In this document: positions 1-64,000 of the stretch, one piece after another
How positions within the stretch are numbered: the stretch's first letter is position 1
Layout: every line of letters begins with the position of its first letter
Assembly (NCBI GenBank): GCA_035250975.1
Contig: DATFEP010000067.1
Location: 32,001-96,000 of the forward strand
Length of the DNA stretch: 64,000 nt
Source of the DNA: Nitrososphaeraceae archaeon
GTDB taxonomy: Archaea; Thermoproteota; Nitrososphaeria; Nitrososphaerales; Nitrososphaeraceae
Direction: 5' to 3'
Notes under the pieces: model-generated
The model's database searches: none
Seen by the model: only the letters and a program-made list of their open reading frames with translations
Told to the model about the DNA's origin: nothing
Made by a program: the position numbers and the translations under genes

Positions 1-1
1 A

Positions 2-526
2 AGTCTAAAAAAAGAATTTAAACCAGGGAATATCGCTATACCTGATCAATATATTGATTTTACCAAAAAAAGGGAATATACTTTTTATGACGGAGGGATA
101 GTTTGCCACATCTCTCAGGCAGAACCATTTTGCAATGATCTTAGGGAAATCATTTGCCGACAACTAGAAAAGCTAAAATTTTCATATCATTATAAATGTA
201 CTTATGTTTGTATCGAGGGTCCGCGATTCTCAACGAAAGCAGAATCGAATTATTATAGAAATGTATTAGACGCAAATATTATAGGTATGACCTTAATTCC
301 GGAATGTATTTTGGCTAGGGAGATGGAAATTTGTTATCTTTCAATTGCGACTGTAACTGATTACGATGTCTGGGCAGACGTACATGTAACTTCTAGAGAG
401 ATCGTAAAAACATTAAGTAAAAATGTTGAAAAATTAAGAACATTATTGTTAAATACGATACCAAAAATATCAGAAAAAAGAGACAATTGTAGTTGTGGCA
501 AATCCCTTGAAAATGCTTTAATTTAA
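2..526 (+). CDS. mtnP: 5'-methylthioadenosine phosphorylase (5' partial)
   Basis: Frame is open from the window start: SLKKEFKPGNIAIPDQYIDFT...IEGPRFSTKAES...IIGMTLIPE...VTDYD, all MTAP/PNP motifs. Confidence 0.92.
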   Translation, partial: SLKKEFKPGNIAIPDQYIDFTKKREYTFYDGGIVCHISQAEPFCNDLREIICRQLEKLKFSYHYKCTYVCIEGPRFSTKAESNYYRNVLDANIIGMTLIPECILAREMEICYLSIATVTDYDVWADVHVTSREIVKTLSKNVEKLRTLLLNTIPKISEKRDNCSCGKSLENALI

Positions 527-584
527 TTCATCCTTAAATTTTAATTAAATTGTTCTTAGCACTAAAGATTTAAAGTTGCTTCTT

Positions 585-884
585 TCAATCTGGTTTTTCT
601 ATATTTTGAGGAAGGATTACATCGCCTTCAATTAACTTTCTCTGTACTGTTAATTGTAACTCTTCTGGATCTACACCCATTTTTTTAATTTTTGAGATAG
701 ATGTATTTGAAAGTTTTATGCTTACGTTATGTCCTCCAATCCGACCGAAAGCAACAGAGGTAAACCTAAAACGATGATTATTAAGGATCACAAATCCTTG
801 AAGTTTACTAGCAACTTCTCCTCCAGAACAGCTGGTAATAAACACATCAATCTTTAGATTGTTTTCTTCTCGAAAATAGCTCAT
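585..884 (-). CDS. conserved hypothetical protein
   Basis: 99 aa ORF with 4-nt overlap to the upstream gene; AFGRIGGHN motif. Confidence 0.7.
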   Translation of the reverse strand: MSYFREENNLKIDVFITSCSGGEVASKLQGFVILNNHRFRFTSVAFGRIGGHNVSIKLSNTSISKIKKMGVDPEELQLTVQRKLIEGDVILPQNIEKPD

Positions 885-1303
885 TTAGTCTTTATCTCTT
901 TTGTAACTTCTACTGTTCTATTCACATTCTTTTCTACTAGGAAACTCCACCAGTCATTATCATCGATATGATAATCCTTTACAACAGTTTTAACATAGGT
1001 TTCATCATCTGTATCATAAAAACTGAAAAGACCTTCTTTAACAAGCTTTATTAGTTTCCATCTGTCTTTACCAAGTCTCTTTTTATTTATGACAACTGCC
1101 CATTTTTGATAATTTTCTATTTTAGGCATTCCTATATAGTCAACAATGTCTAGAACACCCAGTCGTTTTTCCTCACAAAATAATTCTTTGGTAATCACAC
1201 TTCTCCAAATATCAACTGCTCCGATAGTTCTGCCATTTTCATTTATGTTTATTACACCGAAGTAAACAATCTTGTCGTTGTTTTCTGAATTTTGTCTACT
1301 CAT
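881..1303 (-). CDS. hypothetical protein
   Basis: 140 aa ORF within a minus-strand gene run. Confidence 0.7.
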   Translation of the reverse strand: MSRQNSENNDKIVYFGVININENGRTIGAVDIWRSVITKELFCEEKRLGVLDIVDYIGMPKIENYQKWAVVINKKRLGKDRWKLIKLVKEGLFSFYDTDDETYVKTVVKDYHIDDNDWWSFLVEKNVNRTVEVTKEIKTK

Positions 1304-1330
1304 TATTCATTCATTACATGACAATTATCC

Positions 1331-1687
1331 TTATTTAGTTCTTGCAATATCATATGGATGTTCCAAAAATAATCCAAGACTATCTATAAGAGAATTTTTC
1401 TTGAATTCAACGTTTTTTTCTTCACATAATCTCTTGTACCTATTAATGACTGCAAATCGAGGATGAAATACCTCGTAGAGATCTTGAGAATATTCTAACA
1501 ACATATTTTTAGAGATTAAAGAAACGATTAATTTTTTGCAAGTATTTATAGGGATACTATAATGATCAGATATTTCTTTAATACTCTTCATACCCTCAAT
1601 TATTATATAAAGAAAAATTTTTGTTTCTTCCTCAGATAATTCAAGGTTTTGTTTTAGTAAATTTATTAATTTCGATATGTCCTTCAA
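1331..1687 (-). CDS. TrmB-like winged-helix transcription regulator
   Basis: LELSEEETKIFLYI...SIKEISDHYSIP...LISK pattern of the TrmB N-terminal HTH. Confidence 0.7.
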   Translation of the reverse strand: MKDISKLINLLKQNLELSEEETKIFLYIIIEGMKSIKEISDHYSIPINTCKKLIVSLISKNMLLEYSQDLYEVFHPRFAVINRYKRLCEEKNVEFKKNSLIDSLGLFLEHPYDIARTK

Positions 1688-1752
1688 TATTTTTATTTTA
1701 AATACAATTAAATATTAAACTTTGATTCATCTCAATATTAATTACAAAAACA

Positions 1753-2172
1753 CTAAGAAAGACTCTTGTTTACCAGTTTTTGACAATCTACCAACACGCT
1801 TTTTGAATTATCATATGTGATTCTCTCTAAAGTATCCACATACTCGGCCCATTTGAATCCTATGTGTTCATCAGAAAGAACAACCTTCAACGTATTAGTT
1901 TCTGCTAAATAATAAATCACATGTTTTGAAATCAATTTGTTATCACGTTTATATTTGTAAAAAATCTCTTTCCTAAAATTATTTTGGAGAGTAATATTTG
2001 TTATTCCTGTTTCTTCTTTTATTTCTCTAATGACTGTTTCAATTTCGCCCTCGTTTTCTTCTTTGTTGCCTTTCGGAAAATCCCAATGTCCTGAAACATA
2101 ATTCAATAATAAATAAAGAATCTTATTGTTAATTATAGTATACACAACTGCGCCCACAGAGGATTCGTTCAT
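1753..2172 (-). CDS. NUDIX hydrolase, Ap4A hydrolase-like
   Basis: HWDFPKG...REIKEETG Nudix box and LSDEH motif. Confidence 0.88.
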   Translation of the reverse strand: MNESSVGAVVYTIINNKILYLLLNYVSGHWDFPKGNKEENEGEIETVIREIKEETGITNITLQNNFRKEIFYKYKRDNKLISKHVIYYLAETNTLKVVLSDEHIGFKWAEYVDTLERITYDNSKSVLVDCQKLVNKSLS

Positions 2173-2248
2173 CTCACACCGTCAATTCGACTCAATTCTA
2201 ATCAAGAATTGCGTTTCCAAATGCAACGTGGGCATTTGTACGTTATCC

Positions 2249-2482
2249 TCAAGTTCCTTTTACATCTCCTGCAGTGACTGCAGTCACTTCAAAATCATCT
2301 TCTGTTAAATCACTTTCCTTATATGGTGGCAGATAGTCATGTATTTCCATCCACTCCTTAGAACTCATAAAGTATGAACAAAACCATTTCTTAGCAACAG
2401 CATCAAAAAATCCATGCTCATACATAAAATTACCTTGACTATCAGGTATATTTTTATGTTTTAATTTTTTCTCATTTTCCAA
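2249..2482 (-). CDS. small hypothetical protein, possibly truncated by a frameshift
   Basis: 77 aa ORF overlapping the uppS stop; a -1 frame continues into a CPRC-containing tail. Confidence 0.55.
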   Translation of the reverse strand: MENEKKLKHKNIPDSQGNFMYEHGFFDAVAKKWFCSYFMSSKEWMEIHDYLPPYKESDLTEDDFEVTAVTAGDVKGT

Positions 2483-3281
2483 ATCTTCTTACCCTATTTT
2501 GATAAGTACGTATTGCTCTGATGAGGTCAATCTTTCTAAATTCAGGCCAAAAGACATCCATAAAGATCAATTCGCTGTAAGCACTTTGCCATAAAAGAAA
2601 ACCACTCAACCTTTTTTCCCCAGATGTTCTTAATATCAAATCCGGATGAGGTTGGGGCAAATGAGATGTATAAAGGCATGATTCAATAATTTTTTCATTT
2701 ATATCATCTATTTTAATTACTCCAGAAATAACCATTGAACTAATTTTTTTAATGGCATCAAGTAATTCCTTTTGTCCACCGTATGCCACTGCTATATTTA
2801 AAAACATTGAACCGTATAACATAGTTTCTTCTTCCAAAATATGAAGTATGTCTTGAAGATCTTTTGGTAAAAGATCTATATTTCCAATCGCTTTAATTCT
2901 CATTTGTTTTTCATGAATCCTAGAATCATCTCGCAATTTACAGAGTTTACCATATAACAAAGAATAGATATTTTCGAGTTCATTATCAGCTCTTTTCAGA
3001 TTCTCATTCGAGAGAACATATACAGTCGTAATTTTTATCTCCAAATCATAAATCCAATTCAATAGATCTTCTGCTTTATCCGCGCCAACAAAATGTCCTT
3101 TATCTATTCCGATAAGATTATATTTTGCCCATCTACGATTGCCATCCAAGATTATTGCAATGTGCTTAGGGAGAGGTTCTCTAATAATTCGAGATTCTAA
3201 CCATCTTTCATAAATTTTATAAATGCCAGTTAATTTAAAGAGAAATTCAAAAATATTTTGTGAAGAGTAACCTATATTCAT
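2472..3281 (-). CDS. uppS: cis-prenyltransferase (polyprenyl diphosphate synthase)
   Basis: HIAIILDGNRRWA and PDLILRTSGEKRLSGFLLWQSAYSE. Confidence 0.95.
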   Translation of the reverse strand: MNIGYSSQNIFEFLFKLTGIYKIYERWLESRIIREPLPKHIAIILDGNRRWAKYNLIGIDKGHFVGADKAEDLLNWIYDLEIKITTVYVLSNENLKRADNELENIYSLLYGKLCKLRDDSRIHEKQMRIKAIGNIDLLPKDLQDILHILEEETMLYGSMFLNIAVAYGGQKELLDAIKKISSMVISGVIKIDDINEKIIESCLYTSHLPQPHPDLILRTSGEKRLSGFLLWQSAYSELIFMDVFWPEFRKIDLIRAIRTYQNRVRRFGK

Positions 3282-3338
3282 TTATTATTTTTCGATTATT
3301 ATCAAAATAATCAATGCTTATTTATTTTATAGGATTCG

Positions 3339-4502
3339 CTATGATTTTAAGGATTCTCCATCTTTTCTATTTCTATAATATTGATAAAGGAACGTCGCTG
3401 CAACAAGAGTAATTGCGAGACCGATTAACAATGAAGAGATCAAGTTGAAAGGACTTGTACCTTCAGTAAGTACTGAAGTAAATTGTAAAATTGGGTAATA
3501 TAACAACACCAATATTACTATCCTTAATATATCAGACATCGTTCTGATACTGCCCTTAAACCAATTGCTGAGTAAAGTGCCAGCCATAATTGTCCCGATT
3601 CCAATCCACATCAACAGAATTGTACCTCTGATAAAACTTCCCACAATTTCTTTATTCGTAATAATCTCGTATGACTTCATATCATCCATAAAAATTCCTT
3701 CTGGAATATGAGATATGCCATTAACCACAGAGACCACAATTATCAACATTCCTGCGACTATTGAAAAAATCCTAATGAAACTAGTTGGATTTGGTTTTCC
3801 CAATGACCCAATAGATTTATCAATATCAAACGCCCTGATGATGAATGCACCTCCAAGAATGCTCAATACTAGAGCTATTGCCTCCCTTGTTAATCCAAAG
3901 ATTGTTGCTATCCCACTGGCTACCAATAGAGCACCGGGAACACCCAAAAAAAATCTTGAGTATCTGGGATCATAGACTAGCATCTTTACATACCTAGCAA
4001 AAACGGCGTACGAATATTCTACGCTTCGACTATGTCTAATTACAACTCTATGAATTGAAATAACCGGAATTAACGACTGGATTACAGGAATAACGGTCTC
4101 ATCATCTTCCCCATCAGAAACAATAACAGAAGCATCCGCTTTAAAAACATCTACAATAAATTGAATTTCGGAACCGATTTTTTCATCTCCCTCGATTCCT
4201 CTGTTATATTTACCAGCAACTAACGCTACTTCAGCTTGATATCCTCGTTTAAGAAGATCTTCATATGTCTTTACTGCTGCAAAAATGGCGTTTGCATCAG
4301 AATCTTCAGGATCTTCTATTGCCAATCGGGTACCGGCATTAATACAAGAATCCCTTCCTATAACAGGTGTTTCTATTCCACCTTTTGATCCTATATCATC
4401 ATCCCTATCTATACATAATACAAGTATACGATCATATTTTCTATTTTGTTTAGTTAATAAATCTCCTCTTGATAAACTTCGGTAATCATCATTTTTTGAC
4501 AA
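3339..4502 (-). CDS. DUF373 family membrane protein
   Basis: LVLCIDRDDDIG, DPEDSDANAIF, VSDGEDDE followed by TM helices. Confidence 0.85.
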   Translation of the reverse strand: MSKNDDYRSLSRGDLLTKQNRKYDRILVLCIDRDDDIGSKGGIETPVIGRDSCINAGTRLAIEDPEDSDANAIFAAVKTYEDLLKRGYQAEVALVAGKYNRGIEGDEKIGSEIQFIVDVFKADASVIVSDGEDDETVIPVIQSLIPVISIHRVVIRHSRSVEYSYAVFARYVKMLVYDPRYSRFFLGVPGALLVASGIATIFGLTREAIALVLSILGGAFIIRAFDIDKSIGSLGKPNPTSFIRIFSIVAGMLIIVVSVVNGISHIPEGIFMDDMKSYEIITNKEIVGSFIRGTILLMWIGIGTIMAGTLLSNWFKGSIRTMSDILRIVILVLLYYPILQFTSVLTEGTSPFNLISSLLIGLAITLVAATFLYQYYRNRKDGESLKS

Positions 4503-4733
4503 AAGGAGTCATTTATAAAATTCGTCAATGACATTAATTAATTTAACTAATAAAAATGATTTTCAGGCTGTTAATTTTTTATTTTTTAAAATATTTCTAT
4601 TTATCTGTTTAAAAATATAAAATCTAAAACCCATTTATCTTTTTTATTTAAAGTTTTCAATCCGACATATAAGAAATAATAAGTATAGTACTTACCAAAG
4701 GCTAAAACTACTTACAAAAATAAAACCTACATT

Positions 4734-6197
4734 CTACATATATTGCAAATCATTTTCTTCTTTCCAAAGATTGATTCGCTGGTGAAACCAAGGATAAAAG
4801 CTGGTATTTTTATCTTCAAATTGTTTTTTTATAATTTTAGCAATCGTTTTAGATACTTCCCCAGGTTCACCGTAAATTTCTTTTTTATTGTTTAAAGATA
4901 TTCCAAATCCTTCAAATTTATCATAAATATTATTTATCATTGATGGAAGCCATTCAGAGTTTATTGGAGGAATAAGTAAATTACTCTTGGCATCAAAAAT
5001 CGTTTCAGGACGATCAGTATTTAATCTAATAGTTAAAGAAAGAACATTTTTAAAATATAGTAATTCCTCTTGCATAGAACCTGAATCCGTCATCTCAGCC
5101 CAACAATTACCGCTATCAAGGAACTCTATTACTTGTCCATACTCTTTCCACAAAGGAGTAGTTAAAAATTTTTCTGGAAATTCTTTAGATAATGATTTAA
5201 TTTTATCTTCTAGACCGTAAAATTTTAATGCTGATTTAGTAGCATTCAGCATTACCAAGATGACCTTATGATCAGAATACTTTATAATATTAACAAGTCC
5301 ATGAATTATGGATTTGAATCTATGTTCTGTTAAATTTTCTCTCCTATGTATATCCATTCTAATCCATTTTCCTTTTTCAAGTTGAGGATAACAATCAAAA
5401 ATACTTCTGTTGACCTTTTGTTTCCTTTTTAGATGGATAGCATCTACTACCGAATTTCCAACGACATGAACAAATTCTTCAGGATATCCTTCTCTAACGA
5501 GGTTATCTTTATTGAGCTGAGTTGGTGCAAAAAAATACTGTGTTCCTGCTGAACATATCCAAGTATCTATCTGTTCTGGAAAAGGTTCTTCTCTAGCTAC
5601 AAACCACTTTCCGTGTAATTGTTCATGTACAAATTTTTCTACAATATCCAATGTCGGTTCTTGATTAACCTTAATTTTTTTCATAATTTCGGGACTCATC
5701 GATCTTAATCCCGCTTCGTTTTGGGCTACTTTTTGTCCCATTCCAAAAACCCAAGCAAGAGGGGCAATCCCTGCAACTAATGTATCTCCATGAACCACAG
5801 GGAGAAGTTTGGATGTCGAACCGAATTTTTCTTTGCAATAACGCCCTAATGATCCGAATTTAGTAATCAAGTCACTTGCTTTTTCCATTAGGTCACCTCT
5901 GATCTGCAAGTCACAGCCTACTGATTCTTCCAGTTTAAATTCTTTTATACCAAACCCTAAAATATCATCAAAATGTTGTCCTGTATCAATTACAAATACT
6001 GGAAGTTTTTCTCTTTTGGCTTCCACAACAAGAGGAGCTTGTTTGTAGAAATCAGGTTTAGTACCTATTACAACAGAAAGGATAGGACTGTTATCCGTTT
6101 TAGCTTTTGAAAAAATATCGGTTAATAAATCTGTATTAATTTTTATTGGTAATGTTTGTTTTGACGTATCAATATGCGCAATGCCATCACTTTTCAA
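4734..6197 (-). CDS. UDP-N-acetylglucosamine 2-epimerase family protein
   Basis: GTKPD, TGQH, VHGDT, EAGLRS, FPEQ, HRREN and TDSGSMQEE motifs. Confidence 0.85.
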   Translation of the reverse strand: MKSDGIAHIDTSKQTLPIKINTDLLTDIFSKAKTDNSPILSVVIGTKPDFYKQAPLVVEAKREKLPVFVIDTGQHFDDILGFGIKEFKLEESVGCDLQIRGDLMEKASDLITKFGSLGRYCKEKFGSTSKLLPVVHGDTLVAGIAPLAWVFGMGQKVAQNEAGLRSMSPEIMKKIKVNQEPTLDIVEKFVHEQLHGKWFVAREEPFPEQIDTWICSAGTQYFFAPTQLNKDNLVREGYPEEFVHVVGNSVVDAIHLKRKQKVNRSIFDCYPQLEKGKWIRMDIHRRENLTEHRFKSIIHGLVNIIKYSDHKVILVMLNATKSALKFYGLEDKIKSLSKEFPEKFLTTPLWKEYGQVIEFLDSGNCWAEMTDSGSMQEELLYFKNVLSLTIRLNTDRPETIFDAKSNLLIPPINSEWLPSMINNIYDKFEGFGISLNNKKEIYGEPGEVSKTIAKIIKKQFEDKNTSFYPWFHQRINLWKEENDLQYM

Positions 6198-6646
6198 TTA
6201 AATTTATCTGATCTAACTCCTTTCTTGGATTTTATGTAAATAAGGAATCCAATAATAAATATTCCTATACCTGCTATCACAAAAACGTATGGTATGTAAA
6301 TAATTAGGTTTTGGAAGAATTCAGATGGTATATTTGAAGAAATACTCAAAGAGACAAACATTCCTACTATCATCAAAACCCCGCTAACAGAAATCAATAT
6401 CCCACCTATTTCACTCCCGTAATTCCTAGAGAGTGCATAAACTATCCCAGCAAGAATAATTGACGGAGCTCCAGAAATGGATACAGTTTTAAATAATACT
6501 CCTTGGATATCTACAAATCTATCTGGACCTAATTTGTCTGGACCTACCAAAAAAAGATAGAAAGATGATATCAAAAGCACGAACATAATTGCTAGACCAA
6601 ACGAACCTAATGCTACCCATATTTCTAAAGGAAAGTTTAATTTCAT
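6194..6646 (-). CDS. 4-TM membrane protein
   Basis: 150 aa with four hydrophobic segments; overlaps the downstream gene. Confidence 0.7.
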   Translation of the reverse strand: MKLNFPLEIWVALGSFGLAIMFVLLISSFYLFLVGPDKLGPDRFVDIQGVLFKTVSISGAPSIILAGIVYALSRNYGSEIGGILISVSGVLMIVGMFVSLSISSNIPSEFFQNLIIYIPYVFVIAGIGIFIIGFLIYIKSKKGVRSDKFN

Positions 6647-6672
6647 AATATATCACGACACGCCTACTTCTA

Positions 6673-7695
6673 TCACAACACACCTACTAATTTAGCAATC
6701 TCTTTTCTGGAAGCCGATCCAAGCTCTGCCGCTGAAGTTTCAGGTAAAACATTATTAACGAATACTCCAAATCCTTTTTCCAAGCCACTTAAAGCATATA
6801 ATTGTGGGAATACTTCAATATGCCAATGAAATTGTCTACTATTCTTTTTTTCCGGAGATAGTTGAAAGATGAGATTAAATGAAGGGTTTTTTAAAACCGA
6901 TGACATACCTCCAATAGTAGCTCTAAGAATCATAGCCAGATCAAAAACTTCTTTCTGAGAAATTTTGGTTAATGTAGTGGAATGTTTTTTGGGATATATG
7001 CAAAATTCATATGCATATAATGATGCCCACGGACAAAACGCAAGAAAATTATCTGTTGCGAGAACTTGTCGCGGTCCATCAGATTCAGTAGAAATAGCAA
7101 CGCATGAAGGACATGTTCCGTTTTCATTCACGAATCTGTGAGATAATAACGCTTTGGACTCGATCGTAGGCGGAACTTCTGAGAAAGTAACTATATCTAC
7201 GTGTGAATGGTCTATCTTCGTTCCCGAGAACGGTCCACTATTTATAAAAGCCGAGACATAGGTAACCTTTTTTTGAGTATAAAGCCACCTCATCCTATCT
7301 TGCAAAACCAAAAGAACATTTGACCATTGTTCGACGGAAATCTGAGAAAAATCTTCTGAATGGTTTGGTGTAGCAACTAATATTTGATGATATCCATAGG
7401 CGGGCTCACTATACAATGGTTTTTCCGTATATAATGAAGAATTATTGGGTACGAGGATTGGATACTTACTGTTAAAAACTCTAACATCCCAATCTTTAAT
7501 AATATTGCCTTCTGAATCTGACAATCTTTGAAGCATGCCACCCTTAATTACCAATGAAACAAGCGAAGGTTCTGTTAGATGCTCATTACCCGGACAATAA
7601 GGACATTCATTCATGGTACTTTTTTTTATATCATTAACTCTATCAGGAAAAATTACAAATTTATCCATAACATAATCCTTTCTTAATTCTCCCAA
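6673..7695 (-). CDS. galT: galactose-1-phosphate uridylyltransferase family (GalT/HIT)
   Basis: ELRKD, CPYCPGNE, HSH nucleophile motif, FHWHIE, LSGLEKGFG. Confidence 0.82.
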   Translation of the reverse strand: MGELRKDYVMDKFVIFPDRVNDIKKSTMNECPYCPGNEHLTEPSLVSLVIKGGMLQRLSDSEGNIIKDWDVRVFNSKYPILVPNNSSLYTEKPLYSEPAYGYHQILVATPNHSEDFSQISVEQWSNVLLVLQDRMRWLYTQKKVTYVSAFINSGPFSGTKIDHSHVDIVTFSEVPPTIESKALLSHRFVNENGTCPSCVAISTESDGPRQVLATDNFLAFCPWASLYAYEFCIYPKKHSTTLTKISQKEVFDLAMILRATIGGMSSVLKNPSFNLIFQLSPEKKNSRQFHWHIEVFPQLYALSGLEKGFGVFVNNVLPETSAAELGSASRKEIAKLVGVL

Positions 7696-7899
7696 CGTAA
7701 TTTTCCTTCTAAAACGTCATTTCATCCTTTAATTAAAGGTTCTGGATCTGATGATAAATATTTTAAGAAAAATAAACAAAAATAGTTTTAGAAAAAATTA
7801 ACAACTGTAATTTCACTTTTGATAAGTATGTTGTGAAAAGATTTTCAGAACCATAAGTTTAAAATATAGTTTCTGAATTGATAGAATTGATAAAATAGT

Positions 7900-8154
7900 A
7901 TGACAATGCCAAAAGGTTTTGGATCAAATCCTAGTACCACGGGAAAGAGAAGTTTTACCGACTGGTGGACCAATGTTCCCTCAGATTTAAAACAAAAAGC
8001 CAGAAAAGGAGACGAGAGTAATAAACCATTATTAAATCAAGTGAATTATGTTTTATTACATCTTCATCTTGCCGGAAAACATGACGCAAAACCATCACAT
8101 GAAGAATTAAAAGATTGGTTGCATAGTGGTCAAGTAGACGTCCTTAGAAAATAA
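7900..8154 (+). CDS. small conserved hypothetical protein
   Basis: 84 aa ORF with an upstream TTTAAAATA box and a downstream T-tract (~8165). Confidence 0.7.
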   Translation: MTMPKGFGSNPSTTGKRSFTDWWTNVPSDLKQKARKGDESNKPLLNQVNYVLLHLHLAGKHDAKPSHEELKDWLHSGQVDVLRK

Positions 8155-8302
8155 TCCCACAGTCTTTTTTTTCTTTGGTTATGAAAATAAAATGTGAGTT
8201 TGATTTAATTATTTAAGTAGAAATAGAATTTAAAGATTCTGGATAATCTACTTATAGATAATTACATATTAAGTCTAATCAAACTCAAAGATTAAAATGT
8301 AA

Positions 8303-9355
8303 TCATTTGAATTCGTTCTGCAATATTTCTTTTTTCTTGCTCATATCAAAAATCTTATCAGTATGAGACAACGCATCATTGCGAGGTTTTTTAAAAATCA
8401 TCGACTGAACCAATAAGTGGTTCTCTGGAATTACCATGCCAGTCTGATCATCTGAATATGAAAATTTTAAAACATCATCTTGGCTTCTTATCAAACTTTC
8501 ATGAATATGGACCATATTGGTGTCACCGTGAGTAAATCCTAAATCCAATGCGGTCTTCCTTACATCAAGAGTACCCTTAGCAGAGTTTAGAATAGCAACC
8601 CCAAATTCATTATGAAATATTTCTAATACTTGATCTTTTAAAGGGGCTTTATTTTTAAATCTTATAAGTATCTGGTGTAAATGCATCATTCTAGAAGGAA
8701 CCTTGAAAGCTTCAACGTATAGGTTGGCTGCAGGAATAAAATCTTTGACATCGTCTTGATGGTGGGGATGCGAATCCCATTCTATCGAATCTTTGACTTC
8801 TTTCGAATCCTCTAAATCAGCCCATCTTCTAATAAGATTAACATCATATCTTATAATATCATCACTGAATTTCTCAATCAATGGTTGCATAATTCTCCCC
8901 ATCCCAGAAACGTTACAACTTCCTTGCATCACATATGATTTTCCTGATGCTTTATCATAATTTACTCTCGAATTATGTATCATATCAGCAACTGAATATT
9001 CTCCTAGTCTATCTTCCCCTCCTTGAAATATTGCCTTTTTTTTCATTGGAACGTACAACATTAGTTTATTTTTATATCCCATCCCCTCTTTTGCCGCGTC
9101 AATAATCACTTCAGAATCACGAATTCCATCTTCAATATAACCCGCAAATTCTAATTTTTTGCTCGCAAATTCATTTTCTGAAGTTTTAGGGATAAAAACT
9201 CTGTAACCTTTAGATATCGCTTCTTTAGCCCTTTCATCAGCACTATACTTTGCTATTCCCACCAACTCAATTTCCTCATCTACGCTAAAATATGTTGCCA
9301 ATCTTCTACCAATATTACCATAACCGTTAATGAACAATTTTACCATTCTAACCAC
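8303..9355 (-). CDS. gap: archaeal type II glyceraldehyde-3-phosphate dehydrogenase
   Basis: INGYGNIGRR, FQGGE, catalytic SCN, RRWAD, HHQDDV, VIPEN. Confidence 0.92.
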   Translation of the reverse strand: MVRMVKLFINGYGNIGRRLATYFSVDEEIELVGIAKYSADERAKEAISKGYRVFIPKTSENEFASKKLEFAGYIEDGIRDSEVIIDAAKEGMGYKNKLMLYVPMKKKAIFQGGEDRLGEYSVADMIHNSRVNYDKASGKSYVMQGSCNVSGMGRIMQPLIEKFSDDIIRYDVNLIRRWADLEDSKEVKDSIEWDSHPHHQDDVKDFIPAANLYVEAFKVPSRMMHLHQILIRFKNKAPLKDQVLEIFHNEFGVAILNSAKGTLDVRKTALDLGFTHGDTNMVHIHESLIRSQDDVLKFSYSDDQTGMVIPENHLLVQSMIFKKPRNDALSHTDKIFDMSKKKEILQNEFK

Positions 9356-9528
9356 TAAAATCTTATTTGATATATGAAATTATTATACAATATATTTTTA
9401 TTTCTAAACAATATTTGGAAGTTTGTTATTATTTGTGGATTTACAGAAAATTATAGAATTACCTTTATCGGCTTATGTTTAGGATAACTTTAATAATTCA
9501 ATGCTTGATAGTAAAGTAACCAACATTA

Positions 9529-10116
9529 ATGAAACTATTAATTATCGATAATTACGATTCTTTCGTTTATAATATTGCTCAATTAATTGGAAAAAAGAAT
9601 ATCGAGACTCTGATATATCGAAATGATAAAATTGCATTAAAAACGATAGTAAAATTGGATCCTGACGGAATTATATTATCACCAGGTCCTGGAACTCCAG
9701 AAAATAAAAAATATTTCGGAATTTGTGATAATATCATTAAAGTACTTGGAATGAAAATCCCGATTTTGGGAATATGCTTGGGTCACCAAGGTATTGCGTC
9801 TGCTTTCGGTGGAAGAATACTTAATGCAAAGAAAACAAGGCATGGTAAGACAAGCCAGATTTTTTTTATGCCAGATCCTATCTTTGATGGACTAAAAAAT
9901 CCCTTCGTTGCAACTAGATATCATTCTTTAATAGCAGATAAAAAAACTCTTCCAAAGTGTTTGAAAGTTATTGCAAATTCATTAGATGATAATGAAATAA
10001 TGGCACTCACACATGAAAAATATCCAATAAAAGGAGTACAATTTCATCCCGAATCGATCCTGACTGGTGAAGGTATTAAGCTATTAAGTAATTTTATCAC
10101 ATTTACTAGAAAATGA
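9529..10116 (+). CDS. trpG: anthranilate synthase component II (glutamine amidotransferase)
   Basis: IDNYDSF, SPGPG, GICLGHQ, RYHSL, QFHPES. Confidence 0.93.
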   Translation: MKLLIIDNYDSFVYNIAQLIGKKNIETLIYRNDKIALKTIVKLDPDGIILSPGPGTPENKKYFGICDNIIKVLGMKIPILGICLGHQGIASAFGGRILNAKKTRHGKTSQIFFMPDPIFDGLKNPFVATRYHSLIADKKTLPKCLKVIANSLDDNEIMALTHEKYPIKGVQFHPESILTGEGIKLLSNFITFTRK

Positions 10117-11195
10117 CAATTGATTCTTACTCGCAAAGCCTGAGTCAATCCATTAAAAAATTAGAAAGAAAAATAGATCTCTCTTATTCTGAATCTTATG
10201 ATATGTTTAAAAGAATTATTAATCGTGAGCTCACCAATCTTGAAGTTTTTTCGATCTTAAAAGTATTGGCCAACAAGGGAGAATCTGTTGATGAAATAAT
10301 AGCTTTAGTTGATCTTATTTATGATAAAGCAATAAAGATAACACCGAATATCAAAGGAAGTTTAATTGACATTTGCGGTACAGGTGGCGATAAAATAAAT
10401 ACTTTTAATATAAGCACCGCATCAAGTGTAGTTGCGTCAGCTGCTGGATGCAAGATAGCAAAACATGGCAATAGATCCTCCTCTGGAATATGTGGAAGTT
10501 CGGATTTTTTGGAAGCAATAGGTTTGGATTTGATAAAAGCGTCAGAAAATGCTTCAGGTTCTATCGAAACTATAGGGATAGGATTTCTCTTCGCACCATT
10601 TTTTCATCCAACTTTAAAAAGTCTATCGAAACTTAGGCAATCTATCGGTATGAGAACTATTTTTAACATCGTCGGTCCGTTGTGCAATCCGTGTACCAAT
10701 CTTACTGGACAAGTAATTGGAGTGTATGATAGCATGCTCTCTGAAAAGATAACAAAGGTAGCCTTAAAAAAGCATAGAAAATACATGATTGTTTACTCTC
10801 TTGATGGCGTTGATGAGTTGACAAATAGTGGAATGAATAATATTACTATAGTTGACAAAGGAAGGATCGATAAATTTGAGTTTTTTTCAACGAATTTTGG
10901 CATTACGAATGCTCCAATTGAAAAAATGTTGATAAAAAACAAGGAAGAATCTATCAGATTAACTTTGCAAGCAATTTATGGGACAGCAGAAAAAGAAATA
11001 GAAGATATAGTAGTTATAAATTCCGCGGCCTCTTTAATAACAGGAGATATTGTAAATAACTTTAAAGACGGGATAGAAATTTCTAGGGAATCGATAAAAA
11101 CTCAAGAAGCCAGAAAAAAACTCGAAACCCTAATAGACAAATATGGAGAGAAAGAAAAATTGATCGAGATAGAAAAAAAATTAGAATTATCATGA
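10113..11195 (+). CDS. trpD: anthranilate phosphoribosyltransferase
   Basis: DICGTGGD, FNISTA, KHGNRSSS, DGVDE. Confidence 0.95.
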   Translation: MTIDSYSQSLSQSIKKLERKIDLSYSESYDMFKRIINRELTNLEVFSILKVLANKGESVDEIIALVDLIYDKAIKITPNIKGSLIDICGTGGDKINTFNISTASSVVASAAGCKIAKHGNRSSSGICGSSDFLEAIGLDLIKASENASGSIETIGIGFLFAPFFHPTLKSLSKLRQSIGMRTIFNIVGPLCNPCTNLTGQVIGVYDSMLSEKITKVALKKHRKYMIVYSLDGVDELTNSGMNNITIVDKGRIDKFEFFSTNFGITNAPIEKMLIKNKEESIRLTLQAIYGTAEKEIEDIVVINSAASLITGDIVNNFKDGIEISRESIKTQEARKKLETLIDKYGEKEKLIEIEKKLELS

Positions 11196-11320
11196 TATAG
11201 ATACGTTACTTGTTATCTCCAGCTCATAGATAGGTAAAATAGAATAATTAGAAAATGAAGAGAAAATAATATTTGCGATGAAGCAAATATTTATATGAGT
11301 ATAACAAAAGAATCCAAATA

Positions 11321-11683
11321 TTGAGCTTTCAATTAACAACCTTGCAAGATAAAGAGAATATCCTACTTGGAAGGAGAGAAGTGAAATATTTCATAAAGGA
11401 AGCGGCTGGTAAATTAAGCAGGTTAGAATTGATAAATTCAATAGAGAAGAGCCTTGGGGTACAAAGAGATAAAATTTATCCAATTGAATTAAGAACTGAA
11501 AAAGGCAAAAATGATGTCCATGCACTAGTGTACATCTACGACAAAAAAGAGCAGTCTGAAAGACAGCTACCTAAGTATCGAATACTTAGAAGGCTTTCAA
11601 AAGATGAAAGAAAAAAAATAATAGACGAAGAGAAAGCAGCTAAACTAAAGGCAAAACAGGCTGCCAAAGCAGATGCGAAGTAA
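11321..11683 (+). CDS. rps24e: 30S ribosomal protein S24e
   Basis: N.LLGRREV N-terminus; conserved linkage to S27ae. Confidence 0.85.
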
Positions 11684-11694
11684 ATCAGTTCCTG

Positions 11695-11889
11695 GTGATA
11701 GAGATGGTCGACACAAAGAAAAATAAAGATTCTAAAATTTATCAATTCTACAAACTTGAGAATGATGTAGTAAAAAGAGTTAGAAGAGAATGTCCCAGGT
11801 GTGGAAAGGGAATTTTCATGGCTGAACATAAGGACAGACATACATGTGGAAAATGTGGATTTACTGAGTTTCTTCATAAAAAGCAATAA
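11695..11889 (+). CDS. rps27ae: 30S ribosomal protein S27ae
   Basis: [26 protein letters not shown]. Confidence 0.95.
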
Positions 11890-12596
11890 TAAATGCTTCT
11901 GATGATGATTAGTATTGGGTTAATAAATTAAAAGTAACAGAAATTCATTAGCTCTTCCTAAGGGTATTACTATAAATTATATTTTTTCAGAAAATAAAAG
12001 TGTTAGAAAATTTAAGATTAGAATACTTTTTTTTTCTCTTTATTACAAGTTTTTCATTTCATTTTTTTTAAAATTGTTTTTATGTTGTGAGAAGAAGGAA
12101 CATTTCAACAACAAAAGATACTTCTTTATTTAAATTATTTCATCTTTCATTTTTAATTATCAGATGCTATCGTTAAGACATAAAAAGCCAGATAAATATT
12201 TTGTTCTGGTCACCATATTATCAATAATTATAATTGTCCGTAAGAGAATTCTATCAGTTAATTCTTTTTTAAATTGTTGGATGAAGTACTTTTTAATAAA
12301 GTGAACTTTTGAAACATTATTGATCAACTAGGCTAAACAAGAGATAACAAAATAATTAACCTTCTTTCACTCATTATTTTCAAAACTTTAATGTTAAATA
12401 GGCTACATTGTAATATTTTTAATATATAATAAATTATTTGAGATGCAGTTCTAAAATTACCAAATATTTTAAGCTGATTAAGAAATAATTTTCCATGATA
12501 GTCTTTAATATCAAAATGAGACCAAGAAAAAAATGAAATAGCGTACTTTGGCTAATTGTTGCCATACCGCTGTAAAAAATTCAAAAGTTATTACGA

Positions 12597-13286
12597 TTAT
12601 CTTTCCAAAATATATCTTAATCTATTTTTAAGACTAGGCTCGACTTGAAAATTCAAAATAGAGGACACTGGTATTGAAATATTATTATCTTCTAGGCGAA
12701 TTTTTTTAATCATCAATCCTCTGTTTATCCAATTTTTGACAACCTGCTCTTCCAAATGTACATCCTTAAACCCATCTTGAAACTTATTTTTTAAACATGT
12801 CAAGAGAATGTTGTCGTTTTTGAATAGTTTCTTTGCATCAAATAACCGTTCAAAATCATCATATTTTTCTTCATAGAAAGTACTTTTTACATTATCTGAA
12901 TGAATGTTCATTTTCATAAAACGATTTACTAAACTCACATAATGTAAAAACTCATGTGCAAGTATCGTATGTATCGAACTCTTCAATCCATAGACGACAA
13001 GAGGAGCCGTTATCTGAATAAAAATAGATAAATCTCCCTTACTATTAATATCTGGAATTGTTCTAGCAAAAAGGAGACCGTACTGGTCAAACTCTATCAA
13101 GGATGACGATACTACAAGACTGGGTTCAATATAATATGGGGGGAATTTTATCATACTTGTTTTTTCAATTCTTTTGATTCCATCCAACAAAATGGAAAAC
13201 CGTTTTAAAATAATTTCATATATTTCCCTAGGTATCAGTTTATTGAGAAAAGCATCATTAATAGCAGTCAGAGGTTCACAATCCAT
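12597..13286 (-). CDS. hypothetical protein with HExxH zincin-like motif
   Basis: ILAHEFLHY motif. Confidence 0.65.
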   Translation of the reverse strand: MDCEPLTAINDAFLNKLIPREIYEIILKRFSILLDGIKRIEKTSMIKFPPYYIEPSLVVSSSLIEFDQYGLLFARTIPDINSKGDLSIFIQITAPLVVYGLKSSIHTILAHEFLHYVSLVNRFMKMNIHSDNVKSTFYEEKYDDFERLFDAKKLFKNDNILLTCLKNKFQDGFKDVHLEEQVVKNWINRGLMIKKIRLEDNNISIPVSSILNFQVEPSLKNRLRYILER

Positions 13287-13323
13287 TATTAGATAAGATC
13301 AAAATATCATAAATATAAAAAAA

Positions 13324-14475
13324 TTACGCGACAGTTATATCCAGAACGTCAAATTTTATACAAGTACATTTATTACCAATATATGATGAAACATTTGGTT
13401 CTATCCAATTCTTTCCCTCTATAAACTGTTTTACGGACAATCCGCTATCTGACAAAAAGGTAACAACAAAATCATATTCATCTAATCTCTTTACAGAGAT
13501 TTTGTAGATTTTCCTTTGAACTATTTTTGTTTTGTTTTTATATTTTATTGTAGAATTCTTCAGTTGCTTTAGTCTCAATAAATTTAAATTGTTTATAGGA
13601 AATAGTGTTTTCACATAGGCTTTTGTTTTTGATATATAATTTATGGTGTATTTTTTTATTGATTCTTTTTTTTCTTTTATCTTAAATAATATTCCATCCT
13701 CTTGGAAAATTATATTCTTTTTTATTTTCCTTTTTTTTGGGTTAATGATTTGGGCTATAAAAAATCTTCCCTTCCCTAAAACCATACTATTTTGATCTTC
13801 ACCTCCCATCCATGTAAAATTTACATTCTCGCAAGAGGTAAAATCCATCAAATGACGTTTTATGATCATTTCAATCGATTTTTTTTCATTATTGTTTTCA
13901 ATAAGGTTACATATCTTACATCCTCGTCCTTCACAATTATCACATTTGATTTTCCTTTGATGCATTAGTTTTTTCTTTGTATATCTGCAGATTAAGTAAT
14001 ACGTACGGGTTCGAAAGTCAACAGAAAATTCAAGATCATGAGATATTGAAACATTTATCAGCATATCAGGAGATTGTATTTTTAAAGGCTTTTTTAAAAC
14101 TTTTTCAAAATTATTTCTCACTGCATGATTAAAAGCTGATTTGATATTCTCTTCTCCACGTAGTTGAAAAAGAGACCTGAAATGATCTTCATTATCAAAC
14201 AAATGTGCAGGAAGAGAAGTTCCCAAACAATAAGAATCAAACTCATATTTATTTTTAACAGATATGAGAAAGGCTATTTCCTTTACAATTTCTTCTATGA
14301 TATCAAATAATCCCCTACAAATAAAACATTTTGAGGCAGAGTTATCTGTACTTGTTACCTTATGATCTTTAAGCATCGCGTACTTACCAATTAATATTTT
14401 TGCTGTATTGTTTCTTTTTAAACAATAATCACACAACATATAAAAATCATTGACAATATTTTCAGATTGTTTCAA
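13324..14475 (-). CDS. pus10: tRNA pseudouridine synthase Pus10, degenerate
   Basis: N-terminal CxxC pairs and THUMP-like region, RYTK, GGEDQNS..LGKGR.F, C-terminal PNVS...FDVLDI; adjacent to SRP54. Confidence 0.8.
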   Translation of the reverse strand: MKQSENIVNDFYMLCDYCLKRNNTAKILIGKYAMLKDHKVTSTDNSASKCFICRGLFDIIEEIVKEIAFLISVKNKYEFDSYCLGTSLPAHLFDNEDHFRSLFQLRGEENIKSAFNHAVRNNFEKVLKKPLKIQSPDMLINVSISHDLEFSVDFRTRTYYLICRYTKKKLMHQRKIKCDNCEGRGCKICNLIENNNEKKSIEMIIKRHLMDFTSCENVNFTWMGGEDQNSMVLGKGRFFIAQIINPKKRKIKKNIIFQEDGILFKIKEKKESIKKYTINYISKTKAYVKTLFPINNLNLLRLKQLKNSTIKYKNKTKIVQRKIYKISVKRLDEYDFVVTFLSDSGLSVKQFIEGKNWIEPNVSSYIGNKCTCIKFDVLDITVA

Positions 14476-14513
14476 ATTATTATTGCACTTAACTATTGTT
14501 ATTGTTAGTTACA

Positions 14514-15881
14514 TTAACCCAAACCGAAACGTCTCAACATTCCATGCATCTGTCTGCCTTTTGCCTGTTTCATCATACTTTTTGAATTATTGTATTGTTT
14601 TATCATTTCTTTAACATCATGTTCCATTATACCTGATCCTCTTGAAATTCGTTTTCTCCTTGAATCATTGATCACATTTGGATCTTTTTTTTCCTCTTTT
14701 GTCATTGATTGTATAACAAATCTCCATTTTTCAATCTTTGTTTGTAAATTATCTAGTTGTTCATCTTTTACCATACCAGAAAGTCCTGGAAGATTTTCCA
14801 TTACATTTCTAAATCCCATTTTACTTACATTTTCCATTTGAGAATAGAAATCTTCTATAGTCATTCTACCGCCTAACAATCTTTTAGCTTGGTTTGCGTC
14901 TGCTTCCAATTCAAGGCTTTTTGCCATTTCTAACAATGCCTTGATATCACCCATCCCCAATAAGCGCCCTACAAACCTAGTTGGAGAAAATAATTCTAAA
15001 TCATCAATCCTTTCACCAGTTCCGATAAACATAATTTTAGCTCCAGTGGCTGCAGAAGCTGCTAAAGCACCTCCACCCTTCGCAGTTCCATCTAGTTTAG
15101 TGATCAAAATTCCTCCCACTGGAGCGGCATCGTGAAATGCTTTTGCCTGATTGTATGCCTGCTGTCCAATAGTACCATCTATTACTAGGATGACTATATC
15201 AGGATTAATAACATTATACATATCATTCATTTCCTGTAATAATCCTGACTCTTCTTTGTGTCTTCCAGCTGTATCTATAATGATTACATCATAATCGAGA
15301 TTATCATAATACTTTAATCCATTTCTCACTATAGAAACAGGATTCTTATTATCTTCTTCTCCATAAACTTCCACTTTAATTTTAATGCTATTCATCTTCA
15401 ATTGTGTAAGAGCGCCAGGTCTCCACGTATCTGCACCTATAATAGCTGTTTTATATCCATGCCTGGTTAACCATCTCGCAAGTTTAACTGTACAAGTAGT
15501 TTTTCCGCTTCCCTGAATACCAAGCATCAAAATGATATTCTTCTTCCCAGGTTTAAAATTTAGAGATTCTTTTTCGTCTGAATAAGATTTCTCTATATTA
15601 GTTATGCTTGTTCCGCTATATCCAAGTAAAGAAGCAATTTCATTATAAAGTATTGTAATAATATGATCTTTTCTTGATAATCCTTTTGGAGACTGTTCAT
15701 TCAAGGCACGCTCTTTTAAATTCTTTGTAATAGAAAGCACCAATTTAACATTAATATCGGATTGCAATAATGATCTTTGGATATCCTTAGAGAGAGAATC
15801 AATCAATTCTTCATTTATATCCGATGCTCCTACTATTTTCTTGAGAGCGCTTCTTAATCCGGTCCGTAGATTATCAAACAT
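14514..15881 (-). CDS. srp54: signal recognition particle protein SRP54
   Basis: GIQGSGKTT, DTAGRH, TKLDGTAKGGGAL, M-domain SMT..E and RISRGSG. Confidence 0.97.
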   Translation of the reverse strand: MFDNLRTGLRSALKKIVGASDINEELIDSLSKDIQRSLLQSDINVKLVLSITKNLKERALNEQSPKGLSRKDHIITILYNEIASLLGYSGTSITNIEKSYSDEKESLNFKPGKKNIILMLGIQGSGKTTCTVKLARWLTRHGYKTAIIGADTWRPGALTQLKMNSIKIKVEVYGEEDNKNPVSIVRNGLKYYDNLDYDVIIIDTAGRHKEESGLLQEMNDMYNVINPDIVILVIDGTIGQQAYNQAKAFHDAAPVGGILITKLDGTAKGGGALAASAATGAKIMFIGTGERIDDLELFSPTRFVGRLLGMGDIKALLEMAKSLELEADANQAKRLLGGRMTIEDFYSQMENVSKMGFRNVMENLPGLSGMVKDEQLDNLQTKIEKWRFVIQSMTKEEKKDPNVINDSRRKRISRGSGIMEHDVKEMIKQYNNSKSMMKQAKGRQMHGMLRRFGLG

Positions 15882-15882
15882 T

Positions 15883-16569
15883 TTACTTATCCATTAATAC
15901 AATATCCGTTATTTCTATTATACCTCTTTGTCCATCCCATTTAGTCTTTGAATTAAGAATTTGTAATCTCTTTTCATAGATTGGACAGTCAATAACAAGT
16001 GTTTCTGCTTCCCCTCCTTCAAATGCCACATTAAACCCATATTTTTTGCTTAACAAAAATAATTTTTCTAGTTTATCTTGATCTATAATTATGCCCAACC
16101 AAGCCTCATCAAGCCCCATTGCAGAGACACCAACTATGAGTATGAAGAATTTATGAATGAGTAGTTCCTTCATATATGAAAATTGGTCAGCTTCCCATAG
16201 TGGAGAATAAAGTATCAAATCATTATCTTTACAAATATTAAGAAAAATATTTTTTTGAAAATTTGAGAACAATCCTCCATTGACTAATCCTTCGATGTTG
16301 TATTCTGCCTTGGCAATTTTTACCAAATGATCTAGAGATTTTATTTCATCATCTAAATTGTTAATTTTAATGTTACCTTCGATAATGGGTATATTCATAG
16401 CTCTAGATTGTAATTCAGGAACCCCTTTATTTGGGAAGTGAAATAGAAGACTTTCTTCATTAGATGGATATAATGTAATCAAACATTCTATTGAAAATCC
16501 TTTTTTCTTAGCGAGATAGATAGCATATGTACTATCCTTACCGCCGGAGAAAAGACTCGCTAGTTTCAT
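15883..16569 (-). CDS. dph6: diphthine--ammonia ligase (PP-loop ATPase)
   Basis: SGGKDS, SPLW, FEGGEAETLVIDCP. Confidence 0.88.
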   Translation of the reverse strand: MKLASLFSGGKDSTYAIYLAKKKGFSIECLITLYPSNEESLLFHFPNKGVPELQSRAMNIPIIEGNIKINNLDDEIKSLDHLVKIAKAEYNIEGLVNGGLFSNFQKNIFLNICKDNDLILYSPLWEADQFSYMKELLIHKFFILIVGVSAMGLDEAWLGIIIDQDKLEKLFLLSKKYGFNVAFEGGEAETLVIDCPIYEKRLQILNSKTKWDGQRGIIEITDIVLMDK

Positions 16570-16639
16570 TATTTATATCAATTAAATTAATAGCATATAT
16601 AAAAATAAAATATGGCAAAGCAGATGATACTTTTGATTA

Positions 16640-17023
16640 TTACATAGTGGAGAGTGAATTATGCTGCTGAATAGTTGCGTAATTGGGCTGCTCCGATATC
16701 TCTGGGAACAATCCTGCTAATTTATCATGTTTCTCTAGAAAATCTGCTCCCATAGACGTCGTCTTGTACAAACCAGTAACTTTGGAATATTCCATTAAAC
16801 CTTGTTTTACTGCTAATCGCAAATATCGAGTTATTTGAGAATGAGACACAGACGCCTTATTCATTATAGTTGTTTGATATTCCCATTTATTGGCAGCACA
16901 ACGAATTATAGATGCAATTATTCCTATATCAGTTCTATTTTTCAAAGAATCTTTACCTCTTTCTTCATTGTATGAATGCTGAATGATAGAATTCAATTTA
17001 GATAATAAAAAAACCTTTGACAA
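16640..17023 (-). CDS. winged-helix transcription regulator
   Basis: R.DIGIIASI...TTIMNKASVS...RYL...GLM...YKTT..G..FL archaeal wHTH pattern. Confidence 0.75.
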   Translation of the reverse strand: MSKVFLLSKLNSIIQHSYNEERGKDSLKNRTDIGIIASIIRCAANKWEYQTTIMNKASVSHSQITRYLRLAVKQGLMEYSKVTGLYKTTSMGADFLEKHDKLAGLFPEISEQPNYATIQQHNSLSTM

Positions 17024-17744
17024 TTATTAACGACAAAATTGTTTGTTAAATTAAAACCGATAAAAAGAAATAATAAAAATTAATCAAAACACCTCAGCAA
17101 CTCATAATCTTCGTCACATACAAATTACAATGTATCGGACGGCTCTTCCTATACTTCATCGGCATTTGATTTGTTTATTATCTTTAATTTAAATTGATCA
17201 TTAATAAAGACTGCTCTTTTGGACAACTACTTTAAATACTGATTTTTTTTTATTCCAATCCGACGTGTAGAAATTCGGCAGTTATAGTTGATATCATCTG
17301 TCTATTCTTCTAGTAATATTACTAAACACGTGCTCGTATTATATCTTCAGTCTGCCTCTATTGTAAATGAAAGTAAACTCAGATGCAATCCAACGATTTG
17401 GTATACGAACTATCCACCTTCTTTATACCTGTTAATCTTCCATTTTGGTATCTGGGTTATCAATAACATCAATATCAAGAAATTTCTCCTCTCTTTATAA
17501 CAGGTTATCTCTATTTCTCCCAGTGAAAGAGATACTAGCATTAAGATTGTTAGCTAAATAAGTTAGAAATCTGACTTATGCAACAAGACATTAGAACCAA
17601 ATAAAGAGATTTGAGTCAGGATAGTGCAAATACAAATGTGATTTAAAAGTAAAATAAGCTAAAGAATGTTTTTTTTGCACTTAATATTCATAAAATAAAA
17701 TGAAATAAAATTAATTTTTATTATCCTTATTTTATATTGAGAGT

Positions 17745-18797
17745 ATGATCTCTGCAAGGATAGTTAAAACAAATGAATCTCTGATAATTGAAAATATGCA
17801 GCAACCAAAACCTGTACATACACAAGTTTTGGTACGAGTTAAAGCTGCTGGTATATGTCATAGTGACCTACACTTGTGGGAAGGAGGATACATTGGTTCT
17901 GGCGGAAAAATTATGAAGGTAGAGGATAGAGGAGTTCGTTTCCCATTAACACCAGGCCATGAGGTGGCAGGTGTCGTGGAGGACATAGGAGAATCAGTGT
18001 CATATTTTCAAAAAGGAGACAGCGTATTGGTTTATCCTTGGATTGGGGATGAAATATGTTCGTCATGCAAGTCAGGGGATGAACATTTATGTGATAAACC
18101 TAGAACATTAGGAATTTATCAAGATGGAGGCTACTCAGACTTAATTCTTGTTCCTAATTATAAATACCTAATAAAATTAGAACAAGATGATTTTGATTCT
18201 GCAGCTTCTCTTGCATGTTCTGGGTTAACTGCTTATACAGCAATAAAGAAAGCAGCTGCAACTCCCAATGATAATTTGGTAATCATTGGAGCTGGCGGTT
18301 TGGGATTGATGGCAGTGCAGATAGCAAAATCAATCACTAATTCCAAGATTTTGGTTGTAGATGTGGACAATGAGAAATTAAATGAAGCGAAGAGATTAGG
18401 TGCAGATCACATTATCAATTCCGTAGAGACAGATCCTATCAAGAATGTAAAGGATTTAACAGGAGGACAGGGTTGTGAAATAGTAATAGATTTTGTAAAT
18501 AACAGTAAAACCGCTCCGGTAGCTATGGATAGTTTGAGAAAGAGAGGAAAATATATAATGGTAGGGCTATTCGGAGGATCATTAGAATTGAATCTCCCAT
18601 TGGTTCCCTTGAGAGCATTTAATATAATGGGCGCTTATACTGGAAGAATTACAGACTTGGTTGAACTAGTATCACTTTATAAAAAAGGAAAGATAAGTTC
18701 AGTTGTATCAAAGAAATACAAACTGGATGCCGTGAATGATGCTCTCCAAGATTTAAAGGACAGAAAAATTATTGGAAGAGCAGTATTTAATCCTTAA
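17745..18797 (+). CDS. zinc-dependent alcohol dehydrogenase (MDR family)
   Basis: GICHSD, GHE, structural-Zn cysteines, GAGGLG. Confidence 0.93.
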   Translation: MISARIVKTNESLIIENMQQPKPVHTQVLVRVKAAGICHSDLHLWEGGYIGSGGKIMKVEDRGVRFPLTPGHEVAGVVEDIGESVSYFQKGDSVLVYPWIGDEICSSCKSGDEHLCDKPRTLGIYQDGGYSDLILVPNYKYLIKLEQDDFDSAASLACSGLTAYTAIKKAAATPNDNLVIIGAGGLGLMAVQIAKSITNSKILVVDVDNEKLNEAKRLGADHIINSVETDPIKNVKDLTGGQGCEIVIDFVNNSKTAPVAMDSLRKRGKYIMVGLFGGSLELNLPLVPLRAFNIMGAYTGRITDLVELVSLYKKGKISSVVSKKYKLDAVNDALQDLKDRKIIGRAVFNP

Positions 18798-18839
18798 AGA
18801 AAATTTCTAATCTTCTCTTTTTAATCTTATTTAAATGTA

Positions 18840-18998
18840 TCCCGCGAGCAGGATTTGCCCCAAATAACAATTGTTACTTTGTTTGAGCCTGCGACAATTC
18901 GGTATCTGTTAAATGTAAGCCTGATAGGCTGATCACAACGGTTAGCTAAACAGCCAACTTCTACAGCCGAAAGCTCTACCAGGCTGAGCTATCGCGGG
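18840..18998 (-). tRNA. tRNA-Tyr(GTA) with two introns: 37/38 (18904-18960, 57 nt) and T-loop 58/59 (18855-18882, 28 nt)
   Basis: Acceptor CCCGCGA/TCGCGGG-A; D arm GCTC/GAGC; anticodon stem TTCGG/CCGAA with CT-GTA-G; T stem GCAGG/CCTGC; BHB-type motifs at both insertions. Confidence 0.92.
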
Positions 18999-19061
18999 AT
19001 ATCTGCTGTGAAACATTTATTATATATAATTGATTCTAAGCAGATATTCAAAGATTCAATT

Positions 19062-20057
19062 TCAATTCGACATGAATTCAGATAAATACAATGAGGAATA
19101 AGTAATTATTTTATCTGCTCCAGATCTTTTAAGTGAACCCAAGAGATTTAAAAGAAAGTGAATCTCATCTATAACTCCCATCTTTGATGCTGCTTTTATC
19201 ATCGAATATTCGCCAGACACAATCTGGACTACTGTTGGAGCGGTGTATTTCTTACTAACTTGATAAACCAAATCTAAAGAAGTAATAGAAGGTTTTAACA
19301 TTATCATATCTGCACCTTCTCGAATATCAAATTCAATCTCCCTAAGCACCTCCATGGTGTTGCAAAAGGATACCTGATAGGAAGATTTGTCCAAGTATTT
19401 CTGAAAGTTCAGGAATACTCCAGATTGAAAGGGTTTATAAAGGGACGAGGATTGTTTTGCTGAAAATGAAAGTATTTGTGTTTTCTTATAACCCTCAGTA
19501 TCCAGTTTTTCCCTAATACAGCGAACTTGACCATCCATCATTGACGAAGGAGCTACAATATCGGCTCCAGCGATGGAATGACTTAACGCTATCTTAGCAA
19601 GATAATCGACGGTTTGATCATTTTTAATTTCATTATTTTTGCTCGTTATACCGCAATGTCCAGATTCGTTATAGTTACATAGACATATATCAGTAATCAA
19701 TTTCAGTTTATCTCCAAAATTAGATTTCAATGTTCTTATTGTCTTTTGAACAACTCCGTTTGCTGAAAACGCGAAAGAACCATCTCTTGTTTTATTTCTC
19801 GGTATTCCAAACAATATGATTGATTTAATCCCTTTATCTACTACATCTCCTACCGAATCGATTATTTTATGATAGGGAATTTGAAAAATTCCAGGCATTG
19901 ATCCAAGTTGATGATACCTTGCCATCTCAGTAATAAAAATTGGATAAATCAGGTCATCTTTATATAGTCTAAAATTTTTTGTCAGTTCCAAGTAAAATTT
20001 TTGGTCTGATTCTGACATGTTTAGTACACTCTTGATGTAATTATTTATAACTTCCAT
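19062..20057 (-). CDS. hemB: porphobilinogen synthase paralog (divergent second HemB)
   Basis: DICLCNY..SGHCG, APSSMMDGQV, GADMIMLKP, VSGEYSMI. Confidence 0.85.
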   Translation of the reverse strand: MEVINNYIKSVLNMSESDQKFYLELTKNFRLYKDDLIYPIFITEMARYHQLGSMPGIFQIPYHKIIDSVGDVVDKGIKSIILFGIPRNKTRDGSFAFSANGVVQKTIRTLKSNFGDKLKLITDICLCNYNESGHCGITSKNNEIKNDQTVDYLAKIALSHSIAGADIVAPSSMMDGQVRCIREKLDTEGYKKTQILSFSAKQSSSLYKPFQSGVFLNFQKYLDKSSYQVSFCNTMEVLREIEFDIREGADMIMLKPSITSLDLVYQVSKKYTAPTVVQIVSGEYSMIKAASKMGVIDEIHFLLNLLGSLKRSGADKIITYSSLYLSEFMSN

Positions 20058-20102
20058 GAAAGAAGATCATACAATTTGATTCAATGATAAATTGCTTCTT
20101 TG

Positions 20103-20768
20103 TCATTTTTTTTCATCTTCAGAGAGAGTCCAAGGAAACCATTTCCCAATAATCCTTCCCCAATCTATTTTCAAGTATAGATAAATTATTACTACTAATA
20201 CTATGATACTCAGTCCTATTCCAAGATAAAGATAAATAGGATCGGTATTTCCGGAAGTAAGAGAATCAACAACAGGACGACCTAGGAAAACGCTACCAAA
20301 AACAATTATTTCATTTAAAATAAATTTTCCTGAGAATGTAGATATGGCAAATTTCCATGGACTATACTTTGCTAAACCAAGTGGAATATATACCAAGTCG
20401 TCAGGTATTGGAGTCATTGCTGCTATAAACGCCCCAGGCCATCCATATTTGGATACTAATCTTTGCAGGGGCAACATCCTCTTCTTAGTTTTGGTACTCA
20501 AAATACGTCGTCCGTAATAACTTGCATAAAAAATAATCAATTTAGCTATAACGGCACCTACAGCACTCGCAATAGATACAAGATGAGGATCTAATTGTTT
20601 ATCGATTCCTGCCGTAAACAAAACAGGAAAATAAGGAACTGGTATAAATACAACTATACTTGCCAGAAAACTTATTATCAGGATTCCTAAATATCTTCCT
20701 GTGTTACCATATTCTTCTACGTATCCAAAATCTTGAAAGAATGAAAGCAGATCATTAGTATTTTCCAA
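20103..20768 (-). CDS. DedA/VTT (SNARE-associated) family membrane protein
   Basis: IPVPY, AMTPIPDD..YIPLG, GK motif and TM helices. Confidence 0.82.
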   Translation of the reverse strand: MENTNDLLSFFQDFGYVEEYGNTGRYLGILIISFLASIVVFIPVPYFPVLFTAGIDKQLDPHLVSIASAVGAVIAKLIIFYASYYGRRILSTKTKKRMLPLQRLVSKYGWPGAFIAAMTPIPDDLVYIPLGLAKYSPWKFAISTFSGKFILNEIIVFGSVFLGRPVVDSLTSGNTDPIYLYLGIGLSIIVLVVIIYLYLKIDWGRIIGKWFPWTLSEDEKK

Positions 20769-20898
20769 ATATCGTTACTCCTTTTCCTTGTATTTAATCG
20801 ATATTTAAGTGAATAATGTGATCAATAAAATTCCTTATAGATTTGATTATGATATTATTATCATATATTATTTTAATAAAAGTAAATATGTGTCTCAT

Positions 20899-22356
20899 TT
20901 AGTAGGATTTTGCAAAAATAACAACATGTTTTGAGGTCTTTTTACAGAATATACAAAGAGCATTTTCGTCTTTTTCCTTTGAATCAAAAGGAATTATCCT
21001 GATATCTGCACCGGTATCGTTTTTTATCTTATTTTCGCAATCTTCATTTCCACACCAAGTGGATAATATAAAACCGCTATTCTTATCTAATTTATCTCTC
21101 ATGTCATCGTAACTTGAAACTCTATGGAAATTATTCAGCTGAAACTGCAACGCCTTATCATACAATGCTTTTTGAATATCAGATAGAATAGTAGTAAGAA
21201 TTCTTATTAAGTCCTTTTTTCTTTCAATAATTAATTTCTCTTTTGTATCTCTTCTGACAAGTTCTAACTTTTCGTTATTTATATCCCTTGAACCTAGATT
21301 AATTCTAAGAGGTATCCCCTTTATTTCCCAATCATTGAACTTCCATCCCGAAGTATATTCATCTCTTGCATCCAGGTAACTTTTCAATCCTCCAGATACC
21401 AATTCCTTTTGCAAATTTTTTGATTCTTCAATTACAAAGTCTTTATTGTTATTTTTATAAATTGGTACGATAACTATCTGAATAGGTGCAATATTTGGAG
21501 GTAAAATTAAGCCTTTGTCATCTCCATGAACCATTATTAATGCGCCTATTAATCTCCAGGACATTCCCCAAGAAGTTTGCCATGCAAAATATTGCTTGGA
21601 ATCCTTTCCAAGAAATCTAATCTCGAATGGTTTCGAGAAATTTTGTCCTAGATTGTGAGATGTCGCCATTTGTAAGGCCTTGCCATCAGGCATTATTGAT
21701 TCGAGGCTGGTAGTATACGAAGCCCCAACGAATTTCTCTTTTTCAGTCTTTAAACCTTTGACTGTCGGGATAGCAAGATAATTTTCTATTAATTCTTGGT
21801 AATATCCTAAAATTAGTAAAACTTCATTTTCGGCATCGGTACTAGTTTCATGGACAGTATGTCCCTCTTGCCAAAGAAATTCAGAATTTCTTATGAAAGG
21901 TTTTGTAGATTTTATCTCCGCTCTCAGAGCAGAATTCCAAAAATTTATTTTTAAGGGCAGGTCACGATGACTCATTATCCATTTTGAAAAAATGTTATAA
22001 GCTAAAGTCTCTGAGGTTGGACGAACGGCTAATTTATCTGAAAGATTATTGTTCCCAGCCTTTGTAACCCAAAATACTTCTGGAGTAAATCCAGTAAAAT
22101 GGTCTTTCTCTTTAGAAAGAAGACTTTCTGGAATCAATATAGGTAAAAAACCATTTTCATGTCCAGATTCTTTTAGCTTCTTGTCAAGAATCTCTTTGAT
22201 ATTTTCCCAAATTCGATATCCATAAGGTCTAAGAATAATGAATCCCTTAACTGGAGAATAATCAACTAACCCGGATTTGGTAACCGCTTGTGTGTACCAT
22301 TCAGAAAAATTATCATTTTTTTTTACAGTTATTCCGATTTCCTTATAATCTGACAA
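20899..22356 (-). CDS. proS: proline--tRNA ligase
   Basis: FSEWY, RPTSET, EFLWQEGHT, HGDDKGL, C-terminal FAKSY. Confidence 0.97.
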   Translation of the reverse strand: MSDYKEIGITVKKNDNFSEWYTQAVTKSGLVDYSPVKGFIILRPYGYRIWENIKEILDKKLKESGHENGFLPILIPESLLSKEKDHFTGFTPEVFWVTKAGNNNLSDKLAVRPTSETLAYNIFSKWIMSHRDLPLKINFWNSALRAEIKSTKPFIRNSEFLWQEGHTVHETSTDAENEVLLILGYYQELIENYLAIPTVKGLKTEKEKFVGASYTTSLESIMPDGKALQMATSHNLGQNFSKPFEIRFLGKDSKQYFAWQTSWGMSWRLIGALIMVHGDDKGLILPPNIAPIQIVIVPIYKNNNKDFVIEESKNLQKELVSGGLKSYLDARDEYTSGWKFNDWEIKGIPLRINLGSRDINNEKLELVRRDTKEKLIIERKKDLIRILTTILSDIQKALYDKALQFQLNNFHRVSSYDDMRDKLDKNSGFILSTWCGNEDCENKIKNDTGADIRIIPFDSKEKDENALCIFCKKTSKHVVIFAKSY

Positions 22357-22401
22357 ACATTCATTCCTCTTTTAAAGAGCTTCCAATAATCATTTTAAAA
22401 A

Positions 22402-22713
22402 TTAAAGTGGTTCTCCACGGCAGTATACCTTCCCAGATATCCTACTATTGAAATTTTTACAAACATAACATGGTATAAAAGGCACTTCTTTTTGCAATAC
22501 CGGACAATCAACTGATTCCATTTTCATCCTTTTAAGCATTTTTGGACTAACTCCCTTTAATTTTAGTTTACCTTTGTCATCCATCATACCAATTCCCTTT
22601 AATTCATTTTTAACGTCATCAGTTAATCTAGAACTTTTTTCCGATAATTTTATAGGTACTATGAATTTTGTTTCAGTATCGACATTATTGTTAGAATTTG
22701 AATCTTCCATCAA
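22402..22713 (-). CDS. small Cys-rich hypothetical protein
   Basis: CPV...CYVC...C, a putative metal-binding C-terminus. Confidence 0.7.
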   Translation of the reverse strand: MMEDSNSNNNVDTETKFIVPIKLSEKSSRLTDDVKNELKGIGMMDDKGKLKLKGVSPKMLKRMKMESVDCPVLQKEVPFIPCYVCKNFNSRISGKVYCRGEPL

Positions 22714-22820
22714 AATATTTTTCCTTCAATAGAATATATTTGATTTCCTCATCAAAATTGTTTATGAAAAAAATAGAATTACTTTTTATATTATAACTGC
22801 TTTAAAACACTATTAACGAA

Positions 22821-24017
22821 TTGAATTCAGACCTGATACCGTGTAACAATAGTATTGTATCTGAAATTCTTCGAAAGTGTTTTGAAAAAAAAACTCTATC
22901 AAAAGATGAAATTCTTTTATTATTAGAATCAAAAGAAGATCGTTCTTTATTCCATGTTGCTTCCTTTCTGAAGGAAATTTATAAAAAAAAGACGATAACC
23001 TACTCAAGAAAAATTTTCATCAACATCACAAATTTATGTAAGGATTTTTGTTCCTATTGTACTTACAGGAAAGATCCTTATAATCAACAAGCAGTCATGA
23101 TGTATCCAAATGAAATATTGGAATTGGCAGAGAAAGGAAAAAAATGCAAGTGTACTGAAGCTTTGATAGTTTCAGGAGAAAGACCAGAAGAGCGGTATAA
23201 AGAAGCAAAAGATTGGTTGAGATCATTAAATTTTAAGTCTACTGCTGAATATGTTAGCAACATTTCAGAAAAAATAACTAAAAAAACCGGATTGCTTCCA
23301 CATTCTAATTTGGGAAATGTATCCAGAGATGAGATGAAAATGTTAAAAGATTATAATGTTAGTTTGGGATTAATGTTGGAGTCTTCAACCTATAGATTAA
23401 GAGGGAAAGGGATGGCTCATGAATACGCACCAAGCAAGGATCCAGGAATCAGGTTAGAAACAATTGAAAATGCAGGTATATTAAAAATTCCTTTGACTAC
23501 AGGGATATTGATAGGTATAGGAGAGAATATTGAGGAAATAATAGACTCGATTTTGTTAATTGGAAATATTAATTCAAAATTTGGTCACATTCAGGAAATT
23601 ATCCTTCAAAACTTTAGGCCAAAAACTAATACGAAAATGCATAATATGCCCCCTCCAGAAGATAATCTTTTTTTGAGATTGGTTGCAATATCACGAATAT
23701 TATTGCCTACAATGAATATACAAATTCCACCTAATTTATCTCCATTAAACTATAACTCGTTTATTGATGCTGGAATTAATGATTGGGGAGGTATTTCACC
23801 TGTTACTGTTGACCACGTAAATCCAGAATTTGCTTGGCCTGATATTAAAGACATAAAAAAAAATACTCAATCAAAGAACCAAATTTTGAGAGCTAGATTA
23901 CCTATTTATCCCGAATTTATAAAAAAAGAATTCATTAATCCAACTCTAGAAAATTATATAGATAATCTAATGGATGAAGAGGGATTAGTAAAAGAGGATT
24001 ATTTAAATGAATTTTGA
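22821..24017 (+). CDS. cofG: FO synthase subunit CofG (radical SAM)
   Basis: ITYSR, C-x3-C-x2-C, TTGILIGIGE, QIPPNL, NDWGGISP. Confidence 0.93.
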   Translation: MNSDLIPCNNSIVSEILRKCFEKKTLSKDEILLLLESKEDRSLFHVASFLKEIYKKKTITYSRKIFINITNLCKDFCSYCTYRKDPYNQQAVMMYPNEILELAEKGKKCKCTEALIVSGERPEERYKEAKDWLRSLNFKSTAEYVSNISEKITKKTGLLPHSNLGNVSRDEMKMLKDYNVSLGLMLESSTYRLRGKGMAHEYAPSKDPGIRLETIENAGILKIPLTTGILIGIGENIEEIIDSILLIGNINSKFGHIQEIILQNFRPKTNTKMHNMPPPEDNLFLRLVAISRILLPTMNIQIPPNLSPLNYNSFIDAGINDWGGISPVTVDHVNPEFAWPDIKDIKKNTQSKNQILRARLPIYPEFIKKEFINPTLENYIDNLMDEEGLVKEDYLNEF

Positions 24018-25251
24018 AAGTATTCAAAAATACATTGACCCAGTAATTTCAGAAATTTTAGACAAAGCATTGGACAATAAAGAAATTACTATTTCTGAAG
24101 TACTAGAATTACTCGATTGTAAGGGAATGGAAATGAATATGTTAATTGCTGTTGCAAATTATCTTCGTAAAAATAAAAATGGCGATGTGGTTACATATGT
24201 TTTGAACAGAAATATTAATTTCACTAACGTTTGCATCAAAAGATGTGGATTCTGTGCTTTTAGTAGAGATTTTAGACAAGAAGAAGGATATTTTTTACCA
24301 ACTGAAGAAGTTATTAGGAGATCAAAAGAAGCATATCAATACGGAGCAACAGAAGTTTGCATACAAGCTGGACTACCTCCCAAGATGGATGGAAATCTAT
24401 ACGTGGAATTATGTAAATCAATTAAAAAAGAAATCCCCAATATTCATATTCATGCTTTTTCACCAGAGGAGATAATGTATGGAGCTCATCGTTCAAATAT
24501 TTCAGTAAAAGAATATCTAAGTAGGCTAAAAGACGCAGGACTAGATAGCATTCCAGGAACAGCTGCAGAAATACTTGACCAAGAGATTAGAAATATTATT
24601 TCACCTGGAAGAATTTCTGTAAAAGACTGGATTGATACAATAAAAACAGCCCACTCCATTGGAATCCCATCCACCTCGACAATTATGTATGGGCATATTG
24701 AATCTCACAAACACATAGCAGAACATTTGCAACTAATAAAAAACATACAAAAGGAAACTAGAGGGTTTACGGAATTTGTTCCCTTAAGCTTTGTTCATAC
24801 TGAAGCACCAATGTTTAACAAGAATTTAATAGACAATATAAAACCGGGTCCAGATGGAGCGTATGTATTGAAAGTGCATGCTGTATCGAGAATTTTCCTT
24901 AATAACTATATAAATAACATACAGGTTTCTTGGGTAAAGGAAGGTCCTAGGATGAGTCAAATCTTGTTAGATGCAGGAGTGAACGATTTTGGTGGAACAT
25001 TGATAAATGAAAGTATTTCTACATCCGCTGGTGCAAATAATGGACAAATATTAAAACCAAAGAATATCAGAAAAATAATTCACAGTGCTGGAAAAATTCC
25101 AGCACAGAGAACTTCAAGATATAAAATCATTAAAAAATTCTGTGAAGAAGACTATGATGACGAAGAGCTATTGGATAAGGTTGACGCCGAATCGTTTGGA
25201 TCATACCAAGAATTAATTAAATTAGATAAGTTCAGATTCAGGAAAGAGTAG
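24007..25251 (+). CDS. cofH: FO synthase subunit CofH (radical SAM)
   Basis: NRNINFTNVC...CGFCAF, PGTAAEIL, NIQVSWVKEG, NDFGGTL. Confidence 0.93.
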   Translation: MNFESIQKYIDPVISEILDKALDNKEITISEVLELLDCKGMEMNMLIAVANYLRKNKNGDVVTYVLNRNINFTNVCIKRCGFCAFSRDFRQEEGYFLPTEEVIRRSKEAYQYGATEVCIQAGLPPKMDGNLYVELCKSIKKEIPNIHIHAFSPEEIMYGAHRSNISVKEYLSRLKDAGLDSIPGTAAEILDQEIRNIISPGRISVKDWIDTIKTAHSIGIPSTSTIMYGHIESHKHIAEHLQLIKNIQKETRGFTEFVPLSFVHTEAPMFNKNLIDNIKPGPDGAYVLKVHAVSRIFLNNYINNIQVSWVKEGPRMSQILLDAGVNDFGGTLINESISTSAGANNGQILKPKNIRKIIHSAGKIPAQRTSRYKIIKKFCEEDYDDEELLDKVDAESFGSYQELIKLDKFRFRKE

Positions 25252-25386
25252 TTAAACCTCTTAAAACTAAACTAGAAAATTTATATATATCGATCTACTA
25301 ATAGCATTTTCATTTCAAGTGCAAACATCATATTTCTAAAATAAGAATTGGTAAGATTTATCAATAGTAATAGATTTTCATAAATT

Positions 25387-27081
25387 TTGTATAAATATAT
25401 GAATAATTCTCTAAAAAATTCTTTCAAATGGAAAACATTGCAACATAATGGAGTTGCTTTTCCTCCAGATTATTCCTACAAGGCAATAAAAATTGGGATA
25501 AAAAATGATCAATTTCAATTAAATAAAGACCAAGAAGAATTGATATATGCTTGGGCAAAAAAGAAAGATTCTCATTATATTCGAGATAACGTATTTCAAA
25601 AAAACTTCTTAAAAGATCTTAAAAAATTATTACCTAATAGATTTCAATACATAAAAAATATTAGCGATATTGATTTTTCTGAGGCTTTCGGACTAGTCGA
25701 TGAAGAACAAAGAACAAAATATCTAGAGAAGGAAAAAATCAAATCATTACCTATAGAAGAGAAAAAAAAATTATCAGCAGAAAAGAAAAGACAAAAAGAG
25801 TTGTTGAAAAAAACATATGGCATAGCAATAATAGATGGAGTTGAAGTGGAGGTCGCAAACTGGTTAGTTGAACCACCGGGATTGTTTATGGGAAGAGGAT
25901 TACACCCTCTAAGAGGACGATGGAAACCAAGAATACGACCCCAGGATGTAATATTGAACTTGGATGAAAATTCTCCTGTTCCCGAGGGAGCATGGAAGAA
26001 AGTTGTACATGACCATACCTCTACATGGCTTGCAACATGGACGGAAACATTAACTAGTAAGAGAAAGTATGTTTGGTTACACGATTCTGCATTATTAAGA
26101 CAAGATAAAGATAGAGAAAAATATGAGAAAGCAAAAAATCTAGAAAAACATGTAGAGAAAATTGAAAAGGATATAATAAATAAAATGATTAACGAAAAAG
26201 ATCTTAATCAAAAAAAAATTGCAACAGTTTGTTATCTCATATTAAAATTAGCTATGAGAGTTGGCGACGAAAAAGATACTGATGAAACTGATACTGTAGG
26301 AGCATCAACTTTAAGAGTAGAACATATTAAATTTCCTGAAACAGATGATGGAAGAAAATTCATACAATTTAATTTTCTTGGCAAAGATAGCGTACCATGG
26401 CAAAAAACCATTGAAATAAGTTCCGTAGACACAAACACATTATATGAAAATCTACGATTTTTTATGATAAATAAACAGAAGGATAGTGAAATTTTCGACA
26501 ATATAAACTCTGCAAAGGTGAATTCTTTCTTAAGGAATATTGATCCTAAAAATGTTCCCGGATTGACCGCAAAAGTATTTAGAACATATTTAGCAACAAA
26601 AATTGTTAAAGATGCATTAAAATCGCCACCTATACAAGTGAGTAAAAATTCATCTGAAATCAAAAAAATCTATATCTCAAAAATCGCAAATTTAAGCGCA
26701 GCTATAGAATGTAATCACAAAAAAGGAATTGATCCTAATAATCCAGCAAGTAAGAAGGCGATCGAAAGATTAGAGGAATCATTGGAAAAAAAGAAGCAGA
26801 CAATTATGAATCTAAGAAATGATATCAATTTAAAAAAATGGAAAACAGAAAAGCAAAAAGAAAAGTTAGAATCCAGAATTGAAAAAATAACATATCAATT
26901 AAAACTGCAGAAGGAAACGCGTGACTACAATCTTGGAACATCATTGAGAAATTATATTGATCCAAGAGTGATGAAGTGGTGGATGGATAGCGTAGGTCTA
27001 GATTGGAAGAAAGTATACACAACAACCCTCCAAAGAAAATTTAAATGGATAGAAACATCTGAAATATCAAAGGATGTCTAA
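25387..27081 (+). CDS. DNA topoisomerase IB (eukaryote-like, thaumarchaeal)
   Basis: KWKTLQHNG, EPPGLFMGRG.HP.RG, MRVGDEKD, FLGKDS, LTAKVFRTY, CNH, catalytic NYIDPR. Confidence 0.95.
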   Translation: MYKYMNNSLKNSFKWKTLQHNGVAFPPDYSYKAIKIGIKNDQFQLNKDQEELIYAWAKKKDSHYIRDNVFQKNFLKDLKKLLPNRFQYIKNISDIDFSEAFGLVDEEQRTKYLEKEKIKSLPIEEKKKLSAEKKRQKELLKKTYGIAIIDGVEVEVANWLVEPPGLFMGRGLHPLRGRWKPRIRPQDVILNLDENSPVPEGAWKKVVHDHTSTWLATWTETLTSKRKYVWLHDSALLRQDKDREKYEKAKNLEKHVEKIEKDIINKMINEKDLNQKKIATVCYLILKLAMRVGDEKDTDETDTVGASTLRVEHIKFPETDDGRKFIQFNFLGKDSVPWQKTIEISSVDTNTLYENLRFFMINKQKDSEIFDNINSAKVNSFLRNIDPKNVPGLTAKVFRTYLATKIVKDALKSPPIQVSKNSSEIKKIYISKIANLSAAIECNHKKGIDPNNPASKKAIERLEESLEKKKQTIMNLRNDINLKKWKTEKQKEKLESRIEKITYQLKLQKETRDYNLGTSLRNYIDPRVMKWWMDSVGLDWKKVYTTTLQRKFKWIETSEISKDV

Positions 27082-27649
27082 TCTTATTCCATGATAGAAT
27101 TGATTATGCAAAGTTAAAATATATCTCTAGCACTGTTTTTCATTTATTATATTATTTTGTATTTGGTTATCACAACCGCCTTCTAAGAAATACAACAAAT
27201 GGAATAATATTTGTTACAAAGTTCAATTTTCATAAAACAATAATCGATAATTTAGAGAATTAGAAAAACAGAATAAGAAAAATCCCAGAAATCGCTAATT
27301 ATAATGTTCTTATAATAAAGTAATAATACAAGCAAGGGTGGATATCATTAAATAATACTTTAAAAAACTATATTCTTATAATTCTCAAAAATTAGCCAAT
27401 AGATCTCGAAATATTAGCTTTAGGTATGCCACACAAATTGCCACATTAAGCCAAACAATATCATAAATAAAAATAACAAGGAAGATAAGAAGATTGTTTA
27501 AAATCTTATATATTATTTTATAAGAATTTATATCTACTAACAGATTTATAAAAAAAATCGCGAGAATTATCGTCATAAATGACGCGGATTTTAATATGAA
27601 TAGAATATATATTACAAAAATTAAAATTTTCTTGAACGCTTCTGAGTTT

Positions 27650-27724
27650 GCCGGAGTGGCTCAGCTTGGTTAGAGCGTTCGACTCATAATCGAAAGGTCG
27701 CGGGCTCGAATCCCGTCTCCGGCA
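27650..27724 (+). tRNA. tRNA-Met(CAT), probably elongator; T-loop CTCGAAT
   Basis: GCCGGAG/CTCCGGC-A acceptor, TTCGA-CTCATAA-TCGAA anticodon arm, followed by a T-tract. Confidence 0.93.
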
Positions 27725-27935
27725 TTTTTTTAAAAAATGATATAATTGAAAAATCTCTTAAGACTAAAGAATTACAAATATTAAATACAGAAATAAAGAT
27801 AAATTGAATTATAACACTATTTGCAAAAGGACAATAGATCTGAGTCAGATTTATTGATTCTTTCTTTGAAACTTCTACAAATTTAAATCACTATTAACTA
27901 TTTATTATTTATCAATATCACCAAATAGAGAATAC

Positions 27936-28613
27936 ATGAGTGAAACAGCCAATCTTAGAACAAGTAAATTTTTGATCGTACTTATCTCTTTTATAGGCTT
28001 GACTTTTTTTGTTCATGGCGGAATAACTAATAACGTTGATAATTTAATAACCAAGATTTTTTACAATATTGGGGGACTCCATAATACCATTGATGTAATT
28101 GTAATCATCATTTCATCTCTTGGAGATCTTTTTTTAATGGTAATAGTAGGATTAATTTTAACAATAATTAGAAGAACAAGGAGAATCGGACTGCTTGTAT
28201 TGATTTCAATTGTTATCCTTTCAGTTTCAACGATGTATATTAAACCGCTTGTAGGGAGATCTGCACCATTGGAACAATACATACCTAAATTTCATGTTCC
28301 TGATAAATATACTATCGAAAAAGACAGCATGATGCCAATTTCTAGAGACCTTTCATTTCCGTCGAATCACGCAGCTCGTGCTACTGCCTTTATAATAATA
28401 ATAGGTTTCTGGTTCAATGTTCAAGAAAAGAGAAATATAGTTGCAAGAATATTATGGATATTTCCTCTATCGATAGGATTCACGAGATTATACTTGCTTC
28501 AAAACTATTTATTTGATATAGTCGGGGGTTCGCTTTATGGGATAATAGTTGGATTAGTACTATGTAGATTAATAAAACTAAACAGAATGTCAGAGATGAA
28601 TAAATTTAATTAG
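27936..28613 (+). CDS. PAP2 family membrane phosphatase
   Basis: K....R..P, SFPSNH, TRLYL..NY..D (the final His is replaced by Asn). Confidence 0.8.
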   Translation: MSETANLRTSKFLIVLISFIGLTFFVHGGITNNVDNLITKIFYNIGGLHNTIDVIVIIISSLGDLFLMVIVGLILTIIRRTRRIGLLVLISIVILSVSTMYIKPLVGRSAPLEQYIPKFHVPDKYTIEKDSMMPISRDLSFPSNHAARATAFIIIIGFWFNVQEKRNIVARILWIFPLSIGFTRLYLLQNYLFDIVGGSLYGIIVGLVLCRLIKLNRMSEMNKFN

Positions 28614-28658
28614 AATTTTTTATCTAGTTTTTTTTATTACTTGCATTCTTTCATGAAT

Positions 28659-29000
28659 TTATTCAGAATTCATGTGTTTCTCGTATATTTCAGAATTTAG
28701 TAATAACCATCCATAATGTTGTGGGTCGTGGATGTATTTTATATCTCTTAATATTACCTTGATCTTTCTCTTTCTCAATTCATCCAAAAAATATAATTGA
28801 ATGTTCAATCCGATTTTTTTTGAATAACTATTATTTTTTTCATTACGAGGGATGAGGATTCGGTAACTGAATTTATGTTCCTTTGCAAGTAAAATATAAT
28901 CTTCCACCATGCTTTCAGTAATTTTATTTATATCTTCTTCATGAGACATCTCCACTGTTTTATAAACAGGGAAATTTCTAAAAAACAAGGAGTCATTCAT
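28659..29000 (-). CDS. hypothetical protein
   Basis: 113 aa ORF downstream of sufU. Confidence 0.6.
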   Translation of the reverse strand: MNDSLFFRNFPVYKTVEMSHEEDINKITESMVEDYILLAKEHKFSYRILIPRNEKNNSYSKKIGLNIQLYFLDELRKRKIKVILRDIKYIHDPQHYGWLLLNSEIYEKHMNSE

Positions 29001-29048
29001 AAATCGAAAATAGATATCATTTTTATTTGATATACTTTTATTTAGAAA

Positions 29049-29477
29049 TTAATAAAGATCTGAATCTTTCTCCAGTTTTTGAGCTGTGTTTGGTTCTTTG
29101 TCTTCATAGTATTTGACCATGCCCATCTTTAAAACCTTTAATGACAATAACGCGCATTTTATCCTAGCTGGACCCAAATTTGTTAGACCAATATTTTCTA
29201 AAATATCATCTTTCGAGATATCTTTTGCATTAGTTAAAGGTTTGTTAATAATCATCTCAGTCAGCATAGAAGCACTTGCTTGACTAATTGCACATCCTCT
29301 CCCATCGAATTTTATATCTTCAATATTTCCATCTTTAACCTTGAGATAAATATCAATTTGATCTCCACATAAAGGATTACTGTCGTGGATTACAACGTCA
29401 GCGTTTTCTAGTTTTCCTTTATTTCGAGGATTTCTATAATGATCTAATATAATTTCACGATAAATATCGTCACTCAA
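29049..29477 (-). CDS. sufU: SufU/IscU-type Fe-S scaffold or sulfur-transfer protein
   Basis: ILDHYRNPRN, NPLCGD, GCAISQASAS, RIKCALL. Confidence 0.92.
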   Translation of the reverse strand: MSDDIYREIILDHYRNPRNKGKLENADVVIHDSNPLCGDQIDIYLKVKDGNIEDIKFDGRGCAISQASASMLTEMIINKPLTNAKDISKDDILENIGLTNLGPARIKCALLSLKVLKMGMVKYYEDKEPNTAQKLEKDSDLY

Positions 29478-30715
29478 AGTCGAAACAACTTTATAGCTTT
29501 GTCTAAAGCATTAATAAATATATTGATTTCCTCCCGAGTGTTATAAATGTAGAAACTGGCTCTTGATGTAGCAGACACGTCTAATTTTTCCATCAATATT
29601 TGCGCACAATGGTGTCCGGATCTAATTGCAATGCCATGATCGTTCAGGATAGTTGCAAGGTCGTGTGGATGAATATCACCCAAATTAAAAGATATAATGC
29701 CACCCCTACTTGAAAGATTAGGATCACCATATAATTTTATTCCCTTCAAACTTGACAGACACTCGAGAGCATACCTTGTCAGCTCTAATTCATGTCTACG
29801 AATATTATCCATACCAATCTTGTTCAAATAATCCAGAGCATGACTAAACCCTATTACATCTGCGATATTTGGAGTACCACCCTCATATTTATAGGGTAAA
29901 TCATTATACGTAGTTTCATATTTATGAACTTCCCTAATCATATCTCCGCCGCCTATGAAAGGATTCATGCATTCAAGAATCTCTTTTTTGGCATAAAGGA
30001 CACCGACTCCAGTTGGTCCAAGCATTTTGTGTCCTGAGAAAGCAAGAAATTCACAATCTAAATCTGTAACATCAGTTCTAATATGAGGAACAGACTGTGC
30101 CCCATCTACAAAAAATGGTATTCCAAATGAATGCGCATATTTTATCATCGACTCTATCGGTATTATGTTTCCTAACGCATTAGACATATGACTTAAAGAA
30201 ATTAATTTTACGTTATTCTGTTGAATATATGATTCCAGTTTACTTAAATCTAAATTTCCGTTGTTATCTACATTCAAGTATTCGATTTTTGCTTTTTTTT
30301 CCTTACACAACATTTGCCATGGAACTATATTACTATGATGTTCCAACTCTGATAGAATTATCGTATCACCTTTTCCGATAGCTTTTCGGCCCCAAGAATA
30401 AGCAACAAGGTTTATAGCTTCGGTGGCATTTCTCGTAAAAATTATTTCCTCACGTGAATGTGCGTTGATAAATTTACAAACTTTATCCCTGGTCATCTCA
30501 TATGATTCGGTAGCTTCTTCCGCAATCTGGTAGACTGCCCTATGAATATTAGCATTGTAGCTAGCATAATAATCAGAGATTGCATTGATTACAGAAAAAG
30601 GTTTCTGGGTAGTTGCAGCGTTATCAAAGTACACTAATGGCTTCCCATTAATGGTACGGGACAGAATAGGAAAGTCTTTTCGAATCTCATTTACTTCTAA
30701 TTGGGATGTTTGCAT
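29474..30715 (-). CDS. sufS: cysteine desulfurase SufS
   Basis: DNAATTQKP, EHHSNIVPW, SGHKMLGPTG, RSGHHCA. Confidence 0.96.
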   Translation of the reverse strand: MQTSQLEVNEIRKDFPILSRTINGKPLVYFDNAATTQKPFSVINAISDYYASYNANIHRAVYQIAEEATESYEMTRDKVCKFINAHSREEIIFTRNATEAINLVAYSWGRKAIGKGDTIILSELEHHSNIVPWQMLCKEKKAKIEYLNVDNNGNLDLSKLESYIQQNNVKLISLSHMSNALGNIIPIESMIKYAHSFGIPFFVDGAQSVPHIRTDVTDLDCEFLAFSGHKMLGPTGVGVLYAKKEILECMNPFIGGGDMIREVHKYETTYNDLPYKYEGGTPNIADVIGFSHALDYLNKIGMDNIRRHELELTRYALECLSSLKGIKLYGDPNLSSRGGIISFNLGDIHPHDLATILNDHGIAIRSGHHCAQILMEKLDVSATSRASFYIYNTREEINIFINALDKAIKLFRL

Positions 30716-30863
30716 AATATATGAATATATAACAATTAATAAATATAAATTGATTGAAAAAAATTTTGAAAGAAATTATTTTTGATTTGCTAGAAAAAGT
30801 TTCGTAAGTATCAGTTAACAATACCTTTCAAGAATTTCAAAGACTGCTCCTTAAAATTCATTC

Positions 30864-31325
30864 TTATGATCTGGCTTTTGTTGACCAAAATGTCCCTCCT
30901 GAATTTCTCCAATTTAAGTAATCTTTGATAATTAATTTATGATCGAATGCGAAGTCAATATTATTGATATTATCTAATGGGATCCAGTGTAATTCTTTTG
31001 CATCATCCCCGGCGTTTGGCTCTCCTCCATGCATAATGGTAATGAAAACAACAGTTAAAATATGTCCTCTTGGATCTCGTTTAGGATTAGAATAAACTCC
31101 AAGAATTTCAATAGGATGAATTTCTAGAGATGTTTCTTCAAAAACTTCCCTTATTAACGCTTCTTCTACTGTTTCACCTTCATCAACAAATCCACCTGGA
31201 AGGGCAAAAGTATCCTTAAAAGGATCATTTTGTCTTTTAATCACCAATAAAAAAGATGATTTTTGAATTATGGCATCAACTGTTGGTCTAGGATTTCTAT
31301 ATTCTTTCATATGACTAAATATCAA
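30864..31325 (-). CDS. NUDIX hydrolase (ADP-ribose pyrophosphatase-like)
   Basis: ALPGGFV..GE....REVFEET, RDPRGH, AGDDA, AFDH. Confidence 0.9.
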   Translation of the reverse strand: MIFSHMKEYRNPRPTVDAIIQKSSFLLVIKRQNDPFKDTFALPGGFVDEGETVEEALIREVFEETSLEIHPIEILGVYSNPKRDPRGHILTVVFITIMHGGEPNAGDDAKELHWIPLDNINNIDFAFDHKLIIKDYLNWRNSGGTFWSTKARS

Positions 31326-31370
31326 GGATTATTTTAAAAATATTATATATAATAAGTGTGAAAGACCAGT

Positions 31371-31613
31371 ATGCAACTTTTATGGAGAGAAGAATGGCTT
31401 AAGCCTTTAATAGATTATGAGATAAGTTCTGAAGAGTGTAATTTCTGCAAAAAAAAGTTCCTAGATTTTTCTTTTGTAACCTCATGTGAATTCTGTGACA
31501 TTGGGATAATGCATGATCATTGTGCGAACTCACATTTAGTGGGTACTCATTATCAGGAGTTGATAAAAAAAACAAAAAGATACAAGGAAAAACAATTACA
31601 TGATTTCCAATAA
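31371..31613 (+). CDS. small Cys/His zinc-finger protein
   Basis: CNFC-x12-CEFC-x5-HDHC-x3-H. Confidence 0.65.
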   Translation: MQLLWREEWLKPLIDYEISSEECNFCKKKFLDFSFVTSCEFCDIGIMHDHCANSHLVGTHYQELIKKTKRYKEKQLHDFQ

Positions 31614-31639
31614 TGTAGAGTTTAATTAGAAATATATTT

Positions 31640-32596
31640 TCATTCCTCATAGAGCCAACATTTCACATAACCGTCTTTCCCAATTTTATAATCTGGGGGA
31701 TTATTCTTACATTTTTTCATTGCATGTTCACACTGTGAGTAATACTTACAACCATTGGAATCGATTTTATCATTCAATATAGGCAATTTACCTCCGCTTG
31801 GATTTACTTCTTTAACTATAAATTCAGCCTTGGTATCTGGTATCTGTGATATCAAAGATTTAGTATAAGGGTGTTTTGGATTAAATATTATTTCTTTGGT
31901 AGAGTTTATTTCAACGAGTTCACCTGCATACATAATTCCTATCTTGTCTACTAATTGAGCAATTAATGGAATATCATGTGAAATTAATATAATACTTATC
32001 TGTTTTTCTTTTTTTAATTTTTTTAAGAGATTAATAATCTGAGCTTGAATCAACACATCCAAAGCAGTAGTTGGTTCATCAGCAATAATTACCTCTGGGT
32101 CAAGCAATAAAGCCATGGCAATGATTATCCTTTGTTTCATTCCTCCACTTAATTCATGAGGATATTTATCGAGTATTGATTTATCCAACCCAAAATCTTT
32201 AAAAATTTGCAGTACCTTCTCTAAATTTTCTTTTTCTCTATGCGCTAAAAATATACCATTTATTTGAGATTTTATTTTATAAACAGGGTCCAATGAATTC
32301 ATTGCACCTTGAAATATCATGGAAATTTTTTTCCACCTTATCTTCAAACTGAAATCCTTATCAGATAATTTAGAAATATCTTCGTTATTAAAAAATATGC
32401 TACCTGATTCTATTTTTCCGGGGTAACCGATATTTTTCAATATTGCTGATGCTAAAGTACTTTTACCGCATCCAGATTCTCCTGCGATTCCAAAAGATTC
32501 TCCTGCATTAAGACAAAAGGATACGTTGTCTACTGCCCTAATAGTCATATTATGTAGGTAATATGAAACACTTAAATCTTTAACAACTAATCGCAT
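31640..32596 (-). CDS. oligopeptide/dipeptide ABC transporter ATPase (OppD/DppD)
   Basis: GESGCGKST, YPHELSGGMKQR, DEPTTALD, HPYT, C-terminal Cys domain. Confidence 0.92.
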   Translation of the reverse strand: MRLVVKDLSVSYYLHNMTIRAVDNVSFCLNAGESFGIAGESGCGKSTLASAILKNIGYPGKIESGSIFFNNEDISKLSDKDFSLKIRWKKISMIFQGAMNSLDPVYKIKSQINGIFLAHREKENLEKVLQIFKDFGLDKSILDKYPHELSGGMKQRIIIAMALLLDPEVIIADEPTTALDVLIQAQIINLLKKLKKEKQISIILISHDIPLIAQLVDKIGIMYAGELVEINSTKEIIFNPKHPYTKSLISQIPDTKAEFIVKEVNPSGGKLPILNDKIDSNGCKYYSQCEHAMKKCKNNPPDYKIGKDGYVKCWLYEE

Positions 32597-32703
32597 TCCT
32601 GAAGACAGTTTATTATTTTTATCCCAAGAGATATTTTAATTTTTTTCAGATATTTATTCTAGATATATATACTGGATAAAAAAAGAATTAATATAAAGAA
32701 AAA

Positions 32704-33213
32704 TTGAAAACTCCTATTTGTTCTTTTGATGCTAAAACTGGTATATTGTGTTCAAAATGTGAATCCAAATTAAAATCAGGTCATCTTACAGAAGGCGATG
32801 TAGAAGCATCGATAAAATTAACGAAGTTAGCAGAAAAAAATAATACTATCGATAAATTCACGTTAACTGGAGCGTATAAGCTTGACGAAGGTTTGATAAT
32901 GGTTCTTCCCAGTCCAGATATCAGTATCATCAGATCTGATGAAAATATAATGAATAAAATTAAAGAAGAATTTAAAGAAAATATTTGGATTATTGAGACA
33001 GGAGCGACTGAAAAGAGATTCATTGAGAATTTAGTATATCCTGTCAAAATAGATTCTATAAACCTAGTATGGTTACCAGATGGTAACAAACTCACAAAGA
33101 TAGTGATATCGGAAAAAAAGAATAAAAATAAAATTATAGAAGAAGTCAAGATAAAAGGAATCGCCAGCAAGATAAAAAATATTGAGCTATTAATAGAATA
33201 TGTCAAGAAATAA
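32704..33213 (+). CDS. NusA-like protein with N-terminal Zn motif
   Basis: PICSFD.KTGILC.KC N-terminus and INLVWLPDG. Confidence 0.72.
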   Translation: MKTPICSFDAKTGILCSKCESKLKSGHLTEGDVEASIKLTKLAEKNNTIDKFTLTGAYKLDEGLIMVLPSPDISIIRSDENIMNKIKEEFKENIWIIETGATEKRFIENLVYPVKIDSINLVWLPDGNKLTKIVISEKKNKNKIIEEVKIKGIASKIKNIELLIEYVKK

Positions 33214-33264
33214 ATTTTACTACAAGGAAAAAATGAAATAAACCATAAAAACCATTATAAAATA

Positions 33265-34557
33265 TTGAAAAAAAGAAATAAAAGAACTCATTATTCTAAT
33301 CAGCTAAATGAAAAGATGATTGGTAATAGGGTGAATGTCGGAGGATGGATTGAGGACTTGCGAGATATAGGAAAAATAATTTTCTTAATAATTAGAGATA
33401 TAACTGGACCGATTCAAATTGTTGTAAATTCTGATGATTTTCCAGAAATAAAGGAAATTCCTAGGCAAAGTTCGGTACTTATTTCAGGAATAGTACAGAA
33501 AAGCAGAGCAAAGGAAATTAAAGTCGAACTAAAGCTCGATAAGATAATAACTATATCATATGCACAGCACCCTCTTCCAATAGATCCAACCGGAAGACTA
33601 GAATCGGCTATTGATAAGAGACTGGATTCAAGAGCACTGGATTTGCGAAATATGAATGTTTCAAGGCTTTTCATTATTAGGTCAATTGCTCTCGAGATCA
33701 TAAGAAAGACCTTAAGAAAAAAAGGCTTTATAGAGGTAAACACTCCAAAAATTATAGGAAGTGCAAGTGAAGGCGGAGCTAATTTATTCTCTTTTGATTA
33801 TTTTAAGAAAAAAGCTTATCTGGCCCAGAGTCCTCAATTATATAAGGAACAATTAATTCTTGCGTTGGATCGTGTCTTTGAAATAGCTCCATATTTTCGA
33901 GCTGAAAATTCCAATACTGTTAGGCATCTGACCGAATTCCAAAGTGTCGATATTGAAGCAGCATTTGTTGACTACCATGAGATCATGGAAATAATGGAAG
34001 AAACAATAAAAAATGTCATCAGCAAAATGCGGAAATATGATTTGATTAATTTAGACAATAATGAAAAGATAAAAACTGCATTGGAGTCGAAATTTGAAAT
34101 TTTGCCTTACAAAGAATGTGTGGTAGAGCTAAGAAAGAATGGAGAGGAAATAGAATATGGAGATGACCTTTCAGACACATCGTTAAGAAAATTAGGGCAA
34201 CTACATCCAGGATTTTACTTCATAACTGATTGGCCTTTGAAATTGAAGCCATTTTATATTCATGAAAATGAGGACGATCCTTTTCTTTCATACTCCTTTG
34301 ATTTGCAGATTGGATATTTGGAATTGATTTCTGGTGGAACGCGACAACATAATCCGGATAAGATCAAAAAAAGATTGATTGAACAAGGCCTCAATCCAGA
34401 TAATTTTTCCGAACATTTGAAAACTTTTCATTGGGGAATGCCTCCTCATTCTGGGTGTGGGTTGGGTCTAGATAGGCTGATGATGGCAATTACGAATTCT
34501 ACTAATGTACGAGAAGTAGTACTTTATCCAAGGGATCCGGACAGGCTTAATCCTTAA
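33265..34557 (+). CDS. aspS: aspartate--tRNA ligase (likely non-discriminating)
   Basis: SEGGA, YLAQSPQLYK, FRAE.S.T.RHL.EF, GMPPHSG.GLG.DR. Confidence 0.95.
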   Translation: MKKRNKRTHYSNQLNEKMIGNRVNVGGWIEDLRDIGKIIFLIIRDITGPIQIVVNSDDFPEIKEIPRQSSVLISGIVQKSRAKEIKVELKLDKIITISYAQHPLPIDPTGRLESAIDKRLDSRALDLRNMNVSRLFIIRSIALEIIRKTLRKKGFIEVNTPKIIGSASEGGANLFSFDYFKKKAYLAQSPQLYKEQLILALDRVFEIAPYFRAENSNTVRHLTEFQSVDIEAAFVDYHEIMEIMEETIKNVISKMRKYDLINLDNNEKIKTALESKFEILPYKECVVELRKNGEEIEYGDDLSDTSLRKLGQLHPGFYFITDWPLKLKPFYIHENEDDPFLSYSFDLQIGYLELISGGTRQHNPDKIKKRLIEQGLNPDNFSEHLKTFHWGMPPHSGCGLGLDRLMMAITNSTNVREVVLYPRDPDRLNP

Positions 34558-34975
34558 TTCTATTTATGAGTACTTCAATAATTTTTTTTTCTTCACTTAG
34601 CAAGAAAGCTTTAAATGAAAATTCCGTTGTTGAATATATTAGCCAAATAACTGGATTTATTTCCATATATCTTAGGTCAGTTGCAGAGGGATAAGGTATT
34701 GATGGATGAGAGTGAAATATTGATATAACATCCAAATTCATTGACTTGGATTTTTCATAAAAGGTTATCAAATCTTTTGGATGTACTGTGAAAAATGTAG
34801 AAGACTTTGAGAAATTATTCGTTATTATGACATTTTTTACAGAATAATTAGTTATAGAATTTTTTTTTCCTAAAAGCAAAGCACAGGATTCTAGAGGAAT
34901 TGAATCTTTTGCCAACCTTTCTAAATGGGTTAAATTATAATCACTTATAGAAAGAATTATTGAGTCCATAATCAC
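34547..34975 (-). CDS. JAMM/MPN+ metalloprotease (Mov34 family)
   Basis: E.CALL.G...HSHP...YPS..D. Confidence 0.9.
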   Translation of the reverse strand: MIMDSIILSISDYNLTHLERLAKDSIPLESCALLLGKKNSITNYSVKNVIITNNFSKSSTFFTVHPKDLITFYEKSKSMNLDVISIFHSHPSIPYPSATDLRYMEINPVIWLIYSTTEFSFKAFLLSEEKKIIEVLINRIKD

Positions 34976-35997
34976 AATTTAAATAAAACAAAATAAATTT
35001 TTTTTTAAATAAAAAAGAATAGTCAGAAGAATTTGCTTTTCAGTTTTTTTCGTCGACTCAAATCTTTATTTTAAAAAAAATATCTAGAGCCATACTCTGT
35101 AATGAACTGGGTTTCTAGATATCCTTAGAGACATCCGTTTCACAATACGTGTTGTCATAGCTATATGTTTTCACTCTCTTTGTATGTATGTAATTTACTA
35201 GGGCAGGTACAAACTAGACTAGATATCATACAATTTAAACATGTGACCGTAATGTATATACATCAAACCAATTTTCTTGATCCGATAGATTGTATATTTT
35301 TGTATTATACTCTGTTCACACAATTTTCATATAATAAAATATCTCATATCCATGTTCATTATCTCGCTTTACCTTAAGAAATTAAGTTTAAATCTGGAAA
35401 ATCCTTTGATACTGATATTCATCCTAAATATTAATGCTTATTAAATGTTAGTCTGTTGCAACATGTTGATTTTTGTGTAACACATAATGTTATCTAATTC
35501 CTTTTCCATATCTTCGTTTAGTGACCTGACGGGTTTGTTGTCAAGATGTACATTTTGTTATCATACATATGTATTTTTATATCATACTTAGGTCTGTGGA
35601 TTTGTTGTTCAATGGATTTTATCAAAGTGTTAAAATTAGAAGACCATATGTAATTCAATATTAGTTTTTAATTTTCTACGATATGCTATAACTCCTTTCA
35701 AAATTTGTCTGTACTTTTTAACCGAAGCTGTAATGAAATAGCTATGCATTTACGAAATATTCTTTTAGTTCTAAGAGAAATCCCAGGAATTGTCTGTATT
35801 CTGATTATTCTTGAGTGTATATGATCTTTTTCTTCAGTCTCTACAGGTCAGATCGGAATTAAGCAGAGCCAATCCTAGAATTAATACAAAATAATCCATT
35901 TTTATGGATGAGTGAGTAAAATTTGGTAAATCCATATGGACTGACCCGGTGAAAAGGGAACGTAGTTGTAAACTTATTATCATGAAGATATCTGATA

Positions 35998-36798
35998 CTA
36001 CTCTATTTTGAATTTCGCATTCATATATGGATGAATGGTGCAAAAATATTCATACTCTTTATCTTTGAGATCGGATAACATTAAAGTATAGCTTTCATTT
36101 GATTTTATAATTGACGAGTCGAATGATTTGCCATCGTCTTTGAGGCTTGTAACCGTGTGTGGAACATTATCTAAATTTGTCCATTTAATTCCAGAAAAGT
36201 CTTTTATAACTAGATCTTCAGGGGAATAATCCGGATTTCCTTGTGCAGAGGAGCCTGCCAGTATTTCTACTTTTGCTAGTTTCGAGGTATCTATGTTACT
36301 AGTTTGAATCTGATTTGTTTCCTGTTTTTGCGTAACTTCCGGTGCGGCTTCAGGATGCGGTATTGCAAGTAAAGATAGTACTGCAATTCCTACAACAACA
36401 GATATAATAAATATAAGAAGATAAAATTTAACTTTAGAGCTATTTCTGTGAATTGCTATCACAACTGCTGTGGCTGGAATTGATACAAGTAAGATAAGCC
36501 CGATGTATATGAAAATACTTGGAGTTTGAACACTAGAAATAACAGCATTGGTTAATCCTAAGATTACCAGAATTCCTAATGTAATGAAGGTTGCTAATTT
36601 TGCTTTTTTCGAAGAGGGAAATCCATCTTTGAGAACCCCCGCTGAAAGAAAAATCATACCTATTAAAAATGTTAATAACGATACAGCGTGCATTCCATCA
36701 ATAAATGTCTTAGCTATTCCAGAAAGGGATATCATTACACCTACAATACCCAGAGATGTAAGACCTATACCAGGGGTTAAGAGGTCCCAGTCAGACAT
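35998..36798 (-). CDS. membrane protein with C-terminal cupredoxin (type-1 Cu) domain
   Basis: Several N-terminal TM helices; WTN.D..PHTVT and YFCTIHPYM copper ligands. Confidence 0.85.
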   Translation of the reverse strand: MSDWDLLTPGIGLTSLGIVGVMISLSGIAKTFIDGMHAVSLLTFLIGMIFLSAGVLKDGFPSSKKAKLATFITLGILVILGLTNAVISSVQTPSIFIYIGLILLVSIPATAVVIAIHRNSSKVKFYLLIFIISVVVGIAVLSLLAIPHPEAAPEVTQKQETNQIQTSNIDTSKLAKVEILAGSSAQGNPDYSPEDLVIKDFSGIKWTNLDNVPHTVTSLKDDGKSFDSSIIKSNESYTLMLSDLKDKEYEYFCTIHPYMNAKFKIE

Positions 36799-36960
36799 AC
36801 TGTATGGTTAGTTTGGAGGATTTCGCTATAATTTTAACCTTTTCAACTGTAATAAGTATCTCAGATTGAGTGATAATGACAAAAAAATTATGTTAAATCA
36901 TAGATATTTAACGAATAAATTAAATCCAACGTTATTAATTAATTTATCCGTGCCGATACA

Positions 36961-37848
36961 GTGGATATAAAACCATATATTGAAGTCTCAAAACCAAGAA
37001 TTGTAGTTGTTTTAGTAATAACTGCGGTAACATCAATGCTAGGTGCAACTCGATTCGATACCTCGCCAGATATTGCATGGGATATATCTCTTTGGAAATT
37101 ATTTTTCTTGATTCTTTGTGGTTCTCTTGCCTCTATGGGCTCTAGTGCTTTAAACCACTACTACGACAGAGACATTGATAAGATTATGGAAAGAACATCG
37201 AAAAGACCTATCCCATCTGGACAATTATCAGCAAGAACTGTCTTTATTTATGGTATATGCATTAGCGTTTTTTCAGTGGTCATTGCATGGTTTACATTAA
37301 ATCCCATGGCTACATTCATGATTGCATTAGGAATATTTGTTTATGTAGTTATATATACAGCATGGCTAAAAAGGTCAAACTCCTTGAATATAGTTATCGG
37401 AGGATTCGCTGGAAGTGCAGCATCGATGGCTGGATGGGCCACAACAACTGGATCCATGGATCTGTTGGGATTTCTAGTAGGCTGGTTGGTTTTCATGTGG
37501 ACACCGCCTCATTTTTGGTGTCTGGCGATAAAAAAGAGAGAAGAATATGCAAGTGTAAAAGTTCCTATGCTTCCTGTGCTTATTGGAAATACAAAAACTG
37601 CACAGTATATTTTTATCAATACTGCCATATTACTACCATTTTCACTATCGTTATATTTTTTTGGATTGGGAATAGTTTACACAATAATAGCATTTATTTC
37701 TGGTACTGTTATGCTAATTTATCACTATAAATTAACGAAAAATCCAACCCCTGAATTTGCTTGGAAGGCGTATAAGGTAACAGCTCCTTACTTAGTTATA
37801 GTATTTATAGCAATTGCGATAGACGCGTTATTTTATTTTAGATTCTGA
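36961..37848 (+). CDS. cyoE: protoheme IX farnesyltransferase (heme o synthase)
   Basis: KPRIV, NHYYDRDID..M.RT..RP.PSG, WTPPHFW. Confidence 0.95.
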   Translation: MDIKPYIEVSKPRIVVVLVITAVTSMLGATRFDTSPDIAWDISLWKLFFLILCGSLASMGSSALNHYYDRDIDKIMERTSKRPIPSGQLSARTVFIYGICISVFSVVIAWFTLNPMATFMIALGIFVYVVIYTAWLKRSNSLNIVIGGFAGSAASMAGWATTTGSMDLLGFLVGWLVFMWTPPHFWCLAIKKREEYASVKVPMLPVLIGNTKTAQYIFINTAILLPFSLSLYFFGLGIVYTIIAFISGTVMLIYHYKLTKNPTPEFAWKAYKVTAPYLVIVFIAIAIDALFYFRF

Positions 37849-37864
37849 AAAAATTATAGATAAT

Positions 37865-38074
37865 TTAACGCAATAGTTCAATTCGTCGTTTATCTTTAGA
37901 TATCCACGAGACTTTTAATAAACCATAAATTTCCAAATCTAACAGGATTTTGTTTAGTTCTGCAGAATCTAACTCTATTCCTTCCTTTGACAAAATTGAC
38001 GTTAATTCTGAATCGGTAACATTATTTAATTGCTGTATTTTTTCATAGATGATATTTCTTAACGGATATTTCAA
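37865..38074 (-). CDS. small winged-helix-like conserved protein
   Basis: ELNKILLDLEIYGLLKVSW. Confidence 0.7.
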   Translation of the reverse strand: MKYPLRNIIYEKIQQLNNVTDSELTSILSKEGIELDSAELNKILLDLEIYGLLKVSWISKDKRRIELLR

Positions 38075-38155
38075 GCTTAATGATAAATGAACATCAAATA
38101 TAGTATTAATATATTTTCCACTTTCAAAGTCATGCGAATTAAATAAAAAACTCTT

Positions 38156-38437
38156 TTACTTTATATTTACAGATTGTCTACTTACGCTAATAACTTGTAT
38201 CTCACTTACACCGTTTGTTTTCTTTATGCTTTCTTCTAAGGCATCCATTTGACCTTCTGAATCGTCTAATGTGAAATCGCAAAGTAGAGAGTATATACCA
38301 AACGCAAGAGGTTCTTTACCATATCTTTTAAGTTCCATTCCACTTGGAATTTGTGAGGGTAGATCTTTAATAATTTCGTCTAGATTAGTATCAGATTCCG
38401 TTGGTAATATTTTAATTCTAGCCACGAGTCGAGCCAT
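38156..38437 (-). CDS. ef1b: translation elongation factor 1-beta
   Basis: KILP, EPLAFG, archaeal EF-1beta size. Confidence 0.9.
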   Translation of the reverse strand: MARLVARIKILPTESDTNLDEIIKDLPSQIPSGMELKRYGKEPLAFGIYSLLCDFTLDDSEGQMDALEESIKKTNGVSEIQVISVSRQSVNIK

Positions 38438-38439
38438 AT

Positions 38440-38619
38440 CTATGGACCCTCGAAGCTACAATTAACACATTTATATGATCTTGCAAATTCTCTACAGCTT
38501 TGACATCTCCACAATAAAACGTATCCACAACTAGGGCAATAAAATTTTACACATTCATCATTAGGCATTATAGATCTATTACATGATGAACAGACTGGCA
38601 ATTCTAATGTTTTAGACAT
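38440..38619 (-). CDS. DUF1610/HVO_2753-type double zinc-finger protein (59 aa, absent from the ORF track)
   Basis: Hand translation: MSKTLELPVCSSCNRSIMPNDECVKFYCPSCGYVLLWRCQSCREFARSYKCVNCSFEGP; typical position upstream of EF1B. Confidence 0.9.
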   Translation of the reverse strand: MSKTLELPVCSSCNRSIMPNDECVKFYCPSCGYVLLWRCQSCREFARSYKCVNCSFEGP

Positions 38620-38662
38620 TTTGATTCAATTTGAGAAATCCGAATTTATATCTTGTTATATA

Positions 38663-39832
38663 TTAAAAGTCTATCATATGTCTTAATTCATTTCCCAATA
38701 TAGTGCTGATCAATTTCATAGTTTTTTTAGTTCCAAGAATTTTAGATATAGCTATACTATGAAAATCGAAACTTGCGGATTCAGAAATTTCATCAAGAGT
38801 GGTATCGGTCACAACTGAAAGTATTTCGTCTAGGGATTTGTTGTCCAGTCTTTCCAAAATTTTCCTAAATAGAAGCATAATTTGAAATTCTTTTCCAAAA
38901 ATCGAAAACCATTTTTTTTCATATTCATGAAGATGAATTTTTTGATTAGTTATTTTGTACCTTGCGATGCTCTTTCCAGCCAATATTCCTCCCATTCCGC
39001 ATGAAAAAATTCCTCCGGCAGTGGTTGGTTTTGTTTGGCCTGCAGCGTCACCCACCAACATACTTCGCTCGTTTATGAAATTTTTTAGTGGTCCTCCAAC
39101 CCAAACAGGAGCATATATCTTTCTAATGGCAGAATATTTGAAATTGAAACTTGAGATAAAGGATTCAAGTGTTTGTAAGGCATTGATTTTGCTTCCTGCA
39201 ACACCTATCTTTGCTTTTCCCTGACCAGTTGGAATTATCCATGCGAAAAAATGAGGATATATTTCGCTATCTAATTTTACTAGGATTTCATCACTTGGAA
39301 TCCTATCAGCATAGATCTCATACTGAGCAGATTGTAAAATGCCATTTCGATTAGTACGATTAATAAGAGATGAAATACCCCTTGCATCAACAAAAAGATC
39401 CGAACTGAATGAGCAATTATTAGTGCTTATTCCGAATTTCTTTTCAAGAGAATCATAATTTATAGTGGTAACTAAATTTCTTGTTACAATATCGGCTCCA
39501 GATTTTTGAGCTTGAAACGCTATCTGTTTGTCAAATTCCCTTCTATCGAGGACGATTAATGTATCGTGTTTTATAATAATATCAAAACTTTTAGAAGCTG
39601 ACGAGATTTTTGCTTTTTTTACACTATGTACAATTGATCTCGAAGATGGAATAATTCCCAATTTTTCCATAGCCTGAAGACTAACCAGTCCACCACAATG
39701 TTCTGGAGTTCCAATTTCACTATCTTCTTCAAGAACTAATACTGATAAACCGGACCTCGCTATTTCTCTAGCGCACAATAAACCTGAAACACTTCCACCC
39801 GCTACTATTACATCATAGAATTTTTTTTCCAT
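38663..39832 (-). CDS. geranylgeranyl reductase family flavoprotein
   Basis: DVIVAGG..SG, PEHCGG, FAWIIP, VGDAAGQTKPTTAGGI. Confidence 0.88.
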   Translation of the reverse strand: MEKKFYDVIVAGGSVSGLLCAREIARSGLSVLVLEEDSEIGTPEHCGGLVSLQAMEKLGIIPSSRSIVHSVKKAKISSASKSFDIIIKHDTLIVLDRREFDKQIAFQAQKSGADIVTRNLVTTINYDSLEKKFGISTNNCSFSSDLFVDARGISSLINRTNRNGILQSAQYEIYADRIPSDEILVKLDSEIYPHFFAWIIPTGQGKAKIGVAGSKINALQTLESFISSFNFKYSAIRKIYAPVWVGGPLKNFINERSMLVGDAAGQTKPTTAGGIFSCGMGGILAGKSIARYKITNQKIHLHEYEKKWFSIFGKEFQIMLLFRKILERLDNKSLDEILSVVTDTTLDEISESASFDFHSIAISKILGTKKTMKLISTILGNELRHMIDF

Positions 39833-39881
39833 TAATACAATATAACCATTTTATTAATAATAATTAAAATGTATTTTAGAT

Positions 39882-40235
39882 ATGGATCTTAAACAAGTCA
39901 TCATAGTTCGAAAAGATCTTAAAATGGGTACTGGAAAGATAGCTGCGCAGGTAGCACACGCTTCAGTTTTAGCATATGAAAGATCTAGAGTCAAAAATAG
40001 TACTTGGCTTAAAACATGGTATAATTTTGGACAACCAAAGGTGGTACTTAAAGTAAACAGTTTAGAAGAGTTAGAGGAAATAAGGAAAAAAGCACAGGCA
40101 CATGATTTACCTGTCGTAATAGTACGTGATGCTGGTTTGACTCAACTTGAGCCAGGTACTGCAACTTGTCTTGGAATAGGCCCCGCGCCATCTGTTTTAA
40201 TTGATAGGGTTACTGGAGGTTTAAAGCTTCTCTAG
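39882..40235 (+). CDS. pth2: peptidyl-tRNA hydrolase Pth2
   Basis: KQVIIVRKDLKM..GK.AAQ.AHA, DAGLTQ, GIGP. Confidence 0.95.
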   Translation: MDLKQVIIVRKDLKMGTGKIAAQVAHASVLAYERSRVKNSTWLKTWYNFGQPKVVLKVNSLEELEEIRKKAQAHDLPVVIVRDAGLTQLEPGTATCLGIGPAPSVLIDRVTGGLKLL

Positions 40236-40373
40236 AATAGTGGAAAAAAATTATTATATTGATCAAATTTTGTTATCTAGTAATATTAAAAAGCCACTTG
40301 ATAGTATTATATAGAAAAAGTTAAGAATTCAGTTAGCTAAAAAAAATTAACACAAAGCCTTATTTTAGTTGTA

Positions 40374-40769
40374 ATGTATAAAATACTATTGCGAAGGAAG
40401 AAAAAAGACATAGTTCATAGTTCACAGATAACCTTAGATGAATTCTATATTAAAAAATTTAAGGAAAAAATAGAAAAGATGTTGTTAATAAGTAATAAGA
40501 ATAACCATCCATTAGTACTTTATAGAAGGACGATTGAGGAAAACGATGTAAGTATAGAAGAAGAAATAGCTACTGTTTCGGAGAAATATGTGGTAGTTCA
40601 AATTTTTACTCATGGAGGATATCTTCCTGTCCTATTCAGGGAGCAACATGTTTTCACACCTGAAGAATTCCCCTACTGGATAATCAAAAGAAGTAGGAGT
40701 ATGCTTCTACAATGTATGGAAAATATGGATGACTTTATAAACACGTACAATAATGATTTGCAGAATTAA
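40374..40769 (+). CDS. hypothetical protein
   Basis: 131 aa ORF. Confidence 0.6.
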   Translation: MYKILLRRKKKDIVHSSQITLDEFYIKKFKEKIEKMLLISNKNNHPLVLYRRTIEENDVSIEEEIATVSEKYVVVQIFTHGGYLPVLFREQHVFTPEEFPYWIIKRSRSMLLQCMENMDDFINTYNNDLQN

Positions 40770-40828
40770 TTATTTTTTAAAGGGTTTTTTAAATCTAATC
40801 TAATGATATATAGCTGAAAAGAAAAATT

Positions 40829-42022
40829 TTAAAAATTAGAATCTAATATAACTAAACCTGGCATCTTATCACCAGCAAGATATCTAAGCGAAGCTCCGCC
40901 TCCGGTTGAAACGTGACTTACTTCTGATTCTGAAACTCCAGATTTCTTCATAGCCTCTAATGTGTCACCTCCTCCTATTAGTGTCTTGGAGCCTCTCCAA
41001 TATGCTAAAGCCATACTTTTTGCTATATGGATAGTACCATTAGAAAAGAGATCCTTCTCAAAAAATCCCATTGGTCCATTCCAAAAAATTGTTCCGTTTT
41101 TATTAGATCCAATCTCAGAGGAATAATTTTGTATAGTTTCATTTCCTATATCAAACCCTATCATTCCATCAGGAATATTTTCCTTACATAGCATTGCCGA
41201 CTCGCTTTCAGCATTTGTTGCAACTATGTGATCGACTGGAAGTACTATCTTTTCCTGGTATCTTTTTAAAGAGTTTTTAGCCCAAACTAAATGCGCTTCG
41301 TCGATCGGAGAATTCCCAATATTCAGTTCCTTTGCCTTGAGAAAGGTATATGCGGCGGCTCCGCCTATCAAGATCTTGTCTGCTTTTGGTAACAAATTTT
41401 CCATGGCCCCAATTTTATCTCTTATTTTGACACCTCCGATAACCACAAGAAATGGTCTAATTGGTTTCTCTTTTATCATTGTAAGATATTCGAGTTCCTT
41501 CTTTAGATTAAATCCGCCCAATTTTATATCAAACAATGTCGCTGCACCATAAGTTGACGAATGTTTTCTATGCGATGTGCTAAATGCGTCATTCACATAA
41601 ATATCAGCCAATGATGCAAGTTGTTTTGAAAATTCTGGATTATTTAATTCCTCCTCATGATGAAAACGGAGATTTTCTAATAAAATAATTCCTGATTTTT
41701 GAAGTGCTCGAACTTGGTTATAAACTTCATTTCCAACACAATCAGGAACAAATTTGACTTGTGTTTTAAGAATTTCAGAAAGTCTTGTTGCAACAGGAAA
41801 TAGAGAATAATCTGAATTGTGATCTTTGGGTCTTCCTAAGTGTGAAATTAGTACTACCTTACAATTTCTTTTTACGAGATAATCTATGGTTGGAATAGAC
41901 ATTCTAATTCTATAATCCTCACCTATGTTTCCATTTTTAATACTGACATTAAAATCAACTCGAACTAAGGCAGTCTTTCCATCGTATTTATCATCATAGA
42001 GATCTGTCAAGAATTTGATCAT
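40829..42022 (-). CDS. pgk: phosphoglycerate kinase (bacterial-type)
   Basis: VRVDFNV, SHLGRP, LLENLRF, VNDAF, WNGPMG.FE, GGGDT, HVSTGGGASL. Confidence 0.95.
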   Translation of the reverse strand: MIKFLTDLYDDKYDGKTALVRVDFNVSIKNGNIGEDYRIRMSIPTIDYLVKRNCKVVLISHLGRPKDHNSDYSLFPVATRLSEILKTQVKFVPDCVGNEVYNQVRALQKSGIILLENLRFHHEEELNNPEFSKQLASLADIYVNDAFSTSHRKHSSTYGAATLFDIKLGGFNLKKELEYLTMIKEKPIRPFLVVIGGVKIRDKIGAMENLLPKADKILIGGAAAYTFLKAKELNIGNSPIDEAHLVWAKNSLKRYQEKIVLPVDHIVATNAESESAMLCKENIPDGMIGFDIGNETIQNYSSEIGSNKNGTIFWNGPMGFFEKDLFSNGTIHIAKSMALAYWRGSKTLIGGGDTLEAMKKSGVSESEVSHVSTGGGASLRYLAGDKMPGLVILDSNF

Positions 42023-42728
42023 AATAGATAGAATAAAAAATATCTGCGGGAGAATAAAGGTTTTGATTATTAAAATAAAGATAAATACCCCGAAAAAAAC
42101 AAATGAAATATGTGAAAGTCTTTCTCCGAAAATTATTTTAGGGAAATTTATGCATATTAACGATTCATCATGGAAAACTAATAACGGTAAAAAGTTAATA
42201 TTTTTCTTAGGTGCTGGTTTCTGTCCATATTGTGCTGCAGGAAGATGGGCAATAGTTGAGGGATTAAGAAAATTTGGAGAATGGAAAGAATTGATCGAGA
42301 ATCACAGTGCAAGCACTAATGAAAAGTTTTTAAATATAGCTACTTTTGATTTTTCTCATTCCAAATATGAAAGTTCGTTTGGAGAGTTTCGTGGAATTGA
42401 AATTGCTGATAGGGATTCAAAAGCAAAAGAAAAATTGGAGAAAATCGACAAGGAAATCCTAGGAACATATAACCCTGATCATCTTATTCCATTTTTACTA
42501 ATTGATGGTCAATTTATGCAATTTCGAACTGGGATAAATCCAGAATCATTAGAGAAATTAAATCATGAAGAGATAAGAAAAATAATTCGCGACGAAAATT
42601 CAGTGGTTGGCAAATCTATTATAGATGAGAGCAACATTATAGCATCTCTAATATGCAAAAGCATTGACAATATACCAGAAAATATCAAAGATAAACAGAT
42701 TATAGAACTGTTTTACAAAATAAAATGA
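42015..42728 (+). CDS. DUF929 family thioredoxin-fold protein (true start probably downstream)
   Basis: GA.FCPYCAA.RW....L.KFG and IPF. Confidence 0.75.
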   Translation: MIIIDRIKNICGRIKVLIIKIKINTPKKTNEICESLSPKIILGKFMHINDSSWKTNNGKKLIFFLGAGFCPYCAAGRWAIVEGLRKFGEWKELIENHSASTNEKFLNIATFDFSHSKYESSFGEFRGIEIADRDSKAKEKLEKIDKEILGTYNPDHLIPFLLIDGQFMQFRTGINPESLEKLNHEEIRKIIRDENSVVGKSIIDESNIIASLICKSIDNIPENIKDKQIIELFYKIK

Positions 42729-42746
42729 AGGAAATTGAATAAAAAT

Positions 42747-43241
42747 TTATTTCAAACCAGTTATTCGTATTTCAGTTGGGCATCCAAGTTTACTTGATGC
42801 TACTTTGAATCCTTCTTTTGCCAATGGTAAATTTGCAGAAGTAACATAAGCTTCTATTATTGATTGCCCCGGTTTAACCCTCGCTGCTAACCCAGTTGCT
42901 TTCCCAAACGCTCTTCTCATACCTTCCTGGAGTCTATCTGCTCCTGCAGTTGCTATCATTTTGTTTTCCCTTAGCAATACATGAGGATACACTTTTAATT
43001 TAGAGAAAAAACTAGTCTCACCAGCCTGAGCCATTCTTTTATTAGCAGCTAATCTTGCCGCCTCTAAAGCATTATGACGAATTTGAATATTTTCCGTAAC
43101 AATTAATTCCAATTTATAATCATAGCTATTACTTGCTTGACCTGAAGAAAATTTTGCAATTTTTGATTGAGGCTTACCTTTAATATATTCCCTTCTAACA
43201 TAGGGCATTCCCCTAGGTTCTCGATAATTTACACCCTTCAA
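42747..43241 (-). CDS. rpl10e: 50S ribosomal protein L10e (uL16)
   Basis: RENKM...AGADRLQEGMRRAFGK. Confidence 0.96.
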   Translation of the reverse strand: MKGVNYREPRGMPYVRREYIKGKPQSKIAKFSSGQASNSYDYKLELIVTENIQIRHNALEAARLAANKRMAQAGETSFFSKLKVYPHVLLRENKMIATAGADRLQEGMRRAFGKATGLAARVKPGQSIIEAYVTSANLPLAKEGFKVASSKLGCPTEIRITGLK

Positions 43242-43278
43242 TTTTATTTCACTAATCTTTTTATATCAAACATAAACT

Positions 43279-43901
43279 TTGATTTATTCGTTTATGTATA
43301 ATACGACATGGGACAGTAATTACAATAACACTGGTAATGAAAATGAATTAAGTTTTACTGTAGATGCACAAATAGATAATAAAAATACAATAATTATAGA
43401 TTCTATTAAGCAACAGGATCAACTAAGAAATAAGGGGTTTGGAGAAAAAATAAAAGAAAAATTTATTATTGAAGCGTATGAAGCTCTTTTTCTTTTATAT
43501 AACAAAAGATTAGTTTTAAAAAAAAAAAGAAAAAATTAGATTTTTCACAACTTTCTGAAATGTTATTGAAGGATGACATTTCAATATTTACAAAATTTCT
43601 CATATATAGAGATCTAAGAAGTAGAGGATACGTAGCGAAAGAAGGATTCGGATTTGGTTTAGATTTTCGCGTTTATGAAAGAGGAGAATATCTCAAAAAG
43701 CCTGCTAAATACGTAGTTTTTGGAATTAATGAAGGATTGAATATTCAGAGTAGCCATTTATATGACAATGTTAATTCCATTGAGAAAATGGGAAAGGAAG
43801 GAATAATTGCTGTAATTGAGAGAAGAGGAGAAATAATCTATTATAAGATAAATAGAAAAAAATTTGAAACTAATAGCAAATCGATTTCACTTGCTCAATA
43901 A
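43279..43901 (+). CDS. endA: tRNA splicing endonuclease subunit (probably structural/beta), interrupted by a -1 frameshift at an A11 run
   Basis: N-half GFGE....YEALFLL and C-half FLIYRDLRSRGY..K.G..FG.DFRVY...AVIERRGEIIYY lie in different frames, joined at 43518-43528. Confidence 0.85.
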
Positions 43902-43995
43902 TAAAAAAAGTGCAATTAGTAGATGTAAAAATAAAAAAATTAAAAAAATAGAGATAGCTACATTTTTTATATATGATATTCTGTGTAAGATGATC

Positions 43996-44085
43996 TGTGG
44001 GATAATGATGATCACGATAGTCCCCCTATTATATGGGATTATTCCCTGTAAAATGAAGAGAGACACCGGACTACTGAGTTCCATA
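43996..44085 (+). ncRNA. candidate box C/D guide sRNA with an internal hairpin
   Basis: C ATGATGA 44005-44011; D'-like CTGT 44046-44049; C' ATGAAGA 44053-44059; D CTGA 44074-44077; 8-bp terminal stem including G-U pairs; TTTATATA at 43966-43973. Confidence 0.7.
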
Positions 44086-44088
44086 AAA

Positions 44089-44164
44089 TGCTCCGACCGG
44101 GATTTGAACCCGGGATCGTCGCCTTGAGAGGGCGAAATGCTTAACCGGACTACACCATCGGAGC
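44089..44164 (-). tRNA. tRNA-Glu(CTC)
   Basis: GCTCCGA/TCGGAGC-A; TCGCC-CTCTCAA-GGCGA; CCGGG-TTCAAAT-CCCGG. Confidence 0.95.
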
Positions 44165-44307
44165 CCAACAACAATAGAAACCTTCTCAATATAAAAATTC
44201 TGTTAGTGCTAAGTAAAAATAAATTTAACGAAGTTGATCTTGGTTCGAACGATTAATGAAATATTAAGGAAATTAATACTTGAGAAAATAAATTTTATAA
44301 CTGAAAT

Positions 44308-44550
44308 TTAGACAGTTATAACAGGGGCTTCTAGTGGTTCAACGGTTTTTTTGGTTTTAGCACGTAACTTTGCTTTATATTTTAGATTACGTGGTTTAGT
44401 TCTCAATCGATAACCACAACATGGGCACCACAATCCATCCCATTTTATGAAGATTTCACAAATTTGGCAGCGTTTTTGTCCGCTGGCATACCTTCCAGAA
44501 CCTACTGGTTTCTGAGCTTTATGTCTAACGCAAATACCTTTACAAGTCAT
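44308..44550 (-). CDS. small basic zinc-ribbon protein (thaumarchaeal type)
   Basis: CKGIC...KRCQICEIF...CPCCGYRLR. Confidence 0.8.
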   Translation of the reverse strand: MTCKGICVRHKAQKPVGSGRYASGQKRCQICEIFIKWDGLWCPCCGYRLRTKPRNLKYKAKLRAKTKKTVEPLEAPVITV

Positions 44551-44672
44551 TGGTATATATATATCATTAACGAGTATTTAAATATGAATAAAGTCATATT
44601 ATGATAAAATTTAATAAACGATGAGAAGAATTTTTAAAAAATAAAAAGAATATCAATAGTTTGGAAATTTTT

Positions 44673-44927
44673 TTAACTAACCGATATACTCTTTGCCTGA
44701 AACGCTTCGTTCATGGAAACGTATTCTTCTATTTTCATCTTTATATCATCTGGATCAGTATCATCCATTCCTGAAAGTCCTGCCTTAAATGAGATTTTAT
44801 TTCCAGAAACGTTGACATTATCCACTTCCATGTCTGCATAAACATTTGTTAATTCAGTAACCCAGTCTTTAGCTTCTTGTGAGTCTATTCCCTCGGTATC
44901 AATATTTACATTTAGCATTTTTGTCAT
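44673..44927 (-). CDS. small acidic conserved hypothetical protein
   Basis: 84 aa ORF; VYADM and GLSGMDDT. Confidence 0.7.
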   Translation of the reverse strand: MTKMLNVNIDTEGIDSQEAKDWVTELTNVYADMEVDNVNVSGNKISFKAGLSGMDDTDPDDIKMKIEEYVSMNEAFQAKSISVS

Positions 44928-45010
44928 CCAAATACACCTAACTGATTTATGAAAAAGACATTAATAAATTTGACTAATATAGCTTATAAATATAAAGTAA
45001 AAATATAAAG

Positions 45011-45175
45011 CTATTCTTTCTCATCAAATCTCCAATATTTTATTAGTTCTTTTTCAAATTTAGAAAACTGATTATCATTTAATGATTCTCCGCAATTTTT
45101 ATGAGTCGGTACTACTCTCATTCCTGCTAGTTTGAAATCAACCTCATAAAAATGAACAGAAGGACAATCACACAT
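45011..45175 (-). CDS. small Cys/His protein (start re-called at ATG 45175)
   Basis: MCDCPSVHFYEV...PTHKNCG; the longer ORF overlaps the divergent gene. Confidence 0.6.
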   Translation of the reverse strand: MCDCPSVHFYEVDFKLAGMRVVPTHKNCGESLNDNQFSKFEKELIKYWRFDEKE

Positions 45176-45288
45176 TACATGACAATATAAATGATATCCA
45201 TTTATATTCTTATTAGCCTCAAAAGCTAGTGTAAAAATCACGAAATATAATAAACATTTATGAATCCTTTTTTTAATTATTATCTTAT

Positions 45289-46362
45289 ATGAAAAAGCAT
45301 TCATTGATTCAATTTGGATCAAAAATGTCAGTCAAAATAATCTTTTTCACTTTGGTATTGTCATTAGGAACAATATTTCTGACTTTACCTGATTCACAAG
45401 CTGAAGACAACAATTGGTATGTTGGAGAAGGAGTGAAAAAGGATATGTACGTGAAGTATAAGGTAAGTTATTTTGATACTAATAATGGAAGACCATTTGA
45501 TATAACTATATATTTCAAAGAGCAAGATGAGAAGGGAAATTGGATTGCTCCAGTATATGTTGAAGATCAGGGAAAAGTTGTAAGTGGAACATTTATACTC
45601 ACTCCCCTTGACTTGACTGCATTAGGAACATCAGAAATACCGCCAGAGATGGGAGAGTATAGAACTGGTTATGCTAATTCGTTACAATGGCTTGCGGCAT
45701 ATGTATCTAAACCAGGAATGTCACTTAGCGCAGGTTCATGGGGTAAGATAGCCTCAATAGGCGGTTCAGAAATCAAGCCAGTAGGTTCTCAACAATTAAC
45801 AATTCCAGCATTTTCTCAACCTATAGACACAACCATAGTGCAATATTATAAATCCGTTGCAAGTAACATTTACATAAAAAATGAATTTCCATATCCAGTT
45901 ATGGCTAGGACATTTGTAGATGTGACCACTGGAAGCCCTCCAATTCAGTTTCAATTTATATTGGAAGAGACAGGAACTGGTGAACCGCCTATTCCAGAAA
46001 TGGCAAGTTTTGAAGCTACCCCGCCACTACTTGAAAGAACAGAGAGAGGGGATTATTATGTACAATTGGATTGGAATCCGGTACCCATTCTTGCTGGAAA
46101 CGAAACAACATTTACAATAGACTTTCTTGATAAAGAGCAATTTCCAACATCAAAGGTAAGTTATAACCTAAAATTGACTGGGTCTAACAATACATCTATT
46201 GCGGATTTGAAAAATCAGTTTGCTCCAGATGGAACAAAAGCTCATAAATTTACGTTCGAAAAACCAACATTAGTTAATGTAGAAGTATCGATCAATAGTG
46301 TAAAAGGTGTCGATACAGGAGCATTCGTCGAGAAAACTGATTTTACAATCAATGTAAATTAG
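45289..46362 (+). CDS. secreted or surface protein
   Basis: Signal peptide (start perhaps MSVK), beta-rich N-domain, Pro-rich linker, Ig-like C-domain. Confidence 0.75.
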   Translation: MKKHSLIQFGSKMSVKIIFFTLVLSLGTIFLTLPDSQAEDNNWYVGEGVKKDMYVKYKVSYFDTNNGRPFDITIYFKEQDEKGNWIAPVYVEDQGKVVSGTFILTPLDLTALGTSEIPPEMGEYRTGYANSLQWLAAYVSKPGMSLSAGSWGKIASIGGSEIKPVGSQQLTIPAFSQPIDTTIVQYYKSVASNIYIKNEFPYPVMARTFVDVTTGSPPIQFQFILEETGTGEPPIPEMASFEATPPLLERTERGDYYVQLDWNPVPILAGNETTFTIDFLDKEQFPTSKVSYNLKLTGSNNTSIADLKNQFAPDGTKAHKFTFEKPTLVNVEVSINSVKGVDTGAFVEKTDFTINVN

Positions 46363-46414
46363 AAAGAAAAGAATTTTTTCAATTTTTTTTTATTGAATCT
46401 ACTTTTATCAAATT

Positions 46415-47119
46415 ATGTCTCCAAAAAAAAGAGTAATTATAATAACTTGTGTTTTTATTGTAACCTCTATTATAGTCAATTTAACAATCATAGCATATAA
46501 CGGAGGTTTTAGCAACAGTAATTTGGTCACCCCTACTGGATCTCAAAATCTATGGAAGGCAGGCAATAATATAAAACCGGGGGATTTTATGGTTTATGAG
46601 CTCCAAACAAAAGATAAACAAAACAATATTCAAAATAGAATCGTAAATATTTCCTTTTACTACACCCCAAATGAATATTGGAATACCCGATTCATTATTT
46701 CAAACCAAACTGGAAGTAGTATGAAGTTTGTAGAAAAATTATCTAAGTCAAATCTGTTAGTAAAAGACTCCGATGAGAGGAATAAAGAATATTTTAAGGA
46801 AATTGAGACAACAATTCTATCAATAAGAGACATAACAAGAGAACAAAAATACCTAATAATAGGAGCACAATGGGATACAATTTCCTCCGGCGTTTCCACC
46901 ATTCCATTGAAAATAACTTCAAATGAAGACTTAGAAACCCCTATAGGAAAAGTAAATGCATATGTTTTAAACTACAAACTAAACAATACCAACAATAATA
47001 TATGGATTTCAGAAAAATTTCCATTACCGATAAAAGCAGAGATTCATGATGAAGAAGGCAAAATAATATTCAAATATTTAATAAAAAATACAAATATTAA
47101 ATCTTCTTTAAAGACATAA
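46415..47119 (+). CDS. membrane-anchored protein paralogous to the N-domain of the upstream gene
   Basis: N-terminal TM; W..G...K......Y and I.I...FP.P..A motifs shared with 45289..46362. Confidence 0.7.
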   Translation: MSPKKRVIIITCVFIVTSIIVNLTIIAYNGGFSNSNLVTPTGSQNLWKAGNNIKPGDFMVYELQTKDKQNNIQNRIVNISFYYTPNEYWNTRFIISNQTGSSMKFVEKLSKSNLLVKDSDERNKEYFKEIETTILSIRDITREQKYLIIGAQWDTISSGVSTIPLKITSNEDLETPIGKVNAYVLNYKLNNTNNNIWISEKFPLPIKAEIHDEEGKIIFKYLIKNTNIKSSLKT

Positions 47120-47608
47120 ATTAAAAAGTTGCTTATTTTTCTTTGACATAAAAACCTCAGCCAAAAGCCAATTTATATAATTTTCTATATAAGTGTCAAT
47201 TAAACACCAAATGTGTACAGAACCTGGAAGTATTTCAATTCTGCCATTTTTTAGAATAATTCGTACTCCTTCTTTACCCTCATACATATATGCATCTAAG
47301 ACACGAGCTCCAGGAATACTAGCTACCGCTTTAGATTTGACTATTTCTCTGGATATTATAAAATTTTTTCTAAATTTATCTACAATGATACCAATATTTT
47401 CACGGCCGTATGAGTCAAAATCATATATTTTTCTGGAGTCAGGAAAATGTAATTGCAACTCTAGATTATACCTTTTCCCCACAAATTGTGCGATTTCGTT
47501 TATCCTAGCAAATGCAAGATTTGAATTTTTTCTAGACAATTGTTCTAAAACGGCTTTATTGCCCATAAAATTAAATCGCAAATCCCTAATAAGATCTGAG
47601 AATATCAT
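47108..47608 (-). CDS. hypothetical protein
   Basis: 166 aa; DAYMYEGKEG and ILPGSVHIW look conserved. Confidence 0.7.
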   Translation of the reverse strand: MIFSDLIRDLRFNFMGNKAVLEQLSRKNSNLAFARINEIAQFVGKRYNLELQLHFPDSRKIYDFDSYGRENIGIIVDKFRKNFIISREIVKSKAVASIPGARVLDAYMYEGKEGVRIILKNGRIEILPGSVHIWCLIDTYIENYINWLLAEVFMSKKNKQLFNLCL

Positions 47609-47671
47609 ATTTAGAAGAGTTTCATAACATATTTATATATTAATACACCTTTAACAATAAATTTTAATGCT

Positions 47672-48301
47672 ATGTTAAATAGTGGAAGTAGACAAGACAG
47701 GATAGAAAATGTCAATAATTATAAGATAATATGTACTGAATTTATCAAGGACCTATCTACAGATTACATTGGATGGATAGAAAGATATGATCTCGAAGAA
47801 AAAGAAAATAAAAAGAGAAAAGAAGGAATCAAGGAGATAGTAGAAAAATCGAATAATTGGATTTATGTGTTCGGAAATTCAATAAAGAAAATAGATATAA
47901 TAATGAATGACGGCATAAATAAGATGGCTGAAACTACGGCAGGATACCCATTTAAATTTGACATATATATTAAAAATATGTTTAGATATACTTATCATGA
48001 GATCGGAAAAATAAATGTAAATTTAAAAGCTATCCCCAGGCCAGAGTATCAAATAAGATTGGGAAAATATGATAACATAAATTCACTACTAATTAATTCA
48101 TCATCAACTGTTAATTACACCATAAGTAAAAATAGTTTTGAACTAGTCGACGTGTTAGATGATTTTATTGTTATTGATGCAACGAAATGTTCTGATAAGG
48201 ATGTCATATCATTCACCACAATTGTAGAGGAATGTAAGAATGATTTTGTATCTGAAAAGAGAGGATATTCGACAATCATTTCCATAAACCAAAATTCATG
48301 A
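47672..48301 (+). CDS. hypothetical protein
   Basis: 209 aa ORF with an upstream TATA-like box. Confidence 0.6.
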   Translation: MLNSGSRQDRIENVNNYKIICTEFIKDLSTDYIGWIERYDLEEKENKKRKEGIKEIVEKSNNWIYVFGNSIKKIDIIMNDGINKMAETTAGYPFKFDIYIKNMFRYTYHEIGKINVNLKAIPRPEYQIRLGKYDNINSLLINSSSTVNYTISKNSFELVDVLDDFIVIDATKCSDKDVISFTTIVEECKNDFVSEKRGYSTIISINQNS

Positions 48302-48342
48302 AAAGATACTTTAAATAACGTAGGGGTTGAGATTTCGTATGT

Positions 48343-48417
48343 GCGACGGTCGTCCAGTTTGGTCTAGGACATCAGATTGCCAATCTGGTAACCCGGGTTC
48401 AAATCCCGGTCGTCGCA
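48343..48417 (+). tRNA. tRNA-Gly(GCC)
   Basis: GCGACGG/TCGTCGC-A; TCAGA-TTGCCAA-TCTGG; GGTTCAAATCC. Confidence 0.95.
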
Positions 48418-48448
48418 TATTTTTAGATCGAATCTAATAAATCACTAT

Positions 48449-48670
48449 TCAATCAAATCCACTTCCACATGCACAAAGACCATTCTCGTCAACACCTGCA
48501 TCACATATTGGACACACCGCAATGTATTTAGATTCCCAAACGGATTTTCCAAATAAATGAAAATGCGTGTCGATCTCCTTTGGAATTTCAAAATCCTCTA
48601 ATTTATAAGATGTTTCATTGTCAGAGGATTTAGACTTTATATTTTTATTATGTCTCTTATTTGGATACAA
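48449..48670 (-). CDS. small zinc-binding protein
   Basis: CPIC...DENGLCAC. Confidence 0.65.
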   Translation of the reverse strand: MYPNKRHNKNIKSKSSDNETSYKLEDFEIPKEIDTHFHLFGKSVWESKYIAVCPICDAGVDENGLCACGSGFD

Positions 48671-48675
48671 CTAAA

Positions 48676-49131
48676 TTATTCTCTTCTTTTATAGTACGAT
48701 CTTTCGATATTATTCTTAATAATATTAATGGCATTTTCTATCCTATCTCTATTGGGAAGCTGAACCATAAACAAATTAGAAGAATAATTATTAGAATATT
48801 CTTTCGGGATAATGGCTAATAGACCATTTCGGTACAGACATTCGAAAAATTCTAATGATGTATTTGCATGTATCAAAAAATTTTCCTCTATGCCCAAATT
48901 AATCATTTCTAATTGTATATCTACAAAAACATAATAACCATCATAAAAAATATTTAGCAGAACTTCAACAATATATTTTTTTCCGAAAGATTTTTTGATA
49001 ATATTTTCATAAGCGTTTTTATTTAAGTAAATGCAAGGTACTTTATTACCTTCATAATCAATCACTCCAAAACCTTCTTTATGCAGATTTGTCAAAAAAT
49101 CCCTTAAATCGTTAAATTTCCTAAATCTCAC
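48676..49131 (-). CDS. hypothetical protein
   Basis: 151 aa ORF co-directional with the ATPase operon. Confidence 0.65.
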   Translation of the reverse strand: MRFRKFNDLRDFLTNLHKEGFGVIDYEGNKVPCIYLNKNAYENIIKKSFGKKYIVEVLLNIFYDGYYVFVDIQLEMINLGIEENFLIHANTSLEFFECLYRNGLLAIIPKEYSNNYSSNLFMVQLPNRDRIENAINIIKNNIERSYYKRRE

Positions 49132-49192
49132 AATAAAAAATTCAAGAGAATTACTTTTATTTCTTTTTCTTTTTGGATAATGCAGGATTAGA

Positions 49193-50812
49193 TTAGTTTA
49201 GATTGATTGATTTAGCTAATAAAATAGCCCTCTGAGTATCTTCATTTGTACTCATATTAGCTTTTAATTTATAAGCATAATACAACAAGTCGATTATTTT
49301 GGTACGATCCAAAGTTATCTTATGAGTTCCAGAACCGGTTATATTAGAACCGGAGAACACACTGCTTCCATTAGAAGCAAATTCTGCAATATTGTTAAGA
49401 GATAAATTTTGTTTAAATAAGAGGGCACCAGAATTACCTGAAATAGAAATTGCTGATGTTTCATTTGGAGGATTGCCGAAAATTTCAATATCGTCATGCG
49501 AAAAATAATAATTTTCATAATGCGGATCGCTTTGTTTAATTGATTCTAAAAGATTATTAATAGAAGTTATAATTTCCTGCTTTAAATCAACTACAGAGAT
49601 CATATGATTTTTAATTTTAATGAATTCTGAAATAGAAATATTCATTATACTGCCTTTTATCTTCAGACCCGGATAAGTACTCTTTAGAGCTTCATCTATT
49701 GAATCTTCAGTAACTGATTGAAGATTTTTATGGTGAGCTATTTCGAAAGAATTGTACATTATATTCAAAATTGAACGGATATTTCTAAAATCAAAATCTT
49801 CATATAATATCTTAATTTTAGACAATAGATCTTTTATGTCGGCTTCCGATAAACCGGAGTTTTGATTATAATACCTTATATATTCAAGAACAATGTCTGA
49901 AATTTCTTCAAAGGAATTTGATCCTGCTAAATCAATTTTATAATTAGCCTTTTCTAGTCTATCAAAAACGGAACTATCCTTCATCCCAATTCCGTTATAC
50001 GCGAATGGAGTTGAAATTAACATGAGAATTGTATATGGGAGGTGGGTGTTTATCAAAGCTTTTACGAAAGATAATGTATCACTAGTTGCGTTGAATTCAT
50101 CAAACTGGAATATGGAAATCTTGTTCAGTAGTTTTAGATTAAGGCGAGACAATAATGATAACCTATTTATCATATCAAGCAATGTAATAGAGTCATAAGA
50201 ATCGAATTTATTTTGTATTATTTTCTTGATTATCACTAAATCCGTTGACGAGAACTCGCCTTCAAATAAAGAATCGATTTTATCAATATTGAGATCTGTC
50301 TTATTTGCTATAATTTGAAGAACTTTACTTTCCAAACCTTTACCGGATAAAGACTCGAAAAAGCCTAGTTTAAAAATTTTTTTTGCAAGTTTATTATTAC
50401 TTTTACTTTTATCCAGTATATAAAATAGGATTTCTTTCCTTAGCATTCCCAGATAATCATTGTCAAAACCGTGGATCATCGATTGATAAATACTTGGAAT
50501 ATTTTTAGGATAAATTTGAGATAAATCAAGATAAGAAAAAATAGCTTTCTCTCTCAGATCGGATATTTTTACGTGGAGAGTTAAATGTGTCTTTCCAGAT
50601 CCTACATCTTGAACTATCGTAACTATTCGAAACTTATTATTATCATTATTGATTGCCGCAATGTTATAAATATCTTCAACACAGGAAATAATAGAATTTT
50701 TTGCATCATTATGTCTTTTACCTCCCAAGATCTTAGAGTCTTCTATACTAGGAGTAGGACTGCTAGGAAAAGGATTATGACGTAGATGATATGGATACAA
50801 TTTTATAAACAC
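49193..50812 (-). CDS. uncharacterised P-loop ATPase (Cdc6/STAND-like AAA+)
   Basis: N-terminal NPF; Walker A DVGSGKTH; Walker B IFQFDEF; FDRL arginine-finger-like and NIRSIL sensor-2-like motifs. Confidence 0.8.
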   Translation of the reverse strand: MFIKLYPYHLRHNPFPSSPTPSIEDSKILGGKRHNDAKNSIISCVEDIYNIAAINNDNNKFRIVTIVQDVGSGKTHLTLHVKISDLREKAIFSYLDLSQIYPKNIPSIYQSMIHGFDNDYLGMLRKEILFYILDKSKSNNKLAKKIFKLGFFESLSGKGLESKVLQIIANKTDLNIDKIDSLFEGEFSSTDLVIIKKIIQNKFDSYDSITLLDMINRLSLLSRLNLKLLNKISIFQFDEFNATSDTLSFVKALINTHLPYTILMLISTPFAYNGIGMKDSSVFDRLEKANYKIDLAGSNSFEEISDIVLEYIRYYNQNSGLSEADIKDLLSKIKILYEDFDFRNIRSILNIMYNSFEIAHHKNLQSVTEDSIDEALKSTYPGLKIKGSIMNISISEFIKIKNHMISVVDLKQEIITSINNLLESIKQSDPHYENYYFSHDDIEIFGNPPNETSAISISGNSGALLFKQNLSLNNIAEFASNGSSVFSGSNITGSGTHKITLDRTKIIDLLYYAYKLKANMSTNEDTQRAILLAKSINLN

Positions 50813-51453
50813 CTTACAAAGCCGTGCAATAATCCACGAATAATTATTCCCTCTTCCCCGCCAGAAGACAACTCGTAATTATTTTTGAATTGATCAATCA
50901 ATTCTTTTGTATAATAGTAAAATTGTTTCTCTGTGAGTTCGTGTTTTAGACAAAGATCATTTCGAACTATAGATAATGCCACCCAACCAATTGAACCAGC
51001 ATTTTTTGAAATTGATAAATCGAAATCAAGTTTAAAAGTATTTAAATCAATTGTTTTTTCTGGTTTTAAAGCCGACTCCTCATATCGTTGGTTACTGTTC
51101 GTTAATAAAGAATCCATTAGTAAAATGAGTCGACCATCTAATTTTTCAACATGTTTATTAACTGATGAAGACAGTCCATGAAATGAGTCTTGTAAATCTT
51201 TCAAAAGCTCGTAAATATACTTAAATTTAGCGTCGGAATTAATAAGATATTGAAAATAGTTATCTTTATGCCAATAGTAATATGTATTTGCTTTTTTGGC
51301 AATAATTACCTCTCCAGTTTTAAGCCATTCTTCAATTTTTTTATCAAAGTCTGTACCCACATATTCTTTTTTTAAGGCAATCTTTTTTACCCCTTCTTCA
51401 CCTGAAGAAAAAATTTTGTCAAATATTTTTTCCTCCAAAGACATGGAATACAT
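50803..51453 (-). CDS. winged-helix / coiled-coil / winged-helix-like protein coupled to the ATPase
   Basis: Start re-called at MYSMSLEE; stop overlaps the ATPase start; heptad-like central segment; C-terminal YELSSGGEEGI. Confidence 0.65.
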   Translation of the reverse strand: MYSMSLEEKIFDKIFSSGEEGVKKIALKKEYVGTDFDKKIEEWLKTGEVIIAKKANTYYYWHKDNYFQYLINSDAKFKYIYELLKDLQDSFHGLSSSVNKHVEKLDGRLILLMDSLLTNSNQRYEESALKPEKTIDLNTFKLDFDLSISKNAGSIGWVALSIVRNDLCLKHELTEKQFYYYTKELIDQFKNNYELSSGGEEGIIIRGLLHGFVRCL

Positions 51454-51661
51454 TTTTAATTTTCTTATAAAAGATACTTGGTGATAATAGATAAAATAAT
51501 TAGTGAATTTAATTTTACTATCATAGACCTTGGATTTATTCTCAAATTGCAACAAAATGGTCGTTGTAAAATCTTAAATTTTACTTTAATTTCCCAATAA
51601 AATAATTAACAATTATTAATAATACAGATCAAATTTGAATATAAAATCCATTATTTATTAA

Positions 51662-51716
51662 CGGGATGATGAAAACTTTGCTGATCGATGATGAAAGCAC
51701 TAGGGTATCTGACCGG
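51662..51716 (+). ncRNA. archaeal box C/D guide sRNA
   Basis: C ATGATGA 51666-51672; D' CTGA 51681-51684; C' ATGATGA 51688-51694; D CTGA 51709-51712; short CGG/CCG terminal stem; upstream ATATAAAA. Confidence 0.88.
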
Positions 51717-52074
51717 TTACTGTTTTACAGGCTTAAAAACCTTGTAGACATTCTACAGCTCTTTAAGATTTAGTATAGTCGAAAATCATAGATTAATCGA
51801 TATTGTTATCTTGGTTTGGCTTCAATATAGGATCTTTCAAATATGATTTTTTATACTTGTTTACTGATGGAACATAAATCTCTTGTCGAAAATTTCCTCT
51901 TTCTATGCAAATATATTTTATGGAATTCTATACCTTGTTGCCTAACTTGTTCTTCTAACACATTTAGCTAACCTATCCTAGTCATAATAGGGGAACTGGA
52001 GAAATTATAAGTAGCCTCTATTAAAGAGCGGAGATATTACTTGATATTAACGTAATTTACATATATTAAATACA

Positions 52075-52437
52075 ATGAATAATGATTTAACAGACAATGA
52101 AGATGGATGTATTTCTTTTCAAGAATTTTTAAAAATCGATTTAAGAGTAGGAAAAATAAAAAAAATTGAGACTGTTCCTCGTATGAACAAAATATACAAA
52201 GCCGAAATTGACATTGGAACAGAGAATAGAGATGTAGTAATTGGAGTTGCCGAGCATTATAAGCCAGAACAATTAGAGAGAAAAATTGTTGTTGTGTGTA
52301 TTAACCTTCGTCCAAAAAAGATGGGACAGATATTTTTCAGAGGCATGGTATTAGCTGCAGAATGTGATAAAGAAAAACCAGTTCTTATTACTATTGATAG
52401 TACAGAGAATTGTAGTATAGGATCAAAAATTCATTAA
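52075..52437 (+). CDS. tRNA-binding OB-fold protein (CsaA/Trbp111-like)
   Basis: F.K.DLRVG.I, NLRPKKM, GMVLAA. Confidence 0.85.
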   Translation: MNNDLTDNEDGCISFQEFLKIDLRVGKIKKIETVPRMNKIYKAEIDIGTENRDVVIGVAEHYKPEQLERKIVVVCINLRPKKMGQIFFRGMVLAAECDKEKPVLITIDSTENCSIGSKIH

Positions 52438-52442
52438 TCATA

Positions 52443-53159
52443 TTAAACATTATTATTATGATTATTTGTTTCCTTTTTATTATACATATCTTCCATTAGG
52501 TCTTCGTATTCCTTATCGAGATCCTTAGTATCTATTCTTATTTTCTCTAGTTTGGAAAAAGCATTAATAATACTCTTAGCTGCCAAAGGTTGTTTAATAT
52601 CTGTTTTTGAAATTTCTCCAAACAATCCTATTGCATCTATTCCTCTTTGCCAAGCTAATCCCAAAATCAAACCATTAAACCAAGTAATATTACCAATTTC
52701 GTTTCCAACCAATTCTATTCCCGAATTAAACAAACGCGGCTTTAGTTCAGGATTATTTGTCACTCCACAAACTTTGGGAGCACCTGTCACTTGTTGTTTT
52801 AAGTAACCGCCTGCAGAATATAGACATTTAATTTTCCCAATAGATAATATGTAATCTAAAAAAACATTACATAAACTATACAGTTCATTTGAATCTTGTG
52901 GCTGGGAATCACCAGTAAAAATTATTATATTATATTTTTCTGAAAAATATATTTTATAAAAATCAAGTATGGGTTTGACAATCCCATTAGAATGGGATAC
53001 CCATGGTTTTTCAATAGCTTCAATGTTTGCAATATTTTTTGAATCTAATTTTTTGGATAAAAAAGAAGATACAATTCCTCCAACTTTACCCATATCAGGT
53101 AAAGATGATATAACCATAAAATCATTAAGATGAATATGTTCCAAAATTTCAAGTTTCAT
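52443..53159 (-). CDS. PAC2 family (proteasome assembly chaperone-like) protein
   Basis: LPDMGKVG, GDSQP, NGLILG, LFGE...P.AAK. Confidence 0.8.
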   Translation of the reverse strand: MKLEILEHIHLNDFMVISSLPDMGKVGGIVSSFLSKKLDSKNIANIEAIEKPWVSHSNGIVKPILDFYKIYFSEKYNIIIFTGDSQPQDSNELYSLCNVFLDYILSIGKIKCLYSAGGYLKQQVTGAPKVCGVTNNPELKPRLFNSGIELVGNEIGNITWFNGLILGLAWQRGIDAIGLFGEISKTDIKQPLAAKSIINAFSKLEKIRIDTKDLDKEYEDLMEDMYNKKETNNHNNNV

Positions 53160-53162
53160 ATC

Positions 53163-54041
53163 TTATTTCATTCCATTTAATTTCTTGACCAATGTATAGA
53201 TAGCGGTATAATCAAGATTTGCTAATCCCATTTTCGAAGCATAATTAAATAAATGTAAAACTGAATTTGTTATCGGTAAAGTGATATCGTTATCGTCTGC
53301 CAGGTGCATAACTAAACTTAGATCCTTTTTCATATGCTTGAGGTAAAAAGATGGATTATAATCACCCTTTATCATTCTAGGACCTTTATTCTCACTCATA
53401 CCGGTTTTAAAATAAGTAGAATTCAGAATTTTGAGATACAAACTCGGGTCTAGTCCGAAACTCTCTGATAAAATCAACCCTTCCGAAAGCGCTACAGCAA
53501 TTATTCCTATATTAAGATTTAAGGCTAGTTTTATGGCATTAGCTAACCCTGGTTTATCGCCAACATAATAAATGGGATTACCTAGATTACAGATTACTGA
53601 ACTAATTTTTTCATACACAGACTTTTCTCCTGAAACAATTGGAATAAGTTTCCCTTCAAGTGTTGCAGCAGGCCCTCCCATCACTGGAGTGTTTAGGTAC
53701 GTAATTCCATTTTCCTTGAATTTATTATTACAAATTTCCGATTCTTTTGGTGTAATGGTACTAAAATCCAAAACTGTCATGTTTTTATTATTAGAATTTA
53801 TTAGACCGTCCTCCATAAAGCAAAGATCATTAATTGCTGCATAATTAGTCACACAAATGGCAACAATTGAAGACTGATCGCCTATTTTTTTTGGAGAATC
53901 TAATACAATTGCTCCACTTCTTGCTAGTGCTGATGATTTGGAAGATGTTCTATTATATACATTAATTTTGAAATTACAATTTAACAATCTCAAACCAATA
54001 TTATAACCCAATAATCCAAGTCCAATAATACCGATTTGCAT
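53163..54041 (-). CDS. NAD(P)-dependent beta-hydroxyacid dehydrogenase (3-hydroxyisobutyrate dehydrogenase family)
   Basis: GIIGLG..G, YNRT, PVMGG, KLALN, F.L.HM.KDL. Confidence 0.88.
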   Translation of the reverse strand: MQIGIIGLGLLGYNIGLRLLNCNFKINVYNRTSSKSSALARSGAIVLDSPKKIGDQSSIVAICVTNYAAINDLCFMEDGLINSNNKNMTVLDFSTITPKESEICNNKFKENGITYLNTPVMGGPAATLEGKLIPIVSGEKSVYEKISSVICNLGNPIYYVGDKPGLANAIKLALNLNIGIIAVALSEGLILSESFGLDPSLYLKILNSTYFKTGMSENKGPRMIKGDYNPSFYLKHMKKDLSLVMHLADDNDITLPITNSVLHLFNYASKMGLANLDYTAIYTLVKKLNGMK

Positions 54042-54100
54042 AAAAAAACAATAAAAGATTCCATAAAAATATTTTTTTATTTTAAAAAAATAATGACCGA

Positions 54101-54421
54101 TTATACCAACAAGAACACGGATCCATTAGAAATCTTTGTTTGGTAAATCCCTAAAGGTATCTCTGCAGGTAGATTTTCAGGTTTTCCAGTTTCTAATTTG
54201 AACGCTGACATATGGAGTGGACATGTAACTGTTTTTTCTTGTTCATTTAGAATGCCTAAAGAAAGATCTGCATCAGCATGGGTACAAATTCTATCACTTG
54301 CATAAATATGATCTCCTATTTTTACCAACAAGATTTTTTTTTCTTCGTAATTAAACTCCATAATCTCTCCAGATGAAAGAGACTTTAAATCACATACTTT
54401 AATCCAAGGCAAAAGACACAC
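54101..54421 (-). CDS. Rieske-type [2Fe-2S] ferredoxin
   Basis: CTH...CPLH. Confidence 0.9.
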   Translation of the reverse strand: MCLLPWIKVCDLKSLSSGEIMEFNYEEKKILLVKIGDHIYASDRICTHADADLSLGILNEQEKTVTCPLHMSAFKLETGKPENLPAEIPLGIYQTKISNGSVFLLV

Positions 54422-54448
54422 ACCGAATCATGGTAAAATAACAGAAAG

Positions 54449-55864
54449 CTATCGATATTTGTAATGTTTTTCAAATATATCCTCTGTTTCTCGATATCTA
54501 GTTTTCTCAACTTCAAGAATTTGTTCCATAGCCTCGTCTGTTCTTAAAATCAATGGTTTTCCTAACCATTTATTTTCGATAAGATAATTTATCCAAGCTC
54601 GAATAGTAGGACCCATTCTTCTTGAAATAGGTTCTAAAAATCCCCCAACTATTTCCCGCTTTGCCGATTCTTTAGATAAACCACGACTCATTAGATAGAA
54701 AATTTGTTTTTCATCGATTTGAGATACTGATGCTGAATGAGTCGCCTTGACTTCATTTGATTCTATCTCCAATCCTGGAATAGCATCGGATTTTGCTCCT
54801 TTGTCTAACAAAATAGCATGTCCTGCAAGATAAGATTCTGTAGATTTTGCATTCTTGTTTATCTTTATCATTCCCTTAAATAAGGATTGAGAAGTATCTT
54901 TCATTACAGATTTAACTAGAACCCTACCCTTAGTATTTGGCGCAGAATGTATCAAGTTGGAAGAAATATCAAAGGATTGGTTATCTATTCCAAATATGAT
55001 CTCCACATCCTCAACTGATGCACCTTGACCTTGCATTATGCTATCTATTTTATATCTTGAAAGTTGTGAACCAAATAGACCTATCGACCAAGACATATTA
55101 GCATCTTGTTCAACAAACGATTTTCTATTTGAAAAATTAACCGCCTGGTAATCCAACGATTGGAGAGTTACCATTTCTAGTTGCGAATTATTCATGAGGT
55201 GAGCGTCTAGTAATTCAAAATATACCTGCTGAATATCCTTATTTTTTATGTTTGCAGAATACAGCTCTTGAACTATAGTAGCTTTTGAATCTGGTTCGCT
55301 AATGATAATATTTCGAGAGATAGAAGAAATTCCGTTTTCTGAAAGATAGTTAATTATTCTTATAGGCTCATCTATTACCATATTCTTTGGTACATATATA
55401 AAAAACCCATGCTGAAAAGCTGCGGAACAGAGAGCCAAAAACCTATCTTCTTTGAAGTCAAGTTTATTTTTTGTAAGGTGTTTTTGTATTATATCAGAAT
55501 ATTCATTTAATGCATCAGATATTTCAGAAATAACAAGACCTTTTTTCCTTAATTCATCATCCAAAAATGTATTTACAATATTGCTATCCTTGCATACAAT
55601 ACCAGTTCCTTTACTCAACTCTGCAACTCTATCCGAGAATAGACTTACATCTTGATTCTCTTTCGTTTTATCAAAAAAAATCTTATCCGGTATTAGACGA
55701 TTTGCATTTGAATATTTTGTATATAATTGCGAGACCTCAAATGGAAGCTTTTCATAATTTAGAGATGCATCTTTCCTGAATTGGCGCATCCATTCTGGTT
55801 CCGAATCATCAAAAATACTGTCAAAATTATCTTCTATAGACGATAATTTGTACATTTTAATCAT
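54449..55864 (-). CDS. sufD: Fe-S cluster assembly protein SufD
   Basis: PGLEI...VKATHSASV, FYLMSRG; follows sufB. Confidence 0.92.
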   Translation of the reverse strand: MIKMYKLSSIEDNFDSIFDDSEPEWMRQFRKDASLNYEKLPFEVSQLYTKYSNANRLIPDKIFFDKTKENQDVSLFSDRVAELSKGTGIVCKDSNIVNTFLDDELRKKGLVISEISDALNEYSDIIQKHLTKNKLDFKEDRFLALCSAAFQHGFFIYVPKNMVIDEPIRIINYLSENGISSISRNIIISEPDSKATIVQELYSANIKNKDIQQVYFELLDAHLMNNSQLEMVTLQSLDYQAVNFSNRKSFVEQDANMSWSIGLFGSQLSRYKIDSIMQGQGASVEDVEIIFGIDNQSFDISSNLIHSAPNTKGRVLVKSVMKDTSQSLFKGMIKINKNAKSTESYLAGHAILLDKGAKSDAIPGLEIESNEVKATHSASVSQIDEKQIFYLMSRGLSKESAKREIVGGFLEPISRRMGPTIRAWINYLIENKWLGKPLILRTDEAMEQILEVEKTRYRETEDIFEKHYKYR

Positions 55865-55892
55865 CTGTTATTTGAAAAAATAGGTGTTTTGA

Positions 55893-57293
55893 TTAACCCA
55901 CAGATCCTTCCATTTCTAATTTGACTAATCTATTGAGCTCAACAGCATATTCCATTGGTAATTCTTTGGTAAATGGTTCTATGAATCCCCCAACAATAAG
56001 AGATAATGCATCTGATTCTGAAAATCCCCTACTCATTAAATAAAAGATTTGGTCTTCACCTATCTTTCCCACAGTAGCTTCATGTGAAATAGTCGCATCA
56101 TCTTCATTCACTTCAACATATGGATATGTATCGGTTCTTGAATTTTCATCCAGTAAAAGTGCATCGCATCTTACATTTGATTTTACTCCAGTTGCACCTT
56201 TGGCAACATGCAATAGGCCTCTATAAGTTGTTCTTCCTGATTGTTTACTGACAGACTTACTCGTAATTCTTGATGTTGTATCTGATGCAAGATGTACAGC
56301 TTTGGCTCCTGCATCTTGATGTTGATCCGATCCTGCAAAAGCAATTGATACAACCTCAGCGTGAGCATTTTTTCCCAACAAGTATACACCAGGATACTTC
56401 ATAGTCAATTTACTTCCAATATTTCCATCAATCCATTCAACTTTTGCATTTTCATAAGCGTATGCTCTTTTGGTCACTAGATTATAGACGTCTTTACTCC
56501 AATTTTGGATAGTAGTATATCTTATTTTAGCACCCTTCTTGGCAATTAACTCAACTACAGCTGAATGTAATGATTCAGTAGTATATACAGGAGCAGTACA
56601 TCCTTCTATATAATGAACTTCAGAGCCCTCATCAGCAATTATCAAGGTTCGTTCAAACTGTCCGATATTTTCTGCATTTATTCTAAAATATGCTTGTAAG
56701 GGTAATTCAACTTTTACATTTGGCGGAACATAAATAAATGAACCACCAGACCAAACTGCACTATTTAATGCAGCAAATTTATTATCTTCTGGAGGAATTA
56801 TTTTACCGAAATATTTGCGAAAAATATCAGGATGTTCCTTCACTGCTGTATCAGTATCTAGAAATATTACTCCTTGTTTAGCTAAATCTTCATGTAAGTG
56901 GTGATATACTACCTCGGATTCATATTGAGCACCAACCCCAGCAAGAAATTTCTTCTCGGCTTCAGGGATTCCAAGCTTATCAAAAGTGTTTCTAACAGAT
57001 TCCGGAACATCGTCCCAGCTTTTACTTTGCTTTTCAGAAGCTTTAGCATAATAATAAATATTTTGAAAATCGATTTTTGAGAGGTCACCGCCCCAAGTAG
57101 GCATCGGTTTATTCATAAAAATGTCATAAGATCTTAATCGAAAATCAAGCATCCACGCAGGTTCATTTTTAATTTTACTTATTTCTTCTATCGTGCCACG
57201 GGAGAGTCCTTTCTTACTTAGATACACGTATAAATCAGTAGAGTCCTTAAAATCGTATTTACTGTAATCCATGTTGATTTCTTCGAGAGTCAT
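55893..57293 (-). CDS. sufB: Fe-S cluster assembly protein SufB
   Basis: [36 protein letters not shown]. Confidence 0.97.
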
Positions 57294-57300
57294 AGAATTA

Positions 57301-57313
57301 ATAACGGCGTTAT
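57301..57313. promoter_or_regulatory. palindrome ATAACG-G-CGTTAT between the TATA box and the sufB start
   Basis: Perfect 6-bp arms; minus-strand TTTATATA box about 57316-57326. Confidence 0.35.
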
Positions 57314-57395
57314 ACTATATATAAATTTTGCAACACTATAAAATAAGACAAAAATAGCATTAGAATAAAAATTTTTATAATGACATCTAAGAAAA

Positions 57396-58178
57396 TTAAA
57401 TTTGAGATTTTAACAACTCTGCAACATCATTTAAAGAATGCATGTGTGATTCGGTAAAGCTTATGCCATATTTTTGCAATTCTTTGCTTGTTTTGGGTCC
57501 TATTGAAATAACCAGACCTATTTTTTTTATATTTTGTAATAAATCTTCTGATATCATTTTAATAATATCAAAAAAAAATCTAACATTAGATGGACTAGTG
57601 AAAATCAAAGAGTCTATCTTATTATCTCCTAGCAATCTGGAAAAATCTATCCAGTTATCGTCGATACCAGATGGTTTAACATCATACAAATAAAATTCAT
57701 GAACTTGATATCCTAATCTCGTAAGATTTTCTCGCAAATAGTCATCGGCTAATCTACTTCTAGGAATAACGATTTTTCTTGCTTTCTGCGTCTTTCCAAA
57801 TATTTTTAATATCTCTTCTGAGGATGATTTTGATGGAACGTATCGAACGTTTATAGCATTTTTATTCAGACTATTACTAGTTGAATTACCTATCGCTACA
57901 ACTGTAACTTTTTCATTAAGAATTCTGGCAATATCATCATATCTGTTTATTTTCTTGGCAAATTCAAAAAATAATTGTACAGCATTAACACTTAAAAAAA
58001 CAAAATAATCGTCTTCAGTAAAAGAGAATCGAAATATCTCATTTATAATCTTAGCATTGTTAGGTATTATTTCACTAGTTTTGAGTCTAACTAACCGAAG
58101 AGACTCATTATTTAGTAAATATGAAAACTCGCTTGATAAATTTCTGGAATGAGTTATTGCAATAATTTTATCTTTCAT
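57396..58178 (-). CDS. hemD: uroporphyrinogen-III synthase
   Basis: FLS.NAV, AIG..T, FTSPS.V, SIGPKT; hem operon context. Confidence 0.88.
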   Translation of the reverse strand: MKDKIIAITHSRNLSSEFSYLLNNESLRLVRLKTSEIIPNNAKIINEIFRFSFTEDDYFVFLSVNAVQLFFEFAKKINRYDDIARILNEKVTVVAIGNSTSNSLNKNAINVRYVPSKSSSEEILKIFGKTQKARKIVIPRSRLADDYLRENLTRLGYQVHEFYLYDVKPSGIDDNWIDFSRLLGDNKIDSLIFTSPSNVRFFFDIIKMISEDLLQNIKKIGLVISIGPKTSKELQKYGISFTESHMHSLNDVAELLKSQI

Positions 58179-58194
58179 ATTATCAGAAATTTTT

Positions 58195-58998
58195 TTATCT
58201 CCAACCGATCCTTTCTGATAATGAAACTACCTCTCCTATTACTATTACTGCAGGTGGTTTAATAGATGATTCTTTCATCTTTTCTATAATATTTGATGCA
58301 TTTCCTATTATTATTTTTTGATCTTGAAGAGTACCACGTTCGATAATAGCCACTTTGGTATTCTTATCCAGGCCGTGATGCATTAATTTACCCATTATTT
58401 TTGGAAGATTCTCTATTCCCATAAGAATAACTATTGTATCCACAGATTTAGCCAATTTATCCCATCGAACACTTTTTTCTTCTTTGCTCGGATCTTCATG
58501 CCCTGTAACTATCGCAACTGAGGATGAAAGTTTTCTATGGGTAAGCGGAATTCCAGAATAAATTGCTGATGCTATTGCTGAGGAGATCCCGGGAACAATT
58601 TCAAATCGTATATTATTTTCAAAAAGAAACTCTGCTTCTTCTCCTCCTCTACCAAAAATAAAAGGATCTCCTCCTTTGAGTCGTAAAACTTTTTTGCCAT
58701 CTCTAGCATACTTTAACATCATTTTATTAGTTTTTATTTGATTACTAGTAGGATCTCCAGAAGATCTTCCAACATAAAGCCGAATTGTTTTTTCTGGTAT
58801 TAGTTTTAAGATTTCATTACTTACTAGACGATCATATAATATAATATCGCATTTTTTGATTAACTCATGACAACGCATTGTAATCAATTTCGAATTTCCT
58901 GGTCCAGAGCCACAAATGTAAATCTTACCCTTAGTGATTTTTTTTGTTCCATTCGTCAACAGCTTTATCCCACCCTTGTGCAAACCTAGCTGCACCAT
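58195..58998 (-). CDS. cobA: uroporphyrinogen-III C-methyltransferase (start probably ~58959)
   Basis: [38 protein letters not shown]. Confidence 0.95.
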
Positions 58999-59887
58999 TC
59001 CTTAACAAATATTTAGCAGCTATATTTCCCAATTTCTTAGGGGAATCATAGGAGCCTATTTTTTTAACAACCAATTCTTCTGATCCATCAGAGGAAAATA
59101 TTTTTGAAAAAAATCTTATACTATTATTTCTTTTTGAAGCAATCGCACACGCTCCTATAGGAAATCTACAACCACCTTCTATTCTTGATATAAAAGTTCT
59201 TTCTGCTTCAATAGATTTTCTCGAAGGCTCATCTTCAATTTTTTTCAAGAAATTAATTAGTGTTTTATTGTTTTTTTTAGATACTATTCCTAAGGCACCT
59301 TGCCCCGGCGCTGGTAAAAATTCTGTTATTTCAAGTCTTTGACTAATCACATTTAACTTCCCCAATCTTTTTAATCCTGCTTCTGCAAGGATAATTCCAT
59401 CGTAATCTCCTTTTAATGTTTTATCTATTCTTGTATCAATGTTACCACGAATTGGTTTTACAATCAAATCCTTCCGAAGATTGATCAACTGAATTGCCCT
59501 ACGTAAACTACTAGTACCAATAACAGAGTTCGAAGGAATATCTATCAATTTTCTTTTTCTTTTACTAATTAAAACATCGTTTATAGATTCTCTCATGGGT
59601 ATAGAACAAATAGTCAAATTATTATTTAGTGTAGAAGGAACATCTTTGATACTATGAATTGCTATGTCTACTTCGCCATTTAGCACAGCTTCATTGATTT
59701 CTTTTTCAAATATCCCTTTCCTATCCATTGAAAATAATGCTTGTTGTTTATCTAAATCTCCACTAGTTACAATCTTAACAATTTCATATTCGAAAACAGG
59801 ATTTACTCGTGAAAGAGAATCTAACACAATATTTGTCTGAGCAATGGCTAATTTGCTACCCCTAGTTCCTACTCTCAATCGATTCAT
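58931..59887 (-). CDS. hemC: hydroxymethylbilane synthase
   Basis: GTRGSKLA..Q, HSIKD, GTSSLRR, RGNIDTR, GGC. Confidence 0.96.
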   Translation of the reverse strand: MNRLRVGTRGSKLAIAQTNIVLDSLSRVNPVFEYEIVKIVTSGDLDKQQALFSMDRKGIFEKEINEAVLNGEVDIAIHSIKDVPSTLNNNLTICSIPMRESINDVLISKRKRKLIDIPSNSVIGTSSLRRAIQLINLRKDLIVKPIRGNIDTRIDKTLKGDYDGIILAEAGLKRLGKLNVISQRLEITEFLPAPGQGALGIVSKKNNKTLINFLKKIEDEPSRKSIEAERTFISRIEGGCRFPIGACAIASKRNNSIRFFSKIFSSDGSEELVVKKIGSYDSPKKLGNIAAKYLLRNGAARFAQGWDKAVDEWNKKNH

Positions 59888-61170
59888 TTTATATTTTTAA
59901 TGTTAAGTAATGAATTAAAATAACTCTCTATAGTTCTTTCTATATCTTCTTCATTATGAGAAAATGATGTAAAACATGTTTCAAATTGCGATGGTGGTAT
60001 GAAGATATCCTTTTGAAGGAGCATCAAGAAAAATTTTTCAAATAACTTTTGATCTGATTTTATAACATCAAGTGTTGAGTTTACTTTTCCAATAGTAAAA
60101 AATATTTGAAATAGTGATCCTATGGAATTAATAGTAAAAAATTCATCGAATCTATTTATACTGTCCCTTATTCCCTTAACCAAAGTATCACATGATCGAG
60201 CCAGTTGCGGATAAATTATATTCTTGTTAGCCTTCAGGATTTGCATTGTAGCAATGCAAGCAGACACAGAAATAGGATTTCCAGCGTATGTACTAGCCTG
60301 ATAAACATTTCCAATTGGGGATAACTGGTCCATTATCTCTGCCTTCCCACAAATTGCCGCAATAGGGAATCCGTTACCAAGTGATTTGGAAAATGTAGCA
60401 AGATCCGGTTTAATACCAAAAAATTCACTTGCCCCACCCAAGGATAGTCTGAATCCAGTTATGACCTCATCAAATACTAAAATAATATCATTCTCCCGAG
60501 TTACTTTTCTCAAATTATTTAAATAATTTTTTTCAGGCAACACTAGACCATAGTTTCCCAATATAGGCTCAACAATGAGACAACTGATATTTCCTGAATC
60601 TTTTTTAATAATATTCTCAAGATCCCCTAGATCATTATATTTGACTATCAATGTCTCTTTGGAAATTTCTTCAAGCGAACCTTCTGAAGAGGGGATATTT
60701 GCTGCTCCTGAACCCGCTTTTACTAGAACATAGTCGTACGCTCCGTGATAACCTCCATCAAATTTTATAATTTTCTTTCTCTTATTAAATGCCCTGGAGA
60801 GTCTAATGGCAGTCATTGTGGATTCGGAGCCGGTGTTTAGAATTCTTACCTTTTCAGCACAAGGAATAATTTCAGTCAAAAGTTCTGCAAGATACACCTC
60901 CTTTTCGGTAGGGATACAGAATAGCGTTCCCTTATCGAGCTGATTTTTTATTGATTCCAGCACTTGAGGATATGAGTGACCTAGGATTAAAGATCCATAA
61001 CCCATACAATAATCTAATAATGTCCTATGATCAGCAGTTACTATTTTACTTCCAAATCCGGAAGAAACAAAGAATGGATATGGTTTAAAAAATCTTACAG
61101 GACTGTTTACCCCTCCCGGAATTACCTTTACAGATCTATCAAATAATTCCTTTGACTTTACAAATTTCAA
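59884..61170 (-). CDS. hemL: glutamate-1-semialdehyde 2,1-aminomutase
   Basis: PGGVNSPVR, FDEVITGFR, PPSQFE. Confidence 0.96.
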   Translation of the reverse strand: MKFVKSKELFDRSVKVIPGGVNSPVRFFKPYPFFVSSGFGSKIVTADHRTLLDYCMGYGSLILGHSYPQVLESIKNQLDKGTLFCIPTEKEVYLAELLTEIIPCAEKVRILNTGSESTMTAIRLSRAFNKRKKIIKFDGGYHGAYDYVLVKAGSGAANIPSSEGSLEEISKETLIVKYNDLGDLENIIKKDSGNISCLIVEPILGNYGLVLPEKNYLNNLRKVTRENDIILVFDEVITGFRLSLGGASEFFGIKPDLATFSKSLGNGFPIAAICGKAEIMDQLSPIGNVYQASTYAGNPISVSACIATMQILKANKNIIYPQLARSCDTLVKGIRDSINRFDEFFTINSIGSLFQIFFTIGKVNSTLDVIKSDQKLFEKFFLMLLQKDIFIPPSQFETCFTSFSHNEEDIERTIESYFNSLLNIKNIK

Positions 61171-61208
61171 TAATCATTACTTTGATATTATTCTATTTAT
61201 AAAATAAC

Positions 61209-62258
61209 TTATTTATTGTTAAGCACACTTGCCATTTTTTTTGCGTGATAAGTTATTATTATATCTGCACCTGCTCTCTTTATTGAGGTAAGAAACTCGG
61301 TCATCACATCAATTTCATTTATCCATCCTTGTTCAGAGGCTGCTTTAATTAAAGCATATTCACCGGAAACACTGAAGGCACAAAGTGGAAGTTTAAAGGA
61401 TTTCCTTGCTTGATATATAAGGTCTAGATACGGAATCGCAGGCTTAACCATGATCATATCTGCACCTTCATTTATGTCCATTTCAATCTCCCTTATTGCT
61501 TCCTTTGGATTTGTGAACGGCATTTGATAGGTCTTTCTATCTCCAAATTCGGGATATGAATCTGCCAAGTCACGGAATGGGGTATATAAAGGAGATGCAA
61601 GTTTTGCAGAATAAGCAAGAATTGAAGTGTCAAAATATCCTTTTTCATCTAGTTCATGTCTGATGGCAGATACTTGTCCATCCATCATTGAAGAAGGTGC
61701 CACAATATCTGTGCCTGCTGCTGCGTGACTCTCAGCAATTTTTGAGAGAGCAACGTTAGTTGGATCGTTATCAATTTTTTTGTTTTTTATTATACCACAA
61801 TGTCCTTTTGGAGTATATTGGCACATGCATACGTCAGATATTACGACTACTTTTTCACCAAAGTTACTGCGTATATTTTTGATTGTCTTTTGAATAATTC
61901 CTTTTTCACTAGATGCTGCGTTTGCCTTATCATCTTTATCAGATTCAATTCCAAACAAGATTACGGAATTTATCCCCAACTTCAAAATTGAATCAACTTC
62001 ATCAGTGATTTTAGATAAAGGCAATCGCTTAACATCTTGCATAGAAGATATATTTTTTGGTTCCTTTAATCCAGATTGTACAAAAACTGGACAAATAAAA
62101 TCCTTAACAGAAAGTCTTGTTTCCTGCAACAGTTCTCGTATGGCTTTGTTTTTTCTCAACCTCCTCAGGCGTACAAAAGGATATCCAGATCCTCCTAATA
62201 GCCCATAATTTGAATTAATTTGTGCTCTCATTATCGTAATTAAATAATTTAGCAGCAA
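61209..62258 (-). CDS. hemB: porphobilinogen synthase (canonical, in operon)
   Basis: RLRRLR, DVCMCQY...GHCG, YSAK...YTPFRD, GDRKTYQ, MVKP. Confidence 0.96.
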   Translation of the reverse strand: MLLNYLITIMRAQINSNYGLLGGSGYPFVRLRRLRKNKAIRELLQETRLSVKDFICPVFVQSGLKEPKNISSMQDVKRLPLSKITDEVDSILKLGINSVILFGIESDKDDKANAASSEKGIIQKTIKNIRSNFGEKVVVISDVCMCQYTPKGHCGIIKNKKIDNDPTNVALSKIAESHAAAGTDIVAPSSMMDGQVSAIRHELDEKGYFDTSILAYSAKLASPLYTPFRDLADSYPEFGDRKTYQMPFTNPKEAIREIEMDINEGADMIMVKPAIPYLDLIYQARKSFKLPLCAFSVSGEYALIKAASEQGWINEIDVMTEFLTSIKRAGADIIITYHAKKMASVLNNK

Positions 62259-63528
62259 TTTTCATAATTTCCTGTTCATCACTTGTATCGCTTTGGATAT
62301 ATCTACGTAGATTATTCATAGGAGTAGAAATAATTCCTTCCAATAAAGCATGAGAAAATTGTTCAATTATCTTCATTTCTTGAGGACTCATATTCTTTCC
62401 TAGAATTGATAAGGCCTTTTTCAACTCTCTTTCCCGGATCTTATCTACATTGCGAAAAACAGATATTACAACTGGATCAGCTTTCTTTCTCTTCAACAAT
62501 ATATCAATATTCTTCATTTCACCCTCAATAATATCCTCAGCTGATTCAATTTCCTTCCGTCTAAACTGAATATTTCTCTTCACTATATCTCCAATTTCAT
62601 CCATATTAAATAAATTAATATTTTCGATAGATGAACAAGTTTCCTCAACAGTTCTTGGATTTGATAGATCAAAAATTAAGAGTGATTTTGATCTAGAACT
62701 TGCTGCTCTCTTGATTCTATCATAAGTTAACAAATAATAAGGAGCTACGGTGCTGACAAAGATAATATCCATTTCTCCTAATGATTCAAGAGCTTTTTCA
62801 AAAAATATCGGACTTCCTCCCATTGATTGCGCGAAAGACTTTGCTCTTTCAAAAGTTCTACTGGTATTCATAAAAAAGATATTTCGCTTTTTAAGGGTCT
62901 TTGCAACCAGACCTGCCCCTTCACCCGAACCGATTAACAAAATGTTTTTGTTGTCTAACGTTCCAAGTTTTTCTTCTGCGAGATTAACTGCCATAGATCC
63001 AACAGAAACACTACCTTTATTGATCCCAGTAAGATATCTTACCTTACTGCCAACTCTTATTGATTTTTCAAAAACAAGAGATAGAACATCTTTTGTAAAG
63101 TTATTTGATCTAGAAAATTCATACGATTTTTTGACCTGACCTAGAATCTGATCTTCTCCTAAAACTAATGAATCTAATCCTGATACTAACTTAAATAGAT
63201 GTCTGACCACATCTTCTCCATTTTCCACAACTATCATTTCAGAAAACGTTTCTACTGATAATCCACAATGCTGTGCCCAGAATTTTATAATGTTTTCTGT
63301 GTCTATGGTATTATTACATATTCCAAAGATTTCCACCCTATTACAAGTCTGTAATATTAGACATTCTCTTAGATTGAAATTTTCTAGTAAAAATGTATGG
63401 GCACCTTCGATGTCTTTAAAAGAAAATTTTTCGAGTAAATGAATAGGTGCTTTTTTATAGGTAACGCGAAAATTTATTATTTCAATGAATTCACTTACTA
63501 ACGTCATTATTTTCCAGACACGCCCCAC
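62215..63528 (-). CDS. hemA: glutamyl-tRNA reductase
   Basis: QTCNRVE, SGLDSLVLGEDQILGQVK, DLSNPR. Confidence 0.96.
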   Translation of the reverse strand: MGRVWKIMTLVSEFIEIINFRVTYKKAPIHLLEKFSFKDIEGAHTFLLENFNLRECLILQTCNRVEIFGICNNTIDTENIIKFWAQHCGLSVETFSEMIVVENGEDVVRHLFKLVSGLDSLVLGEDQILGQVKKSYEFSRSNNFTKDVLSLVFEKSIRVGSKVRYLTGINKGSVSVGSMAVNLAEEKLGTLDNKNILLIGSGEGAGLVAKTLKKRNIFFMNTSRTFERAKSFAQSMGGSPIFFEKALESLGEMDIIFVSTVAPYYLLTYDRIKRAASSRSKSLLIFDLSNPRTVEETCSSIENINLFNMDEIGDIVKRNIQFRRKEIESAEDIIEGEMKNIDILLKRKKADPVVISVFRNVDKIRERELKKALSILGKNMSPQEMKIIEQFSHALLEGIISTPMNNLRRYIQSDTSDEQEIMKIAAKLFNYDNESTN

Positions 63529-64000
63529 TTGTTCAACAATTTGAGAGTAAGAGTTTTGGCTTCTTCCATCCTACTGTCTTTAATTAATGTTTGAATATTC
63601 TCATCTCTAATTAAAGAATACAAGAATTTCTTTCTTTCCGATACAGTGTTGATAATAGGCCTTGCTTGTATTCTTGCGAATTCCTGTAATTTTGTATTGT
63701 CAATATCTGCCTTCGTAATTATTCTTCTTAAAATACGTTCTGCTTTTATTCTTAATCTCCTGGCCATAATAGGACTTTTACCGTAGGTTGAAATTGCCAC
63801 TTGCATAATGCCTTCAATATTTATTACTGAAGCATAGGAAAAGTCGCTAACATCGGGATCATCAGCAGCGTATACAAAAGATCTAGACAATCTACCTTTC
63901 TCAACGATTTTTCTGTTCAGGTCCCTATCATCGGTTGCAGCCAAAACAAGAAAAACGTCTTTGAAATTATCTAAAACATTGGTGTCGGTAATCTTTTGTT
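63507..64000 (-). CDS. precorrin-2 dehydrogenase / sirohydrochlorin ferrochelatase (SirC/CysG N-terminal type), 5' partial
   Basis: AATDD..LN, ADDP..SDF, VAIST.GKSP; heads the hem operon. Confidence 0.88.
   Translation of the reverse strand, partial: QKITDTNVLDNFKDVFLVLAATDDRDLNRKIVEKGRLSRSFVYAADDPDVSDFSYASVINIEGIMQVAISTYGKSPIMARRLRIKAERILRRIITKADIDNTKLQEFARIQARPIINTVSERKKFLYSLIRDENIQTLIKDSRMEEAKTLTLKLLNKWGVSGK

Follow-up and report, generated by a model that had tools for sequence, protein, structure and literature searches.

A family-wide box C/D-type small RNA gene of Nitrososphaeraceae, predicted to guide methylation of large-subunit rRNA rather than of the neighbouring tRNA-Glu

Box C/D guide RNAs of Archaea, which operate with L7Ae, Nop5 and fibrillarin, have been catalogued mainly in hyperthermophiles and are typically 50–60 nt long; the canonical double-guide form is characterized by a GA-containing D' box and two spacers of ~12 nt. 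Among eukaryotic RNAs of this kind, yeast U14 consists of domain A, for which an 18S complement is proven, a Y-domain hairpin and domain B. As the archaeal comparison set we used the sRNAs of Sulfolobus, Pyrococcus and Pyrobaculum, as covered by a review (PMC7994747) and by published catalogues (PMC4644070, PMC6009581). According to the review, archaeal C/D sRNAs with tRNA targets are known and typically possess one orphan guide (PMC7994747). Described tRNA-directed guides include one in the intron of pre-tRNA-Trp (Cm34/Um39) and Sulfolobus guides to tRNA-Gln U34/G18 (PMC7994747, PMC7668247). For Sulfolobus acidocaldarius, one report gives a guided G18 in a D-loop as well as a probable 2'-O-methyl group at tRNA position 17 (PMC7668247). 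Our literature search, the scope of which ended at the supplementary tables of the sRNA catalogues, returned no C/D sRNA described for Nitrososphaeraceae or Thaumarchaeota.

The RNA gene considered here belongs to a mesophilic Nitrososphaeraceae lineage and is located in a stretch of 64,000 nt (assembly GCA_035250975.1, contig DATFEP010000067.1, positions 32,001 to 96,000), hereafter the window, within which all coordinates are counted (Table 1). The features that define box C/D RNAs can be recognized in its sequence: boxes C and D, a helix of the K-turn type and an antisense element placed directly at box D. It has in common with the archaeal L7Ae–Nop5–fibrillarin sRNAs the terminal C/D boxes, K-turn geometry and a C' box in the interior, an antisense stretch that runs up to box D and follows the N+5 logic, a putative target in domain II of 23S rRNA, and its own promoter in an intergenic location. 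Unlike those sRNAs, it is ~90 nt long and has a long terminal stem (8–10 bp), its spacers measure 14–15 nt instead of the 12 nt of the canonical double-guide form, a GA-containing D' box is absent, the D' position and box C' are separated by a covarying hairpin, and the 5' spacer is occupied by an invariant element for which no complement was found in rRNA or tRNA. The architecture is therefore atypical and eukaryote-like, resembling eukaryotic snoRNAs more than the archaeal sRNAs of textbooks. With eukaryotic single-guide snoRNAs, in which the C'/D' motifs are degenerate and an internal stem is present, it shares a canonical guide on the D side only. The order of parts, namely C box, conserved single-stranded element, variable hairpin, guide, D box and terminal stem, is common to U14 and this RNA, albeit there is no sequence similarity between the two, and no conserved complement was found for the element that occupies the place of U14 domain A.

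Table 1. Features of the RNA gene and its convergent neighbour, in coordinates of the window.
Feature	Position	Strand	Basis or remark
Box C/D-type small RNA gene, ~90 nt	43996–44085	+	Sequence, family conservation
TATA-like A/T-rich promoter element, ~25 nt upstream of terminal stem	43964–43975	+	Read from sequence
Terminal stem, 5' strand TGTGGGAT	43996–44003	+	Pairs with 44078–44085, covaries
Box C, ATGATGA	44005–44011	+	Sequence, family parse
Variable 4-nt spacer TCAC after box C	44012–44015	+	Family parse
Nearly invariant element GATAGTCCCCCTATTAT, core AGTCC at 44019–44023	44016–44032	+	Family parse
CTAT, at the position where a D' box is expected	44026–44029	+	Within the invariant element
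Small covarying hairpin GGGA-TTAT-TCCC, between invariant element and box C'	44035–44046	+	Covariation
Box C', ATGAAGA	44053–44059	+	Sequence, family parse
D guide GAGACACCGGACTA	44060–44073	+	N+5 = G44069
Box D, CTGA	44074–44077	+	Sequence, family parse
Terminal stem, 3' strand GTTCCATA	44078–44085	+	Partner of 43996–44003
tRNA-Glu(CUC), convergent neighbour, D-loop TAGTCCGGT	44089–44164	-	ARAGORN; Rfam tRNA 61.6 bits

The + strand RNA is a real, conserved and family-wide box C/D-type gene, beyond what could be attributed to chance. When the sequence at 43940–44088 was compared by BLAST with 61 related genomes, the portion from box C to the 3' strand of the stem was recovered in 20 of 24 genomes of the same genus (E < 1e-6), and one further genus was also matched. 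A covariance model, R1, found exactly one match in 141 of 151 Nitrososphaeraceae genomes, representing 17 of 18 genera (138 of 148 if three matching genomes flagged as unpublished are left aside), and the RNA is present in 99 of the 102 family genomes that are at least 90% complete. Under strict filters, which diverged homologues may escape, R1 had no match in 107 genomes from 19 other families of the order; in an order-wide sample the matches were confined to the genome under study and 12 of 13 other members of Nitrososphaeraceae. This single-copy RNA persists across the family even where both neighbouring genes are different.

Covariation in two helices spans 17 genera. In an alignment of 20 genus-level loci the boxes are constant while the terminal stem, which in the window has eight pairs (TGTGGGAT/GTTCCATA, three of them G-U), changes in a compensating manner to CTGTGGGAT/GTTCCATA, CTATAAAAT/ATTTTATAG or CTGCATGA/TCATGCAG; a further variant among relatives is CAGGAT/ATCCTG. 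The hairpin likewise appears as CATG/CATG, AGCAC/GTGCT, TTCTGG/CCAGAA or TCTGCC/GGCAGA. In the 20 genus-level sequences 84.2% of the cells are paired, whereas sliding the 3' partners lowers this to 30–52%; of the 14 pairs of the terminal stem and internal hairpin, 9 have changed on both sides. The corresponding values for 100 family-level sequences are 89.9% versus 27–55%, and all 14 pairs have changed on both sides, although these figures lean towards the model because the alignment was fitted to it; divided by helix, 88.1% of cells are paired in the terminal helix (10 of 10 pairs changed on both sides) and 94.9% in the small hairpin, or helix 2 (4 of 4). The proposal of a box C/D guide RNA gene, made in a preliminary description of this DNA, is thus supported both by covariation and by the single copy found in 141 of 151 family genomes. 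General-purpose searches were less telling. For the + strand RNA no Rfam family reached its gathering threshold, the top non-tRNA match being snoU31b (18.1 bits vs 37, E = 0.84), and the minimum free energy of the single sequence is no better than that of shuffled sequences (z = -0.61). A loose genome scan for boxes plus stem gave seven matches, close to the null rate of five in the reversed genome; this locus, with its 8-bp stem, ranked second among the seven. A regular-expression scan of the same genome for canonical 12-nt double-guide sRNAs gave no matches. Such box scans say little about other sRNAs that lack long stems.

The individual boxes were compared with a motif parser, which read 124 of 132 loci, corresponding to 118 distinct sequences (L020, L235, L252, L253, L256, L260, L288 and L292 failed its pattern and were dropped). 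Boxes C and D are retained, with known tolerated variants, in all 118; the parser demanded box-like words, which makes this count partly circular, and the covariance-model alignment agrees with it. Box C reads ATGACGA in 49 sequences, ATGATGA in 30, ATGAAGA in 26, ATGATGT in 10 and otherwise in three, box D is CTGA (50), CCGA (50), CAGA (15) or CCAA (3), and box C' is ATGAAGA in 108 of 118. The spacer behind box C is 4 nt long in 107 sequences, its letters varying freely. The terminal stem abuts CTGA and leaves a 3-nt bulge, predicted to be A44004-A44005-T44006, ahead of the GA of box C. Letter five of box C combines with letter two of box D as C:C (37), A:T (21), T:T (18), T:A (14), T:C (11), C:T (11), A:C (5) and C:A (1), and the two letters are linked, A facing T in 21 of 26 cases and T being found with 14 of the 15 CAGA boxes, an association that is expected from the third pair of a C/D kink-turn. 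The terminal helix, the bulge and this pattern together conform to K-turn geometry, and a K-turn fold is accordingly predicted.

The preliminary description had also placed box C', the 8-bp stem and a TATA box ~25 nt upstream, and had the RNA end 3 nt from the 3' end of the minus-strand tRNA-Glu. Boxes C, C' and D and the stem are all found in the sequence as described, the TATA box corresponds to an A/T-rich stretch with a comparable block (ATAAATTTATTTAT-like) at the same distance upstream in the alignment of 20 genus-level loci, and tRNA-Glu(CUC), identified by ARAGORN and matched by the Rfam tRNA model, lies 3 nt beyond the terminal stem. The account of the D' side did not survive comparison with relatives. 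The D'-like CTGT (44046–44049) is the 3' side of the covarying hairpin plus its flank, and other letters take its place in other species. A 9-bp hairpin, GATAGTCCC/GGGATTATT, said to interrupt a D' guide region, is not retained in relatives: its left arm falls in the invariant element, which looks single-stranded, and its right arm is free to vary. The D' guide region itself has neither a GA-containing D' box nor a rRNA complement that is kept. A second candidate for D', the GA at 44016–44017, lies only 4 nt past box C and is replaced by GG, TA or AA in some genera. Indeed, no GA-containing D' box was seen upstream of C' in the window RNA or in the family alignments. The distance from box C to CTAT is 14 nt in most of the 118 sequences, and that from C' to D is 14 nt in 50, 15 nt in 47, 13 nt in 12, 16 nt in four, 12 nt in three and 19 nt in two, so that the two ~12-nt spacers of canonical archaeal double guides are not encountered. 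Given 14–15-nt spacers and the lack of a canonical D' box, the standard archaeal two-site particle may not form. A C' box that lacks a GA-containing D' partner, the invariant element and the variable hairpin suggest instead that the particle is probably asymmetric and carries a single guide.

The assembly contains half a 16S gene and no 23S gene, and the sequence of the rRNA target was therefore taken from relatives. The guide CACCGGACTA matches the LSU rRNA segment UAGUCCGGUG over 10 perfect nucleotides (guide positions 1–10 upstream of box D). In the closest complete relative this segment, LSU 879–888, is the sole perfect complement of 9 nt or longer in SSU and LSU rRNA, and the duplex has a predicted energy of -19.0 kcal/mol vs -15.2 kcal/mol for the next site in the whole operon. 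The segment, together with the surrounding 26 nt, is identical in all seven LSU sequences, from five genera. Guide positions 2–9 are perfectly Watson-Crick complementary to it in 115 of the 124 parsed family RNAs, on the assumption that the segment is as invariant as in the seven LSUs seen. The duplex is short, with eight conserved pairs; guide position 10 (T in 76, A in 30, G in 11 and C in one of the 118 distinct sequences) could pair with the LSU G, as T or C, in 77 and is uninformative. The nucleotide facing the N+5 position is C883 of the closest complete relative, which a MAFFT alignment with the annotated E. coli 23S gene puts at about C796, give or take a nucleotide or two. We take the target to lie in or beside helices 35/35a and, presumably, ~6 nt upstream of the Gm805/Am807 cluster of yeast 25S rRNA. 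Dennis et al. count helices 35/35a of domain II among the places in archaeal 23S rRNA where guide-directed methylation is concentrated (PMC4644070).

These observations point to a ~90-nt box C/D RNA with a single guide that probably methylates the LSU cytidine near E. coli C796, with Cm17 of tRNA-Glu as a secondary product at most; this is the reading we favour, with reasonable though far from complete confidence. The small RNA would be transcribed independently from its own promoter, and its boxes C and D, clamped together by the terminal stem, would form a kink-turn able to recruit L7Ae, Nop5 and fibrillarin. The 8–10 nt upstream of box D (..CACCGGACUA) would then pair with the invariant domain II segment, and the cytidine at the fifth paired nucleotide would, by the N+5 rule, be placed in the methyltransferase site and 2'-O-methylated, most likely while the ribosome is being assembled. 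Within the RNA itself, the guide's first six nucleotides can also pair, and masking of the guide is possible.

A different target had been proposed for the same guide. The 9 nt before box D, ACCGGACTA (44065–44073), recur on the + strand at 44144–44152, inside the tRNA-Glu(CUC) gene; the RNA is thus exactly complementary over 9 nt to the D-loop TAGTCCGGT / UAGUCCGGU, and G44069, its N+5 nucleotide, pairs with the first D-loop C, C17. Both the complementarity and the N+5 arithmetic had been pointed out in the preliminary description and hold. The 9-mer has five copies on both strands of the 2.49-Mb assembly, in the RNA itself, in tRNA-Glu(CUC), in a second tRNA-Glu and in two coding-like places, and with so few copies a match to the adjacent 76-nt gene exceeds chance expectation. 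At both candidate targets the N+5 pair is G:C, with the antisense element directly upstream of box D, and since LSU rRNA and tRNA-Glu carry the same 9-mer, only comparative data can separate the two.

It might be supposed that the RNA exists to methylate C17 of tRNA-Glu, the locus being a guide-plus-target arrangement, possibly linked to tRNA processing through the nearby endA, and the rRNA match being incidental. This is possible but unlikely. In its favour, both tRNA-Glu genes of the genome match the guide perfectly over 9 nt and form a Watson-Crick pair at N+5; and of 31 loci sampled in 17 genera, 23 (from 13 genera) retain a convergent tRNA-Glu(CUC) no more than 462 nt away, 19 of them at less than 50 nt. 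The second gene, tRNA-Glu(UUC), is on another contig of the genome (C40, 11748–11841, minus strand) and has an intron inside the D-loop, such that in the pre-tRNA the guide complement spans the 3' end of the intron; ARAGORN miscalls this intron-bearing gene. As in the tRNA-directed archaeal guides already described, there is a 9-nt complement to a tRNA loop, a Watson-Crick N+5 pair, an orphan second guide and linkage to a tRNA gene, and the tRNA targets, position 17 and G18 cited above (PMC7994747, PMC7668247) provide precedents. Unlike those guides, the RNA gene is linked to the tRNA gene in convergent orientation instead of lying in its intron or sharing a transcript with it, complementarity is not kept up when the tRNA changes, and an equal or better rRNA complement exists.

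With a stricter pattern, tRNA-Glu(CUC) was found within ~120 nt in at least 65 of 124 loci, a lower bound, and its D-loop fits guide positions 2–9 perfectly in 42 of these 65; in the remaining 23 the match is imperfect (TAGGCCGGT in eight, TAGTCCGGC in five, TAGTTCGGT and others). Complementarity of guide and tRNA, the N+5 pair included, is therefore not maintained across these species. In genera g6, g5 and g3 the D-loop carries U, A or G in position 17 or next to it, and the guide does not compensate; the N+5 letter of the guide remains constant even though g6 and part of g3 have U, and a g5 genome has A, at position 17. The tRNA-Glu(UUC) genes of relatives were retrieved by BLAST (the pattern GTAGTCCGGT misses intron-split and LSU sites, and matches to AGTCCGGT are too numerous), and among five genomes the mature D-loop complement is intact in G029 and G028 and broken in G142 (A at 17) and G099 (U at 17). 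In G142 both tRNA-Glu genes have A at the place of C17, leaving no Watson-Crick pair at N+5, and the guide is nevertheless intact. The neighbour itself is missing, within downstream flanks of ~600–1500 nt, in g2 (4 of 4 loci), g35 (2 of 2), g4 (1 of 1) and g9 (1 of 2). In addition, D-loop residues 18–19 are buried in tertiary pairs of the folded tRNA, which also counts against tRNA-Glu as the target.

The preliminary description had named in advance two checks that bear on this question. Relatives retain the boxes and the guide, while adjacency to tRNA-Glu is lost in several genera; and the rRNA scan returned the 10-nt LSU match, longer than the 9-nt match to the tRNA, an outcome that the description itself had listed as refuting its proposal. 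Of the proposed guide-plus-target locus beside endA, the guide RNA gene stands, tRNA-Glu as a conserved target does not, and the link to endA is positional only. Because a longer rRNA match exists and the tRNA-Glu D-loop drifts without compensation in the guide, rRNA is the likelier conserved target, and it is apparently the LSU segment that keeps the guide constant; the match to tRNA-Glu is probably a side effect of the LSU target sequence. The tRNA-Glu(CUC), which lies outside the RNA gene, is a candidate secondary substrate: given the 9-mer in the D-loops of both tRNA-Glu species, Cm17 could arise as a by-product or secondary activity, and wherever the match is perfect, as in this organism, tRNA-Glu may serve as an additional, optional substrate, without being needed to explain the RNA. 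In this organism tRNA-Glu might conceivably even be the true substrate.

The 5' half of the RNA is more difficult to account for. Its element reads GATAGTCCCCCTATT in 71 of the 118 distinct sequences (the AGTC core being fixed by the parser) and is more conserved than any normal orphan guide. Several roles were considered for it and rejected. A hairpin GAUAG-UCCCC-CUAUU within the element suffers an uncompensated U-to-C change of its third letter in g35, g37, g3 and g4. As a guide to LSU 1067 (AGGGGGAC, 8 nt, -17.9 kcal/mol), the element has CCACC, CCGCC and CACCC variants (19 of 118 distinct sequences) that break the duplex, the site itself being invariant, and an 8-mer match in 4.4 kb is to be expected by chance about half the time. 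A site at LSU ~2866 (13 of 14 pairs) varies between genera without co-variation. Extra base-pairing near the D target was not apparent either, the best duplex in LSU 821–960 (-10.6 kcal/mol) falling below many random windows, and with CTAT taken as D' the guide GAUAGUCCCC has no rRNA site of more than 8 of 10 pairs; its matches in the genome are scattered, none of them in a recognisable tRNA or rRNA. No full-length complement of the 17-mer with two or fewer mismatches occurs in the genome, and across the rRNA operon there is no second conserved rRNA-complementary element of the U14 type.

What the element can pair with is the guide of the same RNA. In both RNAalifold and single-sequence minimum free energy predictions UAGUCC of the element is paired with GGACUA, which is part of the D guide. 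Of the six pairs, five are constant; the sixth is T:A in 44 of the 118 distinct sequences, C:G in 20 and T:G in 19 (83 pairable) vs 35 unpairable. Most of the C:G sequences belong to a single genus, g35, and the counts at the variable pair are suggestive only. The element may thus pair with the guide or bind some partner. If the guide is fixed by rRNA and the element by its pairing with the guide, both invariances would be explained.

This pairing is also what could be invoked for a K-turn RNA that does not methylate at all but acts as a folding chaperone or in a regulatory or structural capacity, either through an internal AGUCC/GGACU helix or as a two-strand clamp such as those of U14 domain A or U3. 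Besides the predicted pairing and the 83 of 118 sequences pairable at the variable position, the conservation of the element above that of a normal orphan guide and the missing D' box are compatible with such a role. On the other hand, the five invariant pairs provide no covariation, C:G is largely a feature of g35, 30% of sequences are unpaired at the variable position, and a conserved second rRNA complement was not found at LSU 1067, at LSU 2866 or near the D target. We consider this explanation improbable. We regard as similarly doubtful a more elaborate reading, in which an asymmetric, eukaryote-style RNA would use the element as a mimic of the first six nucleotides of the guide's target (UAGUCC) to gate or time access to the guide, and would serve LSU rRNA as well as C17 in both tRNA-Glu D-loops, including the 3' splice junction of pre-tRNA-Glu(UUC). 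That there is no RNA gene here, only a conserved DNA element (a terminator or promoter of endA and tRNA-Glu) or chance box-like words in an A/T-rich spacer, would fit the sub-threshold Rfam match and the near-null motif scan but can hardly be reconciled with compensatory changes in two helices over 17 genera, with a single copy kept family-wide beside different neighbours, with the second rank of the locus among the seven scan matches or with its cover by contigs from RNA libraries.

Returning to the single-guide RNA directed at LSU rRNA, its protein partners were searched for in the same assembly, which is 94.6% complete: the models for fibrillarin (PF01269) and Nop5 (PF01798) had no match there. 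A fibrillarin gene occurs in 80 of the 81 genomes searched from the order, all 18 other family members among them (the Nop search, PF01798, covered this assembly only), and with fibrillarin near-universal in the order the missing genes are likely an assembly gap. As to expression, contigs from four RNA-library runs belonging to three studies cover 44000–44173, though contigs do not carry transcript ends; there is no cover at 43850–43961, and in the four runs contigs end near 44000–44008. Upstream, one low-depth contig continues into sequence that resembles a promoter in a related strain. Because some contigs reach across into the tRNA, carry-over of DNA or read-through is possible, and the contigs are weak support for expression.

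A striking match between a guide and its neighbouring gene can simply mirror an rRNA target to which a tRNA D-loop happens to be similar, and the locus therefore calls for caution in target prediction. The LSU target provides a concrete predicted methylation site in domain II of 23S rRNA of culturable soil ammonia-oxidising archaea. The asymmetric architecture, conserved in 17 genera, bears on the origin of asymmetric snoRNPs and on whether the archaeal Nop5 dimer works with one K-turn. If the gated, dual-substrate reading were true, the RNA would link ribosome assembly to the maturation of tRNA-Glu beside endA.

The tRNA-Glu(UUC) gene of G000, the archaeon's own assembly, carries an intron inside the D-loop, 3' of the D-arm GUGUAG, as do the genes of related genomes (loci L134–L137). 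This intron is 16 nt long in G000 and longer in other genera, and its 3' intron-exon junction in G000 is spanned by the complement of the guide, the stretch directly upstream of box D in the box C/D-type RNA. ARAGORN wrongly calls the G000 gene a tRNA-Arg with an anticodon-loop intron. Only 22 tRNAs were called by this program in G000, probably because many of the tRNAs contain non-canonical introns.

LSU rRNA was not found in the whole G000 assembly (94.6% complete), and 16S rRNA is represented by its 5' half only, located at a contig end. Searches of the same assembly for fibrillarin and Nop5, the latter confined to G000, yielded no match; fibrillarin was found in all 80 of the 80 other genomes of the order searched. 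The best-ranked match of the box-plus-stem scan of G000, on contig C16, may represent a further K-turn RNA in minimal form, or may have arisen by coincidence.

Coordinates of the features, with strand and context or source
Feature	Location	Strand	Context or source
80-aa ORF	window 44308-44550	-	downstream of tRNA-Glu promoter region
tRNA-Glu(UUC)	G000 contig C40 11748-11841, outside window	-	
GTGATGA ... CCGA, 40-nt stretch flanked by 11-bp stem	G000 contig C16 about 963-1002, outside window	+	box-plus-stem scan
endA (tRNA splicing endonuclease gene), split over two frames	window 43279-43901	+	Pfam
endA with split at same A-run, other species	L002 839-1461		
endA with split at same A-run, other species	L014 684-1431		

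The 80-aa ORF has a basic tail, and its cysteines are arranged as in a zinc ribbon (CxxC...CxxC); a Pfam search assigned it to no family.

In the endA gene of the window, Pfam places the N-terminal domain on an 86-aa ORF and the catalytic domain on a 113-aa ORF, the junction of the two being a run of A's (43515-43540). The split recurs at the identical A-run in two other species, one of them represented by a 10-contig assembly. Instead of stemming from faulty assembly, it may reflect programmed frameshifting, transcriptional slippage or the synthesis of the two parts as distinct polypeptides.
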